Assembly: GCA_031432155.1 (NCBI GenBank)
Contig: JASJPP010000020.1
Span: 1-41,798 of the forward strand
Source: Patescibacteria group bacterium
Lineage (GTDB): Bacteria; Patescibacteriota; Minisyncoccia; UBA6257; UBA9933
DNA length: 41,798 nucleotides
Direction: 5' to 3'
Of this stretch, positions 1-41,798 are shown one piece after another. The translations under genes and the position numbers were made by a program. Below the pieces are notes generated by a model, which had not been told where the DNA came from, did not search any database, and worked only from the letters and a program-made list of their open reading frames with translations. Numbering within the stretch: position 1 is the stretch's first letter; each line of letters starts with the position of its first letter.

Positions 1-24
1 GTTCGAGTCCTCTCCCGCGCACCA
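1..24 (+). tRNA. 3' end of a tRNA (probably tRNA-Leu), truncated by window start
   Basis: GTTCGAGTCC T-arm, acceptor 3' strand CCCGCGC, discriminator A and encoded CCA. The anticodon is outside the window, so identity is inferred. Confidence 0.8.
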
Positions 25-31
25 GAATTTG

Positions 32-206
32 ACTTTGCGCGAACCTTTTTTGAACGGAACTGACGGCGCGCTTCGCGCGCCAAACTGAATGCTCGGGCGG
101 GCAAAAAGGAAGGGGGTTGGGGGGAAGGAATTTTTGCCCGCCCTCGCTTTCCGCCGCCGCCGAATTTCGTATTTCGCTTTGCGAAATGCGCCGCCAAGAA
201 AATTTG
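32..206. repeat. Left inverted-repeat arm of cassette 1
   Basis: 32-54 = reverse complement of 2916-2938 (23/23); 91-170 = reverse complement of 2823-2902 (79/80); looser match to about 206. Confidence 0.95.
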
Positions 207-263
207 ATTTGTCTTAAATTTTGGTGTAACATCATAATATCAACAGAGAAGTGGATACTTCAA

Positions 264-287
264 TATAATGTTAATACCAAGCTGGTA
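264..287 (+). promoter_or_regulatory. -10 box and putative XRE operator
   Basis: TATAAT at 264-269; TACCA-N3-TGGTA palindrome at 275-287, just before the XRE ATG at 290. Confidence 0.4.
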
Positions 288-289
288 AT

Positions 290-496
290 ATGTCAAACAA
301 CCAAAATTTAGCAAAAAACATTGAGCGATTACGGAAAACCAAAGGGCTTTCGCAGGAGAGGTTGGCGAGATTGGCCGATGTTGCCAACAACACGCTTATC
401 AAAATGGAATCGGGAGAAAATAAAAATCCAACACTTGAAACCTTAAAAAAGGTGGCGAAAGCCCTTGAGGTTAGTGTTGATGAGTTAATAAATTAG
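290..496 (+). CDS. XRE/Cro-C1 family HTH regulator (68 aa)
   Basis: LRKTKGLSQERLARLADV...ESGENKNPTLETLKKVAKALEVSVDELI is a typical HTH_3 pattern. Confidence 0.92.
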   Translation: MSNNQNLAKNIERLRKTKGLSQERLARLADVANNTLIKMESGENKNPTLETLKKVAKALEVSVDELIN

Positions 497-502
497 AAAA
501 CT

Positions 503-1099
503 ATGGGATTCTTTTCAAAATATAACGAGAAAGAAAAAGCACTTCTTGACTTGTATGTTCAGCAATTTCAAAAAATGGGTATCCCCGAATCATCTAAAAT
601 GGCGGAAAACTTGCTTGATGAAGCAATAAAGGAAGCGAAGAAAGTTGCTCTCCCACCAAATGCTGGGGACAAAATTCTTGAGAAAGAAAAAACCGATGAA
701 AACACACACAAGGTATTAGAAAAGAAAAGGCGAGAGGGGGTACGCGATGAAGATATAAAATGGTGGTGGAATTTGGATAATGTTGAGAGAATGATGATGT
801 TAAAAGTTGATGAGTTTCATCGTTTAGCTTTACACATCAAATGTCGTCAAGACGATGGTTTATCAGTTGAACGGGCGGCGGAACAAGTTAGGAAGCATCA
901 CCCTATTTTTGGTAATCCAGAAGACACAACCCACACACAAGGAGACGACCGACCGCTACCAGAAGAACTAAAAGACAGAATCAATATTTATATTGAAAAT
1001 CAATTTATAAATAATTCTGAAAAGTTCAAAAAAGAAATTGAGCAATCAACAACTTTCAACGCGTTGGTTAGGAAAGAAATTCGCGCTGGTAAACTTTAA
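503..1099 (+). CDS. Hypothetical protein (198 aa)
   Basis: Long ORF, operonic with the XRE gene. Confidence 0.8.
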   Translation: MGFFSKYNEKEKALLDLYVQQFQKMGIPESSKMAENLLDEAIKEAKKVALPPNAGDKILEKEKTDENTHKVLEKKRREGVRDEDIKWWWNLDNVERMMMLKVDEFHRLALHIKCRQDDGLSVERAAEQVRKHHPIFGNPEDTTHTQGDDRPLPEELKDRINIYIENQFINNSEKFKKEIEQSTTFNALVRKEIRAGKL

Positions 1100-1102
1100 T
1101 TT

Positions 1103-1702
1103 ATGACAGCCAATAAGAAAATAATTACATTTCTGATTATCGCCGCAATTATAGCAGGTGGATATTACTTTTTCTTTTCAAATAAAAATACCGAGGAAAG
1201 CACACAAACTACAAAGCAAGAAAAGGTTTCAAAAGCCGACATTATCGCAAAAGAACTTGCAGATACATACCAAGCAACTATCGGGTGGGAAGAAAATCTG
1301 AATTATACTTTGCAGGCACAAGAGCGATTGATTACTAGCAAACCAACTCTGTTTAGGGGTTATGTTGATGACATATTCAAACGCGATGGAAAAAACTTTA
1401 TTCGGTTTTCGTCTTCGTTTTTAAGCTCGGCTGATTATGTACTAGAACTTGAATGTGCGCAACAGGTTGTAGATAAAATCTTTGCGCAAAAACCAGATAG
1501 TAAAGACTTTCTGAAATTTTTTGACGAGTACGCCATCGTGGCAAATATACAGGAAATAACCAAACCTATTTTTGCGCTAGAGGGCTCCGCGTTTTCTGAA
1601 GATGAGGTTGAAATCAATATTGAATCCTCTAACTTATTTACTGCAAAAGGGATTTGCGTGGATGTTGTTTATATTGGCGATGATGAACTATTTAACGACT
1701 AA
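1103..1702 (+). CDS. Hypothetical membrane-anchored protein
   Basis: N-terminal TM segment (IITFLIIAAIIAGGYYFFF); 3-bp spacing from the previous gene. Confidence 0.8.
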   Translation: MTANKKIITFLIIAAIIAGGYYFFFSNKNTEESTQTTKQEKVSKADIIAKELADTYQATIGWEENLNYTLQAQERLITSKPTLFRGYVDDIFKRDGKNFIRFSSSFLSSADYVLELECAQQVVDKIFAQKPDSKDFLKFFDEYAIVANIQEITKPIFALEGSAFSEDEVEINIESSNLFTAKGICVDVVYIGDDELFND

Positions 1703-1707
1703 TCAAT

Positions 1708-1911
1708 ATGCAAAATAAATTTTTCAAAATTATTCTAATCATCGCTGTTATTTCTATTGCCTTTTTCTCACTAACTTATTTCACGAGGACGGTTATTGAT
1801 GTTGGTTGTGCAAAAACAGGGAAACCGGAGGATGGTTGGAAGCGTCGTTTTGCAACAGTAAATTGTTGGTATTGGGAAAGGACAATCCAACTTCAGCAAA
1901 ATTTTAACTAA
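1708..1911 (+). CDS. Small membrane-anchored hypothetical protein
   Basis: N-terminal TM, two Cys, tight operon spacing. Confidence 0.65.
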   Translation: MQNKFFKIILIIAVISIAFFSLTYFTRTVIDVGCAKTGKPEDGWKRRFATVNCWYWERTIQLQQNFN

Positions 1912-1913
1912 CT

Positions 1914-2453
1914 ATGGACCAAGAAATTATTACAAACGAAGAATCCCAGACCATAACACTTAAAAAAGAAAGCTTCTTTAAGAAAATTTTTAAAGGGGTT
2001 GGTTTCGGTGGTCTAGTTGTGGGTGGTGGGTTTCTCTATATCTCGTTTACTATTCTACAATTTTTGTTCGTTGCTTTTGCGGGCTTATCAATGATAGGGT
2101 TGGCAATTTCATTATTTTCCGAAGGTTCAATAATTTGGGGACTGGTTGCCCTCTTTATAGGAACTCCTATAGCAATCGGTCTTGCTAGTTATTTCTTTAT
2201 ATTTTTCTTATTTCTATCAATTATCGCATTGATAATTTGGGGGATTATTTATATTTTTGGATTTAATGTTTCATTTGGCAGTGTGTGGGATGGGATTTGG
2301 CTAGTTATAAAAATATTGATTTTGGTAGGTATGGCCTTCTTTGGGATTAGCTCATTTATAGAAGCAATAAAAAAGAAAAATGTGATACTCTTTTTCAAAG
2401 AAAATTGGTTTTACATTCTCATTTTCTTTTTTCTTTTTTGGTTGTTTTTCTAA
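1914..2453 (+). CDS. Multi-pass membrane hypothetical protein
   Basis: About 5-6 hydrophobic segments. Confidence 0.8.
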   Translation: MDQEIITNEESQTITLKKESFFKKIFKGVGFGGLVVGGGFLYISFTILQFLFVAFAGLSMIGLAISLFSEGSIIWGLVALFIGTPIAIGLASYFFIFFLFLSIIALIIWGIIYIFGFNVSFGSVWDGIWLVIKILILVGMAFFGISSFIEAIKKKNVILFFKENWFYILIFFFLFWLFF

Positions 2454-2465
2454 AATATAAGAATT

Positions 2466-2792
2466 ATGAAAGCGAACAAAAAGAAAAATATCATTCTCGG
2501 TATTGCTACACTCTTTTTGTTCGCTGCTTTATTTAATGGCTGGCCTTATGGATTTTTTACTCTTTTGCGGTTTGTTGTTTTTGTGGCGTCAACTTATATT
2601 GCGTGGATGGCGTATGAGGCGCAAAAAGAAAAATGGATTTGGATTTTTGGATTTCTCGCGGTTCTTTTCAATCCGTTTATCGTTATTCATCTTAACCGCG
2701 AAACTTGGGGTGTTATTGATTTGATTGTTGGGATATTTATGATAATTTCGGTGTTCGTGCTAAAGTTAGAACGCAAGCCAAGCACGACTTGA
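2466..2792 (+). CDS. Small 4-TM membrane protein, DUF6804-like
   Basis: WPYGFFTLLRFVV...LFNPF..IHL.R..W..ID pattern. Confidence 0.65.
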   Translation: MKANKKKNIILGIATLFLFAALFNGWPYGFFTLLRFVVFVASTYIAWMAYEAQKEKWIWIFGFLAVLFNPFIVIHLNRETWGVIDLIVGIFMIISVFVLKLERKPSTT

Positions 2793-2938
2793 AATTTTAA
2801 GCGGCGCGCCAGTTTCACTGGCACGAAATTCGGCGGCGGCGGAAAGCGAGGGCGGGCAAAAATTCCTTCCCCCCAACCTCCTTCCTTTTTGCCCGCCCGA
2901 GCGTCAAGAATTCTTTTCAAAAAAGGTTCGCGCAAAGT
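2791..2938. repeat. Right inverted-repeat arm of cassette 1
   Basis: Reverse complement of 32-206 (see left arm). Confidence 0.95.
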
Positions 2939-2957
2939 GTATAATTACAGCACCAAA
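2917..2957. repeat. att-like end motif, copy 1
   Basis: 41-bp direct repeat with 4537-4577 (38/41), ending in the tRNA-end core GCACCA. Confidence 0.9.
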
Positions 2958-2990
2958 ACGAAACTTAATCCTTTTTCAGATATTTTTTGA

Positions 2991-3095
2991 TGGGCTTCCA
3001 TTGCGGAAGCCCATTGTTTGGAAAATAAAAAACCTATTAGTTGGATTCTGGCGCGTTTGTTTGACGAAATCCGAATCTTTTTTGAGCAAATCTGA
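2991..3095 (+). pseudogene. Relic of a serine recombinase 3' end / inverted attP-like junction
   Basis: Reads WASIAEAHCLENKKPISWILARLFDEIRIFFEQI*, resembling the WRCLLDKVRNYFEQNPND* tail of the element at 37-41 kb. Confidence 0.5.
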
Positions 3096-3097
3096 CT

Positions 3098-3173
3098 CGC
3101 TCGGGCGAGGCGGAATTCCCCCTGCCCCCCCCTCCGCCGCGCCCTCGCGGGAGGCCAGAATTTTTTCGCCGCC
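3098..3173. repeat. Left inverted-repeat arm of cassette 2
   Basis: 3125-3173 is the exact reverse complement of 4385-4433 (49 bp); imperfect match extends to 3098/4462. Confidence 0.95.
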
Positions 3174-3186
3174 TTTCATTTATATC

Positions 3187-4065
3187 TTACCCCCTGACGA
3201 CGTCGACCAAGTCGGCCCAATCAACGACTTCCGCAGGATACGAATTGAGTTCGTAGTTATCTATTTCTACGGTTACCGTCCGGCTTTCTTCCCCGAGCTT
3301 CTGCCTTGTAAAATCCGCGTTGCGGAAGCAAAAGTAAGGACGGACAGCAGGCGAACCACCACGCACCGGTAAGGCCGGTAAGCGAGTGAGCGAAGCGGCG
3401 TCGGAGACCAACATGCAGTACCCGTCGAACCCGATCTCAGAATGCACAGCACTATATACCCCCGTTATTTCAATAGGGCCTCGTAGAGTTATTCGTGCGT
3501 TCTCTGGCCCGATTTTCATCATTTTCGGATCACTGGAATATTGCCCGGTATTAAATGGTGCGGCATTCACGACAGTCATTGCGCCGAGGATATCTCCCAC
3601 CGATACAAAAGCAGGGCTTGCGTCGTTCTGTATGCGACTGATTATTTCATCAACCGATAGGTCATTGCCGAGCCGAGCGCGTAAATTATTGAGCAATGTT
3701 TTGTGGCCTTTCTCCAAAATTGCTTCTTCAAATGTACTTGCATATCCTGTTTGCACACGAATAAAAGTAAGTTTGCCGTCTGAATAGTCATATTTACCCT
3801 CGCTGGTTTCCACTCCGTTAAAATCAGATTCCATAAGGCCGGGGAACGCTTGCAAGTACATCGGCGCGGTAAAGCCGCTGTCAATCGGTTGTCCGAAGTT
3901 TTCTACTACGAAACTTTGAAGTTTATTTGTAAACTCGGCTGACTTCTCGGTAGCAACTCCGTCATGAGATTTAGGAAATACGGCATATCTATTCAGCGCA
4001 ACGAACGCAAAAAGCAAAATTACGGCGATGCCCAAAACTATTAAAACAATAATTGCTTTTTTCAT
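3187..4065 (-). CDS. Hypothetical membrane-anchored/exported protein (292 aa)
   Basis: N-terminal TM; lies downstream of the XRE gene. Confidence 0.8.
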   Translation of the reverse strand: MKKAIIVLIVLGIAVILLFAFVALNRYAVFPKSHDGVATEKSAEFTNKLQSFVVENFGQPIDSGFTAPMYLQAFPGLMESDFNGVETSEGKYDYSDGKLTFIRVQTGYASTFEEAILEKGHKTLLNNLRARLGNDLSVDEIISRIQNDASPAFVSVGDILGAMTVVNAAPFNTGQYSSDPKMMKIGPENARITLRGPIEITGVYSAVHSEIGFDGYCMLVSDAASLTRLPALPVRGGSPAVRPYFCFRNADFTRQKLGEESRTVTVEIDNYELNSYPAEVVDWADLVDVVRG

Positions 4066-4095
4066 CTAAAATATTTTCTATTCACGGACATAGAT

Positions 4096-4302
4096 TTACT
4101 TCAACAACTTATCAACTGAAACATCCAGCGCATTGGCGAGCTTTTCTAAAACCACCAAAGTAACATTTACCTTGCCACCCTCAATCGCGCTCATATAGCT
4201 TCTGTCCATATCAATAGCTCGGCACATGTCGCCCTGCGACATACGCTTTTTCAATCGTATGCGCTTGATGTTCTCTCCTAGTTTTTTGGAAATTTGGACC
4301 AT
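4096..4302 (-). CDS. XRE family HTH regulator (68 aa), C-protein-like
   Basis: LGENIKRIRLKKRMSQGDM...MDRSYMSAIEGGKVNVTLVVLEKLANALDVSVDKLL. Confidence 0.92.
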   Translation of the reverse strand: MVQISKKLGENIKRIRLKKRMSQGDMCRAIDMDRSYMSAIEGGKVNVTLVVLEKLANALDVSVDKLLK

Positions 4303-4384
4303 ACTTATATTACCACTTTACCAACTATTGCGCTACTCCTCAATATGGAGGTATAATCCCATGTATGGTTTCTTTATTTGAATT

Positions 4385-4462
4385 GGCGGCGAAAAAATTC
4401 TGGCCTCCCGCGAGGGCGCGGCGGAGGGGGGGGTGTGGGGGGAATTCTACCACGCCCGAGCG
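4385..4462. repeat. Right inverted-repeat arm of cassette 2
   Basis: Reverse complement of 3098-3173. Confidence 0.95.
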
Positions 4463-4536
4463 TAGCCCCGCCGCCTGCTCTGTCAGGAGCAGAGCCGAGC
4501 AAAACATTCTTTTTTCTTAATTCGTTCAGTTTCCGC

Positions 4537-4577
4537 TCAAAAAGGGTTCGCGTAAAGTGTATAATTACAGCGCCAAA
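4537..4577. repeat. att-like end motif, copy 2 (island/chromosome boundary)
   Basis: Direct repeat of 2917-2957; inverted relative to 32-54. Confidence 0.9.
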
Positions 4578-4593
4578 TGTAACTTTGTCGGAA

Positions 4594-4622
4594 TTGACCA
4601 TTGTTATATATGGTGGTATTAT
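4594..4622 (+). promoter_or_regulatory. Sigma70-type promoter, probably leaderless
   Basis: TTGACC-N17-TATTAT with TGn extension; ATG 6 nt downstream at 4629. Confidence 0.6.
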
Positions 4623-4628
4623 ATCAAT

Positions 4629-4820
4629 ATGCTCGATAAAATTTTCGAAGTTTTTAGAAAGGTTGATCGGACGATAAACACAGTGGATGGAATGCAACGT
4701 ACCGCCGAACGGGTGGAATATCAGGCGCAAAATTTGAAAGGCGGCTCCAGAAATTTGAAATGGATTATTTTGGCGGTCATTTTGGCAATCGCCGTTATTT
4801 ACGCCGTTTGGGGACAATAA
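4629..4820 (+). CDS. Small C-terminally anchored membrane protein
   Basis: Start moved to ATG 4629 on the basis of the promoter; C-terminal TM. Confidence 0.65.
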   Translation: MLDKIFEVFRKVDRTINTVDGMQRTAERVEYQAQNLKGGSRNLKWIILAVILAIAVIYAVWGQ

Positions 4821-4827
4821 TTTTTTT

Positions 4828-5271
4828 ATGAGCGAATTCAATCAGTCATCAAACGAGACTGTGCCGGAACCGCCGGCGCCGAAAATTTCCATCAGAACTA
4901 TGGAGTCGGACATTAAATCTTTGGAAACAAGCGGAGGAGAATTTTTATCGCCCGAACCGTTTATTTTCCGACAAAAAGAAGCGACGGAGGAAAAAAACGA
5001 ACCGCGGGTGGAGTTGAATCTCGGCAACATCCCCGGCTATACCGGACCGGAAAAATCCGTTTTTTCTTCTTCCGACGCGTCAATAGCCGTTTCGGAAGAA
5101 AAAATCGCGGAAGAAAAATCGCCGATTACTATTAAAGAAGAAGAAATTTCAAAAAACAAAATTATTTTAACGGTAATCGGCGTAATCGCGGCTGCCGCTG
5201 TTTTCTGGATGATCGGATATTTTGTGGTTTATCCGTGGCTTTTTTCCAAAGAGATGCCGCCGGTGAATTAA
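4828..5271 (+). CDS. Hypothetical membrane protein with disordered N-terminus
   Basis: SIRTMESDI motif, acidic/Pro-rich region, C-terminal TM. Confidence 0.75.
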   Translation: MSEFNQSSNETVPEPPAPKISIRTMESDIKSLETSGGEFLSPEPFIFRQKEATEEKNEPRVELNLGNIPGYTGPEKSVFSSSDASIAVSEEKIAEEKSPITIKEEEISKNKIILTVIGVIAAAAVFWMIGYFVVYPWLFSKEMPPVN

Positions 5272-5282
5272 AGTTTTTTATT

Positions 5283-5615
5283 ATGAACTTAGAACAATTA
5301 AAATCAAAATTGGAAGATAGCAAGGAGAGGATTGAAAAAGAAATTTTGGAACTTCAAAAAATCACCGATTTCGGCAGCGATGTCGATTCTTTTGAAGAAG
5401 AAAGCAGTGAATCCGAGCAGTTTGGCAATCAATTGGCGGTGGCGCAGGATTTGAGGAACCAATTGGCCGATATCGAGACGGCTTTGCGTAAAATAGAAAA
5501 AGGAACGTACGGCAAATGCGAGAAATGCGGCAATGCGATATCCGACGACGTTCTCGAAATAATTCCCGAATCAAAATTGTGTAAAAATTGCAAAAGCCGC
5601 TCCGCGTTAAATTAA
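5283..5615 (+). CDS. TraR/DksA C4-type zinc finger protein
   Basis: ALRKIEKGTYGKCEKCGNAI...IIPESKLCKNC; likely start ATG 5283. Confidence 0.88.
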   Translation: MNLEQLKSKLEDSKERIEKEILELQKITDFGSDVDSFEEESSESEQFGNQLAVAQDLRNQLADIETALRKIEKGTYGKCEKCGNAISDDVLEIIPESKLCKNCKSRSALN

Positions 5616-5619
5616 TTTA

Positions 5620-7167
5620 ATGGCTAAAAACTTGGCAAAAGTTTTTTCGGCCGAATTGGATGGGATTGACGCCAGACTTATTGAGGTGGAGACCGACATC
5701 AACGTCGGTCTCCATTCTTTTAATATCGTCGGCTTGGCCGACAAGGCGTTAAACGAAGCCAAAGAACGCGTGAGTTCGGCCCTAAAAAATACCGGCGTCA
5801 AACCGCCGACAAAAGAAAATCGCAAAATTACGGTTAATCTGGCGCCGGCGGACGTAAAAAAGACCGGTTCCCAATACGATCTGGCTATCGCAGTCGGCTA
5901 TTTGTCGGCGACGAAACAGATTAAAAATTTTGAAACCGGCGACAAAATTTTTATCGGCGAGCTTTCTTTGGACGGCAGCTTAAGGACGGTTAACGGAGCT
6001 TTGAGTATTGCCCAGATGGCCAGGAAGCTAAAATTCAAATTTCTTTTTTTACCGAAGAAAAATGCCGTTGAAGCGGCGGTTATTGGCGGAATCAAAATAA
6101 TCGCCGTTAACGACTTGAATGAATTGATTGATCATCTGGAAGAAAGAAAAAAAATAGACGTTTGGCCGACGACGGTTTTTAACGGCGGATATAATCCGTC
6201 GTGGACGGACATTTCCGGCGTTAAGGGACAAAAAAACGTCAAAAGAGCTTTAATGGTGGCTGCGGCCGGCGGGCATCATATTTTAATGAGCGGTTCGCCC
6301 GGCGCCGGTAAAACAATGATGGCTCAGGCTTTGATTTCGATTTTGCCGCCTCCTTCGCTGGAAGAAGCCGTTGAAATCACCAAAATTTACAGCGTTGCCG
6401 GCTTGCTTAAAGAAAACGATTTTTTGAATTTTCGTCCGTATCGAGCTCCCCATCATACGGCTTCGTCCATCGCCGTTATCGGCGGCGGCGGCAATCCGAA
6501 GCCCGGGGAAATCAGTTTGGCGCATCGCGGCGTTTTGTTTCTGGACGAAATGCCGGAATTCCGCCGCGATTTGTTGGAGGCCTTGCGTCAGCCGCTGGAG
6601 AGCGGCGATGTTCGAATTTCCCGCGTTAAAAACAGTTTGGTTTTCCCGGCGAGATTCTTGATGGTGGCGGCGATGAATCCATGCCCTTGCGGTTATTTTT
6701 CCGATCCGGAAAAAGAGTGCCGCTGTACCGCCAATGAAGTTTTCCGTTACCAGAAAAAAATCTCCGGTCCTTTAATTGACAGAATTGACATTCAGATTGA
6801 AGTACCGCGCGTCAAAACCGAAGAATTGATGGAAAAATCTTTTCAAGACGACGGCGGTGAAAATGAAAGCGAAGAGATCAAGAAATTGGTTTTAAAGGCG
6901 AGGAAAATCCAAAAAGAACGTTTTGCCGGCAAGGGGATTGGTCTTAATTCGGAAATGGATTCGAAAACCGCGGATGAATTGATAATTCTTGATAAAAGCG
7001 AACAAGAGTTTTTAAAAAAAGCCATGGCGAAATCTTTCATTTCAGCCAGGGGTTATTACAGGATTTTAAAAATCGCCAGAACCATTGCCGATCTGGAAGA
7101 ATCGAAAAGGGTTAAAACGGAGTATTTGGCCGAGGCGTTTCAGTATCGGTTGAGAGAAAAAGAATAA
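5620..7167 (+). CDS. comM: YifB/ComM Mg-chelatase-like AAA+ ATPase
   Basis: ITVNLAPAD, GSPGAGKT, RAPHHTAS, GEISLAHRGVLFLDE, AMNPCPCG, ISGPLIDRID. Confidence 0.93.
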   Translation: MAKNLAKVFSAELDGIDARLIEVETDINVGLHSFNIVGLADKALNEAKERVSSALKNTGVKPPTKENRKITVNLAPADVKKTGSQYDLAIAVGYLSATKQIKNFETGDKIFIGELSLDGSLRTVNGALSIAQMARKLKFKFLFLPKKNAVEAAVIGGIKIIAVNDLNELIDHLEERKKIDVWPTTVFNGGYNPSWTDISGVKGQKNVKRALMVAAAGGHHILMSGSPGAGKTMMAQALISILPPPSLEEAVEITKIYSVAGLLKENDFLNFRPYRAPHHTASSIAVIGGGGNPKPGEISLAHRGVLFLDEMPEFRRDLLEALRQPLESGDVRISRVKNSLVFPARFLMVAAMNPCPCGYFSDPEKECRCTANEVFRYQKKISGPLIDRIDIQIEVPRVKTEELMEKSFQDDGGENESEEIKKLVLKARKIQKERFAGKGIGLNSEMDSKTADELIILDKSEQEFLKKAMAKSFISARGYYRILKIARTIADLEESKRVKTEYLAEAFQYRLREKE

Positions 7168-7176
7168 TTTGTTTCT

Positions 7177-7836
7177 TTATTTTGCCAAAGGATTTTCGGC
7201 GCCGCGCACTTCAAAATGGAGATGGCAGCCGGTGGGGCCGTGAGTATTGCCGGTGTTACCGATGTTGCCGATGAGTTTCCCTTGATTGACGTATTTTCCT
7301 TCGGAAACGGCTGTTTTGCCGAGGTGGGCGTAAACAGTTTTCGCGCCGTTAGGATGTTCAATTTTAACATAGGCGCCGTAGCCGCTGTTCCAGCCGTTTG
7401 AAGCGGTTTCAATAACCAGCCCTTCGGCTGCCGCGTAAACGGGAGTGCCGCAGCTGTTGGCGATGTCAACGGCGTTGTTGTTGTGCAGCCCGCCCCAATT
7501 CCAGCCGGCGGCCGGGATGATAAAATAATTGTTTTTTTCGATATTGTCGGAAATCGGTTCGACGGACAAAATAGCCGGGTTTAAAACGGCCGAATCATTG
7601 ACTAAAATCAATTTGCCGTTGTCGTTGAGATTTTGAGATTTACCGCTTATTATTGAAGGAGAATTGAAAAGCGCGGCTTCTCCGTCGGTCGGGCCGCCCA
7701 GCGATTGTTTGGCCGAGACGATTGAAAAAGATAAAGCCGGTTCATTGCTTAAAATTAAATTGGCCGTCAGGGCGACGGCGCTTAAAACAATCGGTAAAAT
7801 ATATGAAATTTTCCTTAATGCTATACTAATTTTTAT
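7177..7836 (-). CDS. M23 family peptidase, probably membrane-anchored (start uncertain)
   Basis: HNNNAVD, YAHL, TGCHLHFEV motifs; frame is open upstream of TTG 7611 to ATA 7836 and adds a TM segment. Confidence 0.8.
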   Translation of the reverse strand: MKISIALRKISYILPIVLSAVALTANLILSNEPALSFSIVSAKQSLGGPTDGEAALFNSPSIISGKSQNLNDNGKLILVNDSAVLNPAILSVEPISDNIEKNNYFIIPAAGWNWGGLHNNNAVDIANSCGTPVYAAAEGLVIETASNGWNSGYGAYVKIEHPNGAKTVYAHLGKTAVSEGKYVNQGKLIGNIGNTGNTHGPTGCHLHFEVRGAENPLAK

Positions 7837-7858
7837 ATGATATTACCATATTAAAAAC

Positions 7859-8707
7859 ATGTCAAGAACGATGCTGGGACAGCATTTTTTGATCAATAAA
7901 AGCAAATTAAGCGATATTGTTGAAGCGCTTGATTTGAAATCCGGCGATACGGTTATTGAAATCGGACCCGGACACGGAGAGCTTACCGATGAATTAAGAA
8001 TTTCCGCCAGAGGCGGATCCGCCTTTGGCGGAAAGAATAATAAATTAAAAATAATTGCGATAGAAAAAGACGAACCCCTTTTTTTATTTCTGCGAAAAAA
8101 GTTTTTCGGCGATAAGGATATCGAAATTATTCGCGGAAACGCGTTAAAAATTATTCCGGAACTGACCGAAAATTTCAAGCCGAAAATCAAGGGTTATAAA
8201 ATCGCCGGCAACATTCCTTATTACATTACGGGCCATCTTTTGCGTATTTTGGGCGAGCTGAAAAATAAGCCGTCTCTAATCATTTTGACTGTTCAAAAAG
8301 AAGTGGCGGAGAGGATTTGCGTCCTTCGACGAGCTCAGGATAAACCGAAAATGAATTTGCTGGCCGCCAGCGTTCAGTTTTGGGCTGATCCGGAAATCAT
8401 CGGATATGTTTCCAGAAAAGATTTTCAGCCGTCGCCGGAAGTGGATTCGGCGATAATTAAATTGTCGCCGCGGATCGGCGTTGATTTAGCGCGGACTAAC
8501 GCGGAAAATTATTATAGACTTGTCAAAATTCTTTTTAAGCAGCCGAGGAAGACGATATTGAATAATTTAAAACCAATGGCCGGCGACTTAAAATCGTTAA
8601 TCGAAAAACTGGAATTATTGGGCGTAGATTCCAATGCTCGGCCGCAAGATTTGAGCGTTGAAAATATAAAAAAACTGGCGGAATCGCTTGAAAAGAATAT
8701 AATTTAA
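7859..8707 (+). CDS. rsmA: 16S rRNA m6,2A dimethyltransferase
   Basis: LGQHFL, VIEIGPGHG, GNIPYYIT, QKEVAERI, F.PSPEVDSA. Confidence 0.96.
   Translation: MSRTMLGQHFLINKSKLSDIVEALDLKSGDTVIEIGPGHGELTDELRISARGGSAFGGKNNKLKIIAIEKDEPLFLFLRKKFFGDKDIEIIRGNALKIIPELTENFKPKIKGYKIAGNIPYYITGHLLRILGELKNKPSLIILTVQKEVAERICVLRRAQDKPKMNLLAASVQFWADPEIIGYVSRKDFQPSPEVDSAIIKLSPRIGVDLARTNAENYYRLVKILFKQPRKTILNNLKPMAGDLKSLIEKLELLGVDSNARPQDLSVENIKKLAESLEKNII
8001..8034. repeat. Palindromic element inserted in-frame in rsmA
   Basis: TTTCCGCCAGAGGCGGATCCGCCTTTGGCGGAAA, near-perfect palindrome encoding SARGGSAFGG. Confidence 0.85.
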
Positions 8708-8871
8708 AAGATATGATAGCCGGTTTTATTGAAAAACTTGAAAATACCGATATTTGCCGTTTATTTCGCTTATATTTTATCCATCATTCTTTTTTACGGC
8801 TTGAAATAAATATGCGGCATAATAATTTATCCCCATTGTTTTGGCTCTTAAAAATTGTATAATAAACAATA

Positions 8872-9933
8872 ATGGATTCTGTTAAAATCGCTGTGTTTTT
8901 TTTAATCGTTATCGTTGGTTTAAGCAGCATATATTTTGTTTTTAAAAAATCTTCAGACGATAAAATTTCTTTTTCGTCGTTTAGCAACGGGAAAGAAGAC
9001 GAGAGTCAAATCGATAAAAATCCAACATTTGCGCCGTTTCAATTTAACACCGATAAACTAAAAACCGAAAATAAAGCAGGCGACGGCTCTTTAAATATAA
9101 TTGCTAAAATTGATGATTTAGCCGATAAAATTCAATCGGAATTAAAAAAATCCGAAATTGCGCCGCCTGAAAAATTAAATATTCAATCTGCCGGCGCGAA
9201 AGATTTTGAGGAATATTTGTTGGCGCTTTTAGAAAACGGGAAAGAAGTCGGTTTTACCAACGAAGAATTTGAATTTTTAAAAAAGGACGAAAATGGGAAG
9301 CCGTTATCGGTGGAAGAGTTGACTATATTAGCGATTAACGGAGCTGATTTGGTTGAATTAAAAAATTCATTTAAGGCGTGGCAGGGGATAGACGAAAGAT
9401 TTTTGGAAGTTTTAAGAAAAATAATAATTAATCCCAAATTAATAACCGCTCATCAAAAGCTGATTGCCTGGTATGAATATCACGCGCAATTCGCAAAAAA
9501 ATTAAGCGCGGGGAATTTATCAGCGAAAGAAATAAAAAAATTACTCGATCAGTATTCGGAAAAAGCGGTAATTGACGCGCCGAAGTTTTATCAATCTTTG
9601 GGATTAAAAAATAATAATTTAATTCCGACGGTTAACGCTCAAACAGAAGCGGTTTTTTATCATTTCGGCGGGCAAGTGGAATCGTGGGGTGATGTTTGCA
9701 CCACGGGAATCGCTTTTTACGTTGGTCCGCCGCGCGGCGGCCTTTTATGGATTTATTACTGGACTTGGGCGGTCAATCCTTACCTTTATAAAAATCTTTC
9801 TCCTTCGGCCTGCGTTTTGGGAAGAGCAGTTTGGGGACCGGGATGGTGCAATAAAGGATATGTAAATTACGCTATTGGAATGGCTACGGTTGTGTATTTC
9901 GGTTCCTCGCTTCCGGGCTGTCCAATGTTGTAA
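8872..9933 (+). CDS. Hypothetical membrane-anchored protein with Cys/aromatic-rich C-terminal domain
   Basis: N-terminal TM; distinct C-terminal domain after ...VNAQ. Confidence 0.8.
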   Translation: MDSVKIAVFFLIVIVGLSSIYFVFKKSSDDKISFSSFSNGKEDESQIDKNPTFAPFQFNTDKLKTENKAGDGSLNIIAKIDDLADKIQSELKKSEIAPPEKLNIQSAGAKDFEEYLLALLENGKEVGFTNEEFEFLKKDENGKPLSVEELTILAINGADLVELKNSFKAWQGIDERFLEVLRKIIINPKLITAHQKLIAWYEYHAQFAKKLSAGNLSAKEIKKLLDQYSEKAVIDAPKFYQSLGLKNNNLIPTVNAQTEAVFYHFGGQVESWGDVCTTGIAFYVGPPRGGLLWIYYWTWAVNPYLYKNLSPSACVLGRAVWGPGWCNKGYVNYAIGMATVVYFGSSLPGCPML

Positions 9934-9985
9934 AAATATTGCCGGTAAAAATCGTGATTATAACTCATAAAATTGATTATTAACA

Positions 9986-10014
9986 TTGTTTCAATAAAAG
10001 AATGAGGTTATAAT
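9986..10014 (+). promoter_or_regulatory. Sigma70-type promoter
   Basis: TTGTTT-N17-TATAAT, 8 nt before ATG 10023. Confidence 0.5.
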
Positions 10015-10022
10015 AAATAACA

Positions 10023-10832
10023 ATGAAACCAGTTAAAATCATGGTTGCTGTTTTGGTAATGATTGCCGGATTGGCCGGCTCTTATCTAATTATTAATCCG
10101 TTTCAAAAGGATTCTGTTTCTGATTTGGCTTCTCAAACTGAGACGAATAATAAAGACAATAAAAATCTTGATAACGGAGAATTTAATCAAGATATTATTT
10201 CAACGCAATTTGAAGAAGAAACGCCGGAATTAAACGAAGAAAATGTTTTATCCGGTAATCTTACTGAAAAATTTACCGCTTCCGTTTTTGAACGGATTGA
10301 GCCGTCCGAAATATCGGATAAAAATGACGCGATAAAGCTTTTTTCGGAATTAAAATCGGAAAATTTACTAAACGATATTTTTAAAAACGCTCAAACTGAT
10401 TTTAATCTTATATCTGATATTGAAGAAGGCGGAATAAAAATTTCTCAAGATAATTCAAGAGAGGCCAAAATTCAATATCTGAAAGCCATTGAAGAAATTA
10501 CCGAAAAAGATTTCGGCGATTTTAAAAAGAATTACACGGAAGTGATTCTTGACAGTTTTCAAAAACTTGATTTTTCTTCAGCAAGTCGTTTGGCCGGTAT
10601 TTATAAAAATTTAGCCGGCGATTATCTGCGCTTAAGCGTTCCGCCGGATTTTGCCGACATTCACAAAAGAACGATTATTTATTTTAAAAACGCCGAAATT
10701 GTTTACAAAGCGATGAGCGAATACCAGAACGATCCCGTTAAGGGATATTTGGCCCTCGAGATGGTTGATAAGTTGGCGGCGGAAATTGAACAAATTCAAA
10801 TCGTTTTAGAAGAAAAAGTTAAAAGAATTTGA
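10023..10832 (+). CDS. Hypothetical membrane-anchored protein
   Basis: N-terminal TM; helical; VPP...IH motif. Confidence 0.8.
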   Translation: MKPVKIMVAVLVMIAGLAGSYLIINPFQKDSVSDLASQTETNNKDNKNLDNGEFNQDIISTQFEEETPELNEENVLSGNLTEKFTASVFERIEPSEISDKNDAIKLFSELKSENLLNDIFKNAQTDFNLISDIEEGGIKISQDNSREAKIQYLKAIEEITEKDFGDFKKNYTEVILDSFQKLDFSSASRLAGIYKNLAGDYLRLSVPPDFADIHKRTIIYFKNAEIVYKAMSEYQNDPVKGYLALEMVDKLAAEIEQIQIVLEEKVKRI

Positions 10833-10833
10833 A

Positions 10834-12393
10834 ATGAATTTTCTTTTATTGAAAAAAACAGGTTCCGGCGCGATCATTTTCTTTTTAATTCTATTTTTGG
10901 TTTTTTCTCCTTTGGGGGATATTACTCCGAAGGCCAACGCAATGACTTTTGGAGAAGCATTAGGGAAAGCGGCCGCGGCTGGCGCGGCGTGTTTTGCTGC
11001 GTTTAAGGCGGAAGAATATGTTCTTTCATTAAAATTAGACGATGCACTTTCAATAGCAGAAGGGAAAAAAGAGAAAGCAAAATTATTATTAGATGAAAGT
11101 ATTGTTTTGTATGTCCCCGTTGTTGACAGATCGGCACCTCCTCAGATGACGGGAACAATGGTTTTAAAAGATCAGACGCGAACGTCTCTTGATAAATCTA
11201 AAGATTGTATTCGCGATGTGGTGGCGAAAATTATCGGAGATTGGATCGTTGATCAAGTAGTTATTTGGATCCAGGGCGGCGGCAAGCCGCGGTTTGTCAC
11301 CGACTGGAAAAAATTCACAAGAGATGCCGTTAACGCCGGAGTCGGAGAAGCGGTTAGTCAAACCGGCGCCGCTTTTCTCTGTTCGCCGTTTAAGCTCCAG
11401 GTTCAGATAGCGCTTTTGCCGGTAAAAAGATTTCAGCAGAGATTGGAGTGTACTTTAGACGGTATCGTTAAAAACATCAATAACTTTTTTGGAGATTTCC
11501 GTAATGGCAATTGGATCGCTTATCGGCAATTATGGTATCCGCAAAACAATTATTACGGCACTTTAATAATGGTGCATGACGAAGCGGTAGCCAGGGCATT
11601 GGCGGAGAAAAATGCGGCCGAAGAAGAAGCGATCGCCGGTCAAGGATTTATGGGAGTAAGAAAATGCAGACTTGTGGTTAACGCGGAAAATCCGGAGGGT
11701 TATGAAAAATGCAGTATTGTGACTCCGGGTTATGCTGTTGGAGAAACAGTCGCCGAAGCGATTACCACCGATATCAGGTGGGCGGAAAACATTAAATCCT
11801 GGACTTCCGCCGTGGTTAACGCTCTTATTAACGCCGCGATTCAAAAAGTAATGAAAAAGGGATTGGCTTCCGGCGACTATCAATATTCTTATTCCAATTC
11901 CGAATATGATTATAAAACCGGAACTTTGCCGACAGTTAAAAATATCCCGGAAAATTACGGTTTAACTTATGAAGACATTACTAATTGCAATTCATTAAGC
12001 GGTCAAGAAAGAGATAATTGTTATGAAAATTTAAAAAAAGAGAAATGTGATAAACTTGAAAACGAAAAAGACAAGAATGACTGCCGGACGTTATTAGACG
12101 AATTTCTTCAAGATCAAAAAGAATATGAGCAAACTTTGGCTAATGAACCGAAAACACCTTCCGAGGTTCCAAGCGGAGGAGGCGGAGGAGGTGAGCAATG
12201 TACGGTGGTTTCTTCTTCGGATGGCGGAGCTTGCTCTAATGGAAACACGGAATTAATCCGTACTTATAGTTGTCCATCATTGTCTAAATGTCAGGAACGC
12301 GAAAATAAATGGTCCAGCGAAGGGAATCAAATTACAGAAGGATGCAGTGAATCCAATGGCGAATATATGATTTCGGCTATTTTCTGCACATAA
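10834..12393 (+). CDS. Exported/membrane hypothetical protein of the T4SS-like locus
   Basis: Signal peptide (..ANA), FLCSPF motif, Cys-rich C-terminus; lies just upstream of the VirB6-like gene. Confidence 0.75.
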   Translation: MNFLLLKKTGSGAIIFFLILFLVFSPLGDITPKANAMTFGEALGKAAAAGAACFAAFKAEEYVLSLKLDDALSIAEGKKEKAKLLLDESIVLYVPVVDRSAPPQMTGTMVLKDQTRTSLDKSKDCIRDVVAKIIGDWIVDQVVIWIQGGGKPRFVTDWKKFTRDAVNAGVGEAVSQTGAAFLCSPFKLQVQIALLPVKRFQQRLECTLDGIVKNINNFFGDFRNGNWIAYRQLWYPQNNYYGTLIMVHDEAVARALAEKNAAEEEAIAGQGFMGVRKCRLVVNAENPEGYEKCSIVTPGYAVGETVAEAITTDIRWAENIKSWTSAVVNALINAAIQKVMKKGLASGDYQYSYSNSEYDYKTGTLPTVKNIPENYGLTYEDITNCNSLSGQERDNCYENLKKEKCDKLENEKDKNDCRTLLDEFLQDQKEYEQTLANEPKTPSEVPSGGGGGGEQCTVVSSSDGGACSNGNTELIRTYSCPSLSKCQERENKWSSEGNQITEGCSESNGEYMISAIFCT

Positions 12394-12444
12394 ACGATGT
12401 TAATCGACATAATTGTTTATAAATATTTACAATAATTAATATAA

Positions 12445-14469
12445 ATGAATCAACAAAACAGAAAAATTCTTTTAATATTTGTTTTGCTGCTTTTGTTTTT
12501 TTCGTCGCAAGCATTAACAGTTAACGCACAAACCGTTAAAAATGCGATTGGCTCTCTTGCCGGTCCTTTCGGGTTGCTTCTCAGCGGCGGGGCTGGTTCC
12601 GTTATCTCCGGTGTCTTGGGCGGAGCAATAGGTTGGATAACTTTCGTAATAATTTATATAACATCTTTAATTGCCGGAATGCTTTTTTCGTTCGGCGGTT
12701 TTTTGATTGAGTGGCTGCTTGAATTAAATATGAAAGTATTGGATTTGCCGACCATTAAACTTGGCTGGGAAATCATTCTCAATATCGCCAATCTCGGTTT
12801 TGTTCTGGCGATTATCATTATCGCTTTTGCCACGATTTTCCGAAGGGAAACGTACGCAATGAAGCAAACGCTTTGGAAGCTTGTAGTGGCGGCCTTGCTT
12901 GTCAATTTCAGCCTGGTTATCGCCGGCGGTTTTATCGAGTTTTCCCATATTTTCGCCAATTTTTTCATTGATCAGGCAACACCGACAGTCGGTGGTTCAA
13001 CAAACGGAGTTGTGTCTTTTGCCAACGCCTTAACGGCAAGCATTGAACCTCAGAAATTATTGGCGGTTAAAAGTATTTTTGAAGGGAGTGGAGGCGATGA
13101 ACTTAAGGGGAGTATGGGGACTACCGGTATTACTTCTGCGGCCGCTAATCTTATAATAAGCATGTTTTTTATATCAGCTTTTGTTTTTATCGGTGCGCTT
13201 GTTTTTCTTGCCATTGCCATAATGCTTTTGATCCGTTTCGTGGCTTTGGGAATTCTTTTGATTTTAGCCCCGATCGTCTGGCTTTTCTGGATATTTCCGG
13301 CCACCAAGCATTTATGGAATCAGTGGTGGGAAAAATTTTTGCGTTGGACTTTTTTTGCGCCGGCGATGCTTTTTTTCCTTTATTTGGTGATTAAAACAAA
13401 CGAGTTGAAAGGCGCTTATTTTATGGACACCATTAAAAAGGCAAGACTTGCGGAAGGGCAAGCAGGAGTAATTAAAGCGATGGAAAAAGATTTATTAATT
13501 AATGATCCATTGCTTGTGTTGGGGCAGATGGTAATCATGATCGGTTTAATGGTGGGCGGTTTGATCGTGGCGGATAAAATGGGCATTTCTTTCGCCAAAG
13601 CGGCTTTGGGCGCGGCGCAAGGCGGCGGCAAAGCGTTTGGCGCGTGGGCGGGAGGAAGGGCTAAACAATACGGAACAGCTCCGCTTAGGGCAAAACTTTG
13701 GAAAGACGAGGAAGGCAAGAGAACCAAATCGTTTGGGGAAAAATCCGCGGAATGGGCGAATAAAAATTGGCTTACTCGTCATACTCTTGGATACGCGGCA
13801 AGAGGAATAACTCGTTTAGAAACTACTGGCGGAGAAAATGTTTTGAAACAACACATAAAGGCGGCCGGAAACATGAGCGACGCCGATCTCAAAGCATCCA
13901 CTTTAACGGCTAGCGGTCCGCGCAAAATAGCCGTGATGAAAGAATTGCAGAAAAGAAAATTGCTTGGCGATACGACGAACGCAAAAGATCTTATTAACGG
14001 GGGAAATCAGTCTTTGTTTGGAAGATTCAGGCAAGGCGCGTCATGGGGTGATATTGAGCACGGGGCAAAGATGGACGTAGAAATGGCAAAACAATTAAGA
14101 GAAACAGGCAGTGTGTCGGCAGAATCAATTGAAAAATTCGTTAAAACATATAAAGGAAAAGATATTGAACAATCGGCAATTAAAGATCTGTATAGCGGAA
14201 AAGCCAAGCTTGGATTATCAAAAGATGCCACTAACGAATTAGGGATAGCATTTGCCAAGGCGCTTGCAAAAACAAATTATCAAATGGTGCCTAAAATTAT
14301 ACCGCCAATGAACGCCAAAGAACGTGATAATTTTTCAAGCATATATAATCGGGTAGAAAAAACCGAGGAAGCTGAAAAAGCATGGATAAATACAATGAAC
14401 AATTTTGCAACGGGTTTTTCAGCGGAGACGCCGACAACAGGAACAACTCCACCGTCTCCGACGACTTAA
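12445..14469 (+). CDS. VirB6/TrbL-like polytopic membrane protein
   Basis: GW.II.NIANLGFV..IIIIAFATI...LVVAALLVNFS; LLIR...L.ILLILAPI......FP.T....QWW..F; adjacent to PrgI/VirB4. Confidence 0.7.
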   Translation: MNQQNRKILLIFVLLLLFFSSQALTVNAQTVKNAIGSLAGPFGLLLSGGAGSVISGVLGGAIGWITFVIIYITSLIAGMLFSFGGFLIEWLLELNMKVLDLPTIKLGWEIILNIANLGFVLAIIIIAFATIFRRETYAMKQTLWKLVVAALLVNFSLVIAGGFIEFSHIFANFFIDQATPTVGGSTNGVVSFANALTASIEPQKLLAVKSIFEGSGGDELKGSMGTTGITSAAANLIISMFFISAFVFIGALVFLAIAIMLLIRFVALGILLILAPIVWLFWIFPATKHLWNQWWEKFLRWTFFAPAMLFFLYLVIKTNELKGAYFMDTIKKARLAEGQAGVIKAMEKDLLINDPLLVLGQMVIMIGLMVGGLIVADKMGISFAKAALGAAQGGGKAFGAWAGGRAKQYGTAPLRAKLWKDEEGKRTKSFGEKSAEWANKNWLTRHTLGYAARGITRLETTGGENVLKQHIKAAGNMSDADLKASTLTASGPRKIAVMKELQKRKLLGDTTNAKDLINGGNQSLFGRFRQGASWGDIEHGAKMDVEMAKQLRETGSVSAESIEKFVKTYKGKDIEQSAIKDLYSGKAKLGLSKDATNELGIAFAKALAKTNYQMVPKIIPPMNAKERDNFSSIYNRVEKTEEAEKAWINTMNNFATGFSAETPTTGTTPPSPTT

Positions 14470-14486
14470 GCGCTGATTAACAAATT

Positions 14487-15470
14487 ATGATTCAAATCAC
14501 TAAACAACAAATTGATGCGAGATGGGATATTTTACCGGTTAATTTGCGGGAAATTTTGTATTCGCCCGATTACGGGAAAATAATCTGGGATGTTTGCGAA
14601 GCCAATCATTTAACAAATGAGAAAATCGGGAAAATCGCCGGCCTTTGCGGTTACGTGATTATGGGTTTTATTCATCCGGAAGATTTGGCGAAAGAAATTA
14701 AAAACGCGACGGGAATTCATTCTGAAATTGCCGAGACAATAGCCAAAGAAATTGATCGTAAAATTTTTACACCCATTGGAAATGAGATTGACAAAATCTA
14801 CGCGCCGGCCGAGACATTGGCGGAGAAAAAAATAACGGAAGAAAACGCGCCCGCCGAAATTTCCGTAAATCACGTCATCGACTTAAGGGCCAAGCCGGAA
14901 GAAGCGGAGCCGATAGGGCCGTTGCCGGCAATGCCGAGACCGGAAAATTTTACCGACGAAGAACTTGTTGATTTGCGGACATTTGAAAAATCCGGCGGCG
15001 CAAAAGAAGAAAAAGAAAGCAAGCCGGCCGGAGGATCGGACGCTCCCGTAATTATTCACAAAGAAGCGCAATTCAAGCCGGTGCCGACCCTGAAGCGCTC
15101 TTTGGGCGGAATGTTCAATTTTCTCAAAAAAGAAGAAATTCCGCCTCCGCCGGCGTCTTTACCTGTCGCCGCCCGGATTGAAATTGAAGACAAAGACAGA
15201 AAAGAAAAATTTGAACCGGGAATCGCGAAAACCGAAGATCCGAAAATTCGCGTGGTTCATTACAGCCAATTTCAAACTCCTTTGGCGCCGCCGGCTCCAA
15301 CTTCAACTCCGGCTCCAACTTCAATCCCGACTCCGACTCCGTCCCCAGCTTCAACTTCGGCATCAATTTTAAGCTCAATTCCGGTTCCGCCGGCGGCAAA
15401 ACAAACAAGCGAAGGCAATGTCATTGATTTAAGGAATTTTGAAATAAAACAATCCGATAAACCGGAATGA
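14487..15470 (+). CDS. Hypothetical protein: helical N-terminal domain plus long Pro-rich disordered tail
   Basis: LP.NLRE.L.S...GYVIMGF.HP N-domain; three (V/L)(I/V)DLR motifs; PAPTST repeats. Confidence 0.8.
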   Translation: MIQITKQQIDARWDILPVNLREILYSPDYGKIIWDVCEANHLTNEKIGKIAGLCGYVIMGFIHPEDLAKEIKNATGIHSEIAETIAKEIDRKIFTPIGNEIDKIYAPAETLAEKKITEENAPAEISVNHVIDLRAKPEEAEPIGPLPAMPRPENFTDEELVDLRTFEKSGGAKEEKESKPAGGSDAPVIIHKEAQFKPVPTLKRSLGGMFNFLKKEEIPPPPASLPVAARIEIEDKDRKEKFEPGIAKTEDPKIRVVHYSQFQTPLAPPAPTSTPAPTSIPTPTPSPASTSASILSSIPVPPAAKQTSEGNVIDLRNFEIKQSDKPE

Positions 15471-16051
15471 CATTGACAATGCAATTTCAAACCCCTCAAT
15501 TTATTGAAACGGAAAATAAAATCATCGGCCCGCTTACCCTAAAGCAGTTTTTTTATCTGGCTGTCGGTTTTGGCGTCAGTTTCACGTTTTTTTTTATTTT
15601 AAATTTCTGGCTCTGGTTTTTGATAAGTTTGGTTGTCGGCGTTGCCGCTCTCGGCTTCGCTTTCGTTAAGATCGGCGCTCAACCGCTGCCCATTATGGTT
15701 TCGCGGGCTTTTCTTTATTTTTGGCAGCCGCGGCTTTATCTCTGGGAAAGAAAAGCCGAGAAAAAAACTTTTACGATTCCGGAATTACCCGAATTCCCGC
15801 AAATTCCGGAGGCGTCTCCGGTTCAAATAGTTTCGGCGGAAACGCAGAGAATAAAATTGAAGAAATTTTTCGGGGAGACGCCGACCGTCAAAAAACTTTG
15901 GCAGGATTTGATGACGACCAAAACTCCGATTCCGCGGCGCGAAAAAATTTTAAGAATACCGGGCTGGCAAACGCAACCGAAAGAAAGTTTCCAGTTTTTC
16001 AGAAAATCAACCGGAGAAAAAGGCGTGGCGAGAAGAATGGATTACAGATAA
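15467..16051 (+). CDS. prgI: PrgI family (VirB3-like) protein
   Basis: MQFQTPQFIETENKIIGPLTLKQFFYL plus two TMs and a P.LYLW motif. Confidence 0.85.
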   Translation: MTLTMQFQTPQFIETENKIIGPLTLKQFFYLAVGFGVSFTFFFILNFWLWFLISLVVGVAALGFAFVKIGAQPLPIMVSRAFLYFWQPRLYLWERKAEKKTFTIPELPEFPQIPEASPVQIVSAETQRIKLKKFFGETPTVKKLWQDLMTTKTPIPRREKILRIPGWQTQPKESFQFFRKSTGEKGVARRMDYR

Positions 16052-16096
16052 CGAATGGCGGAAAAAGACTTTTTACTGTAAAATGTAAATAACATT

Positions 16097-16750
16097 ATGA
16101 AAAAAGAAGCTCAACCGACCCAAGATTTAGTTGACGTTGAAGATATCAAAAACGAAACGATTATTTTGAAAAACGGTTCGATATGCCGCGTTTTAATGGT
16201 TTCGGGGATCAATTTGGAGTTGAAATCCGAAGAAGAGCAAAACGCCGTCATTTTCTCTTATCAGGGCTTTCTAAATAGTCTTGATTTTCCCGTCCAATTT
16301 CTTGTTCATTCCAGAAAATTAAATATCGAGGGGTATCTCGAGGAAATTAGCCGGCGCAAGGAGTCGGAAACCAATGAATTGCTGAAAAATCAGGTCGCCG
16401 AATATTCCGAATTTATCCGTTCTTTCGTGGAATCAAACGCCGTTATGTCAAAAAATTTTTTTGCGATCGTGCCTTATTATCCGATAACGGTGCCGCAAAG
16501 CGGCAAAAAAATGTTTGATTTTTTGAAATTGGGCGGGCGAATAAGCTCTTCCGCTCTGGAAGATCAAACTTTGGAACAAAAAATGGTTCAGCTTAATCAG
16601 CGCGTTGATCAGGTTATCAGCGGTCTTAATCAAATCGGATTAAGGGTTGTCGCTTTAAACGACGAAGAATTGACGGAATTTTTTTACAATCTTTACAATC
16701 CGGAAACGGTGGAGAAAAAAGAATTGAAAATAGCTTATGGAGAAGATTAA
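16097..16750 (+). CDS. T4SS accessory protein (TraC/TrsD-like, upstream of VirB4)
   Basis: TQDLV....I....IILKNG....VL.VSGIN.ELKSEEEQ..I..YQ.FLNSLDFP.Q; overlaps the VirB4 start. Confidence 0.7.
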   Translation: MKKEAQPTQDLVDVEDIKNETIILKNGSICRVLMVSGINLELKSEEEQNAVIFSYQGFLNSLDFPVQFLVHSRKLNIEGYLEEISRRKESETNELLKNQVAEYSEFIRSFVESNAVMSKNFFAIVPYYPITVPQSGKKMFDFLKLGGRISSSALEDQTLEQKMVQLNQRVDQVISGLNQIGLRVVALNDEELTEFFYNLYNPETVEKKELKIAYGED

Positions 16751-18488
16751 AATAACCCAGCCTTACAAGGCGAGCCGGAAAGACGTCAAAGACGTTATCG
16801 CGTCGTCAGGCGTGGAAATCAATCCGAATTTTTTAAAAGTCGGAGGAAAATTCGTCCGCACGATTTTTGTTTTTACTTATCCGCGTTATCTTTCGAGCGG
16901 CTGGTTTAATTCAATAATCAATCTCCCGAATTTGCTGGACATTTCCATTTTTGTCCATCCGGTTGACACGGTTTTGGCGCTTCGCAATCTCCGTAAAAAA
17001 ACGGCGCAGATAGAAGCTCAACTGATTGAATATCAGGAAAAGGGGCTGGTGAGAGATCCGGTTCTGGAAACGGCTTTCAAGGATATTGAAAATCTCCGCG
17101 ATCAGCTTCAGCAGTCGCAGGAAAGATTGTTCAATGCCGGAGTTTATCTCGCTCTTTACGCCGACTCGCTTGAAGAGTTGAACAAGCTTGAAGAAAAAAT
17201 CAATCACCTGTTTGAATCGCAGCTGGTTTACACCAAGCCGGCGACTTTTCAGCAAATGGAGGGTTTTGTTTCAACCTTGCCGCTTTGCGCGGACAAGTTG
17301 CTGATTCACACCCCGCTTAATTCCGGCCCGATTTCTTCTTTTTTCCCGTTCGTGGCGACTGATCTGACTTCCGACGAGGGGATTCTTTACGGCATTAACC
17401 GCCACAATAATTCTTTGATTATTTTTGACCGTTTTTCGCTGGAAAACGCCAATTCGGTGATTTTCGCCAAAGCCGGAGCGGGCAAATCTTACGCCGCCAA
17501 GCTGGAGATTTTGCGTTCTTTGATGATGGGGACGGATGTTTTGATTGTTGATCCGGAAAATGAATACAAGCGGCTGGCGGATTCGGTCGGCGGCAGTTTC
17601 TTCAAGATTTCATTGAGTTCGGAACATCAGATAAATCCTTTTGACATCCCCGTGATTCCCGAAGACGAGGATCCGGCCGATATTTTCAAATCGCATGTTT
17701 TGAATTTGACCGGATTGATTAAATTGATGCTTGGCGGCAAGGTGACGCCCGAAGAAGACGCTTTGTTGGACAAGGCGATTTTGGAAACCTACGCTTCCCG
17801 CGACATTACGCCGGATAAAAAAGATTTTTCCAATCTGGCCGTGCCGCTTTTGGAAGATCTGCAGACTGTTTTGGCGAATATGGAAAACGGCCAGGGGCTG
17901 GCCCAGCGTTTGGAAAAATACACCCGCGGCACTTACGCCGGATTCGTCAACCGGCCGACCAACATTGACATTAAAAACCGGCTGATCGTTTTTTCGGTGA
18001 GAGATCTTGAGGAAGAGCTTCGGCCGATCGCGATGTATATCGTGCTGAATTTCGTCTGGACGCTGGTAAAAGCGCAGTTGAAAAAAAGAATTTTGATCAT
18101 TGACGAGGCATGGTACATGATGAAATATCAGGACAGCGCCGCTTTTCTTTTCAGTTTGGCAAAAAGAGCGAGAAAATATTATCTGGGAGTGACGACGATC
18201 ACCCAGGACGTTGAGGATTTCATCAATTCTCCCTACGGGCGGCCGATCATCACCAACTCGTCATTGCAGTTTTTGCTCAAGCAATCGCCGGCGATGATAG
18301 AATTGATCGCCAAAACTTTTAATTTGAGCGAAGCGGAAAAAGGGCTTTTACTGGAAGCCGAGATCGGCGAGGGTTTGTTTTTCGCCGGTTTGAAGCACGT
18401 GGCGATCCATGTCATTCCCTCTTATTTTGAAGATCGGATTATCACCACCGATCCGGAGCAATTATTGGAAATAAAAAAAGAGGAATAA
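16737..18488 (+). CDS. virB4: VirB4-like type IV secretion ATPase
   Basis: Walker A AKAGAGKS, IVDPENEY, INPFD, Walker B LIIDEAW, KRARKY, TITQD. Confidence 0.9.
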   Translation: MEKIKITQPYKASRKDVKDVIASSGVEINPNFLKVGGKFVRTIFVFTYPRYLSSGWFNSIINLPNLLDISIFVHPVDTVLALRNLRKKTAQIEAQLIEYQEKGLVRDPVLETAFKDIENLRDQLQQSQERLFNAGVYLALYADSLEELNKLEEKINHLFESQLVYTKPATFQQMEGFVSTLPLCADKLLIHTPLNSGPISSFFPFVATDLTSDEGILYGINRHNNSLIIFDRFSLENANSVIFAKAGAGKSYAAKLEILRSLMMGTDVLIVDPENEYKRLADSVGGSFFKISLSSEHQINPFDIPVIPEDEDPADIFKSHVLNLTGLIKLMLGGKVTPEEDALLDKAILETYASRDITPDKKDFSNLAVPLLEDLQTVLANMENGQGLAQRLEKYTRGTYAGFVNRPTNIDIKNRLIVFSVRDLEEELRPIAMYIVLNFVWTLVKAQLKKRILIIDEAWYMMKYQDSAAFLFSLAKRARKYYLGVTTITQDVEDFINSPYGRPIITNSSLQFLLKQSPAMIELIAKTFNLSEAEKGLLLEAEIGEGLFFAGLKHVAIHVIPSYFEDRIITTDPEQLLEIKKEE

Positions 18489-18489
18489 T

Positions 18490-18879
18490 ATGGAAGGAGA
18501 AAAAAAAATCGGTTTGCCTGAAGCGATATTAATGTTTTTTGTGGTTGCTTTTGCCGATATTTTTGACGTTGTGACAACGATCAGTCTCGCCGTGCCGGTT
18601 TTGGGAGAAATACTGATTGTCCTTAATTGGTTTGTGGATATCGTTGTTTTGGCAATTATCTGGATTTGGCTTATAATAAAAGAAGAGATCGGCGCGCGAA
18701 TAATGATAACATCCCTGATCGGCAGTTTGGCGGAATTTATTCCACTGCTCGACGTGCTTCCGATAAGAACAGTGGTTTTGCTTTTGACGATTTACATGAT
18801 CAATCATCCGAAGGTTGCGGACGCGGCGGCGAAATTGACGCCAAAAGGCAGAGCGGCCGGCTCTGTCTCTAAAACCTAA
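18490..18879 (+). CDS. Small membrane protein
   Basis: Hydrophobic, E.IP.LD.LP motif, operonic with virB4. Confidence 0.75.
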   Translation: MEGEKKIGLPEAILMFFVVAFADIFDVVTTISLAVPVLGEILIVLNWFVDIVVLAIIWIWLIIKEEIGARIMITSLIGSLAEFIPLLDVLPIRTVVLLLTIYMINHPKVADAAAKLTPKGRAAGSVSKT

Positions 18880-18880
18880 A

Positions 18881-19585
18881 ATGAAGCACAACAACGCAAA
18901 ATTGAAAATTTTCCCAACAATTCTTATTTTTAGTTTTTCATTTTTGGTTTTTAGTTTAAGCAACGCGCAATCGGCGCCTCAATTTTTGGCTTCTTGGAAA
19001 GCGGACAGTTATGTTCCTTCATGGTACGGCGGGAAAGCTTTGCCGAGCGCCGGATCAAATATTGAAATAAGTTTTAATCTTATTGACGGCGGCAAAATCG
19101 TCGATCTTTCTAAAACTAAAGTGCGTTGGTATATAAACGATGAATTGACAGTAAATGAAGAAAGCGGTTTGGGAATAAAAACATTAAAATTTAAAGCGCC
19201 GCAAGAGGTGGTTGGAGAAATAGAAATAAAAATCGTCGTTATCGGATATAAAGAAACGGAGATTGAGAAATTTATAACGATTCCGATAGAAAAAGTTGAA
19301 GTTGTTATTGATTCGCCTCGTTATGATCAAAAAATCAGTCGAGAAAAAAATTTTTTTAGGGGCATTCCTTTTTTCTTTAATATCTTAAAAATCAGCAATC
19401 TTTCCGTTAAATGGATAGCCAATGAAAGAAATCCGGAAAATATCGGCGTTGATCCTTGGCGGCTTGATTTGAATATTGACACACAAGCTCCATCGGGTTT
19501 TGAGATTGATTTAAAAGTAGAGGTTCATAACGTATTAAACCAGCTTGAATTCGCGGGTAAAAATATAAAATTACAAATAAGATAA
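18881..19585 (+). CDS. Exported beta-rich hypothetical protein
   Basis: Signal peptide; W.ADSYVP.WY.GKALP motif. Confidence 0.75.
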   Translation: MKHNNAKLKIFPTILIFSFSFLVFSLSNAQSAPQFLASWKADSYVPSWYGGKALPSAGSNIEISFNLIDGGKIVDLSKTKVRWYINDELTVNEESGLGIKTLKFKAPQEVVGEIEIKIVVIGYKETEIEKFITIPIEKVEVVIDSPRYDQKISREKNFFRGIPFFFNILKISNLSVKWIANERNPENIGVDPWRLDLNIDTQAPSGFEIDLKVEVHNVLNQLEFAGKNIKLQIR

Positions 19586-19599
19586 ATAATTAATTTATT

Positions 19600-20592
19600 A
19601 TGATAATAATTTTGGTTAAAAATTGGGTTAAAAAAAATTTAATAACAAACATAGTTTTTTTAATTTTTATTTTTCTTTTTTTCGGTTTTCTTGGAGTTTT
19701 CGCGGCGGAAATAGATTTAAAATATCTTCCTTCCGACGTCGGTCAAAGCCCCGTCAGTTTCGTGTCCTGGTTTTACGGTTTCGCTTTGGGGCTGGTCGGC
19801 ATCGCCGTTTTCGGCGTAATTATTTACGGCGCGATTTTATACACCATTTCGGCCGGCAACGCGTCAAAACAGGCAGATGCCAAAGAATGGATTACCGCGG
19901 CGATATGGGGGCTTCTTTTGCTCCTTGCCGCTTATTTGATTCTTTGGACCATTAATAAAGACATTGTTGATCTTAATAAAATACAAAGTTTTCTTGAAAA
20001 AAAGGTTGAGCCGATTCAAACAACGCCGTTTCAGGGCGGAGGCGGAACATTCGGCGGCAAAGGCGGCGAAGGCGGCTGGGAAGGAAGTGGATGCGGCGAC
20101 GACGAAATGTTTGTGATAACCGGAGCCGGCGGGGAAGGCCATTGTCAGCCCAAATCAAACGGCGGCGGGCAGAAAATAGACGAAGGAGGGGCGGTGGCTT
20201 CCGGCAGCTTGTCTGAAGAAGACGCAAGAAGCATATTGGATTATCATAATATACAAACCAAAAGTCCTTGTCCCGGCGGACAAACCAGCAACTGCGTTAA
20301 TTTTAACGGCATGAAAGAAGAAACTATGGCTGAAATAGTTACTTTAAGTAAAGAAGTTGGTTCGCAAAACGTTTTTATAACGGGCGGGACCGAAGCCAAA
20401 CATAAAGACGGTGTTTACAACCATAGCAACGGATATAAATTTGACGTCAGGCCCAATTCTCAATTAGACGATTATATCGTTAAAAACTACGAGTTTATCG
20501 GGAAAAGAGATGATGGCGCCGACCAATATAAATCTCCAGGCGGAGCGATTTACGCGAAAGAAGGCAATCATTGGGATGTTTTAGTTAAATAA
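19600..20592 (+). CDS. VirB2/TrbC-like pilin domain fused to a putative zinc peptidase domain
   Basis: Pilin-like IIYG...Y..SAGN..K...AK..I..A..GL.LLL.AYLIL.TIN; Gly-rich linker; HSNGYKFD (HxxxxxxD) and EGNH (ExxH). Confidence 0.7.
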   Translation: MIIILVKNWVKKNLITNIVFLIFIFLFFGFLGVFAAEIDLKYLPSDVGQSPVSFVSWFYGFALGLVGIAVFGVIIYGAILYTISAGNASKQADAKEWITAAIWGLLLLLAAYLILWTINKDIVDLNKIQSFLEKKVEPIQTTPFQGGGGTFGGKGGEGGWEGSGCGDDEMFVITGAGGEGHCQPKSNGGGQKIDEGGAVASGSLSEEDARSILDYHNIQTKSPCPGGQTSNCVNFNGMKEETMAEIVTLSKEVGSQNVFITGGTEAKHKDGVYNHSNGYKFDVRPNSQLDDYIVKNYEFIGKRDDGADQYKSPGGAIYAKEGNHWDVLVK

Positions 20593-20608
20593 CAAATAAA
20601 GATATTTT

Positions 20609-21721
20609 ATGAAAAAAACAATCGTCATAATCATTGTTGTTCTGGGGATTGCCGCTCTCGGTTCCGGAGTTTATTTCGCCTGGAAAAATTCCAAACAAAT
20701 TTTAACGCCGCCGTCAAACGGAAAATCGGATTCCGGCGTTGATTACGGCGTTCAGGAAGGCGTTGAAAACAAAAACGGAAAACTGAAAATTATCAGCGGC
20801 CAGCCGGTTTTTGATTATTGGGCAAAAGCGTCTTCCACGTCCGGCGAAGCTGAATTTTTTTATATTAACCAAGACGGCTTGATTTCAAAAATTCGGAACG
20901 GCGCGCCTGAAATTGTTTCTTACGAACCGATTAAAAATCTGCAGGCCGTCAAAAAAAGCAAAGACGGCAAGTACGCGCTCATAAAATTCGGCGGTTCGAC
21001 AAATCCGGATTTCAGCATTTTTGACACGGATAACAATATCTGGGAGCCGTTAAACGGCGCGACCGCCGCCGATTTTTCGCCGGACAACAAGCAAATCGTT
21101 TATTTGGAGAACGACGGCGATTTAATGATTAAAAATTTGAACGGATCCAAACAGAAAGCGACAAAAATTATTTCCATCAATCAAAACGATCTCGATCTTT
21201 CCTGGTTGACGAAAGACAGAATTTTTTTGGTTTCAAAGCCTTCTTATCAATATACCGGCGAAATTTGGACAGTTGACGTTAAAACCAAAAAACTTAATTT
21301 GTTCGCCTCCGGCCGCGGCTTGATGATCGGTTGGTCGCCGGACGGGGAAAGAGGGTTGATGTTTAAAAGCGTCAACGGGCGTTCTTATGAAATGAATTTG
21401 ATAAACAAAGACGGATCGGCGCTGGCGAAAATTGAATCAATCGTTTTGCCGGAGAAATGCCTTATTCTCCAGTCAAAAATGTATTGCGCTGTTTCGCAAG
21501 GGCATAATTTTTTCAATGATCCGAAATTGCCTGACGATTATCTCAAAAGAGCCGTTTATTTCAAAGACGCTTTTTATTTGTTTGACATGATCGGCAATTC
21601 GTCGGAATTGTTGTTCGCTTCCAATCAGCCGGTGATAGACGCTTTTAATTTGTCATTGGCCGGCAACCGGCTTCTTTTCATCAACAGATATGACGACAAA
21701 CTTTACGCTTTGGAATTATAA
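20609..21721 (+). CDS. Membrane-anchored beta-propeller (TolB-like) protein
   Basis: N-terminal TM; FSPDNKQIVY, WSPDGER blade motifs. Confidence 0.75.
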   Translation: MKKTIVIIIVVLGIAALGSGVYFAWKNSKQILTPPSNGKSDSGVDYGVQEGVENKNGKLKIISGQPVFDYWAKASSTSGEAEFFYINQDGLISKIRNGAPEIVSYEPIKNLQAVKKSKDGKYALIKFGGSTNPDFSIFDTDNNIWEPLNGATAADFSPDNKQIVYLENDGDLMIKNLNGSKQKATKIISINQNDLDLSWLTKDRIFLVSKPSYQYTGEIWTVDVKTKKLNLFASGRGLMIGWSPDGERGLMFKSVNGRSYEMNLINKDGSALAKIESIVLPEKCLILQSKMYCAVSQGHNFFNDPKLPDDYLKRAVYFKDAFYLFDMIGNSSELLFASNQPVIDAFNLSLAGNRLLFINRYDDKLYALEL

Positions 21722-21724
21722 TCA

Positions 21725-23053
21725 ATGAAGCGGTTATGGCAAAAATTTTTGCTTTACGCCAAACTGCCGGAAATGCGGCTTTTTTGGTTATCTCTCCCTT
21801 TCGTCGTTTTTCTTCTGGCGATTAACGCTTTTTATTTGCCGGATATCTGGCTTCTGATCAGCTTGGCGATTTTTTTGGCGCTGATCGCCGTGTTGATTGT
21901 CAATAATCTTCGTTTGGCGCGCTCCAATTTGGAAATTAAAATAGAAAGAAACGAATTGGAAGGCGTTATTTCCAATTTGCGCGACGGCGTAATCGCTTAT
22001 GATCCGAATTTCAGAATTTTGATTTTTAATCCCGCGGCCGAGCAAATTTTTAACATAAGAAACAAAGAGGTGATCGGTCAGGATTTTTCGCCGGCGCGCG
22101 GCCAGGAATCGCGTTTTAAATTATTGACTCAGGTGATTTTCCCGTCTTTGGCGCCGCTGGTTATAAGGCGTTCGGAAGCCGGAGTTTATCCTCAAGTCAT
22201 CGATATTTCTTTCAGCGATCCCAAGATGGAATTGCGGGTTTTCACCGATAAAATCAGCGATCCGACCGATAAGCTTCTGGGTTTCGTCAAGGTGGTTCGC
22301 GATCGAAGCAGGGAAGTTGCTCTTTTGCGTTCTAAAACGGAATTTATTACGGTTGCCGCTCATCAATTACGCACCCCTCTAACCGGCCTTCATTGGGGTT
22401 TGGAAACATTGATTAAACAGCCGTCCGGAGACGAACAAAAAGAAATTCTTAACAATGCCCTGGACGCTTCGTCCAAGCTTTTAAGGATCGTCAATGATTT
22501 GCTTGATGCCGCTAAAATCGAAGAAGGGCGTTTCGGTTATAAGTTTGAAAACGTTAATATCGTAACTTTTATTGAAGACGTTATTAAAGAAGTCGGTGAT
22601 TTTGCCAAACAGCACAATATCAAGGTTTATTTAAAAAGGCCGGATGAAAATTCTCTCGCGGCCTCCATTGATCCGCAGAAACTGGGAATGGTTTTGTGGA
22701 ATCTTCTTGATAACGCCATTCGTTATAACGTCAAAAACGGCGAAGTTGTCGTCGGCGTCGAACGTCTTAAAGACAAACCTTATTTTCAGATAAGCGTTAA
22801 AGACACCGGCGTAGGCATTCCTCCCGACCATATAAACCGGTTATTCACCAAGTTTTTCCGTTCGGAAAACGTGGTTAAATTCGTTCCCGACGGTTCCGGC
22901 CTCGGGCTTTATATCGCCAAAAATATCGTCAGGCGGCACGGCGGTGAAATTTGGGCGGAATCGCAAATTAATCGCGGAACGACTTTTCTCTTCACTATCC
23001 CGACGGATTCAAGATTGATCCCGTCCAAAGAAATAGTTTACGAAGAAGAATAG
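21725..23053 (+). CDS. PAS-domain sensor histidine kinase
   Basis: 2 TM, PAS, H-box AAHQLRTPL, NLLDNAIRY, DTGVGI, GSGLGL. Confidence 0.93.
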   Translation: MKRLWQKFLLYAKLPEMRLFWLSLPFVVFLLAINAFYLPDIWLLISLAIFLALIAVLIVNNLRLARSNLEIKIERNELEGVISNLRDGVIAYDPNFRILIFNPAAEQIFNIRNKEVIGQDFSPARGQESRFKLLTQVIFPSLAPLVIRRSEAGVYPQVIDISFSDPKMELRVFTDKISDPTDKLLGFVKVVRDRSREVALLRSKTEFITVAAHQLRTPLTGLHWGLETLIKQPSGDEQKEILNNALDASSKLLRIVNDLLDAAKIEEGRFGYKFENVNIVTFIEDVIKEVGDFAKQHNIKVYLKRPDENSLAASIDPQKLGMVLWNLLDNAIRYNVKNGEVVVGVERLKDKPYFQISVKDTGVGIPPDHINRLFTKFFRSENVVKFVPDGSGLGLYIAKNIVRRHGGEIWAESQINRGTTFLFTIPTDSRLIPSKEIVYEEE

Positions 23054-23056
23054 GGC

Positions 23057-23971
23057 ATGCCGGAACTTCCCGAAGTTCAAACGACAGTCGATGATTTGAA
23101 TAAAAAAATTGTCGGCCGTAAAATCACCGGTGTTTGGTTTGACGCGTCTAAACTGATAAAAAAACCGAAAGCCCGGGAACTGGAGACGCGGATTAAAGGA
23201 TTAAAAATTATCAATGTTAAACGAAGAGGGAAAAACATTTTAATTTATTTAAAAAAATGTCAAATGTCGGGCGTCAAATGTCAAATGTTTTTGCTTTTGA
23301 TTCACCAAAAGATGACCGGACATTTGCTTTACGGCAAATGGGGAATTAAGAAGGTTCATCGTTTAAGGTTCATCGTTAAAAGTTTTATAAAAGGACCGCT
23401 TGAAGAGAAAGTGAACGATTATATCCATCTGATTTTTTATTTTGACAACGGCTGGCAGTTGGCGCTTTCGGATTTAAGAAAGTTTGCCAAGGTTTTATTC
23501 GGCGATAAAAACGAAATTGAAAAATTGCCTGATTTGGCTAAAATCGGGCCGGAGCCGTTGGGGAAAAACTTCAAAATCTCAAAGTTTAAAGGTTTGATAA
23601 GCGGGGAAAAAGGGAAAATCAAACAGGTTTTAATGAATCAGGAAGTAATCGCCGGCATCGGTAATATATACAGCGATGAAATTTTATGGAAAGCGAAAAT
23701 TCATCCATTTAAATCAGCCGGCGAGTTATCGGTTAATGAGTTAAATGGTTTATATAAGGCGACAAAAGAGATTCTTAAGAAAGCCGTGAAATTGCGCGGA
23801 ACTTCAATCAGTGATTATCGGGATACGGTCGGCAAACCGGGCGCTTACGCCAAGCAAAGATTTGTTTATCGGCGCGAAGGCGAATTATGTCGGCGTTGCA
23901 AAATAATAATAAAAAGAGTTAAAATTGGGGGAAGAAGCGCTTGTTTTTGTCCTAAATGCCAAAAATTGTAA
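23057..23971 (+). CDS. mutM: Formamidopyrimidine-DNA glycosylase
   Basis: MPELPEV, RRGK, GIGNIYSDEILW, C-terminal C4 zinc finger. Confidence 0.96.
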   Translation: MPELPEVQTTVDDLNKKIVGRKITGVWFDASKLIKKPKARELETRIKGLKIINVKRRGKNILIYLKKCQMSGVKCQMFLLLIHQKMTGHLLYGKWGIKKVHRLRFIVKSFIKGPLEEKVNDYIHLIFYFDNGWQLALSDLRKFAKVLFGDKNEIEKLPDLAKIGPEPLGKNFKISKFKGLISGEKGKIKQVLMNQEVIAGIGNIYSDEILWKAKIHPFKSAGELSVNELNGLYKATKEILKKAVKLRGTSISDYRDTVGKPGAYAKQRFVYRREGELCRRCKIIIKRVKIGGRSACFCPKCQKL

Positions 23972-25590
23972 AAAAATACATTTTTGTCGTCGGCGGAGTA
24001 ATGTCTGGAGTCGGGAAAGGAGTGGCGGTTTCTTCAATAGCCAAAATTCTCCAATCCCGCGGTTTTAACGTTACGGCCGTTAAAATTGATCCCTATGTCA
24101 ACGTTGACGCCGGCACGATGAATCCTACCGAACACGGCGAGGTTTTTGTTCTGGAAGACGGCATGGAATGCGATCAGGATATGGGAAATTATGAAAGATT
24201 TTTGAACTGCGACTTGCCCTCCGCCAATTATATGACTACCGGCAGCGTTTATTGGTCGGTAATCAATCGGGAAAGAAATCTTGGTTACGACGGACAATGC
24301 GTTGAGGTGGTGCCTCACATTCCGCTGGAGGTTTTAAACAGAATTGACAAGGCGCTTGTGAAAAATAAATCCGAAATCGTGATTGTCGAGATCGGCGGGA
24401 CGGTTGGCGAGTACCAGAACATTTTGTTTTTGGAGGCCGTTCGAATGCTGAAAATAAAAAAACCGGACGACGTTCTTCTGGCTTTGGTAAGTTATTTGCC
24501 GCTTCAGGGGGAGGGGAACGAATTAAAAACCAAGCCGACGCAATACGCGGTGAGAACTTTGAATTCAGCCGGACTTCAGCCGGACATTGTTATCGCCAGA
24601 GCGCGGATTCGTTTGGATAAAAAACGTAAAAACAAAATCGCTTTCAATTGCAATATCGCTGAAGAAAACGTCGTTTCGGCGCCGGACGTGGAAAATATTT
24701 ACGATGTTCCTCTTAATTTTGAAAAAGACAAGTTAAGCGACGTGATTCTTAAAAAACTTAAATTAAAATCCGGAAAACGAAATCTTGGCGATTGGCAAAA
24801 GCTGGCAAAGATCATCGGAAATGCCAAAAAAACGGTTAAAATCGGCATTGTCGGCAAGTATTTCGCCACCGGCGATTTTGTTTTGTCGGATGCCTATATC
24901 TCGGTCATTGAAGCGATAAAGCACGCTTCATATTTTTTCGGGCGCAAACCGACAATTGAATGGCTTAACGCCGAAATTTTTGAGAAAGAAAAATCAAAAC
25001 TTAAAACGTTGGATGATTACGACGGCATTATAGTGCCGGGTGGTTTCGGTAGCCGCGGAGTGGAAGGCAAAATCGCCGCCATTCGTTATTGCAGGGAAAA
25101 CAAAATTCCTTTTTTTGGGCTGTGTTATGGAATGCAGCTGGCCGTCGTGGAATTCAGCCGTTCGGTTCTTGGCCTCAAAAAAGCCAACACCGCCGAGATT
25201 GATCCGAAAACTCCTTATCCGGTCATTGATATTCTTCCCGAGCAGAAACAAAAAATTGCCAAAGGCGATTATGGCGGGACGATGAGGCTTGGCGCCTGTC
25301 TGGCGGAAATTAAAAAAGGAACAATCGCTTACGGCGCCTATAAATCTTTTTTAATCACTGAGCGTCATCGCCATCGTTACGAGGTTAATCGTGAATATAT
25401 CGGAGCGCTGGAAAAAAGAGGATTGGTTTTTTCCGGTTTTTCGCCTGATCGGAAATTAATGGAAATTTTGGAGCTCCAGCGAAATCTCCATCCGTTTTTC
25501 GTCGCCACTCAGTTTCATCCGGAGTTTAAGTCGCGCCCGCTTGATCCGCATCCGCTTTTTAAAGAATTTATCAAAGCGGCGATATCTTGA
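23956..25590 (+). CDS. pyrG: CTP synthase
   Basis: GGVMSGVGKG, KIDPYVNVDAGTMNP.EHGEV, KTKPTQ, GLCYGMQ, RHRHRYE, QFHPE. Confidence 0.97.
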   Translation: MPKIVKKYIFVVGGVMSGVGKGVAVSSIAKILQSRGFNVTAVKIDPYVNVDAGTMNPTEHGEVFVLEDGMECDQDMGNYERFLNCDLPSANYMTTGSVYWSVINRERNLGYDGQCVEVVPHIPLEVLNRIDKALVKNKSEIVIVEIGGTVGEYQNILFLEAVRMLKIKKPDDVLLALVSYLPLQGEGNELKTKPTQYAVRTLNSAGLQPDIVIARARIRLDKKRKNKIAFNCNIAEENVVSAPDVENIYDVPLNFEKDKLSDVILKKLKLKSGKRNLGDWQKLAKIIGNAKKTVKIGIVGKYFATGDFVLSDAYISVIEAIKHASYFFGRKPTIEWLNAEIFEKEKSKLKTLDDYDGIIVPGGFGSRGVEGKIAAIRYCRENKIPFFGLCYGMQLAVVEFSRSVLGLKKANTAEIDPKTPYPVIDILPEQKQKIAKGDYGGTMRLGACLAEIKKGTIAYGAYKSFLITERHRHRYEVNREYIGALEKRGLVFSGFSPDRKLMEILELQRNLHPFFVATQFHPEFKSRPLDPHPLFKEFIKAAIS

Positions 25591-26390
25591 TGATAATTTT
25601 TTTATACGGTCCCGATTCTTATCGGCGGCAACAAAAATTAAACGTAATTGTTGATGAATATAAAAAGAAATATTCCGTTTTTTCCTGCGGTTATTTTAAT
25701 CTGGAAAACGGCGACGATTTTGAACGGCTGAAAGAATTTGCTTCTCAGCGTTTAATTTTTGACAGCAAGCGTTTGGCGGTCGTAAAAGGGCATCCGGAAG
25801 AAGAAATAACAGGTGAATTAAAGAAGTTTTTAGATGTTTGCGCCGGATTGCCCGACCTGACGCTTTTGGTTTCCTGGGACAAAAAACCTTTAAAAAAATT
25901 TGAACCGGTTTTGAAAAAAGCTTTTTCGGTTGAAGAATTTTTAGATTACAGCCGCGAAAAAATGGTATTTTTCGTCAAAAAAGAAGCGGCTCGGCGCGGA
26001 ATCGTTTTAAGCGATCGAGCCGCCGATTTTCTTGCGGATTTTTTCGCCGGCGACAACTGGGGGTTGATTTCCGAACTTGATAAATTGAGTTTTTTAAACA
26101 AAAAAGAACTGGACATCGACGATTTAAAAGCGGCCGGCGATTACAATCAATCCCCGAACATTTTCGGTTACATAAATTCCGTTTCAAGAAATTATCGCCT
26201 CAGTCAGAAAATGTTTATGCTGGAAAAACTTTTTATTTCTTCGGAAGAGCCGGCAAAAATTTTTAATATATTGGCCGGTTTGGATCGGTTGCCTGATGAA
26301 TTAATCCGCCGATTGGCCGATTACGACATCGCGGTAAAATCCGGCAAGCTTGATTACGAAGAAATCCTGTTGAGTTTGGTTTTGGAGTGA
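25587..26390 (+). CDS. holA: DNA polymerase III delta subunit (short form)
   Basis: IFLYGPDSYR N-terminus; ELDKL; D.AVKSG C-terminus. Confidence 0.75.
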   Translation: MMIIFLYGPDSYRRQQKLNVIVDEYKKKYSVFSCGYFNLENGDDFERLKEFASQRLIFDSKRLAVVKGHPEEEITGELKKFLDVCAGLPDLTLLVSWDKKPLKKFEPVLKKAFSVEEFLDYSREKMVFFVKKEAARRGIVLSDRAADFLADFFAGDNWGLISELDKLSFLNKKELDIDDLKAAGDYNQSPNIFGYINSVSRNYRLSQKMFMLEKLFISSEEPAKIFNILAGLDRLPDELIRRLADYDIAVKSGKLDYEEILLSLVLE

Positions 26391-26460
26391 GCGGGCGATG
26401 GGAATCGAACCCACGCTTGGACCTTGGAAGGGTCCCATACTGCCACTATACGACGCCCGC
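26390..26460 (-). tRNA. tRNA-Gly (TCC), CCA not encoded
   Basis: GCGGGCG acceptor stem; anticodon arm GGACC-CTTCCAA-GGTCC; GTTCGATTC T-loop. Confidence 0.95.
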
Positions 26461-26524
26461 TTATTTTTTAAATTTATCACTCATCGTTGATTTTTTCAAT
26501 GTTTGGTGATAAATTAAATAAATA

Positions 26525-27130
26525 ATGATTAGCGGATTTTACTCTAAAATTCCTTGGCGGATAAGGATATTGCTTGTTTTTCTGCTGATAATTCTGGTTT
26601 CTTATTTTGTAATTCGTTTTTTGGCGATTGAGCCCAAAAACGTGCCGGAAGAGTTTTTAAGAGCCAGACAAGAGGCTTCATCGATCGCCGACAGCATTGT
26701 TTCTCTTTCCGGCGAATCGGCGAAGAAAATAAGCGAAATCGCGGAATTGGACAAAAAACGCGAATACAGCGAAGCGTTAAATTTGATTGTTCAAGAACTG
26801 GAACGTAATCAGCAATCAAGGGGAAAAGCCGTTGAATTGTCCAAAAAATTGGAAACAATGGCGAAAAATCTTGCGGATATTTCTCCGGCTGAAGCCGGGC
26901 AAACGGCTTTGCAGGCCGTCAGTTCGGAAACGGCGTTGATCAGCCGTTTGATTACTTACAACGATTATCTTTATCAGCTTTTGGAGGTGTTGCGTGGAAA
27001 GTTTTTGGGGAAAAATGGCGGCGATAAAATCCAGGAATTGATCAATAAAATAAACGAAGAATCTTCGGCGATTAACGATCTGAATAAAAAATTCAATCAA
27101 ACAATGAAAGAATTTGACGGAGAATTTTAA
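26525..27130 (+). CDS. Membrane-anchored coiled-coil hypothetical protein
   Basis: N-terminal TM; helical heptad pattern. Confidence 0.8.
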   Translation: MISGFYSKIPWRIRILLVFLLIILVSYFVIRFLAIEPKNVPEEFLRARQEASSIADSIVSLSGESAKKISEIAELDKKREYSEALNLIVQELERNQQSRGKAVELSKKLETMAKNLADISPAEAGQTALQAVSSETALISRLITYNDYLYQLLEVLRGKFLGKNGGDKIQELINKINEESSAINDLNKKFNQTMKEFDGEF

Positions 27131-27156
27131 ACCCGCGACATTCTTTTGTTTTTTTG

Positions 27157-27227
27157 TCGGGACGCTGGGAGTCGAACCCAGCCCTCATGCTCCCAAAGCA
27201 TGTATACTGCCGATATACTACGTCCCG
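27157..27227 (-). tRNA. tRNA-Pro (TGG), CCA not encoded
   Basis: CGGGACG acceptor stem; anticodon arm CATGC-TTTGGGA-GCATG; GTTCGACTC T-loop. Confidence 0.95.
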
Positions 27228-27396
27228 GTAAATTTCCAATAGGGGAAAAGCGCATATGTAACACTATGCCTGGTTCAAACGTTAGCAAATTCTTTTTCAC
27301 CTGTCCACTTGCAACAAATAGGCGATCGCTTGCCGAATTTGAAAGTTAAGACTATGCCCCTTTCCGGTTTATTTAGGTGGAACTTATAATAAAAAC

Positions 27397-29547
27397 ATGA
27401 CTTATTTAAATCGCAATAATCAAAGCGGACAAGATAAGGTTTATGCGTGTCCGATGCATTCCGAAATTAAGCGGGACAGGCCCGGCATGTGCCCCGAGTG
27501 CGGCATGAACCTTGTTCCTGAAAAGAAAAAAAATCTCAAAAATCATGACGCCCGAGATAAGCACGCCGGCCACAGCGTCGTTATGCCTGCTCGTCGAAGC
27601 CGCGGCATAGGCGGGTTTTTCAGAAAATTTTGGATCAGTTTGATTCTTACTATACCGGTAGTTTTGTACGCCGACGTTGTCGAGAAAATTTTTAAATGGT
27701 CTCCACCGGAGTTTCCCGGATCGGAGTATTTACAGTTAGCGTTTGGCTCAATCGTGTTTTTCTACGGCGGATGGGTATTTCTTGCCGGAGCGCGGAGAGA
27801 AATTAAAGGCAGACTGCCGGGCATGATGACTTTGATTGGCATTGCTGTTTCCGCCGCATATTTTTGGAGCGTGTACGCGGTCTTTGCCGGCGCGGAAGCT
27901 CTGTTTTGGGAGCTTACGACATTGATTACAATCATGCTTCTCGGTCATTGGCTTGAAATGCGCGCGGTCTCCGGAGCGCAAGGCGCGCTTAAAGAACTGT
28001 CAAAGCTTCTTCCCGACACAGCAGAAATCATTCGTGACGGCAAGACGGAGATTATTCCTTTGTCCGAACTTCGGGAGAATGATATCGCGCTCGTCAAACC
28101 GGGTACGAAAATTCCGGCTGACGGCACGATCGTTGACGGCGACTCAGACGTGGATGAGTCCATGGTCACCGGTGAATCAAAGCCGGTTTCCAAAAAGCAA
28201 GGCAACGCAGTCATCGCCGGAACAATCAACGGCGACGGCGCCCTGAAAATCAGAGTCGCGAACATCGGGGAAAAGACGTTCCTGGCCGGCGTTATGCGCC
28301 TCGTGGCCGAAGCGCAGGCGTCAAAATCCCGTCTTCAAACGCTTTCCGACAGAGCCGCTTTTTACCTGACCGTAATCGCCGTTGCGGGAGGCCTCGTCAC
28401 GTTGACCGCCTGGCTTGCGGCCGGCGCGGAAATCGGCTTTGCGGTCGCCCGTCTGGTGGCGGTGCTGGTAATCGCGTGTCCGCACGCCTTGGGACTCGCC
28501 GTGCCTCTTGTCGCGTCAATCTCCACGACCAAAGCGGCGCAAAATGGATTTTTAGTAAAACAGCGTCTTGCGCTTGAGGCCGCCCGAACCATAGACGCCG
28601 TGCTTTTTGATAAAACAGGAACGCTCACAAACGGAGAATTCGGAGTGGTGGAGATTTGGGGCGTCGGCCGTTACTCCAAAGACGAGATTATAGAATTGGC
28701 CGCCTCGCTTGACGCATTATCCGCGCATCCGATCGCGAAAGCGGTTGTTGCCGAAGCAAAGAAACGGGAAATCCCGCTTAAAGAAGTAAAAAAGTTTGAG
28801 ACATTGAAAGGCAAAGGGGTGAGAGCGTTTATTGACGAAGGAGAAGTTATGGCGGGCGGACCGGCGTTGCTTAAAAGTATGAACGTCGGTATTCCCGGCG
28901 AACTCTCGGAACGCGCCCGAGACGCGGGTAAAAAAGGACAAACCGTCGTTTTTGTGATTAAAGACCGGACGCTTTTGGGCGCGCTTGCTCTTGCCGATGT
29001 TATCCGCGAAGAATCCCGCGAAGCGATTAAAACGCTTAAAGCTATGGGAGTTCGCGTCTCAATGATTACCGGTGATTCCGAAGATGTTGCAAAATGGGTT
29101 GCCTCTGAGCTTGGCATCGATGAATATTTTGCCCGGGTGCTTCCTCATCAGAAATCTGAAAAAGTGAAGGCATTACAAAGTCGGGGCTTAAAGGTTGCAA
29201 TGGTCGGCGACGGCATAAATGACGCCCCTGCCCTGACGCAAGCCGATCTGGGCATCGCCATCGGAGCCGGCACGAATGTCGCGATTGAATCCGCGGGAAT
29301 CATTTTGGTAAAAAACGATCCTCGGGATATCGCGAAGATAATCAGACTGTCCCGAATGACGTATTCAAAGATGATCCAGAATCTTTTCTGGGCTACCGGA
29401 TACAATATTATTGCGCTGCCTCTCGCCGCCGGCGCGCTCGCATTCAAAGGAATTATTCTTGGCCCGGCCATAGCCGCCGTGTTCATGTCAACGAGTACGA
29501 TTATTGTCGCCATAAACGCCATGCTTCTGCGAAGACGCAAAATTTAA
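27397..29547 (+). CDS. copB: Copper-translocating P1B-type ATPase (CPH/CopB type) with N-terminal heavy-metal-binding domain
   Basis: YACPMH..CPECGM, TGES, CPHALGLA, DKTGT, GDGINDAP, YN and MS.S motifs. Confidence 0.92.
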   Translation: MTYLNRNNQSGQDKVYACPMHSEIKRDRPGMCPECGMNLVPEKKKNLKNHDARDKHAGHSVVMPARRSRGIGGFFRKFWISLILTIPVVLYADVVEKIFKWSPPEFPGSEYLQLAFGSIVFFYGGWVFLAGARREIKGRLPGMMTLIGIAVSAAYFWSVYAVFAGAEALFWELTTLITIMLLGHWLEMRAVSGAQGALKELSKLLPDTAEIIRDGKTEIIPLSELRENDIALVKPGTKIPADGTIVDGDSDVDESMVTGESKPVSKKQGNAVIAGTINGDGALKIRVANIGEKTFLAGVMRLVAEAQASKSRLQTLSDRAAFYLTVIAVAGGLVTLTAWLAAGAEIGFAVARLVAVLVIACPHALGLAVPLVASISTTKAAQNGFLVKQRLALEAARTIDAVLFDKTGTLTNGEFGVVEIWGVGRYSKDEIIELAASLDALSAHPIAKAVVAEAKKREIPLKEVKKFETLKGKGVRAFIDEGEVMAGGPALLKSMNVGIPGELSERARDAGKKGQTVVFVIKDRTLLGALALADVIREESREAIKTLKAMGVRVSMITGDSEDVAKWVASELGIDEYFARVLPHQKSEKVKALQSRGLKVAMVGDGINDAPALTQADLGIAIGAGTNVAIESAGIILVKNDPRDIAKIIRLSRMTYSKMIQNLFWATGYNIIALPLAAGALAFKGIILGPAIAAVFMSTSTIIVAINAMLLRRRKI

Positions 29548-29701
29548 ATGGCGGTGTTTTTTGGACAAATTTCAAATGTATTTTGGACAAAATCCGCAGG
29601 ATTTTGACGAATGACACTTGCGCCTCGGCCGCGCTCGACAAGCTCGCGCGGGGCAACGCCCAGTGCGCGCAATAAGCCCGTCCGCTAACGCGGGCGGCTC
29701 C

Positions 29702-30637
29702 CTAGACCTTAACAGCTTTATACGATGAAAAAAAAGACAAAGTCGAAAAATATTTTATCAACTTCTTTAACAAATATGGCAGGACAGTTTCAATAATCCA
29801 AAACGAAACTATGACATACAAGACGATGAGAAAATTGTTATTGAAAAAGTTTTCGAGCTTACTTGTATCAATGCCAAGATATTTTATCGTAAACCAAAGA
29901 AGCAGATGCAGGGAAGAATAAAATACTATTGGCCACTGTGGTACTTTGTTGCCAAAAAAATCAATTTGCTTTGCTTGTTTATCTTCCTCCTTAACCTTAG
30001 CAGAATCTTTGTTTCTGCCCACGCGTCCTTCCATTCTTGAGCTAATAATTTGTCCGTTCAAGTTTTCCTCCTGAAATAAAAACTCGTAGGTATATTTATC
30101 GCCGGAAATGAGCAGAAGCAAATAATGTCCAAAATACGAAACAATTTTGGGTATCCACGGCAACCAGATTCTCCAAAATCTGAGTTTCGCTCTCAAAAAT
30201 AAACCTCTTATTGGTCGCGTTGTTTTTATGTGTTTTCCATACACCTCAAGCAATGCTTCATTCCCAGTAATTTCCTTATTTCCTTTATAGATTTTCTCCG
30301 TGACGGTATCATAGAAAAACTCGTCGCGAAACTCTAAATCAAGTGGTTCGTGGAAATTTTGTCCCGTCCGCATTCTTATGCCTTCAAGTACTTCTTCTCC
30401 GTATGTGGCTTTGATATAAAATGCTTTTCTCGTCGAGCTTTTGTCATCAAGTATTTTATTTGAAATGTAGAATCCAATTTCCGACACATTCTTAGTGTCC
30501 TGAGGATTTAATTTTTTCTTACAACCAAAACCTAATCGGGTATCGATATAGGGTGTAACGCTATAAAAACCATATTTTTCAAAATCAAATTTGGCTCTCA
30601 GTCTTTTGTTTTCCTCACTTTCGATATGTTCAGTCAT
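29702..30637 (-). CDS. Hypothetical membrane protein (311 aa), last gene of the RM operon
   Basis: C-terminal TM segments; 1-bp spacing after res. Confidence 0.75.
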   Translation of the reverse strand: MTEHIESEENKRLRAKFDFEKYGFYSVTPYIDTRLGFGCKKKLNPQDTKNVSEIGFYISNKILDDKSSTRKAFYIKATYGEEVLEGIRMRTGQNFHEPLDLEFRDEFFYDTVTEKIYKGNKEITGNEALLEVYGKHIKTTRPIRGLFLRAKLRFWRIWLPWIPKIVSYFGHYLLLLISGDKYTYEFLFQEENLNGQIISSRMEGRVGRNKDSAKVKEEDKQAKQIDFFGNKVPQWPIVFYSSLHLLLWFTIKYLGIDTSKLENFFNNNFLIVLYVIVSFWIIETVLPYLLKKLIKYFSTLSFFSSYKAVKV

Positions 30638-30638
30638 A

Positions 30639-32927
30639 TTATTTCAAATCTAGAACATCCCAACCCTTAAGCGATGAATCGTGCGAATACTTGGCATTGC
30701 GATTGATTTTCCAGCCGTTTGGCCCGTCTTGAACGGCAATGCCGCCGCCAAAACCTTTCCTGCCCTTGAGCCATGCTTGTAGAGCTTCTGCTTTGTATTT
30801 TGTGTCGTTGCTTTCGGCAGTAATTCCGGCTTTTGTATCAACAATCAAAACACCGTTTTTCGTCTTCACGATCCAGTCGGGGTAAAACAGTTTTTCTTTG
30901 TTCTCGTCGGGATTGTAAAAGGAAATTGAAAAATGTTCGCTTCCGGTGTCGCCGTTTTTATGCCACCAAATGACACTTTTATTCTTGGGAGATTCGAGGA
31001 AGTCAATAAATTTTCTTTCATTGTTTGTACCTCCGAATAGTCCAGCGGGGATTTTTTCAAACCAAAACGGCTTCATTGCTGACTTCTTAACATTCAGCTC
31101 CTCATATTGGTCGGTAAAGAATAACGCTTCGCGTGGTATTTCGATATGCTCCACGCGCTTCGCGCGTGCCGCCTTTTTGTTCACTTCCTGCTCACGAATA
31201 GGACGATATGCCAAGAGCGCGTCGCCTATGATAGGCGCAAGCGCGCCTGCTTCGCTTACCAAATCATTCACGATAATTTTGTAAGCGTCGGCACGGGAAA
31301 TTTTGAGTTCCTCCACGAGATAAATGTTCAGAGCCGTCTTGAGCTTGCCCCATGAACGCTCCGGCGCGAATTTGCGGTTTTCGTCGGTTTGCTTGGCGAC
31401 AATTTTGAAGCACAGTAAGTTATACAGACGCTCAAGGTCGTGGCGGGACATTTCCTCGTCATAACTTCCGCCCTCCTCAAACAGCTCTTTGGTGAAATTG
31501 TCGTAATCGTCAATTTCCACGCCGACAATCAGGCCGTTCGTTACTTTCGGCTTTAGGTTGAGTTTCTTAGTGTCCAGTTTTTTGTCCGCTACTTGCTTAA
31601 ATGTCATTTGGAAAGAATCGCCCAAGTCGTTATAGTCCGCGCGCGTCATAAAGACGGATTCCAGCTTGATCGGCTCAACATTCTTTTTGCGATAACTGCC
31701 ATTGATCGCGGGACGATTTTCAGTCTTGGACTTCTCATACTCTGCCAAAACCTCATTTCGTTTGTAGTTAGTGTAGAGATAACCAAGATTAAGTTCGGGA
31801 TGAGCAAAGTGTATTCCGAACGGCATACGCAAAATGCGGCCGACTGTTTGTATCGCAAAAGTTGGATTCTTTATTTCGCGGAACATCACCAAAACGCCTG
31901 CGCGCGGACAATCCCAGCCAGTTGCGGCGGCTTGCTTGAACAAGAGAAATGAAACTGGAGAATTGCTCTTTTCCAAGTCCTCAAGATTTTCCTTTTCTTT
32001 GGAGAGCCAAACGGCGATCTCGTCGATTTTTATGCCTTTGTGTTTTAGATACTCAAGCACAATCGTTTGTTTGTTCGTATCACCAGTTTCCTTTGTCGCT
32101 TGGTCGTCGTTCGGGAGCTGAATCAAAACAAGCGGATTGACTTCAACGCCGAGCTTTTTGTACAGCTTAATCAACTCAAGCCGCTTGTTGTAGGCAAGCT
32201 CTAAAAGCATTTCGTCTTGGTCAAGTTTCTTGACGGCTTTCTGCTCCAAATCTTCCTCTGTTTGGAAAACGATTTTTTCTTTGATCAGCCCTGCCTCAAC
32301 GACATCGCTTCGCTTGACCTCAACATATCCGGCGGTGTCGGCGCGGGTAGGGATGTATTTCGGCGTTGCTGACACGCGGAGCGTGATCTTCGGCTTGATA
32401 AGCCCTTCCACCACTTCCAGCGCAAGGTCGGTGTCGCTTCCGATGTGTTCCTCGTCAATAATTACGACAATTTTGCGTCCTGCTTCGTGCGTTTCGTTGA
32501 TGAAATTATCAAAAGTCAAACCCTGCTCGTTTTCGCGGCGCAATTTTCGGCTTTCTTTACTTCGTCCTTTAATTTTCTGCCAGTTTATAAAAAAGACATC
32601 GTTTTGGCGGAGCTTCTCGCGGGACAGGTCATTTAGATCAATCAAATCAAGCTCGCTTGCTCCGCCGTAATAATCAAAAAGTTTTTTCTTGCTTTGCTCG
32701 TATGAATCCTCGCTGAATGAGAACCATATAAACGCCACATCATTGCCCGTAAAGCGCGGGTCGCTCACTATGTCGCGCAAAAATTGCGCCAGCATTATCG
32801 TCTTACCGCTTCCGGTAGGCGACTTGAAAACGAGCGGGACATTTTGATTTGGCAATTTCCACAAGCTCAAAAATTCGTCTTTGAGCTGTGATATTGCCGT
32901 TTCTTGAAATGGTTTTAGCGCAAACAT
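30639..32927 (-). CDS. res: Type III restriction endonuclease Res subunit
   Basis: SPTGSGKT, IIDEEH, GWDCPRA, QTVGRILR helicase motifs; FYPDWIV...IVDTK PD-(D/E)xK nuclease. Confidence 0.88.
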   Translation of the reverse strand: MFALKPFQETAISQLKDEFLSLWKLPNQNVPLVFKSPTGSGKTIMLAQFLRDIVSDPRFTGNDVAFIWFSFSEDSYEQSKKKLFDYYGGASELDLIDLNDLSREKLRQNDVFFINWQKIKGRSKESRKLRRENEQGLTFDNFINETHEAGRKIVVIIDEEHIGSDTDLALEVVEGLIKPKITLRVSATPKYIPTRADTAGYVEVKRSDVVEAGLIKEKIVFQTEEDLEQKAVKKLDQDEMLLELAYNKRLELIKLYKKLGVEVNPLVLIQLPNDDQATKETGDTNKQTIVLEYLKHKGIKIDEIAVWLSKEKENLEDLEKSNSPVSFLLFKQAAATGWDCPRAGVLVMFREIKNPTFAIQTVGRILRMPFGIHFAHPELNLGYLYTNYKRNEVLAEYEKSKTENRPAINGSYRKKNVEPIKLESVFMTRADYNDLGDSFQMTFKQVADKKLDTKKLNLKPKVTNGLIVGVEIDDYDNFTKELFEEGGSYDEEMSRHDLERLYNLLCFKIVAKQTDENRKFAPERSWGKLKTALNIYLVEELKISRADAYKIIVNDLVSEAGALAPIIGDALLAYRPIREQEVNKKAARAKRVEHIEIPREALFFTDQYEELNVKKSAMKPFWFEKIPAGLFGGTNNERKFIDFLESPKNKSVIWWHKNGDTGSEHFSISFYNPDENKEKLFYPDWIVKTKNGVLIVDTKAGITAESNDTKYKAEALQAWLKGRKGFGGGIAVQDGPNGWKINRNAKYSHDSSLKGWDVLDLK

Positions 32928-32929
32928 AG

Positions 32930-34610
32930 TTATATCCTGTTGAGCTCTTTATAAACTTCGATAATCGGCTCTGGAATATCCTCGACCCTGATATTCGCAC
33001 TGGAATACTCGCCTTTATATTCGTTCTTGCCCCAACTGAAAATATACAAAGCCGTCGGCAGATTTTTCTTTTCCAGTTTGGCAATCAACTCTGCTAATTT
33101 CGCCTTATCTTCTTTGAAGTAAATCGCCACGAGCTTGCCTTTCCCCTCAAAAATCTGCCACCAGTCATTTTTCTCAACTTCATTGAGCGCGTCCTCGCGG
33201 ACGGCAATCATTTCCCCAGCTTGGTAAGTAATGCGGATTTTCGCCTCGTCCGGCACTTTATGGATTTGCTCAATGTCTACGAGATCGGTTTGGTAGTGGA
33301 AAAGATTGCTCGGAATACCAGCGACCTTTTCGCTCTTTTTATTCTTGTATCCGTTAATGACGGCCTTTATTCGCGGATAGCAAACCGATTCGGCAATCCC
33401 GCCGTTTCCGCCATTGTTGTTTTCGTTGTTTGTGCAGAGAATAAACTTGCGATTGCCGCCGTCAATTTTGTTCATTTCCAAAACGGCGTGTCCGGTTGTA
33501 CCAGACCCAGCGAAAAAGTCCAAAACATTTGCGTGTGGACGCTCGCCAACAACAGCAAACAAACAGTCGTAAACTGTATGGAGTGATTTTGGATAATCAA
33601 AATCGGAGCTAGGAACAATCTCGCGTAAAAGTTTTGCCCCATATTCATTAGCGTCGTATTTTTTATCAACCCAAACCGTCCGATACTTTCCAAAATCCTT
33701 ACCGATTTGAATTTCTTTGCCACTTCTACCGTCCGTTACACGCAAGAGGTGTTTTATTTTTTCCACGCTTTGGCGAGCGTAACGCCATTTTCTCTCAATA
33801 CCCTCATTATCTATCGGATAAATGTAAATTCCGTCTTTTTTGTTTTCTTCTCTATCTGGGTGAATATCGTTCGGCACAACATTACCAAATCCGATAACTT
33901 CTCCATCTTTGATTATTATTGGATAAAAACAATTGCGAGCGTCAGTTCGCAATGACTCGCCGCCATTATCTCGCAATCCTCTCCAGCTAACATCGTCCCC
34001 ATCAATAACCCTGTCGCCGATTGTTTTTAGATTTTTTGGTATAACAAAAACTGCATATTCGTGAGTATAAGAAAAGTTCGTGCCCTGTACTCCACGAGGA
34101 TTATGGACAATCGTAATCGTATGTTGCTCGTGTGCTGGAAATAATTGCTCAATCAAAACTCCCAAATGTGCCTGTTCGTTATCATCAATCGCACAAATTA
34201 GAACACCGTCGTCTTTCAAAAGATTTTTCGCCAAATTTAGGCGGTGGCGCATAAACGAGAGCCACTTGCTGTGGCGGTATTCGTCGTCTTTGTCTACATA
34301 GTCATTGTTATATTTCCAGTGTATTGTACGGCGGATCAATGTAGATGAGATCAATGTTCTTTTTGTGGGTGTAGTTGAGAACCGAAAGCGCGAGATAGTT
34401 ATCGCCCTCAATCATTAGGTTGTTCGGATACGCCCCGTCCAGATCAAGGCGGTTTTTGATGACCTCTTTCAGAACGGGTACTTGAGTTTTTGATTGTTCA
34501 ACGACATCCTCCGCTTTGTCCTCAAAAACCAGCCCAAGATTGTTTTTCTTGAGTTTCCTGATTTGAGCTTCCAACTCTGCCATTTTCTTTTGTAAATTAT
34601 TGTTCGCCAT
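32930..34610 (-). pseudogene. mod: Type III Mod N6-adenine methyltransferase, frameshifted near 34320
   Basis: IEGDN...IYIDPPYNT in one frame; WKYNNDYVD..D.YRHSKWLSFM, FDYPKS, LDFFAGSGTT continue in another. Confidence 0.88.
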
Positions 34611-34612
34611 AA

Positions 34613-34795
34613 TTATTTTGTGCTTGTGTTCTTTAGAAAACGCTCGAACTCACCTTTTGCAATACGAAATTCCTTGCCAATTTTATGAGCCTTCAGCTTC
34701 CCGGCTTTTATGTACCGATATATGGTCATGACATTCAGGCTCAACTTTTCAGCGAGTTCATACGCCGAGTAAAAATCCCTCTCGTTTTCTTGCAT
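34613..34795 (-). CDS. Excisionase-type HTH (HTH_17) DNA-binding protein
   Basis: YSAYELAEKLSLNVMTIYRYIKAGKLKAHKIGKEFRI. Confidence 0.88.
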   Translation of the reverse strand: MQENERDFYSAYELAEKLSLNVMTIYRYIKAGKLKAHKIGKEFRIAKGEFERFLKNTSTK

Positions 34796-34801
34796 ATAGC
34801 T

Positions 34802-34830
34802 ATAATACTTTACTTTTCTTTACAAATCAA
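34802..34830 (-). promoter_or_regulatory. Sigma70-type promoter of the HTH-mod-res operon, probably leaderless
   Basis: TTGATT-N17-TATTAT, 6 nt before the ATG. Confidence 0.55.
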
Positions 34831-34975
34831 CAAAATGCCTGGTTTCATCCTAATTTAATAGGTTATCCACAATAATTTGTTGAAAGTTTGCAAAATATTC
34901 TATACTATGATAGCATGTCTTTAAAGTCGAATTATAGGCATATATATAAACCAATAATAGCAAGTAAAAACCATT

Positions 34976-36187
34976 ATGATTCACTCCTTTTCTTGCAAGA
35001 ATTTTTACTCATTTGGAGAGCTGGGATTTCTTAATTTTGTCGTGAACGAAAATGCTCCCCAAAATAATGGGTATTTTAAGACAGGCTCCGGTGTTCGCCT
35101 GTCTAAAGTCGAAACCGTCATTGGTCCTAATGCATCAGGAAAAACCAATCTACTTAAGGTACTGCCGTTTCTGAAATGGATGATAGTTGATTCATTCAAT
35201 TCAAAACCGGAGGATCTAGTAGTTGTACAGCCATTTGCTTTTGGCGACGCAAAAAAAGAGCCGACCGAATTGTCGGTGGTGTTTGAAATGGACGGAAAGA
35301 TTTATACCTATAGTTTTACGATCGTGCAGGAACGAATTTTGTCTGAAAAGCTAGAACGCACAACCCTTGTTAAAAAGAAGAAAGGTACTCAAAAAGTATT
35401 CTCGCGCAAATGGAATTTCGATCAAAACCGATACGACTTTGAAGGAGAAAACTTTGAACTACCTAAGGGGTTTGAAAATCTATTACGCTCTAATGCGAGC
35501 GTCGTAGGTTCAGCTGCGCGATTAAATCATCAGGAAAGCCAGAACATTACAAAATATTGGCAAAAAATTGAAACGAATGTCGTCGAAGCTGGATGGACTG
35601 GAGATAATCTTTTACCAATTAAAACCCCTCAATGGTTTGAAGCTCTGATCTTCTATAGCAAAAACAAGGAACTCAAAGAAGAGGCGGAGAAATTATTGTC
35701 TCGTTTTGATTTGGGCTTAAACGGAATTACTTTCAAGGAACAGAAAGACAAAGATGGCCTGACAATAAAAGATGTCCAAGCCAAGCATTTGTTCAATGGC
35801 AAGGAACATTCCCTTTCGGTGATCTACGAATCGTCCGGCACAAAACAACTCTTTGTGCTTCTAAAAAGCATCTTAGCGGCATTGGCAGGAGGAGGCATTG
35901 CCGTTATTGATGAATTCGATGTAAATCTACACCCGGAAATGGTGATAGCTCTTTTTGATTTGTTCATACACCCGGAAACCAACCCCAATAATGCCCAATT
36001 ACTTTTGAGCACTCATAGCCACTTGCTCTTAAGTAAGCTCGACAAATATCAAATTGTATTAGTGGAGAAAAACGAATCCGGAATGAGCGAAGGATGGCGA
36101 TTGGATGAAGTATCAGGCGTTCGTTCTGACGACAATTACTTTACCAAATATATTGCCGGGGCTTATGGCGCTGTTCCCAAAATCTAA
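34976..36187 (+). CDS. AAA_21 family ABC-type ATPase (RloA/AbiLi-like)
   Basis: KNFYSF, GPNASGKTN, ESSGT, IDEFDVNLHP, QLLLSTHS, Y..G.YGAVP. Confidence 0.88.
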   Translation: MIHSFSCKNFYSFGELGFLNFVVNENAPQNNGYFKTGSGVRLSKVETVIGPNASGKTNLLKVLPFLKWMIVDSFNSKPEDLVVVQPFAFGDAKKEPTELSVVFEMDGKIYTYSFTIVQERILSEKLERTTLVKKKKGTQKVFSRKWNFDQNRYDFEGENFELPKGFENLLRSNASVVGSAARLNHQESQNITKYWQKIETNVVEAGWTGDNLLPIKTPQWFEALIFYSKNKELKEEAEKLLSRFDLGLNGITFKEQKDKDGLTIKDVQAKHLFNGKEHSLSVIYESSGTKQLFVLLKSILAALAGGGIAVIDEFDVNLHPEMVIALFDLFIHPETNPNNAQLLLSTHSHLLLSKLDKYQIVLVEKNESGMSEGWRLDEVSGVRSDDNYFTKYIAGAYGAVPKI

Positions 36188-36202
36188 TCTCTCCCATGAA
36201 CT

Positions 36203-36739
36203 ATGTCACGAACGAATCCTTGTAAGAAAAAACGTCGATCTGCCAATAAAACACTTCTTATGTTTGGTGAAGGGCTCGGCGAGGAACTCTTCCTAAAACA
36301 TCTTCGTGGATTATATTCCCATGATAGCGGTGTGGCGGTGACTATACGAAACGGCAAAGGAGGAACTGCGACCGATATCGTCTCTAATGCTAACCGAGAG
36401 CCTGGAGATTTTGATCGCAGGATCGTTATTTTAGACAACGACAAAGACAAACAAGAAATGCAAAGAGCTCGAACTGAAGCAGGCCAGAAGGGTATAGAGC
36501 TTATAGAAAACTCTCCATGCCTCGAGGCTGTGTTATTAGCAATCTTGCGAGACGGAACTTCCTTTGCTAACAAAGCCTCTGCTTGGTGTAAAGATGAATT
36601 TGAATCTCATTATCTCGATAAACGTAAAAGGACAGAGATTATGGAATATGAAAAAACTTTCCCTAAATCGCTATTGGATCAGCGTCGGAAAAACGTCTCG
36701 GAGCTGAACCAATTAATTAGTCTGATGGAAGGAAAATAA
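36203..36739 (+). CDS. RloB-like (AbiLii-like) TOPRIM protein
   Basis: LMFGEG..EE, ILDND, NSPCLE motifs; directly follows the AAA_21 ATPase. Confidence 0.75.
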   Translation: MSRTNPCKKKRRSANKTLLMFGEGLGEELFLKHLRGLYSHDSGVAVTIRNGKGGTATDIVSNANREPGDFDRRIVILDNDKDKQEMQRARTEAGQKGIELIENSPCLEAVLLAILRDGTSFANKASAWCKDEFESHYLDKRKRTEIMEYEKTFPKSLLDQRRKNVSELNQLISLMEGK

Positions 36740-36773
36740 AAGGTCGATATTATTAATCAAGGGAATAAATACC

Positions 36774-36977
36774 ATGCCTAGATACATACGCAACGCAAAT
36801 AAGCACTGGACTCCAACCGAGGAACACAAGTTGACGCAACTGGCTCGTCAGAATACGCCAACGCGCGTAATCGGCCTTAAGCTTGGTCGACCAGTTGGAG
36901 GAGTGCAGTCAAAGGCAAGCGAGCTTAATGTGAGCTTACGACCATACAACCGTTCGCCCTACAATCGCAAAAAGTAA
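36774..36977 (+). CDS. Small basic protein with Myb/GcrA-like HTH
   Basis: WTPTEE..L..LA..NTPTRVIGLKLGR....V..KA. Confidence 0.7.
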   Translation: MPRYIRNANKHWTPTEEHKLTQLARQNTPTRVIGLKLGRPVGGVQSKASELNVSLRPYNRSPYNRKK

Positions 36978-36992
36978 GATTAACTTTGTTCA

Positions 36993-37020
36993 CAAAAAAG
37001 CCCCGCAGAGGGCTTTTTTG
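36993..37020 (+). terminator. Intrinsic (bidirectional) terminator
   Basis: CAAAAAAGCCC-CGCAGA-GGGCTTTTTTG. Confidence 0.8.
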
Positions 37021-37155
37021 CGTAATTAGTATGGGCGCCAGCCTCCTCAAAATTATTACCAAATATATGCCAACGAATATTTAGCTCTGGCGAAAAATCA
37101 CCAATGGCGCAATTCTGTTTTAGAAACTCTTCTTACTTCGGTTCAAACTTGGACA

Positions 37156-41798: not shown

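Follow-up and report, generated by a model that had tools for sequence, protein, structure and literature searches.

Organization of the array downstream of tRNA-Leu(gag)

The window, meaning the whole 41,798 nt stretch of DNA analysed here, comes from an ultra-small groundwater bacterium and opens with the 3′ end of a tRNA-Leu(gag) gene (1–24, plus strand), the remainder of which is on contig C40. That contig terminates with a complete tRNA-Leu(gag) gene (C40 1103–1188) and shares 24 nt with the start of the window, and the adjacency is backed by synteny with another genome (G003), where the order is rluD, tRNA-Leu(gag), p4828, a dksA-like gene and comM. An initial annotation had recognized a tRNA end here, and the tRNA indeed closes at base 24. 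Its last six bases, GCACCA (core c1, 19–24, plus strand), comprise the discriminator and CCA. The other cores of that annotation were also present, namely c2 (GCACCA, 2950–2955, plus strand) and c4 (GCGCCA, 4570–4575, plus strand). The third core, c3, is absent from it and is inverted (TGGCGC, 3049–3054, minus strand, the inverse of GCGCCA). Core position 3 is A in c1, on the tRNA side, and G in c3 and c4, the one-base pattern expected if c3 and c4 were the element's own site and crossover occurred 3′ of that position.

Unit 1 is bounded on both sides by direct GCACCA repeats, and a 7-nt stub, GAATTTG (25–31, plus strand), lies between c1 and its left arm. This arm (32–200) contains an outer box (32–54), a small hairpin (66–82), a main hairpin with a G-rich loop (95–143) and a palindrome (170–186) upstream of the XRE promoter, and the right arm (2797–2938) is the left arm inverted with a different inner hairpin. 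The inverted repeats comprise 91–170/2823–2902 (80 nt, 99 % identity) and 32–59/2911–2938 (28 nt, 93 %). Between the arms are a gene for a 68-aa XRE/Cro-type HTH regulator (290–496, plus strand; Pfam HTH_3, E = 8e-16; PADLOC matches control-protein and capH-like), with a promoter-like site upstream, and five cargo ORFs of 198, 199, 67, 179 and 108 aa (503–2792, plus strand). Several of these have hydrophobic segments, and only the last belongs to a Pfam family (DUF6804).

Unit 2 has its operon on the minus strand. Its left arm (3055–3173) includes the spacer GTTTGTTTG, a box (3064–3087) and a hairpin (3098–3149), and its right arm occupies 4385–4558. The inverted repeats (3118–3173/4385–4440; 56 nt, 95 %) extend at 73 % identity over 3098–3149/4411–4462. 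The unit encodes a 292-aa membrane-anchored protein (3187–4065, minus strand) of a Patescibacteria-only family without known domain, and a second 68-aa XRE/Cro-type regulator (4096–4302, minus strand; HTH_3, E = 6e-11) that adjoins the right arm. Every sequence feature of the initial annotation was recovered at or near the position it gave, including both XRE genes and the GC-rich inverted repeats enclosing each unit. Its description of the units as recombinase-less also held, as screening of the seven ORFs other than the XRE genes detected neither recombinase nor transposase domains (0/7).

The window begins at a contig end, the arms are longer than the 55-nt overlap of the assembly, and contigs break at them, as would be the case if the array were a chimeric join at repeated arms. 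However, at least 79 % of sampled words of bases 1–5200 were held by 13 runs from four studies, contigs of one run (X4) cover 443–2830 and 3144–4207 with zero differences, and dozens of independent genomes show the same architecture, leaving such an artefact barely credible.

The end motif and its association with tRNA and recombinase genes

The 41-nt sequence that the initial annotation had noticed at the ends of both units (2917–2957 and 4537–4577, plus strand) is a direct repeat identical at 38/41 positions (within-genome BLAST, E = 9e-11). The first copy has the form of an attachment-site P arm, made up of a box, the spacer GTATAATTACA and core c2, while the second includes c4, and the inner 23 nt are also present inverted at 32–54. 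The likeness drawn earlier between the tail encoded here (DFARTFFE) and that of the att arm of the recombinase element at 37–41 kb (DKVRNYFE) holds in the DNA, at 15 of 24 positions by our own count. The motif is the predicted recombinase-binding arm of an attachment site.

At least 120 stretches from species-representative genomes contain the P-arm motif. Its details were taken from 82 instances in 80 loci, among the matches listed. A GTTCGnGC box lies upstream in 79/82 of these, and in the 82 instances conservation stops directly after ACAGCA, at the tRNA discriminator; the following dinucleotide is CC (36), CA (22), CT (8), TT (7), TA (4) or other (5). Also among the matches listed, a gene for a large serine recombinase (LSR) is found within 600 nt after the motif in five instances, a convergent tRNA within 400 nt in eight and a same-strand tRNA in four. 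In one locus (L179), the order is motif.GCACCA, arm, LSR gene and tRNA-Leu(gag) on the opposite strand. The association of the motif with tRNA and recombinase genes is supported, both following it in other genomes.

Units 1 and 2 as cargo modules of an LSR element family

At the far end of the window, a complete cargo module (37156–40120; inverted repeats 37156–37372/39902–40120) carries an XRE gene (39613–39816, minus strand) and genes for GIY-YIG/T5orf172, glycosyltransferase and GlpM-like proteins. It adjoins an LSR module (40113–41798, plus strand; inverted repeats 40113–40232/41632–41751), whose LSR ORF (40252–41796) encodes Resolvase, Recombinase and Zn_ribbon_recom domains and continues into an antisense tRNA-Ser(gct) on contig C21. 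The full form of the family reads tRNA.core, arm-LSR-arm′, inverted core, arm-XRE-cargo-arm′, core, flank. This layout is found at 37.1–41.8 kb, on contig C28 of the same genome and in the relatives L066, L073, L077, L078, L082 (two elements), L070 and L072. The inverted internal core matches the last 5–8 nt of the element's particular tRNA in 7/7 junction pairs compared, the LSR 3′ end faces the tRNA or a visible 3′ tRNA fragment in all ten elements showing one, and an XRE gene adjoins the internal junction in 8/9 LSR-linked modules. At 9/9 junctions an open frame exits the arm on the LSR side, reads through the core without a shift and closes with a conserved tail, xVRTxFEQNPx*.

The boxes at 32–54, 2916–2938, 3064–3087 and 4534–4558 are homologous to DNA encoding the LSR tail, and the XRE protein of unit 1 shares 94 % identity with its counterpart in an LSR-linked module carried by a member of a different family. 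Common arm boxes, the leading position of the XRE gene and cores at tRNA ends support the earlier proposal of a shared family with the 37–41 kb element and identify units 1 and 2, on sequence grounds, as cargo modules of a Patescibacteria-wide family of LSR elements.

The junctions of the array depart from the full layout. The left end of unit 1 is without 17 nt (the inverted core and spacer) that are retained in all other cargo modules examined, which looks like a deletion scar. The 7-nt stub preceding it matches the first letters 3′ of tRNA-Leu(gag) in G008 and L158 and resembles the start of the recombinase-side arms there; we read it as a deletion scar as well, on a likeness covering 7–15 nt. 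Inverted cores delimit unit 2, which is set apart from unit 1 by spacer X. A 23-nt stub of recombinase-side arm (4576–4598, plus strand; recognized from L155, L170 and L179) is identical at 21/23 positions to the arm that, in other genomes, precedes LSR genes targeting tRNA-Leu(gag). With its XRE gene adjoining this stub-bearing right junction, unit 2 has what appears to be the canonical layout in mirror orientation. The like-oriented, integron-style stacking proposed initially is at odds with the inverted cores around unit 2, the LSR-arm stub and the mirror position of the XRE gene. The array has lost its recombinase modules.

Spacer X (2956–3048, 93 nt in total) consists of a hairpin (2990–3014) with 34 nt on either side. 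The hairpin is terminator-like, and such a hairpin lies directly 3′ of tRNA genes. X recurs at 95 % identity over 57 nt in three metagenome contigs, between tRNA-Thr(ggt).CTCCA and TGGAG.arm, and we read it as a portable, recombinase-less ‘module 1’. Its two flanks were compared as inverted copies of each other and are not so (p = 0.39); a simple collapse of an LSR module therefore does not account for X.

The direct GCACCA repeats of unit 1 and the P arm common to both units (38/41) would also be seen if the units were intact non-autonomous cassettes in the same orientation, the newest nearest tRNA-Leu, that are now excised and re-inserted at GCRCCA by a recombinase whose gene lies in another part of the genome. 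The X14/X18 contig over X matches exactly from 2950, the first base of c2, which would suit an allele without unit 1, the letters upstream of 2950 not being visible. Outward-pushing successive integrations are described in the available text on tycheposons (10.1101/2020.12.28.424599) and Dehalococcoides ssrA islands (PMC3146451). Against intact cassettes, inverted cores bound unit 2 and X separates the units; the right junction of unit 2 is of the internal type, with the LSR-arm stub and a mirror-oriented XRE gene; and the left half-site of unit 1 retains only ~7–15 nt of recombinase-side arm. The genome has only two serine recombinases, both LSRs (on C20 and C28), and a single tyrosine recombinase (on C14). 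No site matching units 1 and 2 was found for either LSR, and both resident LSR elements use different arms and cores (sites ending in CCAACAAACA.CCGCCA and GGTATAATGA.CCACA). Units 1 and 2 are probably not movable by these two enzymes. With the only polymorphism seen also lying away from GCRCCA, we consider intact cassettes improbable.

Insertion, spread and strain variation

At the orthologous site in G003, tRNA-Leu(gag) ends in GCGCA, directly followed by CTATT, and the p4828 homologue begins ~400 nt further on. In G017, an X-like hairpin comes after tRNA-Leu(gag)CCA, with a different gene (recG by our own reading) beyond it. The interval is an insertion relative to these two other genera. 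Matches to the arm at 25–215 were found in 79 of 301 genomes from the order, with identities reaching 97–100 % across families, compared with 63–74 % for the neighbouring comM, and the arms and XRE genes have evidently spread horizontally.

The position of the arms at operon ends, and of the terminator-like hairpin of X directly after tRNA genes, would suit an immobile region in which ordinary accessory operons are framed by regulatory hairpins of the host, acting as bidirectional terminators or insulators. We already disfavour this explanation as very unlikely, given that the arms are 97–100 % identical across families but an adjacent housekeeping gene only ~70 %, that the same arms hold different cargo in C34 and unit 1, that the interval is absent from the orthologous sites in G003 and G017, and that a simple terminator scan did not flag the arms.

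The presence or absence of cargo 2 differs between strains. In a near-identical strain without it, 3124 is joined to 4453 inside the hairpin arms (one contig each in runs X14 and X18, from one study; the X18 contig is 471 nt with one mismatch). Comparison with relatives confirmed absence of the interval in two genera, but the single strain polymorphism seen breaks in the arms and not, as the initial annotation expected, at GCRCCA. Neither circle junctions nor tRNA-to-X contigs were found for unit 1 in the assembled contigs of four runs, from which rare variants are dropped. An arm-internal break of the sole polymorphism is not predicted by a pure att-site model.

The strain without cargo 2 retains one short hairpin composed of the outer half of each arm, and contigs C34 and C25 of the analysed genome carry arm pairs without cargo and solitary hairpins. 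There are 21 distinct hairpins with a G5–6 T(T/G) G5–6 loop and differing stems of at least 11 paired positions each, and arms are 95–100 % conserved across families. Such features would fit arms that are themselves active ends, belonging to TIR-type or hairpin-targeting (MIC/MITE-like) cassettes that enter and leave a GC-rich hairpin loop via a non-LSR enzyme. However, target-site duplications are absent around the modules, the cassettes are without a transposase domain, and the arms are tied to LSR genes, part of each arm encoding the LSR tail. Central deletion is, moreover, an ordinary route of decay for long palindromes. Active arms seem unlikely, marginally more so than intact cassettes.

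Origin of the array

The reading we favour, at a probability of about 0.72, is that bases 25–4598 are a decayed composite of modules from Patescibacteria-wide small integrative islands, inserted by LSRs precisely at tRNA discriminator/CCA ends. The chain would start with tRNA-Leu(gag).c1, the 7-nt stub, cargo 1 with its left inverted core and spacer deleted, and c2. It would continue with X, as a 93-nt LSR-less stand-in for a recombinase module that bears a terminator-like hairpin, and end with inverted c3, cargo 2, c4, the 23-nt stub of a deleted LSR module and the host promoter of the next gene. The modules probably arrived by LSR-catalysed attP × attB recombination, crossing over at the tRNA discriminator or immediately beside it, and the LSR genes would have been deleted afterwards. 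By analogy with restriction-modification control proteins, the XRE proteins are probably operon controllers rather than recombinases. Present gain, loss and swapping of cargo may occur mainly by recombination within the conserved arms.

Comparison with known systems

Phage-type large serine integrases include those of A118, Bxb1, phiC31 and SPbeta. The attP × attB logic and short common core are shared with these, but the LSR of the window is only 24–27 % identical to any phage record, the recombinase ORF here contains the attachment site within its 3′ end, and a second, inverted site copy is retained inside the element. Integron cassettes are likewise small modular gene units beside a fixed site, with hairpin-forming repeats at their borders. 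Unlike in integrons, an IntI-type tyrosine recombinase is absent from the locus, the genome's only one being on another contig, every cassette has its own regulator, and each module has a pair of inverted repeats rather than one attC.

In the available text on CIMEs and tandem accretion at ICE/IME att sites (Guedon et al. 2017, PMC5704250), neighbours are, as here, same-family elements or remnants, and the origin is by decay of an autonomous element. The integrases there are mostly tyrosine enzymes rather than LSRs, whereas here conjugation functions are absent and the modules bear 80–370-nt inverted arms and inverted core copies. CIMEs retain attL and attR; because at least one att half-site here looks truncated, retention of both is not clear. 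As far as the accessible account goes, the Dehalococcoides ssrA islands with DsiB (CcrB family) and SCC elements (McMurdie et al. 2011, PMC3146451) also have a ~540-aa serine recombinase adjoining attL, and in the streamlined Dehalococcoides genome several islands follow a small-RNA gene one after another, some of them without the integration module. They are bounded by 20-bp direct repeats, without long inverted arms or an internal inverted site, target tmRNA or rlmH where the family described here targets many different tRNAs, and have an integration module of six genes instead of a single LSR. Prochlorococcus tycheposons (Hackl et al., 10.1101/2020.12.28.424599) are, in the text available, tRNA-seeded islands of tiny genomes in which re-integration at one tRNA shifts older elements outward, with degenerate remnants and populations mixed for presence and absence. 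They differ in having tyrosine recombinases in 910/937 and, in many, replication genes, and no mention of inverted-arm modules was found in that part of the description. No description of the present family was found in the literature. This element family is widespread in Patescibacteria and apparently undescribed.

Architecture of the tRNA-Leu array

The window begins inside a tRNA gene, and its first 24 bases are the last 24 of contig C40 of the same genome (G000), which ends in a complete tRNA-Leu(gag) gene preceded by an rluD-like gene. Joined, the two contigs give the gene order seen in G003, a genome from another genus of the same family, namely rluD, tRNA-Leu(gag), p4828 (the host gene downstream of the array), a dksA-like gene and comM. 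Two XRE-led cargo cassettes, here unit 1 and unit 2, follow the tRNA. Cores corresponding to the end of tRNA-Leu(gag) are found in direct orientation at 19–24 (GCACCA, c1), 2950–2955 (GCACCA, c2) and 4570–4575 (GCGCCA, c4), and an inverted core (TGGCGC, c3) is at 3049–3054. A 41-nt direct repeat, present at 2917–2957 and 4537–4577, is 38/41 identical between its copies (within-genome BLAST, E = 9e-11), and its inner 23 nt recur as an inverted copy at 32–54. Each unit contains a gene for a 68-aa XRE protein (Pfam HTH_3, E = 8e-16 and 6e-11) and is bounded by GC-rich inverted repeats, 80 nt long and 99% identical in unit 1 and 56 nt and 95% identical in unit 2. The genes of unit 2 are on the minus strand. 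Apart from the inverted copy at 32–54, the inverted core c3 and the strand of the unit 2 genes, these features had been reported in the initial annotation, as had the lack of a recombinase in the cassettes, and a domain search of the units agreed, with no recombinase or transposase domain in any of the seven non-XRE ORFs.

Canonical form of the element family

Arms of the same kind were found on at least seven other contigs of the 653-kb genome, and two places hold a gene for a large serine recombinase (LSR). The first, at 40252–41796 of the window, encodes a protein with Resolvase, Recombinase and Zn_ribbon_recom domains; the product of the second, at bases 643–2082 of contig C28, is 45% identical to it, and a genome-wide search for serine recombinases revealed none besides these two. 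The arm at 25–215 was matched in 79 of 301 sampled genomes of the order, with identities of up to 97–100% across families, against 63–74% for the neighbouring comM.

Examination of 20 loci with paired arms fetched from relatives revealed a recurrent layout. In the left part, a tRNA 3′ end is followed by an arm of approximately 130 nt, the LSR gene, an inverted arm and an inverted copy of the last 5–8 nt of the tRNA. After this inverted core, the right part consists of an arm of 130–370 nt, an XRE gene, the cargo, an inverted arm, the core and the flank. The internal inverted core was the end of the element's own target tRNA in 7/7 printed junction pairs (CCGCCA, CCACCA, GGAGCCA, CCGCCA, CCACCA, CACCGCCA and CGGAGCA). 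The 3′ end of the LSR gene was directed toward the tRNA or its visible 3′ fragment in all ten elements where one was seen, and the XRE gene adjoined the internal junction in eight of the nine LSR-linked modules having one, the module in L077 being flipped.

The complete element at 37.1–41.8 kb of the window has the same plan in mirror orientation, with tRNA-Ser(gct) on the next contig. Its LSR frame (40252–41798) has no stop before the contig end and runs antisense through the whole of tRNA-Ser(gct) on contig C21; for this element, the conserved LSR tail with a stop was seen only at the internal junction (40062–40244, minus strand). This LSR shares only 24–27% identity with phage serine integrases, and positions 1–4700 of the window had no DNA match in the phage collection. 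In one fetched locus (L080, contig C40 of genome G007), the inverted repeat around the XRE cargo (3105–3129 and 5605–5629) includes 25 nt of the 3′ end of tRNA-Arg(ccg), and for this reason the internal copy there resembles an inverted attL, not attP.

Compared with this layout, the tRNA-Leu array contains no Resolvase or Recombinase domain in positions 1–4600, and only stubs, at 25–31 and 4576–4598, correspond to an LSR module. Inverted arms and inverted cores enclosing the cargo are complete in unit 2 (TGGCGC ... GCGCCA), and unit 1 has the arms and lacks the left inverted core and spacer (17 nt). In both units the XRE gene is the first beside the internal junction, XRE1 lying 90 nt from the left arm and XRE2 83 nt from the right arm, where the LSR-arm stub is found. 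The tRNA-Leu array is a decayed member of an apparently undescribed, widespread element family.

The 41-nt motif and the recombinase tail

At 9/9 junctions, a frame duplicating the last 40 or so codons of the LSR crosses the core in frame and ends inside the cargo-side arm. Examples of the conserved tail at internal junctions are W-RCLLDKVRNYFEQNPND, W-RCFLDEVRTFFEQNSE and W-SLYQKVRTHFQQNPE, each followed by a stop. The likeness of the translated motif (DFARTFFE) to the tail encoded by the recombinase element, noted in the initial annotation, proved to be real, as the box is homologous to DNA encoding the conserved LSR tail. In the present subtype, which has the spacer GTATAATTACA, the box and the W codon are in different frames, as they are in an LSR-bearing copy (L089/L113). 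The conservation would therefore apply at least in part to the DNA itself, which is what a recombinase-binding half-site should show.

A scan with the 19-nt heart of the motif, using one genome per species, found at least 120 stretches, the great majority in sequences labelled Patescibacteria; we estimate that the whole collection would yield approximately 17 matches by chance. Among the matches listed, the upstream box GTTCGnGC was present in 79 of 82 instances (80 loci), the boxless ones being L131, L174 and L177, and conservation stopped straight after ...ACAGCA, the next two letters being CC in 36, CA in 22, CT in 8, TT in 7, TA in 4 and others in 5. This end point coincides with the tRNA discriminator position and marks the border between element and target DNA. 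The predicted association of the motif with tRNAs and recombinases was also found among the matches listed. An LSR gene lies within 600 nt after the motif in five instances (L105, L113, L149, L170 and L179), a convergent tRNA gene within 400 nt in eight (Leu 5, Arg 2, Tyr 1) and a same-strand tRNA gene in four, with 11 instances having less than 600 nt of sequence after the motif. In L179 the order is motif.GCACCA, arm, LSR gene and tRNA-Leu(gag) on the opposite strand, and LSRs of the L179/L170 type have the arm AAACTAACTTTG... and tRNA-Leu(gag) as target. Several of the motif contigs listed carry non-CPR labels (Gammaproteobacteria, Verrucomicrobia, Nanoarchaeota and others) and may be mis-binned or chance matches.

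A role for the 41-mer as an outward promoter was considered and rejected. The sequence TTCAAA-18-TATAAT at 2916–2945 scores 10/12, but the second copy was not flagged, and the region includes 15 promoter-like sites versus 11.2 ± 3.7 in shuffled sequences, which is no excess.

Derivation of the chain

From left to right, the chain consists of the tRNA ending in c1, a 7-nt stub, cargo 1, c2, a spacer (X), inverted c3, cargo 2, c4, a 23-nt stub and host DNA. At the right junction of unit 2, the sequence past the core (AATGTAACTTTGTCGGAATTGAC, 4576–4598) is 21/23 identical to the arm that precedes the LSR gene in L155, L170 and L179, the LSRs of which are aimed at tRNA-Leu(gag). Beyond 4598 there is no further likeness to the LSR arm, and the sequence passes into the host promoter of the next gene. 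XRE2 lies beside this junction and is transcribed away from it, the arrangement seen in L170. The LSR-arm likeness and the position of XRE2 indicate that unit 2 is a cargo module set in mirror orientation with respect to tRNA-Leu, and the 23 nt to its right represent the putative stub of a deleted recombinase module. The two spacers of unit 2 are unequal: the left one, GTTTGTTTG, is that of the 37-kb element and of contig C19, and the right one is GTATAATTACA. This suggests that elements of two subtypes recombined in the past.

The spacer X (2956–3048) is made up of 34 nt, a 25-nt hairpin and a further 34 nt, with GCACCA on one side and the inverted TGGCGC on the other. In genome G017, an X-like hairpin is found directly after tRNA-Leu(gag), and the gene beyond it is a different one (recG by reading), so that X might have been the native terminator of tRNA-Leu. 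This reading was rejected, as the same 93-nt unit with matched flanks also follows tRNA-Thr(ggt): in three metagenome contigs the whole X unit is preceded by tRNA-Thr(ggt)...CTCCA and followed by TGGAG and a cargo arm, with the central 57 nt 95% identical and both flanks significantly alike. Because the whole unit recurs in this position, we regard X as a portable LSR-less occupant of the place of the recombinase module, and it probably supplies a terminator to the tRNA. X was also considered as a collapsed pair of LSR arms and this was rejected, as its 34-nt flanks are not inverted copies of one another (p = 0.39). The left flank has a weak likeness to the arm of L089 (p = 0.04).

In unit 1, the inverted repeat begins only at 32, and the 17 nt that the right end predicts for the left end are kept in the other cargo modules examined (unit 2, the 37-kb module, those on C19 and C28, and the set of seven junction pairs). 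The GAATTTG found at this left end matches the start of the sequence downstream of tRNA-Leu(gag) in G008 (GAATTTGATTTTCGG) and downstream of the motif in L158. We read it as a scar left when a deletion took out the recombinase-side module together with the internal core. Such an end might instead have come from a circle of one module with a symmetric site. The cores differ at position 3, which is A in c1 and G in c3 and c4. Such a difference would be seen if c3 and c4 were copied from the element's own site and the crossover lay 3′ of core position 3.

Variation and mobility

No array was present at the orthologous site in G003 or G017, so that the interval varies among relatives, as the initial annotation had anticipated. 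In G003, tRNA-Leu(gag) ends in ...GCGCA followed by CTATTATT, and the p4828 homologue is approximately 400 nt further on. As G003 and G017 represent two other genera, the ancestral borders are not exactly readable from them. Parts of the array have close counterparts elsewhere. As evidence of transfer, XRE1 shares 94% protein identity with the XRE protein of an LSR-linked module in a bacterial genome of another family (L074), and the DUF6804 gene of unit 1 is 78% identical to one at a different locus in G003. The arms on contig C34 are 98% identical to those of unit 1 and enclose unrelated cargo.

At least 79% of the words of 1–5200 were present in each of 13 metagenome runs from four studies. 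Strains were compared in four runs, all in the form of assembled contigs, in which rare variants are dropped. A joint of 3124 to 4453 was found in one contig each in the groundwater runs X14 and X18 (one study), the X18 contig being 471 nt long with 1 mismatch. In this allele, cargo 2 and the inner arms are gone and X, both outer arms, c3, c4 and the flank are kept. Variation had been expected to break at GCRCCA; this joint breaks inside the hairpins instead. The exact match of an X14 contig covering X starts at 2950, the first base of c2, and is preceded by 153 unlike bases, which would fit tRNA-Leu joined directly to X in a possible unit-1-free allele. Neither a circle junction nor a 24/2956 joint was found in the assembled contigs of the four runs, from which assembly drops rare variants. 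In run X4 the depth, given as one figure per contig and not as a share of cells, was 466 for unit 1, 561–568 for unit 2 and 646–720 for the flanks. X4 also included joints absent from the arrangement in the window (149/2917 on opposite strands, 59 to 343, 64 to 148, 122 to 169 and 202 to 2801), which probably represent other arm copies with different contents, such as that on C34.

The sites of the resident LSR elements are ...CCAACAAACA.CCGCCA at tRNA-Ser(gct) and, as read, ...GGTATAATGA.CCACA beside tRNA-Ala(ggc). We think that the units are stranded in this genome because these resident arms and cores differ, because no LSR with the GTATAATTACA arm was found in the assembly (49 contigs, 99.9% complete by marker genes) and because the left half-site of unit 1 is cut. 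If this is so, cargo would turn over via recombination within the conserved arms. An incoming cognate LSR on another element could act on c4, which is apparently a complete site.

XRE proteins, cargo and arm hairpins

In PADLOC, the XRE proteins resemble control proteins of restriction-modification systems and regulators of the capH type (E down to 1e-15), and a palindrome at 170–186, conserved among relatives, is just upstream of an XRE1 promoter-like site. We take these proteins to be likely operon controllers; a role as recombination directionality factor is possible. The cargo of unit 1 encodes small proteins, several with hydrophobic segments and one with a DUF6804 domain. Unit 2 encodes a 292-aa anchored protein from a family found only in Patescibacteria, in which the C-terminal half is the conserved part; an identical protein is encoded on a 593-kb contig. 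For the non-XRE cargo proteins, NCBIfam gave one sub-threshold match and PADLOC none, and the best score against the protein atlas was 0.76, which is a lead only.

The loop of the main arm hairpin is G5-6 T(T/G) G5-6, or C-rich when read on the opposite strand, and is carried by unrelated stems in 21 distinct copies, including those at 95–143, 3103–3144 and 37287–37327 of the window, on contigs C19, C25 and C34, and at many other loci. A search of 1–5200 against Rfam gave two weak matches far below the gathering scores, neither of them in the arms. When 17 hairpins were examined for covariation (MAFFT/RNAalifold), compensatory changes were seen in three of nine predicted pairs, with the unequal stems falling out of register. 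Perfect palindromes can arise by their mode of origin, and the list of hairpins is therefore no proof of selection.

Other modules in the genome

Twelve modules bounded by inverted repeats were found on eight contigs, amounting to about 40 kb of the 653 kb (about 6%, as a sum of repeat pairs with membership unchecked per pair), and a recombinase was present in only two of the twelve. One 5.7-kb module (C19:42–5777) is beside tRNA-Ala(cgc), at 5784–5855 of contig C19, which is upstream of C40 and the window. Its inverted arms are 332 nt long and 98.8% identical, its first gene encodes a 71-aa XRE protein, and its cargo is sugar-metabolism-like by eye. The tRNA is followed by a palindromic hairpin that recurs at the far end, as a 42-nt repeat (CCACACACACCCCC...GGGG).

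Contig C25 ends in an XRE-led module closed by a 26-nt copy of a tRNA 3′ end plus its terminator, and the full tRNA, which ARAGORN did not call, is on C37. Both C25 and C37 lead into contig C1 in the assembly overlaps, an arrangement that resembles a classic duplication of a tRNA end or a fork between occupied and empty sites. Directly beside the 37–41.8 kb element, the region 32930–36977 contains defence-like genes, including a methyltransferase-like gene (from translation alone) and genes for an AAA_21/AbiEii-type ATPase (E = 1e-31) and an RloB-like protein (E = 2.5e-7).

Relationship to known systems and implications

A search of the full-text literature, with subscription journals and supplementary files outside its reach, found no description of such elements in Patescibacteria. 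The closest concepts are CIMEs and accretion at att sites (PMC5704250), the Dehalococcoides ssrA islands with the CcrB-like DsiB (PMC3146451) and tycheposons (bioRxiv 10.1101/2020.12.28.424599). It is therefore already known that integrative elements can decay into recombinase-less remnants stacked beside tRNA or small-RNA genes. Unlike the known decayed islands, the family described here has long inverted arms, an internal inverted site, a site within the recombinase reading frame and LSR-less spacer modules.

As in CIMEs, integration and transfer genes have been lost from the units, as judged by domain searches. A CIME would also keep functional attL and attR; unit 1 is flanked by the direct cores c1 and c2, with the element-side half of the left site reduced to about 7–15 nt. 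The arms are TIR-like, as in MITEs and MICs, but neither unit 2 (flanks GGATTC and AATGTA) nor unit 1 has a target-site duplication beyond the core. Invertible segments of the Hin/Gin type have inverted crossover sites and an adjacent invertase, and occur in both orientations in a population. Unit 2 lies between inverted cores and has no adjacent recombinase, and the cargo was flipped in one of nine LSR-linked relatives (L077). Assembled contigs, as used for the four runs, are blind to minority orientations.

The initial annotation had viewed the cassettes as stacked in the style of an integron and mobilised in trans, a reading that is only partly supported. The motif is linked to tRNAs and LSRs. 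No IntI with attI adjoins the array, and unit 2 is mirror-oriented. The sole tyrosine recombinase of the genome is on contig C14, and the repeats of the array form inverted pairs around each module rather than one attC per cassette. A bolder reading, which we consider unlikely at roughly one chance in four, is that the family is a serine-recombinase counterpart of the integron, in which every module border would be a copy of one att site in alternating orientation. If true, LSR modules, LSR-less spacers like X and XRE-led cargo could be chained, flipped and exchanged at tRNA ends. The LSR would have the tail xVRTxFEQNPx only when read across a joined site and a tRNA-antisense extension when integrated, and since the site lies inside the LSR reading frame, this would be a built-in switch of recombinase form. 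The tRNA-Leu array would then be a frozen snapshot of such a chain.

The array represents a natural deletion series, in which cargo with its arms, the recombinase module and the LSR-less spacer are separable, and it shows that cargo loss is possible while the arms stay. The linked LSRs, with their sharply defined tRNA-end targets, could become integration tools for organisms that are at present without genetics. Recognised mobile elements are few in the ultra-small Patescibacteria (CPR), but accessory gene content differs between strains. As the site arm occurs in at least 120 stretches of species-level genomes, this family may be a main route of gene flux in the radiation.
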